Of a DNA stretch of 33,919 bases, positions 1 through 33,919 are shown one piece after another (position 1 is the stretch's first letter; each line of letters starts with the position of its first letter). This DNA comes from Candidatus Altarchaeum sp. (lineage in GTDB: Archaea; Altiarchaeota; Altiarchaeia; Altiarchaeales; Altiarchaeaceae). Location of the stretch: contig JAGWDQ010000100.1 in assembly GCA_018260615.1 (NCBI GenBank), positions 1 to 33,919 of the forward strand. Reading direction: 5' to 3'. The position numbers and the translations under genes were made by a program. The notes beneath the pieces are model-generated. The model made no database searches. It saw only the letters and a program-made list of their open reading frames with translations, and had not been told where the DNA came from.

Positions 1-55
1 TATTACAAACAAGTAGTTGGTTTTATCATCTTTCCACAAGTTATTGAGAAGTTAC

Positions 56-149
56 AATTTACTCTTAAAAAAAGCAAAACATAATTGTCGGATACCTCTA
101 CAACATATAAATGTTGTCGCGATACTTGTCAAAGGGTTGTTTTTTATTG
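56..149. repeat. ~94-bp non-coding element, copy 1 (copy 2 at 1750-1842)
   Basis: The two copies differ only by one T in a T-run. Contains the palindrome ACAACAT-ATAA-ATGTTGT at 100-117. Confidence 0.9.
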
Positions 150-191
150 CCGGTTGTGTAATGTTTTTGGACGGTATATTGGGCGAATTCT

Positions 192-1046
192 CTAATTGGA
201 TATTGCTTGTATTTTTATTAATGGTTCTTTTTCATACTCATTACTTACAGTTAACATATTTGTCATGTCTCCCCAGTTTATGCCATCTTCAGAATAAGTT
301 ATAAATATCTCCAAGCCATCCCCCTCAACCCTCATACATTTACCTTCTTGAGTTTGTATCACATCATAAATAGGAAATACTAGTTTTTTTGGCAATATAC
401 AATTTTCCGTTTTTCTGTAATATTGCAGATCGTCTGAAGTAGCTCTCTTCGGTAAACTCCAATTCACTCCATCTTGACTTTGTAGGTATGAAACTGTATA
501 GTTGTCACCGCCACCCTCACTCGTTGCCCAGAATATTCTAAGTATGCCATTCGGTTCTTCAACTATTTTCAAATCATCAATCCTGTACACCAAACCCACA
601 ATTGTCATATCTCCCTCAACACCCCTCATATCTTCATCAACACCCCCACTTCTTATTATTTTAGAAGTGTTCCAATTAATTCCATCTTTTGAGTACGCCA
701 TCCATATACCACTATCACTATCATTAAACTCATTATATACCCACACAATTCTATAGGTACCATTTCTGTCTTCAATTATTGAAGGAAATGATGAATGATG
801 TGATGCAAACATTTCAGGGTTACTCCAATTTGCTCCATCTTGTGATTTTGACATCCAGATTGTATATGTGACAGGTTCGTCTGTAGACATTTCCCAAATT
901 AACCAATATTCTCCTTTTGAATCCTGAAATATTTTTATGTTTTCAATACCATAAGTAGTCTCAAGACAGCCCGAGCAAAATACTATAGCAATTATAAATA
1001 TTATTTCTATTGTATACATCCCACTCATAGTTATTGATTTTTTCAT
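192..1046 (-). CDS. Predicted lipoprotein with BNR/Asp-box repeats (sialidase-like propeller blades)
   Basis: Hydrophobic N-terminus ending in the CSGCLE lipobox; four SxDGxxW motifs (SQDGANW, SKDGINW, SQDGVNW, SEDGINW); paralog of 1907-2731. Confidence 0.8.
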   Translation of the reverse strand: MKKSITMSGMYTIEIIFIIAIVFCSGCLETTYGIENIKIFQDSKGEYWLIWEMSTDEPVTYTIWMSKSQDGANWSNPEMFASHHSSFPSIIEDRNGTYRIVWVYNEFNDSDSGIWMAYSKDGINWNTSKIIRSGGVDEDMRGVEGDMTIVGLVYRIDDLKIVEEPNGILRIFWATSEGGGDNYTVSYLQSQDGVNWSLPKRATSDDLQYYRKTENCILPKKLVFPIYDVIQTQEGKCMRVEGDGLEIFITYSEDGINWGDMTNMLTVSNEYEKEPLIKIQAISN

Positions 1047-1048
1047 AT

Positions 1049-1247
1049 TTATTCCTTTAAGTATGTTTCTGATAATAAAAGATTTCCTGCATATTGTCGT
1101 GATTTTATCAATATTCTTTTTTCAGTGTCCACCCAAACCATTTTCCTTATACCTACTTCTCTTATATCTTTTTCTTCTTGATTTTCATCTCCATAAAGCA
1201 CTTCAACTTTAAAGCAATTTCTTTTACCAATTTTTTCTATCCCAAGA
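1049..1247 (-). pseudogene. 5'-truncated paralog of the 2740-3027 gene
   Basis: Manual translation LGIEKIGKRNCFKVEVLYGDENQEEKDIREVGIRKMVWVDTEKRILIKSRQYAGNLLLSETYLKE* aligns with 2740-3027. Homology stops abruptly at 1247 and there is no start codon there. Confidence 0.8.
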
Positions 1248-1614
1248 TGGTTATGTCTGATATAAAAGGGAACATATTTTTTGCTCTTATAATTAATTAA
1301 ATTTTGAAGATTAAATAAAAATGTCGATATATAATATTTTTAACTACGAAATTGATTGTTTTTATATCAGTCAATTTTCCATCCTCGCTCTCTGTGTGAA
1401 TAGACAATTTTTTCAATTTCAAATCCAAAACACAGAGCACAAATAAATTGATCAAATTTTTTGGCAATTTTATTTCTTGTTTTAATACATCAATAAATCC
1501 ATATTCACTCTCTTTGTCTTTTTCTCCCTTTCGCCTTACTATTCTTAAAAAATAGATTTTTGTTTCTTTAAACTTTTTGGATTTAGGGGTGGTTTTTTGG
1601 AGTATTAGGACACC
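1248..1614 (-). mobile_element. Possible IS remnant: C-terminal part of an IS481/integrase-like transposase plus a candidate end
   Basis: Open frame 1614-1297 with no ATG (KIYFLRIVRRKGEKDKESEYGFIDVLKQEIKLPKNLINLFVLCVLDLKLKKLSIH...). Both ends coincide with truncation points of neighbouring genes. The family assignment is from recall, not a search. Confidence 0.4.
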
Positions 1615-1617
1615 CTA

Positions 1618-1747
1618 TAATGTTGATTTCCCGCATCCACTTGGTCCGACAATACTTAAAAGTCACCTTCATCTATGCTTAAATTTATTCCTTTTACTGC
1701 TGAAAATTCATTTTTCTTTACTTTGTTAACTTTGTTAAATTTCGCGC
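1618..1747 (-). pseudogene. Relic N-terminus of an ABC ATPase (LolD/MacB-like)
   Basis: ARNLTK..VKKNEFSAVKGINLSIDEGDF/SIVGPSGCGKSTL* with Walker A intact. Carries a 1-bp frameshift and a 9-bp duplication (ttaacaaag), and is truncated right after Walker A. Confidence 0.8.
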
Positions 1748-1749
1748 CA

Positions 1750-1842
1750 AATTTACTCTTAAAAAAAGCAAAACATAATTGTCGGATACCTCTACAACAT
1801 ATAAATGTTGTCGCGATACTTGTCAAAGGGTTGTTTTTATTG
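1750..1842. repeat. ~94-bp non-coding element, copy 2
   Basis: Near-identical to 56-149; lies downstream of the second Asp-box gene and directly upstream of the ABC relic. Confidence 0.9.
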
Positions 1843-1906
1843 TGAGTTATGTTATGTTTTTGATGTGATGCTGTTGGATGAATCCTCTACTCTAATTGGG
1901 ACTTGC

Positions 1907-2731
1907 TCATATCTTTATTAATGGTTCTTTTTCATACGCTTTACTTGCAGTTAATATATGACTTATGTTCCCCCAGTTTATACCGTCTTCAGAATAAGTT
2001 ACAAATATCTCCAAGTTATCCCCATCAACCCTCATACATTTACCTTCTTGATTTTGTACCACATCATAAATAGGAAATACTGGTTTTTCCGGCACCATGC
2101 AGTTTTCCATTTTTCTGTAATCTTGCATATCGTCTGAAGTAGCTCTCTTTGGTAAACTCCAATTCATTCCATTTTGACTTTGTATGTATGAAACAGTATA
2201 GTTGCCGTCACCGCTACTCTTTGCCCAGAATACCCTAAGTGATGTGGAGTTAGATTCTTCAAATATTTTTAAACCCTCAATCGTACCCCCCAAACCATTA
2301 ACTATCATATCTTCATTAATACACTCGCTGTTATTTATTATTTTAACATTATTCCAATTGATTCCATCTTTTGAGTATGCCATCCATATACCATCTATAC
2401 TGCCATTACCAATCTCATATGCCCACACAATTCTATATGTGCCACTACTATCTTCAATCATTGAGGGATTTGATGAATGATATGATGCAAAAAGTTTAGG
2501 ATCACTCCAATTAATACCATCTTGTGATTTTGACATCCAGATTGTATATGTGACAGGTTCGTCTGTAGACATTTCCCAAAGCAACCAATATTCTCCTTTT
2601 GAATCCTGAAGTAATTTTATGTTTTCAATACCATAAGTCGTCTCAAGACAACCTGAACAATAAATTATTGCCATAATTGCAAATATTATTCCTATTGCGT
2701 ATATGCCTCGCATATATATTGGTTTTTCCAT
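1907..2731 (-). CDS. Predicted lipoprotein with BNR/Asp-box repeats, paralog 2
   Basis: CSGCLE lipobox, four SxDGxxW motifs, colinear with 192-1046. Confidence 0.8.
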   Translation of the reverse strand: MEKPIYMRGIYAIGIIFAIMAIIYCSGCLETTYGIENIKLLQDSKGEYWLLWEMSTDEPVTYTIWMSKSQDGINWSDPKLFASYHSSNPSMIEDSSGTYRIVWAYEIGNGSIDGIWMAYSKDGINWNNVKIINNSECINEDMIVNGLGGTIEGLKIFEESNSTSLRVFWAKSSGDGNYTVSYIQSQNGMNWSLPKRATSDDMQDYRKMENCMVPEKPVFPIYDVVQNQEGKCMRVDGDNLEIFVTYSEDGINWGNISHILTASKAYEKEPLIKI

Positions 2732-2739
2732 ATTTATTT

Positions 2740-3027
2740 CTACTTTAAGTTAGTTTCAGATAATAAAAGGTTTCCTGCGTATGTTTGTGATTTTATCAAT
2801 ATTCTTTTTTCAGTATCAACCCAAATCTGTTTTCTCATGCCTAATTCTCTTATATTTTTTTCTTCTTCGTTTTCATCTCCATAAAGCACTTCAACTCTAA
2901 AGCAATTTACTTTACCAATTTTTTCTATCCCAAGAACAGTATATTTAAAATATCCTGAAGATACATTTCCTTCAGTAGAGACATTTATTTTTTCTTTCCA
3001 TTCTATATTCTCTTTTAAGGATAACAT
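2740..3027 (-). CDS. Small beta-rich protein matching the C-terminal domain of 6176-6862 and 7295-8302 (possibly truncated)
   Basis: Shared motifs Y.V.G.E.I...xCF.VE and WVD.E.RI.VK. Confidence 0.6.
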   Translation of the reverse strand: MLSLKENIEWKEKINVSTEGNVSSGYFKYTVLGIEKIGKVNCFRVEVLYGDENEEEKNIRELGMRKQIWVDTEKRILIKSQTYAGNLLLSETNLK

Positions 3028-3064
3028 CCTTTTTAATTTGACATTATTCTGTTATTTTTAAATT

Positions 3065-3829
3065 TTAACCCGTTGTCTTTGGAATTTCCGAACGAACCGC
3101 TGTTATTTCTTTATAAATTTCAGCAACCTTTTCTATCTCATTACCTTCAAGAATTCTCTGCAATTTTCCCTGATATAATATTCCAACCCTGCTTGCTATA
3201 TCCTCAACCTCTCCGAGAATATGGGATGAATAAAATATTGTCATTCCTTCCTTGCTTAACTTTTTTAGTAAAATCTGAATGTCCATTTTTCCTGTCGGGT
3301 CTAATCCGGAAGTTGGCTCATCCAAAAACAGAACCTTTGGATTTTTGACAAGAACGCATGCAACCCCCAGTCGCTGCCTCATACCTTTTGAGAATTGTCC
3401 GGCTTTTCTGTCCTTTGCACTTTGAAGTCCGACCATATCCAGAACATCATTAATTCGTTCTTCCTTAACACCTCCGTTTAAGTCAGCGATATAGCGAACA
3501 TTTTGTCTTGCCGTTAATGAACTATACAAATATACACTCTCCGGCAGAAATCCAATGTTTCTTTTGACTTCAATCGGATTCTTCACTATGCTGTATCCGT
3601 TTATTATTGCATCCCCTTCTGTTGGTTCAATTAAGCCAACAAGAATGTTCATCGTGGTTGTTTTTCCCGCCCCGTTAGGTCCTATAAAAGCAAAAATTTC
3701 TCCTTTATTTACGGTTAAATTTAAATTTTGCAGTGCTTTGAACCCGTCAAAGTCCTTTGTTAAATTTTTACATTCAATTATTGCTTCGTTTTTTGTTTCT
3801 TTTATTCCTTCATTCGCATTATTTTCCAT
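3065..3829 (-). CDS. ABC transporter ATP-binding protein (ABC-2/exporter type)
   Basis: Walker A GPNGAGKTT, signature FSKGMRQR, Walker B LFLDEPTSGLD, H-switch SSH. Confidence 0.95.
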   Translation of the reverse strand: MENNANEGIKETKNEAIIECKNLTKDFDGFKALQNLNLTVNKGEIFAFIGPNGAGKTTTMNILVGLIEPTEGDAIINGYSIVKNPIEVKRNIGFLPESVYLYSSLTARQNVRYIADLNGGVKEERINDVLDMVGLQSAKDRKAGQFSKGMRQRLGVACVLVKNPKVLFLDEPTSGLDPTGKMDIQILLKKLSKEGMTIFYSSHILGEVEDIASRVGILYQGKLQRILEGNEIEKVAEIYKEITAVRSEIPKTTG

Positions 3830-3885
3830 TTTTATTGATTTTGAATTATTTTTGATTATATTAATACAAAATTTATTATGTGTTT

Positions 3886-4055
3886 TTATTTTTTCGCCTC
3901 CAATTTTCTTTCTCTTTCAATTAATTCTCTCTCCATTCCAATTTCATCAGGTCAATTCGTCACGCAGTGCGTGACCATTTGGAAATGTTAAATAAAATTT
4001 CTGATGTTTCTTTACCTTTTTAATCGTCTTCAATAATAATTTGCCAATTCCACCC
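3886..4055 (-). pseudogene. Internally deleted YhcG/DUF1016 (PDDEXK nuclease family) relic
   Basis: Three pieces resembling the YhcG N-terminus (IIIEDD*KGKE), middle (KFYLTFPNGHALRDELT) and C-terminus (ERELIERERKLEAKK*) lie next to each other in ~170 bp. Recognised from recalled family motifs. Confidence 0.55.
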
Positions 4056-4063
4056 GCTATTTT

Positions 4064-6136
4064 TTATTTTCTTCCGAATTTCTTAAATATTACAATTAGA
4101 ACAATTATAGCAATTCCGATTATTGCATATCCGAGCCATTGTGAAGATGCTGACTTCGTAATAGTAACCCTTATCTGATCTTCGGATGTTTCCACTTCCG
4201 CTGATTTCGCCTTTATAATAATTTTATAATCATTAACACTTGCGTCAACCGGCGGCCTGATCTTTAAGGTAAATTTTCCCGTTGTTTGCGGCGGTAACGA
4301 AGCAATTTTTGACGGAACTACGCTTATCTCCCAGCCGGTTGGCTTTGTTACATCAAGTTCAACATCTCTTAACTCGCTCAATCCGGTATTTTGAACCTTG
4401 ATGACGGTTTCTTTCTCCTGTCCCGCTTCTATAGTAACCCATAAATCATCAATCCGCAATTTCATTGCATTGGAGCCCTGAATTAAAATACTTGCATTCA
4501 ATGTTGTGTTTGCTTTTCCGTAAACATTAATTTTAAATTTATATTCCCCGATTGTTGCATCGGTAGACGGATTTACCTGCAAAACAATGCTTTTTGTTGC
4601 CCCCGTATCAACTTCGGCACTTGAGATCTGCGGAGAATTTCCCGAACTTTCCTTAAATTTATATGTCCAGCCCGCCGGAAGTTCTTCAACCGCCAAATTG
4701 TAATTATCTTTTGCTCTTCCTTTGTTTTGGATGCTTAACGAATATTCTATCGCCTCGCCGACAACAGCACTTTTTGTTGAATATGGTGATGAAATTTCAA
4801 CTGCATAAATTTCCTTTTCCTGTCTGACATTTACTTCAAAACTTAATGTTTTTGTTTGTTTGCCTTTTACACTTGTTATTGAAATATTAACTTTATAAGT
4901 TCCCTTTTCTTCATCGGAAGGCGGGCCAACTTTGAATAATAAATTTAATGATGCGTCCTTTGTAACTTCAACCTCTGTAATTTCTTCACCCTGCGTATTT
5001 GTAATATAATATTTCCAGTTCTTGGGAACACCTGCATTTAGCCGGAAAGTATCTGCACTTTGATTGTTGTTAAGATTAACCTCAAATTTTACCTCACTTC
5101 CGGCATTGACTGCTTTTCCTCTATACATTGAAGATGCATCAAAATCATAAGTTCCCGTAGAGCCGGCTGTTACCTCTGCAATAAGTGTTAATTCGGCAGG
5201 ACTTTCGGAACCAACTTTAACCCTGAATTTGTATTCTCCACTTTTAATATTTTCAGGTGTTTTTATTTCAATGTAAAAATTACCTGTTTTTCCGGATTGC
5301 ACAAAAATTTTATTTATTTCGTTGTTATCCTGATTTAAAATCCGGTATTTAAAATTTTGATTTGTGTCAAGAAGCTGAATTTCGAAGGTTGCATCCTTTG
5401 TTCCGATGTTTTGTATATTAACATTAAATTTTTTTGTTTCACCGGAACCGATAATTACAGAGGGAAAATTTGAATAAACCCGTGCGGCATAATCCTTTGT
5501 TGTGTATGCCTTTGAAATTTTAATTGTCTTAAAATTTTTGCCCGGTTTTATGTCATAAGGATAACCTTGAGTAGTGTAATCGTCATGCTCAATAGTTATT
5601 GTGTGGGTTTGTGCCGAAACATTTTCAAAAACAAAATAGCCGTCATCACCCGTTCTGTAGCCCTTGTCAAGTATATTTACTCCTGCATTTTTGACTGCCA
5701 TTCCGGATTCGGCATCTACCACAACACCTTTAATCTCTGCAATTCCTCTTATATCTATTTCAAGAGATGAATTTTGGGAATTATTGTTTAAGGTGAGCTG
5801 CTTTGTAGTATTTTCATAATTTTCTTTTTTTACCGTAATATTGTAGGTCTTTTCGTAAGAAACATTGATTAAAATCTGAAAATTTCCGTTTGCGTTCGTT
5901 TTTATTGGCTGTAGAGAGAGAACATCCGCACTTGGGCAATTATTGCTCTCACAAGTAGAACCCAAGGCATCATAGACCTTAATTTCCGCATCTCCGACAG
6001 GGCCGTAAAAGTCATTAACCGTTCCGTTTATTTTTACTATTTCTGCCGATACTCCGTTAAATATTAATAATCCCACCAGGACCGTCAATATCAAAGTCGT
6101 AGTCCTTAAATTTTTTAACATTTTACCTTTTAACAT
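4064..6136 (-). CDS. Secreted, C-terminally anchored protein with CarboxypepD_reg-like and NEW3/NPCBM-associated Ig-like domains
   Basis: Signal peptide; repeated I.N.G...D.Y.L....LP.GW motifs; C-terminal TM helix followed by KKFGRK. Confidence 0.8.
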   Translation of the reverse strand: MLKGKMLKNLRTTTLILTVLVGLLIFNGVSAEIVKINGTVNDFYGPVGDAEIKVYDALGSTCESNNCPSADVLSLQPIKTNANGNFQILINVSYEKTYNITVKKENYENTTKQLTLNNNSQNSSLEIDIRGIAEIKGVVVDAESGMAVKNAGVNILDKGYRTGDDGYFVFENVSAQTHTITIEHDDYTTQGYPYDIKPGKNFKTIKISKAYTTKDYAARVYSNFPSVIIGSGETKKFNVNIQNIGTKDATFEIQLLDTNQNFKYRILNQDNNEINKIFVQSGKTGNFYIEIKTPENIKSGEYKFRVKVGSESPAELTLIAEVTAGSTGTYDFDASSMYRGKAVNAGSEVKFEVNLNNNQSADTFRLNAGVPKNWKYYITNTQGEEITEVEVTKDASLNLLFKVGPPSDEEKGTYKVNISITSVKGKQTKTLSFEVNVRQEKEIYAVEISSPYSTKSAVVGEAIEYSLSIQNKGRAKDNYNLAVEELPAGWTYKFKESSGNSPQISSAEVDTGATKSIVLQVNPSTDATIGEYKFKINVYGKANTTLNASILIQGSNAMKLRIDDLWVTIEAGQEKETVIKVQNTGLSELRDVELDVTKPTGWEISVVPSKIASLPPQTTGKFTLKIRPPVDASVNDYKIIIKAKSAEVETSEDQIRVTITKSASSQWLGYAIIGIAIIVLIVIFKKFGRK

Positions 6137-6175
6137 TTTGTTTAAATTTTATAAATTTTTTAAATTTTAATTTTT

Positions 6176-7255
6176 TTAAATTTTAGAAACCAGATTTGTT
6201 TCTGCGCCTGTTATACCCCCTGTTATTCTCTGCATTTTAACCAGAATTCTTTTTTCTTTATCTATCCATACAATCCATCTGGTATTTATTTTATTATTTT
6301 CTAATAAAGTTATTTCAGTCCTAAAGCTGTCCCTGCTGTTTATTTTTTCAACACCTGTGACTTTATATGTCATTTCCACTTTGTATCCTCCTGTCTGCTC
6401 ATCTACAACCTGACTCCACATAAAATTTTCATTTAATGCGAGCATCCACTGGCTAAACACAGGCACATCCAAAGAATTTCCGCCGCCCATGTTCCTGTTT
6501 CGCGTGGCATTTATCTGCGTAGCATTCATTAAATTTCTTGTGAATGTTCTTCCCATATTCAGCATGGCATTTGCCAGGTCCCCTGTGAATGTCAGTTCGG
6601 TACTTCCTGTCTTTGTTACTACCTCTGTTATTTTTCCTGTTTCTTTGTCATAGTAATAAATCGTATTTTGCTGCTGATTTTGACTCATATTCTGGAACCT
6701 TTGCTGTTGCTGAGCTGATAGTCGTGATGTCATGTTTCTTTCTTCGGCTGAAATTTCTCTTGTGGTAGAAGTAGAAACCGCATAGCAGTCCTTATTATCA
6801 ACCTTTTCCATTTTCTCAACATAAAACACCGTATTTGTAATTTGCGTAGATGTTCTGTTCACATATTCACATCCAGCAGGAAGTTCTTCTGTTGAATTAA
6901 CCTAATTTTGATTATCATCACCAGGTCTGCCTCCACCCATTCCTCCGCCCCTTGCAGGTTGTCCGTTACATATAAGTGTTTGCATTGTCATTTGCTGGGT
7001 TGTTTTGTATTCATACTTTTTTCCGACTGTAAGCGGAACATTGGCGTTCTGATTTAAATTTTCCTCTGTTACTTTATATTCCGGCATAGATGAATGTGCC
7101 GTGCCTGCTGTTTGTTCAATATACGACTCATCTCCATTAGAGACGCCTCCGTTTCCTTCACCCTGAGAGGATGGATTTAGGATTAAATACCCTCCGACAA
7201 TTATAAAAACCGCTGCTATCAAAATTCCTATCGCAACTATAATTTTATTTGACAT
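6176..7255 (-). pseudogene. Membrane-anchored beta-rich protein, paralog of 7295-8302, interrupted by one in-frame TAG at 6902-6904
   Basis: ORFs 6902-7255 and 6176-6862 are in the same frame: ...DDNQN*VNSTEELPAGCEYVNRTSTQ.... The joined product aligns end to end with 7295-8302. Confidence 0.8.
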
Positions 7256-7294
7256 TTTGTTTAAATTTTATAAATTTTTTGTATTTTTGATTAT

Positions 7295-8302
7295 TTAACT
7301 TTCATCAACAAGTTCTGTTGTGCTCGTGGTTAAACTGCCTGATTTTGTTGTTTGCTTTACTATTATCCTTTCATTTACATCAACCCACATAGTGCGAATT
7401 GTTTTGTGCTCATAATTTTTCTTGCCTTTAAACATCGGATCTTTTATGTTGCTCTCTGCGGTTTCTGTTATTTCAACATTAAAACAATCCCTGTTGTTGA
7501 TATTCTCTTGTCCTTTAACAGCATAAGTGGAAATATCTTTACTTTCATACATATCACTGCTTGAATTAGTGCTTTGCTCCCAGATAAAATCATCTTTCAG
7601 AGCAAGCATCCATTTTGAAAATAGCGTTGAATGTGTTGACGAACTTTCGGCCATTGTTCCGGTAATTGTTGTCGTGCTACCGTCAGGGGAAGAATATTTC
7701 ACCTGAATGACATTTCCTGTTTCTTTATCATAGTAATAATAAGTTATATGATTTGACATTACCTCTTGCATCCTTATCGCCCCTTGTGTCATGTTTTCCT
7801 TCTGTTCTTCAGATATCTCTGTTTTGCTTTTTTCGGAAATAACAAAACACTCTTTTCCCTCAACTCTTTCAGTTTTTTCAACTGCAAATTCAATAATTAT
7901 ATTTTGAGTTCTTGTTTCATTCTTTACCACACATCCCGAAGGAACAGCAGAATTGCTTTCATTATTTTCATCATCGCCACCAGTTTGCGTAAAGGTAATG
8001 GTACTGTGCCCACCCCCAGGTGTTATGCACTCTGTTGTTTGCATTGTGTTTTGGCTTGTTTGCTTATATTTGTATTTATTGCCGACTTTAAATGATGGAT
8101 TTGCATTCTTTTGAAGTTCAGTAGCACTAACAGTTATTTTTGGGGAATGTGCCTCTCCAGACGAGAGTTCAATAAATCCTGCATTATTATCCTGATTTTC
8201 AGATGTTTGTGATGGATTTTGCGGATTTAAAATTATATATCCTCCAACGATTATCAAAACTGCTGCAATTAAAACCCCTATCGGAACAATATATTTTGAC
8301 AT
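7295..8302 (-). CDS. N-terminally anchored, secreted beta-rich hypothetical protein
   Basis: N-terminal TM helix, Ser/Thr/Gly-rich linker, duplicated E.V.G.EC/E.I..RDC motifs. Confidence 0.75.
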   Translation of the reverse strand: MSKYIVPIGVLIAAVLIIVGGYIILNPQNPSQTSENQDNNAGFIELSSGEAHSPKITVSATELQKNANPSFKVGNKYKYKQTSQNTMQTTECITPGGGHSTITFTQTGGDDENNESNSAVPSGCVVKNETRTQNIIIEFAVEKTERVEGKECFVISEKSKTEISEEQKENMTQGAIRMQEVMSNHITYYYYDKETGNVIQVKYSSPDGSTTTITGTMAESSSTHSTLFSKWMLALKDDFIWEQSTNSSSDMYESKDISTYAVKGQENINNRDCFNVEITETAESNIKDPMFKGKKNYEHKTIRTMWVDVNERIIVKQTTKSGSLTTSTTELVDES

Positions 8303-8317
8303 TTTCGCTTTTAAATT

Positions 8318-9301
8318 TTATGATATATCCTGCCTTAAAAATAAAATATACGACGCAATGAAAAACATAACTAATGCCACAACAATCGCAATAATATTTC
8401 CCCACACCATGCTTAAACTTTCGCTTATCGGATGCTTTACCTGTTGTCCGAATCCGAACTGCATATTTTGCCTGTTCTCAAAGTACGGATTTAAGATTAC
8501 CTGATTTATATTTCTGAAATTTTCGCTCGGTGATAAATAAGAAATTTGCTGCTGTAAATTATAATTGTCCTGATACGCTTTTTGCATTGCTTTTCCCTGA
8601 CTTCCAAAGGTATATGACGGAATCGGAGCGGCAAAAGAAGCAATTGCACTCGCAATCGGAGAAATTAATAAATTTACAACTATAAATATTGCAATTGCCG
8701 CCAATAACGCATTTACGCTCTCTTTAAGAAAAATTGAGAAAAACATTCCGATAACAACAAAGGCAAGCATATAAAGGAATGTAATTAATCCGAAAAGCGT
8801 AACCCTCAGCAGGTCATCTCCGTCGGGAAATTCGCCTGTTGTGCTGCCAATCACACCGATGCAGATAATTAAACTCGTCAGAACAACGACAAAAATAAGA
8901 GATATAAAACCGAGAAATTTACCGTTTATTAAAGTATCCCTGAATAATGGCTGAGTCAGTAAAAATTTTAATGTTCCCCTTTCACGCTCTCCGGAAACGG
9001 CATCAAATCCGACAACGATTCCTATAATTGCACCGATTATCGCAACACTTGCGCCGGAAATTAAATAATTAAAAGCAGTCAATATTGACGGCTTTGGCAT
9101 GTCTATCTTTACGGAATAACCCGACCCCTGATAGCCGGTCATCATATCATTATATGACTTTAACTCCGTCTGATATGCCTGCGCTCCCTGATATGCCGCC
9201 AAAAGCAGCATTACTACAAAAATTCCAAACAAGACAATAAATCTCATACTTCTCAGATTCTCCGAAAATTCCTTTTTTGCTATAACAAATATTGGTTTCA
9301 T
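8318..9301 (-). CDS. ABC-2 type transporter permease
   Basis: IAKKEF start, GFDAVSGERERGTLKFLLTQP motif, about 6 TM helices. Confidence 0.9.
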   Translation of the reverse strand: MKPIFVIAKKEFSENLRSMRFIVLFGIFVVMLLLAAYQGAQAYQTELKSYNDMMTGYQGSGYSVKIDMPKPSILTAFNYLISGASVAIIGAIIGIVVGFDAVSGERERGTLKFLLTQPLFRDTLINGKFLGFISLIFVVVLTSLIICIGVIGSTTGEFPDGDDLLRVTLFGLITFLYMLAFVVIGMFFSIFLKESVNALLAAIAIFIVVNLLISPIASAIASFAAPIPSYTFGSQGKAMQKAYQDNYNLQQQISYLSPSENFRNINQVILNPYFENRQNMQFGFGQQVKHPISESLSMVWGNIIAIVVALVMFFIASYILFLRQDIS

Positions 9302-9409
9302 TTTAAAATTTAGTTAAAAATTTAGTTATTATTAAATTTGGTTTATAATGAAATTTAGTTAAACAAAAACAAGAGCATTGGGAAAAATTTTGAAATTTTA
9401 GTTCTGTGA

Positions 9410-10933
9410 TTAATTCCGTGATGGGCGTTTAATACAACTCTCCTTTATTTTTGTATCTGATATTTTATCGCAGAGTGACGCATCGTGCTTTAGTTCTGCG
9501 ACCTGCCTGATGCATGTTTCTTTTCCCATCGTAGTTGAAATTTTATCGCAAAGTGAAACATCTGGTTGTTTTGTCGTAGCAACGCGCCAAATACATGTGT
9601 CTTTTCCCAATATAGTTGAAATTTTATCGCAAAGTAAAACATCATGCTTTGTTTCTGCAATCCACTTAATACACGCATCTTTTGTTGAAGTATTTGATAT
9701 TTTATCACAGGCATAAACATCCTGTTTTGTCGTGGCGACTTGTTTAATACATTCATCTTTTATGGATGTATTTGATATATTATCACAGAGTGAAATATCC
9801 TGTTTTGCTTCAGCAACACCCTCAATGCAATATTCTTTCTCCAAAGTAGTTGATATTTTATCACAGAGAGAGACATCCTGTTTTGCCTGTGCAACCATTC
9901 CAATACATCCGCATTCGTCTGATGAGGATAGTTTATCACAAAGTGAAACATCCTGTTTTGCCCAGGCAACCCATCTAATGCAGCTTTCTTTTCCTTCAGT
10001 GTTGGATATTTTGTCACAAAGAGAAACATCCTGTTTTGCCTGCGCAACCTGAATAATGCAGCTTTCTTTCCAATTTGGTTTTGAAATTTTATCACAAAGA
10101 GAAACATCCTGTTTTGTTATTGCAATTCTCTCAATACAAAAGTCCTTTTGTGATGAAGTCGTTGTTTTATCACAAAGAGAAACATCTTCTCTTGTTTCGG
10201 CAACTCTTGTAATACACGCATCTTTTAGGCCTGCATCGGATATTTTATCACAAAGAGAAATATTCTTTTTTGTTCCCATAGCAACCATTAAAAGACAACT
10301 ATCTTTTATTGATTTTATTGAGATTTTATCACAAAGAGAAACATCTTCCTTTGCTGCTGCAATCATTCCGATACAATGTTCTTTTTCCGATGTTTTTGAT
10401 ATTTTATCACAAAGAGAAATATTCTTTTTTGCAGAAGCGACTAATCCGATACAGTAATTTTTTCCTGATGAAGTTGATGTTTTATCGCAAACAGATACAT
10501 CTCGTTTTGCTTTGGCAACCATTCCGATGCAATTCTCTTTTGTGGATTCAACAGATATTTTATCGCAAACAGATGTATTTTCTTCCGCAGCAGCAACAAA
10601 AGGAATACAATAATTTCTTCCTGACTGATATGATATTTCATCGCAAACAGATACATTCTTTTCTGACATTGCAAAAAGAGTAATGCAATCCAATCCATAT
10701 CTTATATTTTCAGGTTGGCAATAGGACATACCTTTCTTCTTTATTTCTGAGTACAATTCGCCCCTATATTTATAACACTCGTTATAATCCGCAGGTGTTA
10801 AACTTGATACATCGCAATATACCTCAATTGCAGATTTCTCTTTTGGTTTTTCCTCAATGCATCCGCTAAACAATACAATTCCCGCAACAATTATGGCTAT
10901 CCCTATAGGTACTAAAATTTTATGACTTTGCAT
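9410..10933 (-). CDS. Lipoprotein with 16 tandem ~26-aa two-cysteine repeats
   Basis: FSGCIEE lipobox; consensus C-D-K-I-S-x4-K-[DE]-x-C-I-x-x-V-A-x-x-K-x-D-V-S-L. Confidence 0.9.
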   Translation of the reverse strand: MQSHKILVPIGIAIIVAGIVLFSGCIEEKPKEKSAIEVYCDVSSLTPADYNECYKYRGELYSEIKKKGMSYCQPENIRYGLDCITLFAMSEKNVSVCDEISYQSGRNYCIPFVAAAEENTSVCDKISVESTKENCIGMVAKAKRDVSVCDKTSTSSGKNYCIGLVASAKKNISLCDKISKTSEKEHCIGMIAAAKEDVSLCDKISIKSIKDSCLLMVAMGTKKNISLCDKISDAGLKDACITRVAETREDVSLCDKTTTSSQKDFCIERIAITKQDVSLCDKISKPNWKESCIIQVAQAKQDVSLCDKISNTEGKESCIRWVAWAKQDVSLCDKLSSSDECGCIGMVAQAKQDVSLCDKISTTLEKEYCIEGVAEAKQDISLCDNISNTSIKDECIKQVATTKQDVYACDKISNTSTKDACIKWIAETKHDVLLCDKISTILGKDTCIWRVATTKQPDVSLCDKISTTMGKETCIRQVAELKHDASLCDKISDTKIKESCIKRPSRN

Positions 10934-10989
10934 TTTGTTCTATTTAATTTTAATTTTTTAGTTTATTTAATTGTAAATAAATTATATCC

Positions 10990-11047
10990 GAACGGTAAAT
11001 ATATTGTTCTATGAACGACCGTTCAGAAAGCAAAGAACAACCGTTCA
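10990..11047. promoter_or_regulatory. Candidate operator: repeated GAAC-N4-GTTC / ACCGTTC sites
   Basis: TGAACG-AC-CGTTCA at 11012-11025, AGAACA-AC-CGTTCA at 11034-11047 (22-bp spacing), and a reverse half-site GAACGGT at 10990-10996 beside an AT-rich TATA-like tract. Confidence 0.6.
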
Positions 11048-11061
11048 CTTCTTATTTTGCT

Positions 11062-12021
11062 TCACTTCAGCGATTTAAACCACCCCGTTAATTTTACAGA
11101 ATGCATCATATATGTCCTGTCTACTTCAACAATCTTTCCCTGTTCCAGCCGTGTTAATGCAGCAGATAAACTTGACCTTGAAATTCCTGTTCCGCGGGAA
11201 ATTTCGGCTCTTGTCAGTGTTTTATCGTACTTAATCAAAATTTCAACAACAGACAATTCATTCTGTGTAAGTGTTCCCATAATATCCTTCATCCCTTTTG
11301 TAATTTCAAAAACGGGCGGTAGATTTTTTGCTTCCGGTTCATCTTTTTTAGGTCCTTCATTTTCTTCATACCGCTCTTTTTCAGCATCATCGTTAATTTC
11401 GGGTTCTTTTGTTTCGTTTACTTCTGTTTCCGCATTTTTATTTTCATTTTTATTGCTTTCCGTTTTATTAAATTTCCAAATTTTTCCAATTCCGAACACT
11501 GCAAAAATTACCATAATGACGGCAACAACTGCAATAATTATCCAAATCATTAAATTTCCGTCCATGTTTTCGTCTTTGTTTTCGTTATTACTTTTGTTCT
11601 CTGTGACATCACTTTTTTTGTCAGTTTCAGAGAAATTTATCTCAAATTCTGGAATTTCATAATCCGTTTCGGAGAAATTTAAATACGGCAGAAGTATGAA
11701 GTCAAAAGTAAGCGGTTCGGTGGACTTTATAATTGTAATGTTTTCTTCATCTGCATATTTATCACCTTCATTGTTAATATAAAAAGCAATAAAATGATAA
11801 TTTCCCTGCGGAAGGTTTAGATTGTATGTTCCGTTTTCGCATACCTTTTTTGAAATTAATAAGGAATCCTTATAAATTTCCAGAACACTTCCTTTTGCAA
11901 CATCTTCAGTATACCATATTAAAATTTTTCCTTCAATTGTCTCGCCGCATACAAAATTTAGCAGTGTGAAAACAACAAATATCAATAATACAAATTTCCG
12001 GATTTTATTTTTTGCCTTCAT
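11062..12021 (-). CDS. Membrane-anchored transcriptional regulator (COG2512-like): extracellular beta domain, TM helix, C-terminal winged HTH
   Basis: Signal peptide; TM IWIIIAVVAVIMVIFAVFGI; C-terminal LTQNELSVVEIL...TRAEISRGTGISRSSLSAALTRLEQGKIV. Confidence 0.8.
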   Translation of the reverse strand: MKAKNKIRKFVLLIFVVFTLLNFVCGETIEGKILIWYTEDVAKGSVLEIYKDSLLISKKVCENGTYNLNLPQGNYHFIAFYINNEGDKYADEENITIIKSTEPLTFDFILLPYLNFSETDYEIPEFEINFSETDKKSDVTENKSNNENKDENMDGNLMIWIIIAVVAVIMVIFAVFGIGKIWKFNKTESNKNENKNAETEVNETKEPEINDDAEKERYEENEGPKKDEPEAKNLPPVFEITKGMKDIMGTLTQNELSVVEILIKYDKTLTRAEISRGTGISRSSLSAALTRLEQGKIVEVDRTYMMHSVKLTGWFKSLK

Positions 12022-12049
12022 TTTAGTACAATTATATGGTTGCAGGTAA

Positions 12050-12604
12050 TTATTTCAAAAGCGAATTTATATAATTATTTAATTCAACAATTCTTTTAAC
12101 TGCTTTATGACCTTTTCCGAGTTTTCTTTCAAAATTTTCAACTGTCTGCTCTATTCCCGCAACTTTATCTCCGGCAATGAGATTATCTGCATGAGCGATA
12201 ATCTTTTCTTCAATTGTTTCAGGAATGTATTCATTTTCTCCAAGTCCAAGCACAACTGCTTCGTCTTTATCAATTCCCGCTCCAATGTGTCTCTCGCATA
12301 TCCTCGCCAATTTTTCAATAAAAATTTGAGCATCGGAACTTAAATCCGCTGAATTGCTTATTAAATTTCTTAAAATTTTAGCACCTGCGATTCCGTGTTC
12401 AATACTGTGGGTTTTTGACCTGCCTAAATCATGCAAAAGTCCTCCGGTTTCAACCAGATTTAAATCAATAACAATGTTTTTCTTTTTTGAAATTTTACCT
12501 GCGATTTCAACTGCACATTCTGAAACTGCAATGCAGTGTTTGATTACTCTTTCACTTGCTCCTTCCTTATTAAGCAAATTTATGGCAAATACTCTGTCAG
12601 GCAT
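12050..12604 (-). CDS. HD-domain (HDIG, TIGR00295-like) phosphohydrolase
   Basis: HC..V, LLHDLGRSKTH..EHG, HIGAG and IIAHAD motifs. Confidence 0.88.
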   Translation of the reverse strand: MPDRVFAINLLNKEGASERVIKHCIAVSECAVEIAGKISKKKNIVIDLNLVETGGLLHDLGRSKTHSIEHGIAGAKILRNLISNSADLSSDAQIFIEKLARICERHIGAGIDKDEAVVLGLGENEYIPETIEEKIIAHADNLIAGDKVAGIEQTVENFERKLGKGHKAVKRIVELNNYINSLLK

Positions 12605-12760
12605 AATGAATTATTAAAAGAAATAAAATAAAAATAAATAGAATCGATAAAACTTTTTATTTTTTTCTTAATAAAAAACCATTTATTATTAAGATATTGT
12701 TTTGATTTATATAAGTATAAAAATATTTTCTGTTTTAAGAAAAATTCTTTTTTATTTTTA

Positions 12761-13537
12761 TCATTTATTTTCATAATTTTTTACTCTATTATTCGCCAAA
12801 TCAACATATTTTTTTTCTTTCTCAATTCCAATCCATTTTCTATCAAGAACATTTGCAACAACCGCCGTTGTCCCGCTTCCCAGAAAAGGATCTAAAACGA
12901 TATCGCCCTTTTTGCTTGCGGAAAGTAAAACTTGCTGAATTAGTTTAAACGGTTTTTGCGTTGGATGCGCTTTTATTCCGTTTTCATCTTTTAATCTTTC
13001 GGGCCCACGACAGATTTTAAAAACCCAATCTGTATCTTTCATCTGCTCTCCGCCGTTCATCTGTTTTAAAAATTCATTATTGAAAGTGTAGTTTTTGCAA
13101 TTTTTATTTTTTACCGCCCAAATCAATGTTTCGTGATTGTTTGTAAATCTTCTGCCGTTAAAATTAGGCATAGCGTCAATTTTGATCCAAATCACATCAT
13201 TTAAAAACCATAACCCTAAATCTTGCATAATTTTGCCAACTCGAAAAATATTGTGATACATTCCCATAACCCAAATTGTCCCCGTTGGCTTTAAAACCCT
13301 TTGACATTCCTTGATCCAATTTTCAGTAAAATTGTCGTAATCTTCGTAACTTTCAAATTTATCCCACTCATCATTTACGGGAATTACTTCTGTTCCATTT
13401 TCTCGTAATAGTTTTCTATTTTGAGGTAATTGTAAATTATAAGGTGGGTCGGCAAAAATTAAATCAAAAGAATTATCAGGAAAATTTTTCAAAATTTCTA
13501 TACAATCACCGTGTATAATCTTATTTTGAGGAAGCAT
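12761..13537 (-). CDS. Beta-class N6A/N4C DNA methyltransferase (short, no C-terminal domain)
   Basis: DPPY motif IV before motif I (DPFLGSGTT); HPTQKP. Confidence 0.92.
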   Translation of the reverse strand: MLPQNKIIHGDCIEILKNFPDNSFDLIFADPPYNLQLPQNRKLLRENGTEVIPVNDEWDKFESYEDYDNFTENWIKECQRVLKPTGTIWVMGMYHNIFRVGKIMQDLGLWFLNDVIWIKIDAMPNFNGRRFTNNHETLIWAVKNKNCKNYTFNNEFLKQMNGGEQMKDTDWVFKICRGPERLKDENGIKAHPTQKPFKLIQQVLLSASKKGDIVLDPFLGSGTTAVVANVLDRKWIGIEKEKKYVDLANNRVKNYENK

Positions 13538-13542
13538 AATAA

Positions 13543-14406
13543 TTAACTTTCCAATTTTTCTTCAAGCAAATTGGCAATTGTTTTATAAATAATTTTTTCA
13601 GGTGATTTTTCTTTGAAATAATCAAGTAACAATTTTAAGGTTTTCTTTTCTGGAAAAATCGTCAAAATTATTTCGTTAAAAATAATATCGTCTTGAAAAA
13701 CTTTCCTGTAAAGACTTGGCGACAATTCTTTTATTTCCTCAAATGAACTTTCGGCGTCAAGATCAAAATTTGTTTCCGGAAAGTCGGGAATTTCTTTTTT
13801 CCACTGTTCCAAATATTTTAATATTTCGCCCCAAACATTTTTTTGCTTCAAAAAATCAAATAACTCAACGCCGTAAAACAAATAAATCTCAACACCATAA
13901 TCCCGAGACATTTTTTCAAGCTCTGCTTTATAATAGTTTTTGTTTTTCTGTAAATCCGGATCAATAAAATAGAAAATTCCGACAAGATTTTTTTCACCAT
14001 ATTTGCCAACCATTTCGTTCAGCTTCTTCTCAAAATTTTCTATTTGTCCTCTCTTTTTTGTAGAATCGTGATCATCTCTGATTTTTTGTTCAATAAAATA
14101 AACTTTGTCCTTGACTTTGAAACATTGATCAAGATTTAATTCATCGTTATAGCCATTAACAAACTTTTTCTCTAACATTTGATAGCCGAATTCTTTGAAA
14201 TATTCCTCAATGGCTTCTTCAAAAGCATCGCCAAAACGAATCTCGTGGGATTGTAGTAAATTTTGTAATATTTTTGCTTTGGGTTTTGTCGGTCTGAATA
14301 AACCAATATACCTATTTGGATATTTTGCTATTTTTTCAATCAAAACTGCTTTTGATTCCTCAAAAATAGTTTCGTTAAAAATGTTTTTAAATTTTTCGTA
14401 TTGCAT
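13543..14406 (-). CDS. Type II restriction endonuclease, HpyAIV-like (probably GANTC)
   Basis: Lies between two MTases; PD-(D/E)xK-like LDQ...FIEQKIRDDHDSTKKRGQ; N-terminal RYIGLFRPTKPK. Confidence 0.75.
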   Translation of the reverse strand: MQYEKFKNIFNETIFEESKAVLIEKIAKYPNRYIGLFRPTKPKAKILQNLLQSHEIRFGDAFEEAIEEYFKEFGYQMLEKKFVNGYNDELNLDQCFKVKDKVYFIEQKIRDDHDSTKKRGQIENFEKKLNEMVGKYGEKNLVGIFYFIDPDLQKNKNYYKAELEKMSRDYGVEIYLFYGVELFDFLKQKNVWGEILKYLEQWKKEIPDFPETNFDLDAESSFEEIKELSPSLYRKVFQDDIIFNEIILTIFPEKKTLKLLLDYFKEKSPEKIIYKTIANLLEEKLES

Positions 14407-14411
14407 AGTAG

Positions 14412-15760
<1,349 letters not shown>

Positions 15761-15960
15761 TGTTAAACCATTTAATACGAAACATGGGTTAAATGGAATA
15801 ATGATTTAACTATACTTTTTTAACAATGCCGTCTTTTTGTTGCCATGTCAATTTTACAATTTTAAAGGTCGAAGCCCCATAACTTTCAAAGACAGGTATT
15901 AGTATCCCATATTTCCATGTAATTATACCTGATTTGTCAATTTTACGGGCAAATCAATCA

Positions 15961-16036
15961 TACATAGTCCCGACTTTTTGAGATTTATGTACCTTTTTAC
16001 GCTAAATCAACCAAAATACATAGTCCCGACTTTTGA
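15961..16036 (+). repeat. Direct repeat TACATAGTCCCGACTTTT, two copies
   Basis: Copies at ~15961 and ~16017, both preceded by aaatcaa. An 11-bp inverted repeat CCCATATTTCC/GGAAATATGGG (15906, 16087) flanks them. Confidence 0.7.
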
Positions 16037-16186
16037 AATTTTACCTGTTAATTTCTATTAATTGATACATATTTTTATGATGAGTCGGAAATATGGGTTA
16101 GTATGATACCAAATATTTTAGTTTCTAGCAACAAAAATAAATTTAAAATATAAAGGAAATAAAAACTCCTTTATAAAATTTATTCC

Positions 16187-17335
16187 TTAAATCAACGGTT
16201 TCATCCTGTCGGCAAGCTTTTTTAATACCTCCGGCTTTGTTGTGTATTCCATTTCATCCGATGCCAATGTTCCGGGCATAAACGGACCATGTCCCCTCAT
16301 ATATCTTGATATATTCATTGACTGCCTTCTTGTTACATCCCATACGGAACCCTCAAAATAATCTAACGGTATATGCTCACCTATTGCACTTTCACCTTTT
16401 TCAGGATCTTCCAGGCCTACGATTGTTCCGTCACAAATCTGAAATCCGATTGCACATACTCGCGGAGGTCCGTCAAAATATGTCGGACTGGAATCCGCTA
16501 CACTGCAGGGATAGAATGCTCCGTAATGACTTCCCCTCATCCATCCCGCAACCAATTGCGGAAATGCAAACGGCTGTAAAATTTCTCCAATCGCAGGCAA
16601 ACCGGACTGTGCTCTTACTATTGCAACAGGGTCATCCTTGCCAACATAATGTCCAGCGGATACATTTAATTTATCTGTGCTTACAACTGCCGCAACTCCG
16701 ATTTTTTCATCCTTGCACCAGATCCTTTTTATTGCATATCTGTAAGTATCGCTAATTAATGACAATGCCTCGTAGGACTCTTCAGGTGTGCTTAATGTGA
16801 TACCCTTATGGCTTATAACATCCTGTATTTCAAAATTAAATCCCAGCTGCATTCTTGCATCAATCACCAGGCCGGTTGTTGTAAACGGATCCATAAAAAT
16901 TTTTGATAATGGCAAACTATATGCCGAGGGTTCTGTTTTATCTGCCATGAAGAAAACTGTTGGCTCTGACTTTCTTTCTTCAAATTCCATCTCTGCTGCA
17001 CCCGGACCCATTCCCTTTACATTTCCGGAGAATGCATCGCTCAATAAGTCCTGTCCCGCTCCGTATAAATGATATTTCTTTGCAAATTCGGTTGCCTTTA
17101 GAAAAGCACTCCATGCTAATTTGTGTATATCTTTATTATTTTCTCCTTTGTCATGCGTCATTATTAACTGCATATCATCTCCGACCCTTGTAACATAAAA
17201 GTCCTTTATTGTTTTATTTTTAACACCTTCTTTTAAAATCCTTCTGCATGCCTCAAGCATTCTCGGATGTGGTATGCTGTGTCCCGCCACCGAACCGACA
17301 TCCGCCTTAATTAAACTTATTGTTGTTTTTACCAT
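16187..17335 (-). CDS. fbp: Bifunctional fructose-1,6-bisphosphate aldolase/phosphatase (class V FBPase)
   Basis: IKADVG, GDD, YGAGQDLL, DKTEP, YVGKDDP (Schiff-base Lys), GWMRGSH, HGPF. Confidence 0.97.
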   Translation of the reverse strand: MVKTTISLIKADVGSVAGHSIPHPRMLEACRRILKEGVKNKTIKDFYVTRVGDDMQLIMTHDKGENNKDIHKLAWSAFLKATEFAKKYHLYGAGQDLLSDAFSGNVKGMGPGAAEMEFEERKSEPTVFFMADKTEPSAYSLPLSKIFMDPFTTTGLVIDARMQLGFNFEIQDVISHKGITLSTPEESYEALSLISDTYRYAIKRIWCKDEKIGVAAVVSTDKLNVSAGHYVGKDDPVAIVRAQSGLPAIGEILQPFAFPQLVAGWMRGSHYGAFYPCSVADSSPTYFDGPPRVCAIGFQICDGTIVGLEDPEKGESAIGEHIPLDYFEGSVWDVTRRQSMNISRYMRGHGPFMPGTLASDEMEYTTKPEVLKKLADRMKPLI

Positions 17336-17395
17336 TTTAAATTATTTTAAATTATTTTAAATTTATCTGTTTTAAAATTTTTGTTTTTTATCCGA

Positions 17396-17665
17396 CTATT
17401 TGTCAAATTCCTCTGCTGTAATTGCCGGAAGTGTTCTAAATCCGATTCCTGTTGCTTTTGAAATTTTTACGGATGCTTTCATTGCTTCTGTATTTCCAGG
17501 GAAATCCACGATAAAGCACAAATCATAATTTCCAAGTGTTGCATACATAGCATCAACTTTTCCTCCTTTCTTCTTAATTTCATCAACAACTGTTTTTGTC
17601 CTTTCTTTAGAAACCCCCTTAATCCCTTCTACACTATACCTTCCTAACATGACATACTTTCCCAT
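17396..17665 (-). CDS. GYD-domain protein
   Basis: 89 aa; YATLGNYD variant of the GxYD motif. Confidence 0.85.
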   Translation of the reverse strand: MGKYVMLGRYSVEGIKGVSKERTKTVVDEIKKKGGKVDAMYATLGNYDLCFIVDFPGNTEAMKASVKISKATGIGFRTLPAITAEEFDK

Positions 17666-17776
17666 TTTAAATTTGTTAAATTTTTATTTGTTAAATTAAA
17701 GTAACTATTCAGCCACCCCAAAAATTATAGGTAAATTTTTTGAAATTTTGCACTTTTTTGAAATTTTTACAGGTAA

Positions 17777-17803
17777 TTTTAAAATGTTTCAAACATTTTA
17801 AAA
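17777..17803. promoter_or_regulatory. Perfect 13-1-13 palindrome in a divergent promoter region
   Basis: TTTTAAAATGTTT-C-AAACATTTTAAAA. Confidence 0.55.
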
Positions 17804-17937
17804 GATTGAAAATCTTATAGATTTTCAGTAATTTTGTTAACCTCTGAATAGTTACAAATTAAATTTAAATTTTGTAATCTAATTAGTATTGTATAAAAAT
17901 AAAGATAAAAACATGTATAAACCATAATAAAAATATA

Positions 17938-18672
17938 ATGACTATGTCTCTTCCCGATGCCCTTGTAGGAGCGTTAAAATATATAAAGAAATTTAAAGGA
18001 AAAATTTTTGTAATATTTGCCGGCAAAAATGCCTTTTTGAGCGGAGAAATAATGAGTGAAATTGCCTGTGATATTGCACTCCTGAAACATGTCGGAATAA
18101 ATGTTGTTGTAGTTCACGAAATTCCTGATAATGCCGACTATTTCGGAGAGGATAAAATTTTCATATCCGAATTTGCCAATAAAGACAATAACATTAAGGA
18201 TATAGGAACATTGAGCATTGCGGGAAAAATTTCCCTGAAATTTGTTTCATGTATCGCAAAACAGGACATAGTTGCAATCTCGCTCGTCGGAAAACAGGAA
18301 TCAAATTTGCTCAATTTATTAACATCCGGGGATTACATTCCGCTCATCTCGCCGGTTTTTGTGCCTGACCAGTTTATGTTTGCAGCAGAATTCGCATCCT
18401 CCCTGAATGCGGAAAAATTTATAATAATGTCGGAAGAAGAAGGAATTTTGGATGCCGATGAAGAATTAATTCCGTCTATAAATTTAAAACGGCTAAAACA
18501 ACTGACAGATGAAGGAATTATAACTGAAAATCTGCTCAAGCCGCTCGATGCGTGTAAATTTGCAATAAATAACGGAGTAAATAAAGTGCATCTTATAAAA
18601 GCAGACAAACACAAATTAATAGGGGAAATTTTTACAGATGAAGGGGTCGGGACGATTATTACAAAGGATTAA
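17938..18672 (+). CDS. Acetylglutamate-kinase (ArgB/AAK-fold) homolog, probably catalytically inactive
   Basis: ALKYIKKFKGK N-helix and EIFTDEGVGT C-terminal motif are present; KxGG, HGGG, NINAD and GGMxPK are absent. Confidence 0.8.
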   Translation: MTMSLPDALVGALKYIKKFKGKIFVIFAGKNAFLSGEIMSEIACDIALLKHVGINVVVVHEIPDNADYFGEDKIFISEFANKDNNIKDIGTLSIAGKISLKFVSCIAKQDIVAISLVGKQESNLLNLLTSGDYIPLISPVFVPDQFMFAAEFASSLNAEKFIIMSEEEGILDADEELIPSINLKRLKQLTDEGIITENLLKPLDACKFAINNGVNKVHLIKADKHKLIGEIFTDEGVGTIITKD

Positions 18673-18690
18673 ATAAAACTAATGTTTACT

Positions 18691-18782
18691 TTTTCTTTCT
18701 TTTCGCAGTGATTTTTACGGGCGCAAGCGAGTAAAGATACGAACGGAGTGTGTGAATCTTTCTTTTTCTAAAAGAAAGAAAA
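18691..18782. repeat. Small inverted-repeat element (REP/MITE-like)
   Basis: 13-bp arms TTTTCTTTCTTTT (18691-18703) and AAAAGAAAGAAAA (18770-18782) around a GC-richer core (gcgcaagcgag...cgaacggagtg). Confidence 0.55.
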
Positions 18783-18790
18783 GTTGATAA

Positions 18791-18844
18791 ATAGAGGAAA
18801 TTTTTACAGATGAAGGGGCGGGGACAATTATCACAAAGTACTAA
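18791..18844 (+). repeat. Diverged duplicate of the last 18 codons of the ArgB-like gene (18619-18672)
   Basis: Translates IEEIFTDEGAGTIITKY* versus IGEIFTDEGVGTIITKD*, with no indels. Confidence 0.9.
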
Positions 18845-19123
18845 ACAACTATCCAAAATTTATTCATTTATTTATATTTATTTATTGTTTAAATTTAATT
18901 TATTATCGTTAATTTATTTATAAATTTTGCAAAGCTGTATACAATTAGTCAACTCACGAACGAAAGGTTGTCAAGAGGAGTAATATTATTTAATATTTTA
19001 ATAATGCAGTAATAATTAAATATAAAAAAGAGATTTTAGAATTCTCAAATCTCCTTCTATAAAAATTAAAAAATTTAAGTGGTGTGAAACAAAGATATAA
19101 AACAAAACCAAAATAAATTAAAA

Positions 19124-19312
19124 ATGGTGGCTGATGCTGTTAAAAATATAGGGGAAACGATTAAAAAATCTGTCTTCGAGATGAATTGGGATGAGTTTGC
19201 GGATTTTATGAATAGTGAAGAAGTAAAAGAAAGATGGAATGGAGCAATGGAAAAAGCAGAAAAAGAAGATTTGGAAGCCAAAAGAGTTGCAAGGGACTTT
19301 TGGGTACATTAA
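19124..19312 (+). CDS. Small hypothetical acidic/helical protein
   Basis: 62 aa, protein-like composition, preceded by aaattaaaaATG similar to other leaders here. Confidence 0.55.
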   Translation: MVADAVKNIGETIKKSVFEMNWDEFADFMNSEEVKERWNGAMEKAEKEDLEAKRVARDFWVH

Positions 19313-19383
19313 AGAGGGTTAATTGACAAAATAATAGAAAATTAATCTCAATCCTTCTTAATTCTTCTTTTTATTTTTTTAAT

Positions 19384-20847
19384 CTAAATTTTTGTCAAAA
19401 GGCCATATATTTTTTTATTTTTTGGTTTGCATGTTGGCTGGTTATTATTCGTTCTGATGACAGAATATAATCTATCGTCCTTATGTGCAGATGCGTCTAT
19501 TATCATTATATCTTCTAAATTTTCTTCTTTACCTCTTATTTTAGAGTAAAATTCCACATACCAGACATAGTGTGGAAAAGAGACATTTTTATAATCTTCG
19601 GTTTCTAACTCGTATTCCAGGAATTTATGTAAGTTCCTTGAATCTGTTAATATCTTTCTTGCAACAACATTTTGATTTTTTGCAGACATAGCACTATTAA
19701 CCACTTCTTTAGCAAGGTTTTCCGCACTTTCAAAGGGAAAATAAAATCTTTCAAATATAGGACATATAAGAACGACATTCCAGCTTATTAATTTCTGCAG
19801 CAGTTTCTCTTTTGGGACAACGATGCTAAATAGGGGTGAAGCATATTTCTTTTCTGTGGCATTCCGGATGTTGTAGAAGGTGTTTTTTGTATGATATCCG
19901 GAATCATCAAAGAGCACATATCCAAATTTAGATTCTCCATTTTCATCTATAATAATTGTGTGTCCTGCAATCACAACAACATGATTGTCAAATCCCAATA
20001 TACACGGGAGGCCGCTTTCTATATGTGCTTCAAGTATTTCTAATAATTTGTCCTTTCCTTCATCTTTACTCGCGTATGTTCTCACAAAACATCCGTTCTC
20101 TGTTAGAGCACTCGCAAGATGTTCAATATCCAAGCCATTTGATGGGATTTCTCTTCCTTTATCCGAATATGGAATTTTTGAAATAAATTTTTCTATGGAT
20201 ATTTTGCTCATTTTATGCCTTTTATGCATAATTTCTGCCACCATTATTGCATCTGCATGGGCGCAGGCAGAAATTACAGAGTCCTGTGAAAACAAGGGAA
20301 ATGTTTCAAATTTTATACTTTTACTTCCTATATGAACTTCATATTCTGCTGTAATCATATATAAATGCTGACTTTCTGTTAAGTTATAAAATTTTCTATA
20401 TTGTTTTAGAACAATCTTTGAAATAAAACTTGCAGGTAAAGGTCTTATAGTGACATATCCCAAATAAGAGGAATCATTATCCCAGACATCTTCTAGATTT
20501 TCTATATTCTCGTCAAAAAAGTGAATTCTGTATACAAATGGTGTTGTTTGAGCATAATTTGTCTTACAATAATGCAATGAGTATAATTCTCTCCATTCTC
20601 TTTCTACATAAGGATACTCAATAATAAATGTTGTAACTTCTTCAAGAAACTTTCCAAATCTTTTCCTTAATTCTGAGACAATATTTCCTGCAGTTAATGT
20701 ATCTTTATATACAAATTCTATCTTGAGATTATCTTCAAGTTCATTAATTGTATGCGAAATCAAAAATTTTACATGACTCATTTTATAGTAATTCAACCAT
20801 ATTAAATAATTAGTGTTCATATAAAATATGTTATCTGGCAAATTCAT
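19384..20847 (-). CDS. Hypothetical protein with a papain-like (C39-like) Cys-His-Asp signature; start may be 20781
   Basis: FSQD...SACAHA, GLPCILGFDNHVVVIAGH, LFDDSG. Confidence 0.65.
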   Translation of the reverse strand: MNLPDNIFYMNTNYLIWLNYYKMSHVKFLISHTINELEDNLKIEFVYKDTLTAGNIVSELRKRFGKFLEEVTTFIIEYPYVEREWRELYSLHYCKTNYAQTTPFVYRIHFFDENIENLEDVWDNDSSYLGYVTIRPLPASFISKIVLKQYRKFYNLTESQHLYMITAEYEVHIGSKSIKFETFPLFSQDSVISACAHADAIMVAEIMHKRHKMSKISIEKFISKIPYSDKGREIPSNGLDIEHLASALTENGCFVRTYASKDEGKDKLLEILEAHIESGLPCILGFDNHVVVIAGHTIIIDENGESKFGYVLFDDSGYHTKNTFYNIRNATEKKYASPLFSIVVPKEKLLQKLISWNVVLICPIFERFYFPFESAENLAKEVVNSAMSAKNQNVVARKILTDSRNLHKFLEYELETEDYKNVSFPHYVWYVEFYSKIRGKEENLEDIMIIDASAHKDDRLYSVIRTNNNQPTCKPKNKKIYGLLTKI

Positions 20848-20867
20848 CCGACCAATAAAGTGGTCGG
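20848..20867. terminator. Hairpin CCGACCA-ataaag-TGGTCGG between the MBL gene and the papain-like gene
   Basis: 7-bp perfect stem. The T-tract is on the + strand, opposite to local transcription, so the role is uncertain. Confidence 0.35.
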
Positions 20868-20881
20868 TTTTCTTTGCTTGA

Positions 20882-21511
20882 TTATATAAATTTTCGTATC
20901 CTCTTCACATTTTCATAAGTTCCGGTTTTCCCGTGTCCCGGATAAAGTGTCTTAAAATTTAAGTCCAGAATTTGAGCTATTGAAGTCCTTAATTGCTCAA
21001 AATTTCCGCCTGGCAGGTCCGTTCTTCCTACACCGCCTGAAAATACGAGGTCTCCTGAAAATAATGACTTTGTTTTTTCTTCATAAACAGAGATTGAGCC
21101 GGATGTGTGTCCCGGCGTGTGTAAAATTTTAAGGGCTGTTTTGCCTAAATCCATCAGTTCGTCGTTATCTACAAATTTAAGGTCTCTTATTTTCGGTACT
21201 TTCATTTCAAAAAAACGGGCTAAAATTTTTTCATCGTCCCGCTCTAAAATTGCCTTCCCGTCAAGTTCATTAAGAAAAATTTTTATTCCTTTGTTTGCAA
21301 AATATTCATCATTACCTATATGATCATAATGACAATGAGTATTTATTACAAAATCAGGAAATTTTCCCATTTCATTTAGGACTGAAATTATTCTTTCCAG
21401 ATGTTCTGATGTGTAACCCGGGTCAATTATGCAAACCGCTTTGGTTTCTTCGTCCTCTAAAATGTAGGTGTTTGAGTCGGCAGAATATGAAATTATCGGA
21501 TAAATTTTCAT
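20882..21511 (-). CDS. Metallo-beta-lactamase-fold hydrolase (glyoxalase II-like)
   Basis: THCHYDH, HTPGH, FSGD, YPGHG. The start at 21511 (MKIYPII) is preferred because the longer ORF extension overlaps the PIN gene and the duplicate copy starts at the same Met. Confidence 0.9.
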   Translation of the reverse strand: MKIYPIISYSADSNTYILEDEETKAVCIIDPGYTSEHLERIISVLNEMGKFPDFVINTHCHYDHIGNDEYFANKGIKIFLNELDGKAILERDDEKILARFFEMKVPKIRDLKFVDNDELMDLGKTALKILHTPGHTSGSISVYEEKTKSLFSGDLVFSGGVGRTDLPGGNFEQLRTSIAQILDLNFKTLYPGHGKTGTYENVKRIRKFI

Positions 21512-21563
21512 CTTTGTAATTTTATATTTTGTTTCACCGTAGAGATTCTGATATTCGCCACAA

Positions 21564-22052
21564 TTATCCCGCATCCGGAACCCACACCTCAATCTCATCA
21601 GCTCTCTCAAAATCACTATCATTACTTGCAATAATCCAGATATTGTTTCTTTTCATAACCGCAACACTCAATGCATCATTCGGAAGCAACGAATACTTCT
21701 TTGACAAATTTCCGGATTCGGATAAATCATCATAAGTCACATCTAAAATTTCCATTAAATTTTTAATATCGTTTAGAACCCTCCATGGTTTTTCAAGTTC
21801 CCTCACAACTTCGGGATTTTTCTTTAAAAATGATTTGATTTCCTTAAATTCAAGAGCATATTTTTCTACCAGTTCAAACATCATTATTTTATAAACCACT
21901 TCTTCTACGACATTAACTGATGTGTATGCCTTTATCTTATTATTTCTAATGGAATTCAGAAGTGCTTCACAACTACGAATATATTTTGGATTTTCTGTTA
22001 TTGTAAAAATAAATATATTCGCATCAATGAACATCTTATAATTTGTCATCAT
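21564..22052 (-). CDS. vapC: PIN-domain (VapC-like) toxin
   Basis: FIDANIF, VEEV, PNDAL, SNDSDF acidic tetrad. Confidence 0.88.
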   Translation of the reverse strand: MMTNYKMFIDANIFIFTITENPKYIRSCEALLNSIRNNKIKAYTSVNVVEEVVYKIMMFELVEKYALEFKEIKSFLKKNPEVVRELEKPWRVLNDIKNLMEILDVTYDDLSESGNLSKKYSLLPNDALSVAVMKRNNIWIIASNDSDFERADEIEVWVPDAG

Positions 22053-22357
22053 AATAGCAATTCAATATCCGTATTTATAATTTCTTCGGCTTCTTTAACT
22101 TTTTCAGGAGCAATTTTAATCAACCCTTTCATATCTTCTACGGGATTTTTTTTTAACTCATCCAAAGCACTTCCTTTTTCCGCTTTATATCTTTTCAGGG
22201 ACTTTTCAAATTTTCCTTTTTCTTTATGAGTCAAAACCATATCTATCTCCGCTATGTGTGTTTTAAGATAATTCAAATCCTTTCTTATTGCCTGGAGTTC
22301 CGTTGTAATATCCTCGGGAATTGTTGTTTGGGTCATTTTGATTTGGTTGATGAGCAA
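22049..22357 (-). CDS. Putative antitoxin
   Basis: Small ORF overlapping the PIN start by 4 bp. Confidence 0.65.
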   Translation of the reverse strand: MLINQIKMTQTTIPEDITTELQAIRKDLNYLKTHIAEIDMVLTHKEKGKFEKSLKRYKAEKGSALDELKKNPVEDMKGLIKIAPEKVKEAEEIINTDIELLL

Positions 22358-22425
22358 TCATATTTTGAATTTGAGCAGTTAATAATAATTAAAATTTTAT
22401 GATGTTATTAATAGTGTTGTTTGTG

Positions 22426-22648
22426 AAATATTCATCATTACCTACATAGTAATTATTTAATGGTGGTGTATGTTTATTATGAAATCCTGAAATTTTCCAA
22501 TTTCATTTAGGACTGAAATTATTCTTTCCAGATGTTCTGATGTGTAACCCGGGTCAATTATGCAAACCGCTTTGGTTTCTTCGTCCTCTAAAATATATGT
22601 GTTTGAGTCGGCCGAATATGAAATTATCGGATAAATTTTCATCTTTAA
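22426..22648 (-). pseudogene. Truncated duplicate of the MBL gene 5' end (21299-21517)
   Basis: About 95 bp are identical in the core; the sequence degrades across the HxHxDH codons. Confidence 0.9.
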
Positions 22649-22684
22649 ATTTGAGTAAATTATAAATTATTTTTATTTAACTTT

Positions 22685-23101
22685 CTATTTAACTTTCTCC
22701 CATCTGTTATATACCTTTCCCTTCAATATATCATAAAATGCAGGAAATGTCTGTATTACTGAAACAAAAATACTATACGGAAAGTAAAAGAACAAAGCAA
22801 CTAAATTTAATGCATTAAATTTAAATCTGACAAGCATCATAAATGTATAAAATATATACAAAACAAAAAGAGTAAATGCAGCAATGAAATATAAATCCAT
22901 AAGATAAAAATTTGTTATTGTTCTGTATGTATATTCAACCATTCCGTAAGCGGACAACCATGAGAAAAAATATTTTAGCACATCAAAATTTAAAAAATTT
23001 CCCTTATCGGCAAAATAAACAAAATATCCTGAAAACATTGAGAACAAAATCAGAGGTATATAAATTGCGCAGTGCAGATACCAGTAAAACTGCGTTCCCA
23101 T
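22685..23101 (-). pseudogene. Membrane C-terminal portion of a GT2 glycosyltransferase (probably truncated)
   Basis: 3-4 TM helices ending ...KGKVYNRWEKVK, like the C-terminus of 26809-28065; no catalytic domain upstream. Confidence 0.5.
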
Positions 23102-23204
23102 CGCATAAGTAAATTTTAAATTTTTAAAGAATAAATTTTTATGCTTTTTAAAGTTTTATAAACTTTAAATATCTGAATGATTTTAAATTTCTCATAGAAA
23201 TTTT

Positions 23205-23275
23205 AAATCTCCGAACGAATTGAGATGATTTTCAAATCACGAAGATTTGAAAATCTCCGAATGAAATGAGGTGAC
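23205..23275. repeat. Composite REP-like palindromic element
   Basis: Perfect 12-bp inverted repeat GATTTTCAAATC-acgaa-GATTTGAAAATC (23227-23255), flanked by two copies of aaatctccgaaYgaaWtgagRtga. Confidence 0.7.
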
Positions 23276-23299
23276 AGCGAGGTTATTTATCTTTTTTCT

Positions 23300-24370
23300 T
23301 TATCGTTTCCATACCCACAACACGCTCGTCACATAAGTAAAGAGTGTAGCAACAAATATCCCTATCAGATTTGCCAAAAGGTAATTTATTCCTATTATTG
23401 TCAGCATAAATAAAATAAATACATTTATTACCGACGCAAAAATTCTTGACAAATTAAATTTTCCCATTCTGACAAAGAAATTTCCATTTCTCTCATTTTT
23501 AAATGTCCATATATCGTTAAGTATAAAATTTGAGATTATTGACAATTCTATGGCGATTGCGCTTGAAAATAAATAAAAAATTTTAAAAAATTCCGTTAAA
23601 ATATATAAGCAGCCCATATTTATAATAATTCCGCTCGCCCCGACGATTGAAAATTTTAAAAATCTGTCATATTCTTTATTGTGTTTTGCTATATGAAATA
23701 AATGAATAAAACTTATGTATGATTGGTTGAGGTTAAATTTACTTGTTCCACTCTTTCGGTCTTCAAAAATAAATCTTTTTTCAATCACTTTTTCATAATG
23801 TGCTTTATCTAAAATTTCAACCAGAATTTTAAAACCGAGCGGCTTTAACGAAACATTTTCCAGAATTTTTTTTCTGAAAACAAAAAACCCGGATCCGGGA
23901 TCTCTGATTTTTGTTGAGTTCTTAACAAAGAGATAAACCAAAGACCTGTAAACTCCTGAAACGATAGTTCGGACAATGCTGAAATTTTTTGTAATTCTTG
24001 AACCGATAACTATATCGGCATTTTGTTTTTCCAAAATTTTTAGCATTTCCGGCAGCATTTCCGGAGGGTGTTGTAAGTCCCCGTCCATGATGGCGACAAT
24101 ATCGTATGTTCCATAATTTAAGGACTGAATAATTGCATTACTTAAGTCATCTCCGTTGCAATCTAATACCATCGCTTTTATTTTATGCTCTTTCCCAAAT
24201 TCTTTTATAACTTCCTCCATAAATTTTCTTGTTTCATCATTACTGCTGTCCGCAAGAATAATTTCATAATCACAAAAATTTTCAAGCGCCTTTTTGATTC
24301 TTAAAAAAATTTCTTCTAAGTTGCCCCCTTCATTTTTTGTGGGGATTATTATTGAAACCGGAGAATCCAT
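23300..24370 (-). CDS. Dolichol/polyprenol-phosphate glycosyltransferase (DPM1-like GT2) fused to a GtrA domain
   Basis: IIIPTKNE, MDGDLQHPPE, DPGSGFF, FEDRKSGTSK; C-terminal RFLKFSIVGASG with 4 TM helices. Confidence 0.92.
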   Translation of the reverse strand: MDSPVSIIIPTKNEGGNLEEIFLRIKKALENFCDYEIILADSSNDETRKFMEEVIKEFGKEHKIKAMVLDCNGDDLSNAIIQSLNYGTYDIVAIMDGDLQHPPEMLPEMLKILEKQNADIVIGSRITKNFSIVRTIVSGVYRSLVYLFVKNSTKIRDPGSGFFVFRKKILENVSLKPLGFKILVEILDKAHYEKVIEKRFIFEDRKSGTSKFNLNQSYISFIHLFHIAKHNKEYDRFLKFSIVGASGIIINMGCLYILTEFFKIFYLFSSAIAIELSIISNFILNDIWTFKNERNGNFFVRMGKFNLSRIFASVINVFILFMLTIIGINYLLANLIGIFVATLFTYVTSVLWVWKR

Positions 24371-24371
24371 T

Positions 24372-26024
24372 TTATAAAAATGTTAAATATTTACATATTT
24401 CATTTAGTTTGAATTTAACAAATAATGCATCACAGCCGGTAAAATTTTCTGAAAATTCACCGAATCTCTTTAAAGAGTCAATATATGTCTCATTTATATT
24501 TTCAGTGTATTTACATTTGTCTTCTCTATGTAGCCATATATACTTGTCATTATCTTCAATTATATATTTTTTATTTTTTTCTTTAATTTCTTCAATAAAT
24601 TTTTCATTTGCAAAAAATGATTCCGAATTTTTAAAGAGCAATATATTGTAGCCCTCATCAACCATTTTAAAAATTTCCGGTTCTTTTGTTTCGGTTAAAT
24701 TTAATTCTTTCGGTGGCGGAACGGCTTTTTTATTTTGCCAGTTAAAATAAACCCACAAATCGGAACTGAGCGTGCAATTGTTATCCATCTGAGCAATGAT
24801 TGTCTCAACCATTCCGTATTCGTTAATTACTCCTTTTCCCGAGTCCTCCATAATGATGAAACTACTAAGCGAAGAAAATAATAGTAAAAGCAAAATAGTG
24901 AAAAACAAAAATTTTTTCAAATTTTCATTTTTCAGTGAAAGCAGAAAATTAAGTCCGAAAACCGAAAAATAGGAAATCGGAAGAAATAAATTAAACAGGA
25001 ATCTCGGTTGCTTTATTACATCAGGAGAAAATAAGTAGGATAAAAAAGTAAGAATTGTTAATGAAAAAAACAAAATGCTCAAGTCCCTTTCTTCTTTTGT
25101 CTTTTTGTTTTTTATTTCTTTTTCGTATGCTCCTTTATTTTCACATCCTCCTTTATTTTCACATTCTCCTTTATTTTCACATCCTCCTTTATTTTCACAT
25201 CCTCCTTTATTTTCACATCCTCCTTTATATTGTTTTATCTTAAAAAGGACTCCTAAAATTAAAAAGGGCAGAGAAATGTTTGCTATTAATAAAAAATGTG
25301 AAAATAACAACGACAGAGAAATTTCAAATATTGGAGATGGCTGCTCCAATGAATTTAAAGCATAATAATTTCCGAGACTTGTCAATGCGTGTCCGGTAAA
25401 TATGAAATTTATTAAAAGCCATGGAAGAAGGGTCAAAAAAATTATAAATAATCCGGCAAAAATTTTTTTAATATTTTTTGAAAAAAGTACTAAAAAAAGT
25501 AAAGGTATATTAGAATACCTGCACAACATAGATAAACCCAAAAACAGGAATGATTTTTTTGAAAAGCAGAAAGTAAAAAATAAAATGAGCAGAGAAAGGG
25601 ATAGCAATTCTGTTCCTATTGCCACTCCAAAGATTAAAATAAACGGATTAATTGAAAACAGGTAGAAAAATTCTGAATTTTTAATATCTTTTAGAAATTT
25701 GTCGTGAAAAAGTTTTAAGGAAACGAAATAAAGAAGGGTGCAAAAGACAATGTAAGCATATTGGGCAAGATTCGTTCCGAAAATTTCAAAAATTGCTAAA
25801 ATAAAGGGAGTTAATGGCGGGCGAATCCACTCAAAAAAGAATCCGTCATATACGGACATGGCATTTAATGTGTATACCGCAAGGTCCCAACTGAAAAATT
25901 TATGCTGATATATAAAAAAAGATAAAGCAATGAAAAATGCGATAAAAAATATAAACTCTTCTTTTTTACCCTTAAAAATTTTATCAGGAACCATTTTCTT
26001 TACCTGGATTTTATCAGGAACCAT
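24372..26024 (-). CDS. Multi-pass GT-C/PMT-like glycosyltransferase; alternative start at 25994
   Basis: WDLAVY, RPPLTP, GTELLS, QPRFL motifs; many TM helices. Confidence 0.75.
   Translation of the reverse strand: MVPDKIQVKKMVPDKIFKGKKEEFIFFIAFFIALSFFIYQHKFFSWDLAVYTLNAMSVYDGFFFEWIRPPLTPFILAIFEIFGTNLAQYAYIVFCTLLYFVSLKLFHDKFLKDIKNSEFFYLFSINPFILIFGVAIGTELLSLSLLILFFTFCFSKKSFLFLGLSMLCRYSNIPLLFLVLFSKNIKKIFAGLFIIFLTLLPWLLINFIFTGHALTSLGNYYALNSLEQPSPIFEISLSLLFSHFLLIANISLPFLILGVLFKIKQYKGGCENKGGCENKGGCENKGECENKGGCENKGAYEKEIKNKKTKEERDLSILFFSLTILTFLSYLFSPDVIKQPRFLFNLFLPISYFSVFGLNFLLSLKNENLKKFLFFTILLLLLFSSLSSFIIMEDSGKGVINEYGMVETIIAQMDNNCTLSSDLWVYFNWQNKKAVPPPKELNLTETKEPEIFKMVDEGYNILLFKNSESFFANEKFIEEIKEKNKKYIIEDNDKYIWLHREDKCKYTENINETYIDSLKRFGEFSENFTGCDALFVKFKLNEICKYLTFL
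25134..25228. repeat. 18-bp tandem repeat x5 encoding GGCENK
   Basis: tttattttcacatcctcc units, one variant (GECENK). Confidence 0.95.
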
Positions 26025-26039
26025 TTTCTTTACCTGGAT
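25979..26039. repeat. 30-bp tandem duplication spanning a stop/start overlap
   Basis: ttttatcaggaaccattttctttacctgga x2. Confidence 0.95.
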
Positions 26040-26799
26040 AATTAAGAGTGAGTTCTTTTTCCAGGATTTCTGTTAGATCTTCTTTGGAAAGATAATCATA
26101 TTTTTTACCGTTTATAATTGTTGCCGGAACTCCTTTTATTTCATATTTTTTCATCAGCGCATAAGTTGCCAGATTTTCAGAATTAACATCAAAAGCGAAA
26201 ACATATATATTATTCTTATACTCCGCATTATTAGCAGCATTATTATTTGCATTATTATACTTTGCATCCGATTCGTTTTTCTTAATTTTTTCATTTACAT
26301 CGTAAACGACATTTTCAATAATTTTACTTTCATCGTTGCAGTCATCTGCGCTTCCCATAACATCATTCTGCTTATTTGTGTAAAAATATATCAAAATATT
26401 AGTACTTCTGTTACATTCGTTTTTCGTTTTTTCAAGATATTTTATTATTTTTATCTGGATTAGTTCGTAAATTTCCTTTTTCCGTATTATATCCTCATTT
26501 TCTTTTCCCAATCTTTCTTCTAATGTTGCGAGCATTTTTCCCAGAACCATTTTTTTCCTTAATGATTTTTCAACATCCAGCTCGCAGAAATGTTCGTCTG
26601 ATATTTCATCCTGCATTTCCATTCCCAATAAATCAATGATGAAACTCTCTTCGGATAATCTGACCTCGTCCATTTTTGATGTCACGATGTAATTCCCTAC
26701 CAGCAACCCAAACAAAAAAATAATTACTGCAAATACAAGTGCAGTAATAAAAATTTTTTTATCTCCGTACATTTTGAAACATATAAATTTGAAAAACAT
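26014..26799 (-). CDS. Membrane-anchored thioredoxin-like-fold hypothetical protein
   Basis: N-terminal TM helix; YFY...ADDC; GVPATIING cis-Pro-like motif. Confidence 0.55.
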   Translation of the reverse strand: MFFKFICFKMYGDKKIFITALVFAVIIFLFGLLVGNYIVTSKMDEVRLSEESFIIDLLGMEMQDEISDEHFCELDVEKSLRKKMVLGKMLATLEERLGKENEDIIRKKEIYELIQIKIIKYLEKTKNECNRSTNILIYFYTNKQNDVMGSADDCNDESKIIENVVYDVNEKIKKNESDAKYNNANNNAANNAEYKNNIYVFAFDVNSENLATYALMKKYEIKGVPATIINGKKYDYLSKEDLTEILEKELTLNYPGKENGS

Positions 26800-26808
26800 A
26801 TAAAAATT

Positions 26809-28065
26809 TTACCAGTTAATTTTAACCCTAAATGCCCATTTGAGCAACATTTCAAAACAGAATGCGGTTAAAACCCACCCGTAAACAGATGTAAATAAAA
26901 AATAATCAATAAAATTTATTTTTTCGTTGCCTTTTTGGCATGCTAAAAATAAGAAAACAATAAATATTATAATTCCAAATAAGCTGAAAATTATTCTGGG
27001 ATCTGAAAAAAATACTGTGAGACCAAACAAATTTATGTCAAACATAAATCTTGGCACTAAGCCAATTGACAAATCGTAAATTATGTTGAAAATATTTACA
27101 ATTATTCCGTAAATGATAATTATAAAGGCAAACATCATCAGGATGTTACTCAAAATTACCGAAACGGGTAAAAAAAACATTCCGAAAACCCCGTATTTAG
27201 GAGAGATTAAATGTTTGTAGTTAATTAAATTTTGAAATGTTCCATACCACCACCTAAGACGTTGTTTTCTCAACGCCTGAAATTTTTCAGGTACTACGGT
27301 TGTGACTTTATTTTCAACAAACGCTATATTATATCCGAATGACTTTACTCTCAAAGCGATTTCAAAATCTTCTGTTAGTGTGTTTCCGTCATAAAAATTA
27401 TGTGTTTTAAAAAATTCCGACCGGAATATATGAAAAGCCGGAGCTATGCAAAGTGCCTGTACCTTTCCAAGCAAATATCTAAAAAAAGAAACCATCATAT
27501 ATTCAATTTTTTGCATCCTGGTCCAGAAATTTTTTTTGTTTTCGGGAACCATCCATGATGTAACTGCCATAATTTTTTTATCATTAAAATGAAGAACTGC
27601 ATTTTTTAGTACATCTTTACTTAAAAACGTGTCCGCATCAATTGTTCCAATCAATTCGGGAATGTTTTCTCTGCTAAAAATATAATTTAAACCAAAATTT
27701 ATGACTGTAGATTTTATGTTGTTGCTTTCTGTTCTGTTTAAAATTTCAATATTTCTATTATTTTGACTGTAATTTTTCTTTAAGTCCTCTGCAATTTTAA
27801 ATGTATCGTCCTCGCTTGCATCATTAACTATTAATACCGAAATTTTTCCGGTATATTCCTGCAGAATTATACTTTCAACACATTTTTTTAATGTTTTTTG
27901 AACATTTTTTGCAGGAATTATAATACATATATCCTGATGTAAATTCGTATCTTTGATATCTTTTTCCTTTTTAAGAAAAATAAATAAATAAAAAACCGAT
28001 GTGAAAAAAATAAGAAAAAATAAAGGATACAATATCCATTCGGGGGGACTATATAGTACGGCCAT
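26809..28065 (-). CDS. Processive-type GT2 glycosyltransferase (polysaccharide synthase-like)
   Basis: NDAS, DAD, TED, QRLRW motifs; C-terminal TM helices. Confidence 0.92.
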   Translation of the reverse strand: MAVLYSPPEWILYPLFFLIFFTSVFYLFIFLKKEKDIKDTNLHQDICIIIPAKNVQKTLKKCVESIILQEYTGKISVLIVNDASEDDTFKIAEDLKKNYSQNNRNIEILNRTESNNIKSTVINFGLNYIFSRENIPELIGTIDADTFLSKDVLKNAVLHFNDKKIMAVTSWMVPENKKNFWTRMQKIEYMMVSFFRYLLGKVQALCIAPAFHIFRSEFFKTHNFYDGNTLTEDFEIALRVKSFGYNIAFVENKVTTVVPEKFQALRKQRLRWWYGTFQNLINYKHLISPKYGVFGMFFLPVSVILSNILMMFAFIIIIYGIIVNIFNIIYDLSIGLVPRFMFDINLFGLTVFFSDPRIIFSLFGIIIFIVFLFLACQKGNEKINFIDYFLFTSVYGWVLTAFCFEMLLKWAFRVKINW

Positions 28066-28542
28066 TTTAATTAAAATTTTTTCCTTTTATCCGTTTGTTA
28101 TGCAATGTTCCAGGCATTGTTTTTATTTTTTAATGTTTTGCATTCGTTATGATATCCTGCATCTCCGGCACACCGCCCGCAGAATTTTTTCATCCGCTAT
28201 CGCACATCTTAATTCATTCATTTTCACAGCAGATTTCACATATCTTTAAGTACCTCTGATTTCTTATTTTCAGGTAATTATGTCTGTCTTTTAAGTAAAA
28301 AATATGACTTTATGGACAAACACTGATTAATTAAATTAATTATGATTATAACTATTAAATGCTTCTATCCAAAAAAAAATTTAATTGATTTAAGATATAT
28401 TCTAAAAATTAAGATATTGCTCTTTTTTCTTAATTTGTTTTCTTAATTTGCTTTAAATTTACTTTTAATACCCCCTCCCCCCTCACTTCCTGTATTCGCA
28501 TGAATTAGTAGAAATTTTAGTAATGTAATTTTGCCAAAATTT

Positions 28543-28854
28543 AATTAGTTGGACAATCAAAATTTTACAACACAAAATTTTACCACCATTTTACACCCAA
28601 AATGGACAACATCAAAAACCAAAAGCCACCTGACAATAAAACTCCTAATTAGTTGGACAATCAAAATTTTACAACACAAAATTTTACCACCATTTTACAC
28701 CCAAAATGGACAACATCAAAAACCAAAAGCCACCTGACAATAAAACTCCTAATTAGTTGGACAATCAAAATTTTACAACACAAAATTTTACCACCATTTT
28801 ACACCCAAAATGGACAACATCAAAAACCAAAAGCCACCTGACAATAAAACTCCT
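28543..28854 (+). repeat. Three perfect tandem copies of a 104-bp unit
   Basis: Units start at 28543, 28647 and 28751; the third overlaps the first 15 codons of 28810-29883. Confidence 0.97.
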
Positions 28855-29883
28855 GTAAAGCCCCTGAATATAAATAAACAAACAATCGCACTCTTCGTAA
28901 TGGGCATTATCATCTTAATCATCTTACTTTCCCTGATTGGAATTGACAAGATCTGGAATGCGATGTCAAAATTAGATGTCCGAATTTTGCTCTTTCTGAT
29001 TGGCCTGCAGGTCTTTATAATATTTCTCCATACATTAAGGTGGGCAGTTGTGCTTTACGATAAGATGAAGAATAAGGAAATTTCCTTCACGAGTTTGTTT
29101 CTGGCAACATCTGTCGGACTGTTTTCCGGAAATATTGTTCCGGCAGGGAGTGTAGTCAGCGAGCCGATAAGGGCGTATATTCTTTCAAAACTTGATAACT
29201 TTCCGATGGCAAAGTCGTTTGGAAGTGCAATCATAAATTTAAACCTTGAAATTTTGCCCGTGCTGCTGTTCATTTCAATTGCCTTATATTTTGTTCTTGC
29301 GGATGAAATTTCCCCATATATTGCCTTGCTTCTTATAATTGCGGCAATAGTTGTTGGAATATTATCATTGGTCTCTTTTTTGTCTATTGTTGATACAAAG
29401 CGTGCTTTAAAAATCGCGAACTTTTTGCTCAATTTATTTTCAAAATTTTCGTTTCTGAAAGAAAGAATGTCCGGGATAAAAAACAAAATTAACAGTATTG
29501 TTTCAGAGTTTCATGACGGGGCAAAATACGGATTAAATTTAAAAATTTTTGGTCTTGGAACTATAATTTCTTTTATCATCTGGTTTTTTTCATTTTTGCG
29601 TTTATATATCGTATTTATTGCAATTGGTTATAATATTGATATTGCTGTCTTTGTTGCCGTGCTTGTTGTTGTACTTATAATTTCGTATATTCCGACATTG
29701 CCGGGAGGAATAGGAATATGGGAAGTCAGCAGTATCGGACTTTACACGCTTTTGGGCGTTCCTTCCGAATATGCGGCTGCTGCGGTTATAGTTGACCGTT
29801 TAATTAGTTACTGGTTTGTCTGTTTGTTCGGATACTTTGCATTAATTATTGCATATAAGAGAATAAATTTAACAGGAAGATAA
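28810..29883 (+). CDS. UPF0104/AglD2-like (lysylphosphatidylglycerol synthase TM) flippase-like membrane protein
   Basis: LRW..VL, SEPIRAYIL, PTLPGGIGIWE, VDRLISYW. Confidence 0.88.
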   Translation: MDNIKNQKPPDNKTPVKPLNINKQTIALFVMGIIILIILLSLIGIDKIWNAMSKLDVRILLFLIGLQVFIIFLHTLRWAVVLYDKMKNKEISFTSLFLATSVGLFSGNIVPAGSVVSEPIRAYILSKLDNFPMAKSFGSAIINLNLEILPVLLFISIALYFVLADEISPYIALLLIIAAIVVGILSLVSFLSIVDTKRALKIANFLLNLFSKFSFLKERMSGIKNKINSIVSEFHDGAKYGLNLKIFGLGTIISFIIWFFSFLRLYIVFIAIGYNIDIAVFVAVLVVVLIISYIPTLPGGIGIWEVSSIGLYTLLGVPSEYAAAAVIVDRLISYWFVCLFGYFALIIAYKRINLTGR

Positions 29884-30560
29884 TGCTCAACATAGAGAAA
29901 AATTTTGATGAAATTTTAGGCGGCGGAATTTTGGAAAAATGTCTTACACAAATTTATGGACCACCCGCATCGGGAAAGACAAATTTATGTATAATTGCAG
30001 CAGTGTATGTTGCTTTAAAAGAAAAGAAGGTAATATTTATTGATACGGAAGGCGGTTTTTCGGTTGAAAGAGTGAAGCAGCTCGCAAAGGAAAAAACAAC
30101 TCTCGCCTTAAAGAATCTGATTTTAATTGAACCGACAACATACCAGGAGCAGAAAACAGCAATTGAAGGTATTGAAAAGATGGTGAATGAAAAGATCGGA
30201 TTAGTTATTGTTGATTCAATCACGATGCTTTACCGTCTGGAAGAGGCCGACAGCATAGATAAAAGACAGGAAAGACAGATTTTACTCGGAAAACAGCTTG
30301 AAATTTTGTTAAGAATAAGCAGAAAATTTAATATTCCTGTTATTATTACAAATCAGGTCTATACTGACATTGAAGCGAATGAAATTTCGCCTGTCGGAGG
30401 GGAAATTTTAAAGTACTGGAGCAAAGTGATTGTTGAACTTGGAAGGGAAAATTTAAACGGCACGAACAGGTTTGCCATAATGAAAAAGCACAAATTTATT
30501 AAAGAAGGAGAGAAAATTTTGTTTAAAATCGTTGAGGAAGGAATTGTTATAAGTAAATAA
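29883..30560 (+). CDS. radB: DNA repair and recombination protein RadB
   Basis: GPPASGKTN Walker A, IDTEGGFS, IVDS, TNQVY, C-terminal KHK; 225 aa with no N-terminal RadA domain. Confidence 0.92.
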   Translation: MLNIEKNFDEILGGGILEKCLTQIYGPPASGKTNLCIIAAVYVALKEKKVIFIDTEGGFSVERVKQLAKEKTTLALKNLILIEPTTYQEQKTAIEGIEKMVNEKIGLVIVDSITMLYRLEEADSIDKRQERQILLGKQLEILLRISRKFNIPVIITNQVYTDIEANEISPVGGEILKYWSKVIVELGRENLNGTNRFAIMKKHKFIKEGEKILFKIVEEGIVISK

Positions 30561-30562
30561 AA

Positions 30563-31405
30563 ATGCGCATCATCGTTAAAATACTGCCGAAGGAAATTTT
30601 TGTATACGAAGAGATAAGCAAATACTTTATTCACTCGTTTATATGGAATTTACTTAAAGGTACGGAATTTTCAAAATTTCACGATACAAAGAAATTTAAA
30701 TTTTTCACATTTTCAAACATATTTCCCGTAAGCGAGTTTAAATTTAACGAAGAAAAGCAGTTCATTATTTCTTCTCCTAACGAGTATTTCATTGACACAA
30801 TTGCGGAGAAATTACAAAACACCAGATATTTTAAATTTGGAATCCATGAATTTGAACTGAAGGAATTTAAGAAATTTCCAATGGAATTAAAACAACGGTG
30901 GGAAACATCTACGCCGATTGTTTTGTATGAGAATAATAATACGCATACCTATTATTCAACAAACAGGAATCCCGACTTAAATTTCTTCCTTGAACGGCTA
31001 AAAGACAACGCTTTAAAAAAATTTAATGTATTCTATATCAAAAATGCTTCAAGCATTTTTGACTATCCCAAAAATCTTACAGATTTTTGCGATAATAAAA
31101 ATTTCGGTTTTGAGGAACCATTATTTGACAGGTTATTTTTTAAAAAACAGGTTGCTGTGCATATGAGAAAAGATATGGAAGAATTTTTGTTTTTGGGGAC
31201 TTTGTGGGAGTTTGAAATAAATTTATTACGGATGAACGAAGGGAAGAGAAAATTTTATGAATTTGTGATGGAGTGTGGGTTGGGAGAAAAGAATAGTTTG
31301 GGGTTTGGGTTTGTGAATATGAAAAGAGAGAAAAGAAAAGATAGTGGAAAGGATAACGGAAAAGATAATGATAAAGCGTTGATGAGTTACGAGCGGGACA
31401 GATAA
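30563..31405 (+). CDS. cas6: CRISPR-associated endoribonuclease Cas6
   Basis: FKFFTFS, TSTPIV, and the C-terminal glycine loop CGLGEKNSLGFG. Confidence 0.93.
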   Translation: MRIIVKILPKEIFVYEEISKYFIHSFIWNLLKGTEFSKFHDTKKFKFFTFSNIFPVSEFKFNEEKQFIISSPNEYFIDTIAEKLQNTRYFKFGIHEFELKEFKKFPMELKQRWETSTPIVLYENNNTHTYYSTNRNPDLNFFLERLKDNALKKFNVFYIKNASSIFDYPKNLTDFCDNKNFGFEEPLFDRLFFKKQVAVHMRKDMEEFLFLGTLWEFEINLLRMNEGKRKFYEFVMECGLGEKNSLGFGFVNMKREKRKDSGKDNGKDNDKALMSYERDR

Positions 31406-31456
31406 AAATTAATTTTATCCCCACATTTTGGTTAAAAAATATAAATTTATTGTAAT

Positions 31457-32371
31457 GTGGTGGTAATTTGTATGCAAATTATTAATATGAAAATAAGAAA
31501 AAGATGTGTGAGTGGAAAAGAGTATTATTATCTGGAACACAGTATAAGAAACGGAGACACATCAGAAAAAAAGGAAAAATATCTTGGCAGAGAAATACCT
31601 GATAATATTGACGAAATAAAGAGAGAAATGCTGGATGAAATTTATGCTGAAAAATGGTATCCATTATTTGAGAAAATACAAAAAAAATTTTCCGAAGAAG
31701 TGAAGGGGATGCCAGCATCAGCAAAAGAAAAAGAAACACAGACATTCGCAATTAAATTTACATACAACACCCAGAAAACAGAGGGGTCAAAATTAACACT
31801 AAGAGAGACAGCCGATTTACTTGAAAAAAATATTGCCCCGAAAGAAAAACCAATGAATGATGTAAAAGAAGCAGAAGGCCATAAAAATGTTTTTTATGAA
31901 ATGCTGAACTATAAAAAGGACTTATCATTAGAAATTGTTCTGTACTGGCACGGGAAATTGTTTGAATCAACAAAAAAAGATGTCGCAGGAAAAATAAGAA
32001 ATTACGGTGTTGCAATTTCCGGAAGTAAATTTATTCCTCCTTCTCCGGCAGAAATTTACCCTTTACTTGATGACTTTTTTAAATGGTACAATAAAAACAA
32101 ATCAAAATTACATCCGGTCGAATTAGCATCGCTGGTTCATTTAAAATTTGTAAGCATACATCCGTTTGCAGACGGAAATGGAAGAATAAGCCGTCTGATG
32201 ATGAATTTTGTTCTTAAAAAGTTCAATTATCCGATGCTTGACATACCTTATGAAAAAAGAGCAGGGTATTATAACGCATTAGAAAGAGCGCAGATAAAAA
32301 ACGAGGAAAGAATATTTGTACAGTGGTTTTTCAGGAGATATGTTAAAGAGTATGAAAGATATTTGGGGTAA
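31457..32371 (+). CDS. Fic-family protein (class II, N-terminal autoinhibitory helix)
   Basis: HPFADGNGRISR matches HxFxDGNGRxxR; TQKTEG matches (S/T)xxxE(G/N). Confidence 0.92.
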   Translation: MVVICMQIINMKIRKRCVSGKEYYYLEHSIRNGDTSEKKEKYLGREIPDNIDEIKREMLDEIYAEKWYPLFEKIQKKFSEEVKGMPASAKEKETQTFAIKFTYNTQKTEGSKLTLRETADLLEKNIAPKEKPMNDVKEAEGHKNVFYEMLNYKKDLSLEIVLYWHGKLFESTKKDVAGKIRNYGVAISGSKFIPPSPAEIYPLLDDFFKWYNKNKSKLHPVELASLVHLKFVSIHPFADGNGRISRLMMNFVLKKFNYPMLDIPYEKRAGYYNALERAQIKNEERIFVQWFFRRYVKEYERYLG

Positions 32372-32465
32372 ATTTATTTATATTTAAATTATTTAAATTA
32401 TTTAAATTTATATGCTATTATAATTTATAATCAGAAAAAACTAATATGATTGAAGCGGTAAAGAA

Positions 32466-33919
32466 ATGGAAAATAACAAAGAAGAATTGAATTTATCCTT
32501 ACAAGATTTTTTATACAACAACGGTTTGGTAAATATATTTGTTGCACTAAATAATGAGTATTTTAAAGAATATGTAAAGAAAATCAATGATAGTGAAATA
32601 AATTTTAAGAATGTCAAAATAAATTTTTCAGATGACGGCTTAAAAATTGCGGGGGATTTTCAAGAAATTTCTGAACTATATTCTTTACTTAGAAAATTCT
32701 TTTATTCTTTTCTTTTTGAGAAGAGTAAAAATAAGAAAGGATATTACAATGAAAAAAGTGGCGATTTTATAGTAGAATCAAAATTAGCGATTCCTCAACG
32801 ATTTGGAAGGCTTGGAAGGATTGATCACTTGTTGCCATATTTCCCTGCAAGTAAGGATATGTTAAAAGAAATACTACAAAAATTTGAAGAATTTAAAAAA
32901 TCCAACCCGGAAATTGAAAACGAAAGTATACAACACGGTAAAAAAGAGGAAGTATTTATATGGAAAAGCCCTGAAGAATTGGGAGAATATCATGCAAAAA
33001 AGATAAAAGAAATAAAAAAAGGAAAAGAGCGGTGTGTTATATGTGGTTCTGAATATATAAATTATATTCAAGAAAACAAAACAAAGGAAAATAAATTTAT
33101 AATAGAATCAACAAATCTTATATTTGATTTTGGAAGTAACAATTCTTTTAAAGATATGCGAACTCAAACACAAATGCCTCTGTGTTTTATGTGTGACCTC
33201 GTATATAAGTACGGTTTATTTTATAATTATTTTAATGGTGCTACTCATTTTATTATATCTACACCTTTAATTTTGTGGAATAAAAGAATTAAAAACTATC
33301 TTCCAAATCTTCTTTCTAATGAACATATTCCTGAAAACGAAAATGGAACGAGCAATTTCGTAAAAACAAAAGGAGAGATGTTTTTTGTTTCTGGAATATA
33401 TTCTCAAGTTTTACTATTAATGCACAAAATTTATGAAGAAGTAATTAAAAAAGATCGTGACGATATTGGAAAAATCATAATATATTATTTTACTGCTGCC
33501 TCTGACGAAATTAGTGACTGTGGTATTTATAATAAAACAACATATGTTGCTGAATTTTTTAGCATTATTGCCGATAGAATAGTGAGTTATACTCACGATA
33601 AAGAAGGAAGAGAAACACAATTTAATTTTTTTGGAAAACTCGTTGATTATATGTATCAAGAAGATTTGAAAAAGGCAAAAAATGTATTAAAAGAAGAATT
33701 TTGTAATAGAATTTTGAATTGTCTATATATAGATGATTTACTTACCGAAATTTGTTATTACAAATTACAAAAAGAAGAGAGAAGTTTGCCCTCACAAGGC
33801 TATTTAAAAGACGATGAAACAAAGGAAAATGAAAAAAATAAAATTAATCCTTTATATACATTTAACACCGATTTTCGCAGGGTTTTTAAGTCCAATAATT
33901 TCACCCTAATTAAGATATC
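32466..33919 (+). CDS. Cas8-like (type I-B, CXXC-CXXC) large subunit, 3'-partial; absent from the ORF track
   Basis: Manual translation is open from ATG 32466 to the window end (MENNKEELNLSLQDFLYNNGLV...CVICG...CFMCD...); it lies downstream of cas6. Confidence 0.7.
   Translation, partial: MENNKEELNLSLQDFLYNNGLVNIFVALNNEYFKEYVKKINDSEINFKNVKINFSDDGLKIAGDFQEISELYSLLRKFFYSFLFEKSKNKKGYYNEKSGDFIVESKLAIPQRFGRLGRIDHLLPYFPASKDMLKEILQKFEEFKKSNPEIENESIQHGKKEEVFIWKSPEELGEYHAKKIKEIKKGKERCVICGSEYINYIQENKTKENKFIIESTNLIFDFGSNNSFKDMRTQTQMPLCFMCDLVYKYGLFYNYFNGATHFIISTPLILWNKRIKNYLPNLLSNEHIPENENGTSNFVKTKGEMFFVSGIYSQVLLLMHKIYEEVIKKDRDDIGKIIIYYFTAASDEISDCGIYNKTTYVAEFFSIIADRIVSYTHDKEGRETQFNFFGKLVDYMYQEDLKKAKNVLKEEFCNRILNCLYIDDLLTEICYYKLQKEERSLPSQGYLKDDETKENEKNKINPLYTFNTDFRRVFKSNNFTLIKI

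What the first reader, a model, noticed from the sequence alone, without database searches (positions are those of the whole stretch)
17938..18672. ArgB pseudo-kinase that keeps only the arginine-sensing elements
Seen: the catalytic KxGG is replaced by FAGK, HGGG by HEIP and GGMxPK by ENLLKP, and NINAD is missing. The N-helix ALKYIKKFKGK and the C-terminal EIFTDEGVGT are retained, and the frame is intact. Known: in arginine-inhibited hexameric NAGKs and the AAK domain of NAGS these two retained elements form the arginine site and the oligomer interface. Inference: a stand-alone arginine-sensor or scaffold protein, possibly regulating a partner NAGK, NAGS or PII protein.
Basis: partly seen in the sequence, partly recalled or inferred. 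Interest (0 to 1): 0.75.

Follow-up and report, generated by a model that had tools for sequence, protein, structure and literature searches.

The report
Dead ArgB paralog keeping the arginine site
An uncultivated archaeon (Candidatus Altiarchaeum) keeps, next to its working acetylglutamate kinase, a second copy that has lost its catalytic residues but preserves the arginine-binding pocket under strong selection, so it most likely acts as a non-enzymatic arginine sensor or scaffold whose partner is unknown.

Summary
ORF 17938-18672(+) encodes a 244-aa (242 aa from the ATG at 17944) amino-acid-kinase-fold protein. Its closest solved relatives are the arginine-inhibited hexameric NAGKs.

- **Lost:** the catalytic Lys and Gly loop (FAGK), HGGG (HEIP), NINAD (deleted), GGMxPK (ENLLKP), and about 35 residues of the N-acetylglutamate lid.
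- **Kept:** every published arginine-site feature, namely the N-helix Tyr15, the Lys of AEK (K160 = TmNAGK K196) and E-I-F-T-x-x-G-x-G-T (230-239).
- **Orthologs:** found only in Altiarchaeaceae, down to 49% identity, and all share the same losses.
- **Selection:** dN/dS is 0.13-0.22, the same as the canonical argB of the same genus (0.09-0.24).
- **Conservation:** it is concentrated in the N-helix, an acidic hairpin (166-182) and the arginine loop. The former catalytic loops vary freely and even carry in-frame repeat expansions.
- **Genome:** it has a canonical argB, a bifunctional argJ and a glnK. No ArgA-type acetyltransferase was found.

Arginine binding, oligomeric state and partner remain untested. 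The only context clue is a conserved divergent pairing with the fructose-1,6-bisphosphate aldolase/phosphatase gene. I found no description of such a stand-alone protein in the literature.

The parts
17938..18672 (+). CDS of the stand-alone pseudo-NAGK. It is 244 aa from the ATG at 17938 and 242 aa if translation starts at the ATG at 17944, as the database cluster P0001 and most orthologs suggest.
17950..17994 (+). N-terminal helix, residues 5-19 (LPDALVGALKYIKKF), containing Tyr15. It is equivalent to the N-helix of arginine-sensitive NAGK and NAGS, which forms part of the arginine site and of the interdimer junction. 67% of its positions are invariant across the clade.
18016..18027 (+). Former K-x-G-G phosphate loop, now F-A-G-K. 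The catalytic Lys (EcNAGK K8) becomes Phe or Ala, and the second Gly (G11) becomes Lys or Trp.
18115..18126 (+). Former H-G-G-G loop, now H-E-I-P. In the deep subclade it reads HEVD, HETN or HDVD. No position after the His is invariant.
18178..18186 (+). Loop between helix B and helix C, residues 81-83, where the G-x-R N-acetylglutamate-binding hairpin used to be. Orthologs carry in-frame low-complexity insertions and tandem repeats here (NKEHNEDNKA units in G003, P0006-P0008).
18289..18300 (+). Junction of the roughly 35-residue deletion that removes the N-lobe hairpin covering the N-acetylglutamate site.
18352..18369 (+). Position of the deleted N-I-N-A-D motif (EcNAGK N158 and D162).
18409..18417 (+). 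A-E-K with Lys160. It equals TmNAGK K196 and, by position, ngNAGS K201, the key arginine-binding lysine of the central sheet. It is invariant in every aligned sequence.
18433..18483 (+). Acidic beta-hairpin, residues 166-182 (EEEGILDADEELIPSIN). 65% of its positions are invariant in the clade. The acidic character is specific to the pseudo-clade.
18526..18543 (+). Former G-G-M-x-P-K, now E-N-L-L-K-P. Both glycines are lost and the catalytic Lys (EcNAGK K217) position is occupied by Pro or Ile.
18625..18654 (+). Arginine-site signature E-I-F-T-D-E-G-V-G-T, residues 230-239. It matches the published motif E-(L/I)-(F/M)-(T/S)-x-x-G-x-G-T. 75-86% of positions are invariant in helix H, the loop and the last strand.
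16187..17335 (-). Fructose-1,6-bisphosphate aldolase/phosphatase gene (PF01950), divergently transcribed. This pairing is conserved in most orthologous loci, including those at 49-52% identity.
17396..17665 (-). GYD-domain gene lying between the FBP aldolase/phosphatase gene and the pseudo-NAGK gene in this genome and in some relatives. It is absent from that position in others.

Best explanation
The gene encodes a catalytically dead, stand-alone paralog of the arginine-inhibited type of N-acetylglutamate kinase. It keeps the AAK fold but has lost the residues that bind ATP phosphates and N-acetylglutamate.

[quoted passage not shown] In NAGK and in the AAK domain of NAGS, this is the allosteric arginine pocket and the junction between dimers.

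**Proposed mechanism.** This is inferred by analogy with the inactive AAK domain of classical NAGS, which binds arginine and forms a hexamer when expressed alone. The protein would bind L-arginine between Tyr15 of the N-helix, Lys160 and the E230-T239 loop. It would assemble through its N-helix, with itself or with ArgB dimers. It would then pass the arginine-dependent conformational change to a partner, acting as a regulatory or scaffold subunit rather than as an enzyme.

**Shown:**
- loss of the catalytic residues
- retention of the arginine-site residues
- purifying selection
- restriction to one lineage
- coexistence with an intact argB and argJ

**Inferred:**
- arginine binding
- oligomerisation
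- the identity of the partner. ArgB is the most natural candidate because, in an ArgJ-cycle organism, ArgB is the arginine-controlled step.
For: **Family and fold**
- The fold and nearest relatives are arginine-sensitive NAGKs: 2buf E=1.6e-25 and 2bty 1.2e-22, against arginine-insensitive EcNAGK 1gs5 at only 1.9e-5.
- The AF2 model has pLDDT 89.5 and Foldseek TM 0.83-0.88 to 2v5h, 2bty and 2buf, and 0.84 to ngNAGS 2r8v.

**Catalytic residues lost**
- The residues listed as essential in PMC3329491 and PMC3236213 (EcNAGK K8, G11, G44/45, R66, N158, D162, G213, K217) are all substituted or deleted.

**Arginine site kept**
- The features defined in PMC4490483 and PMC3236213 are all present: the motif E-(L/I)-(F/M)-(T/S)-x-x-G-x-G-T, the key Lys of the central sheet (K160 = TmNAGK K196), the key Glu of the last helix (E230) and the N-helix Tyr (Y15).
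- Y15, K160, E230, G236, G238 and T239 are invariant even when canonical NAGKs are included in the alignment.

**Conservation pattern within the clade**
- N-helix 67% invariant, hairpin 166-182 65%, helix H, arginine loop and last strand 75-86%.
- Former catalytic loops 0-14% invariant; N-lobe 16% overall.

**Selection**
- dN/dS is 0.13-0.22 in four pairs, with bootstrap 95% upper bounds of 0.20-0.32.
- Canonical argB of the same genus gives 0.09-0.24.
- The two deep subclades (about 50% identity, dS saturated) share the same deletions, so inactivation is old.

**Genome**
- A canonical ArgB (TIGR00761, 195 bits against a cut-off of 151) and a bifunctional ArgJ (390 bits against 351) are present.

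**Precedent**
Against: - No direct evidence exists for arginine binding, oligomerisation or any partner.
- The N-lobe, which carries the canonical AAK dimer interface, is the least conserved part and has lost about 35 residues. A NAGK-like dimer or hexamer is therefore not guaranteed.
- Gene context gives no arginine-pathway partner. The gene is monocistronic and pairs with a gluconeogenic gene, not with arg genes.
- The phylogenetic origin is unresolved because of a long branch.
- The clade is narrow, essentially one archaeal family, so the role may be a lineage-specific detail.
Confidence: 0.62

Rival explanations
1. The protein is a non-catalytic structural or regulatory protein whose conserved pocket binds a ligand other than arginine, or no ligand at all. 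The conserved N-helix, hairpin and C-terminal surface would serve only as a protein-protein interface, for example with the product of the divergently transcribed FBP aldolase/phosphatase gene.
For: - The acidic hairpin 166-182 is as conserved as the arginine loop but is specific to this clade. This suggests a newly evolved interaction surface.
- The divergent pairing with the FBP aldolase/phosphatase gene is kept in loci at 49-52% protein identity, while the downstream flank of the pseudo-NAGK gene differs between the two subclades.
Against: - Every residue class that defines the arginine site is retained exactly, including the Lys and Glu that hold the ligand rather than a partner protein.
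- The synteny is broken in some loci (L042, L045) and interrupted by a GYD gene in others.
- No known link exists between AAK proteins and FBP aldolase/phosphatase.
Confidence: 0.2
2. The protein is the arginine-sensing half of a split N-acetylglutamate synthase. It would work in trans with a separately encoded small GNAT acetyltransferase, or with ArgJ, as the fused AAK domain does in classical ArgA.
For: - The best NCBIfam hit of the C-lobe is the ArgA model (NF003641, 80 bits).
- The review PMC4490483 notes that short NAGS forms may have unidentified protein partners.
- A 140-aa GNAT on G000:C126 gives faint hits to short-NAGS models (E about 1e-4).
Against: - The ArgA hit is far below its cut-off (80 against 344), and canonical ArgB hits the same model better (121 bits).
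- No NAT domain of either NAGS type was found in the genome. The genome is 87% complete.
- The GNAT hits are 20-22 bits against cut-offs of 154-180.
- ArgJ scores as the bifunctional type, so no extra NAGS is needed.
- No fused pseudo-AAK-NAT form exists among 1.84 billion representatives.
Confidence: 0.08
3. The protein is still an enzyme: a kinase or other transferase with a rebuilt active site and a new substrate.
For: The fold is intact and confidently predicted. A Lys (K201) is nearly invariant one position before the old catalytic Lys.
Against: - All phosphate-binding glycine loops, both catalytic lysines and the organising Asp are lost.
- The former active-site loops have 0-14% invariant positions and differ between subclades.
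- The lid region tolerates repeat expansions.
- No alternative conserved polar cluster appears in the cleft.
Confidence: 0.05
4. The gene is a decaying pseudogene or an annotation artefact with no function.
For: It has lost every catalytic motif, and a functional argB exists elsewhere in the genome.
Against: - The frame is intact in all orthologs from several sites and genomes.
- dN/dS is 0.13-0.22, equal to that of the active paralog.
- 61 positions are invariant across sequences that differ by 50%.
Confidence: 0.02

Closest known systems
Arginine-inhibited hexameric N-acetylglutamate kinase (ArgB; T. maritima 2bty, P. aeruginosa 2buf, S. elongatus 2v5h)
   Same: The AAK fold is the same (TM 0.83-0.88). 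So are the N-terminal helix with the conserved Tyr, the AEK lysine and the E-I-F-T-x-x-G-x-G-T arginine loop. These are the best sequence hits in the PDB.
   Different: It lacks both catalytic lysines, all the Gly-rich phosphate loops, NINAD and the N-acetylglutamate-binding Arg and lid. It is about 45 residues shorter. It scores 60.6 bits against the TIGR00761 cut-off of 151.3. It cannot be a NAG kinase.
AAK domain of classical N-acetylglutamate synthase (ArgA; N. gonorrhoeae 2r8v/3d2p, P. aeruginosa NAGS)
   Same: This is a kinase-dead AAK module whose job is to bind arginine and to build the oligomeric scaffold. The isolated domain forms hexamers (PMC4490483). It is a structural match (TM 0.84). 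This is what the protein most probably works like.
   Different: In NAGS the AAK module is always fused to the catalytic NAT domain. Here it stands alone: 244 aa, no fused relatives, and no ArgA-type NAT was found in the genome. By sequence it is closer to ArgB than to ArgA.
Pseudoenzyme regulatory subunits derived from enzyme paralogs (for example HisZ, the dead HisRS paralog that confers histidine feedback on short ATP-phosphoribosyltransferase). Recalled from general knowledge.
   Same: A dead paralog is retained under selection because it keeps a ligand-binding or oligomerisation function.
   Different: The fold and pathway are unrelated. For HisZ the partner is known, whereas here it is not. 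This is an analogy only and was not tested.
NAGK as the PII target in cyanobacteria and plants (2v5h, 2rd5)
   Same: S. elongatus NAGK is the best structural hit and the best C-lobe sequence hit. The genome encodes one PII protein.
   Different: The PII gene is a glnK next to amt. The helix corresponding to the NAGK Arg233 contact (from memory of the 2v5h paper) has no invariant residue in the pseudo-clade. No PII-NAGK interaction is known in archaea.

Membership tests
Amino acid kinase (AAK) fold superfamily, PF00696 | Pfam model hit above the gathering score, and the open alpha/beta/alpha sandwich fold | tested here: met
   PF00696 scores 40.6 bits against a cut-off of 24.9, covering the C-half only. 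The AF2 model has pLDDT 89.5 and TM 0.88 to NAGK structures.
N-acetylglutamate kinase (ArgB, TIGR00761) | Score above the curated equivalog cut-off | tested here: not met
   60.6 bits against a cut-off of 151.3. The genome's real ArgB scores 195.3.
N-acetylglutamate kinase (ArgB) | Catalytic lysines (EcNAGK K8, K217) and the organising Asp (D162) | tested here: not met
   K8 becomes F27 (Ala in the deep subclade). The K217 position becomes P202 or Ile. D162 lies in the deleted NINAD motif.
N-acetylglutamate kinase (ArgB) | Glycine-rich phosphate-binding loops (G11, G44/G45, G213) | tested here: not met
   K-x-G-G becomes F-A-G-K, H-G-G-G becomes H-E-I-P, and G-G-M becomes E-N-L.
N-acetylglutamate kinase (ArgB) | N-acetylglutamate site (G64, R66, N158) and the lid hairpin | tested here: not met
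   G-x-R-x-T-D is replaced by S-E-F-A-N-K-D. N158 is deleted. About 35 residues of the lid are deleted.
Arginine-sensitive subclass of NAGK/NAGS AAK domains | Signature E-(L/I)-(F/M)-(T/S)-x-x-G-x-G-T at the C-terminal end | tested here: met
   E230-I-F-T-D-E-G-V-G-T239. It is invariant or nearly so across the clade.
Arginine-sensitive subclass of NAGK/NAGS AAK domains | Key lysine of the central sheet (TmNAGK K196, ngNAGS K201) and key glutamate of the last helix (ngNAGS E270) | tested here: met
   K160 aligns with TmNAGK K196 by residue count in the alignment. E230 is the first residue of the signature. Both are invariant.
Arginine-sensitive subclass of NAGK/NAGS AAK domains | N-terminal helix carrying the arginine-site aromatic residue (TmNAGK Tyr15, ngNAGS Tyr17) | tested here: met
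   Helix 5-19 is present in the AF2 model. Y15 is invariant in all alignments. The feature definition comes from PMC3236213.
Arginine-sensitive subclass of NAGK/NAGS AAK domains | Binding of L-arginine, and a hexameric ring of three dimers linked by interlaced N-helices | not testable with these tools
   No ligand docking is available. The single complex job gave no verdict.
Classical N-acetylglutamate synthase (ArgA, NF003641/TIGR01890) | Two-domain AAK + NAT architecture, and a score above the cut-off | tested here: not met
   The protein is 244 aa with no NAT domain. NF003641 scores 80 bits against a cut-off of 344. No fused relatives exist among 1.84e9 representatives.

The most novel reading that the evidence does not exclude
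The Altiarchaeum protein is one lineage of a recurrent, so far undescribed class of stand-alone 'pseudo-NAGK' arginine sensors. These would be dead ArgB paralogs that keep only the allosteric pocket and the N-helix, and that couple arginine (nitrogen) status in trans to another enzyme. Here that enzyme is possibly the divergently encoded FBP aldolase/phosphatase or ArgB/ArgJ. In an unrelated bacterial lineage it may be a pyrimidine operon. Among the 220 nearest NAGK-like representatives, nine further proteins have lost three or four catalytic motifs, and eight of these keep the arginine-site signature and its lysine by the script's test.
Probability: 0.3. Interest if true: 0.75.

Novelty: new variant of a known kind. 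Interest (0 to 1): 0.55.

Why it matters
Arginine feedback in microbes is known to act through the AAK module of ArgB, or through the dead AAK domain fused to NAGS. A free-standing dead AAK module has not been described in the papers I could search, especially one kept for a long time under the same constraint as the active enzyme, with selection focused on the allosteric pocket.

If it binds arginine, three things would follow:

- It would be a clean natural example of an enzyme turned into a small-molecule sensor.
- It would offer a minimal system for studying the NAGK/NAGS allosteric switch without catalysis.
- It would give a handle on nitrogen and carbon regulation in Altiarchaeum, an uncultivated autotroph that is abundant in the subsurface.

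Similar degenerate NAGK-like proteins occur in unrelated metagenomic lineages, which suggests the solution may have evolved more than once.

Tried and rejected
- **Complex prediction.** Four copies of the protein with alignment A2 gave no verdict: score 0.37 against a mark of 0.42, with runs of 0.37, 0.08 and 0.52. It is not used as evidence either way.
- **Origin of the clade.** Two maximum-likelihood trees place the pseudo-clade on a branch of about 1.06 changes per site. One attaches it at the split between altiarchaeal and other ArgBs; the other joins it to another long branch, with a long-branch warning. The origin is unresolved. The only hint is that the best-scoring canonical relative of the clade profile is an Altiarchaeales ArgB (P0111, 171 bits against 143 or less for all others).
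- **Ancestral-locus idea.** I asked whether the pseudo-gene sits where argB originally sat next to the FBP aldolase/phosphatase gene. No FBP aldolase/phosphatase gene lies within about 1.5 kb of canonical argB in 28 altiarchaeal loci. This is not supported.
- **Split-NAGS partner.** PF04768 found nothing, but the control genomes also gave nothing, so that search is uninformative. NF003641 matched only the AAK parts of the two ArgB paralogs. The three GNAT genes in the genome score far below any NAGS cut-off.
- **PII partner.** The single PII gene is a glnK next to amt, and the corresponding contact helix is not conserved.
- **Context of other degenerate NAGK-like proteins.** Searches showed no common neighbour.
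- **Earlier scan notes.** held nothing on this gene.
- **Upstream regions.** An alignment shows only AT-rich sequence, apart from one short shared A/T motif.

Full report
**1. The observation**

The window is low-GC archaeal DNA (about 0.28-0.39 G+C in 1-kb windows). ORF 17938..18672(+) is intact and encodes 244 aa. Orthologs begin at MSLPD, MTISLP or MILPD, so the start is the ATG at 17938 or the one at 17944.

Pfam recognises an AA_kinase domain only in the C-terminal half (40.6 bits, cut-off 24.9). NCBIfam models for ArgB and ArgA hit far below their cut-offs.

The best solved relatives are the arginine-inhibited hexameric NAGKs: P. aeruginosa 2buf at E=1.6e-25 and T. maritima 2bty at 1.2e-22. 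Arginine-insensitive E. coli NAGK scores only 1.9e-5.

- V-I-K-Y-G-G becomes V-I-F-A-G-K.
- H-G-G-G becomes H-E-I-P.
- G-G-M-x-P-K becomes E-N-L-L-K-P.
- N-I-N-A-D is deleted.

In addition, the G-x-R of the acetylglutamate site is gone, and about 35 residues of the N-lobe lid are missing. These positions correspond to the residues that two structural papers list as essential for NAGK catalysis and substrate binding: EcNAGK K8, G11, G44/45, G64, R66, N158, D162, G213 and K217 (PMC3329491; PMC3236213).

**2. What is retained**

The literature defines the arginine site of arginine-sensitive NAGK and of NAGS by four features (PMC3236213; PMC4490483):
- the signature E-(L/I)-(F/M)-(T/S)-x-x-G-x-G-T
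- a key glutamate of the last helix (ngNAGS E270)
- an aromatic residue of the N-terminal helix (TmNAGK Tyr15, ngNAGS Tyr17)

All four are present here:
- The signature is E230-I-F-T-D-E-G-V-G-T239.
- K160 sits in A-E-K and aligns with TmNAGK K196 by direct count.
- E230 is the first residue of the signature.
- Y15 lies in the helix ALKYIKKF.

Y15, K160, E230, G236, G238 and T239 stay invariant even when canonical NAGKs are added to the alignment.

An AlphaFold2 model built on alignment A1 is confident (pLDDT 89.5, pTM 0.88) and shows an N-helix at residues 5-19. Foldseek puts arginine-sensitive NAGKs first (TM 0.83-0.88), with the AAK domain of N. gonorrhoeae NAGS close behind at 0.84.

**3. 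Organism, paralogs and distribution**

Names attached to orthologs identify Candidatus Altarchaeum / Altarchaeaceae, as spelled in the database records.

The genome is 2.2 Mb in 148 contigs and 87% complete. It carries:
- a canonical ArgB with all motifs and its own N-helix on contig C87, scoring 195 bits on TIGR00761 against a cut-off of 151
- a bifunctional-type ArgJ (390 bits against 351)
- an aspartate kinase, a UMP kinase-like AAK protein and a 202-aa AAK protein
- one PII gene next to amt

No ArgA-type NAT domain was found, and the three GNAT genes score far below any NAGS cut-off. The organism therefore runs the ArgJ cycle, in which ArgB is the usual arginine-controlled step.

Among 61 species-representative genomes of the phylum, the dead paralog occurs only in the window's genus. 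It is in three of its four genomes, and the fourth is only 65% complete. All other families have just the canonical ArgB.

Metagenomes add orthologs down to 49% identity. A profile search of 1.84 billion representatives finds only two clusters of this clade. The next hit is a canonical ArgB of an Altiarchaeales archaeon (P0111, 171 bits), and ordinary NAGKs follow at 143 bits or less. No fused forms appear. The protein is therefore stand-alone and restricted to one lineage.

Trees do not resolve where the clade branches, because of its long stem.

**4. Is it decaying?**

No. All orthologs have open frames, the same substitutions of the catalytic motifs and the same deletions. This includes the deep subclade, whose synonymous sites are saturated relative to the window. 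The inactivation is therefore old.

| Comparison | dN/dS | Source |
|---|---|---|
| Pseudo-NAGK, four pairs | 0.13-0.22 (bootstrap 95% upper bounds 0.20-0.32) | |
| Canonical argB, same genus | 0.09-0.24 | |
| G000-G001, pseudo-gene | 0.218 | |
| G000-G001, argB | 0.184 | |

The dead copy is as constrained as the enzyme.

**5. Where the constraint lies**

Twelve representative sequences of the clade were compared.

| Region | Invariant positions |
|---|---|
| N-helix | 67% |
| Hairpin 166-182 (EEEGILDADEELIPSIN) | 65% |
| Helix H, arginine loop and last strand (226-242) | 75-86% |
| Former K-x-G-G, H-G-G-G, NINAD and G-G-M-x-P-K segments | 0-14% |
| Whole N-lobe | 16% |

The loop that replaced the acetylglutamate-binding hairpin even carries in-frame low-complexity insertions and a 30-nt tandem repeat in some orthologs.

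[quoted passage not shown] In NAGK and NAGS these form the arginine pocket and the junction between dimers. The acidic character of the hairpin is specific to this clade, and the N-helix is strongly basic (K14, K17, K18, K20, K22). A helix-hairpin contact is conceivable but was not tested.

**6. Mechanism proposed**

The closest functional analogue is the AAK domain of classical NAGS. It is a kinase-dead module that binds arginine and nucleates a hexameric ring. The isolated P. aeruginosa domain still forms hexamers, and arginine-induced ring changes depend on the AAK part alone (PMC4490483).

I therefore read the Altiarchaeum protein as a free-standing version of that module: an arginine-binding, probably oligomeric, non-catalytic regulator or scaffold.

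Its partner is unknown.
- **ArgB** is the most natural candidate because it has the same fold and the same type of N-helix, and is the controlled step in an ArgJ organism.
- **A split-NAGS arrangement** has no support.
- **PII** is unlikely, because the corresponding contact helix has no invariant residue.

The only recurring context signal is the divergent pairing with the fructose-1,6-bisphosphate aldolase/phosphatase gene. It is present in most loci, including those at 49-52% identity, while the downstream flank of the pseudo-NAGK gene differs between the two subclades. It is broken or interrupted in some loci. This may reflect co-regulation or plain synteny.

**7. Comparison with what is known, and novelty**

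The protein belongs to the AAK fold, and by descent to the arginine-sensitive NAGK lineage. It fails every catalytic criterion of ArgB and lacks the NAT domain that defines ArgA (see the membership table).

Full-text searches found no description of a stand-alone dead NAGK, nor any mention of acetylglutamate enzymes in Altiarchaeum. I rate it a new variant of a known kind: the known arginine-sensing AAK module as an independent protein.

In passing, nine further NAGK-like representatives among the 220 nearest have lost three or four catalytic motifs, and eight of the nine keep the arginine signature by the script's test. One is from a Lachnospiraceae MAG, and one heads a pyrC-pyrF-pyrK-pyrD-pyrE cluster. 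The phenomenon may therefore be recurrent. This set is biased, because it was retrieved with the pseudo-clade profile.

**8. Limits**

Arginine binding, oligomeric state and partner are inferred, not shown. The one complex-prediction job gave no verdict and is not used as evidence. The genome is incomplete, so absences hold only for the queries used.

Noticed in passing
P0246 (L061:5001-5789), P0219 (L064:5001-5786, L065:762-1547), also P0233, P0223, P0195, P0188, P0212, P0218, P0236: These are independent NAGK-like proteins from unrelated metagenomic lineages. They have lost three or four of the catalytic motifs. By the script's test all but P0195 keep the arginine signature and the AEK-position lysine, and all nine keep the N-helix aromatic residue (Phe in P0212). 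P0246 is from a Lachnospiraceae MAG. P0219 sits directly upstream of pyrC, pyrF, pyrK, pyrD and pyrE.
   Followed up: partly
L056:740-1000 (G003:C63, ortholog of the finding); same site in P0006-P0008: There is an in-frame 30-nt tandem repeat (NKEHNEDNKA units), interrupted by a scaffold gap. It lies in the loop that replaced the acetylglutamate-binding hairpin, so the former substrate site tolerates length variation.
   Followed up: partly
L053:1885-3051 (G000:C148): The ammonium transporter gene next to glnK is read as two ORFs (183 aa and 160 aa) covering the N- and C-terminal halves of Pfam Ammonium_transp. The cause could be a frameshift, a pseudogene or an assembly error.
   Followed up: no
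L008:9376-10590; G000:C96:2126-3334: A nickel-pincer-nucleotide-dependent ornithine cyclodeaminase (TIGR00300, 542 bits) lies about 2.6 kb downstream of the pseudo-NAGK in three related metagenome contigs. In this genome it is on another contig. It is an ornithine/arginine-related neighbour of uncertain relevance.
   Followed up: partly
window 17860-17880; L008 and L007 upstream regions: A short A/T motif (AAATTAAATTTAAA, followed by a run of T) lies about 65-80 nt upstream of the start codon. It is shared by the window, L008 and the 52%-identity ortholog L007. It may be part of the promoter shared with the FBP aldolase/phosphatase gene.
   Followed up: no
L002:1405-2277 (G000:C87) and L019: The canonical ArgB of this genus itself sits on a long branch (about 1.2 changes per site) within the altiarchaeal ArgBs. 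The cause could be general fast evolution of the genus or co-evolution with the dead paralog.
   Followed up: no
window 19384-20847 (-): A 487-aa ORF with no Pfam hit lies downstream of the finding. It is conserved at 87% identity in L041 but absent from that position in L008-L010, L013, L042 and L047.
   Followed up: no
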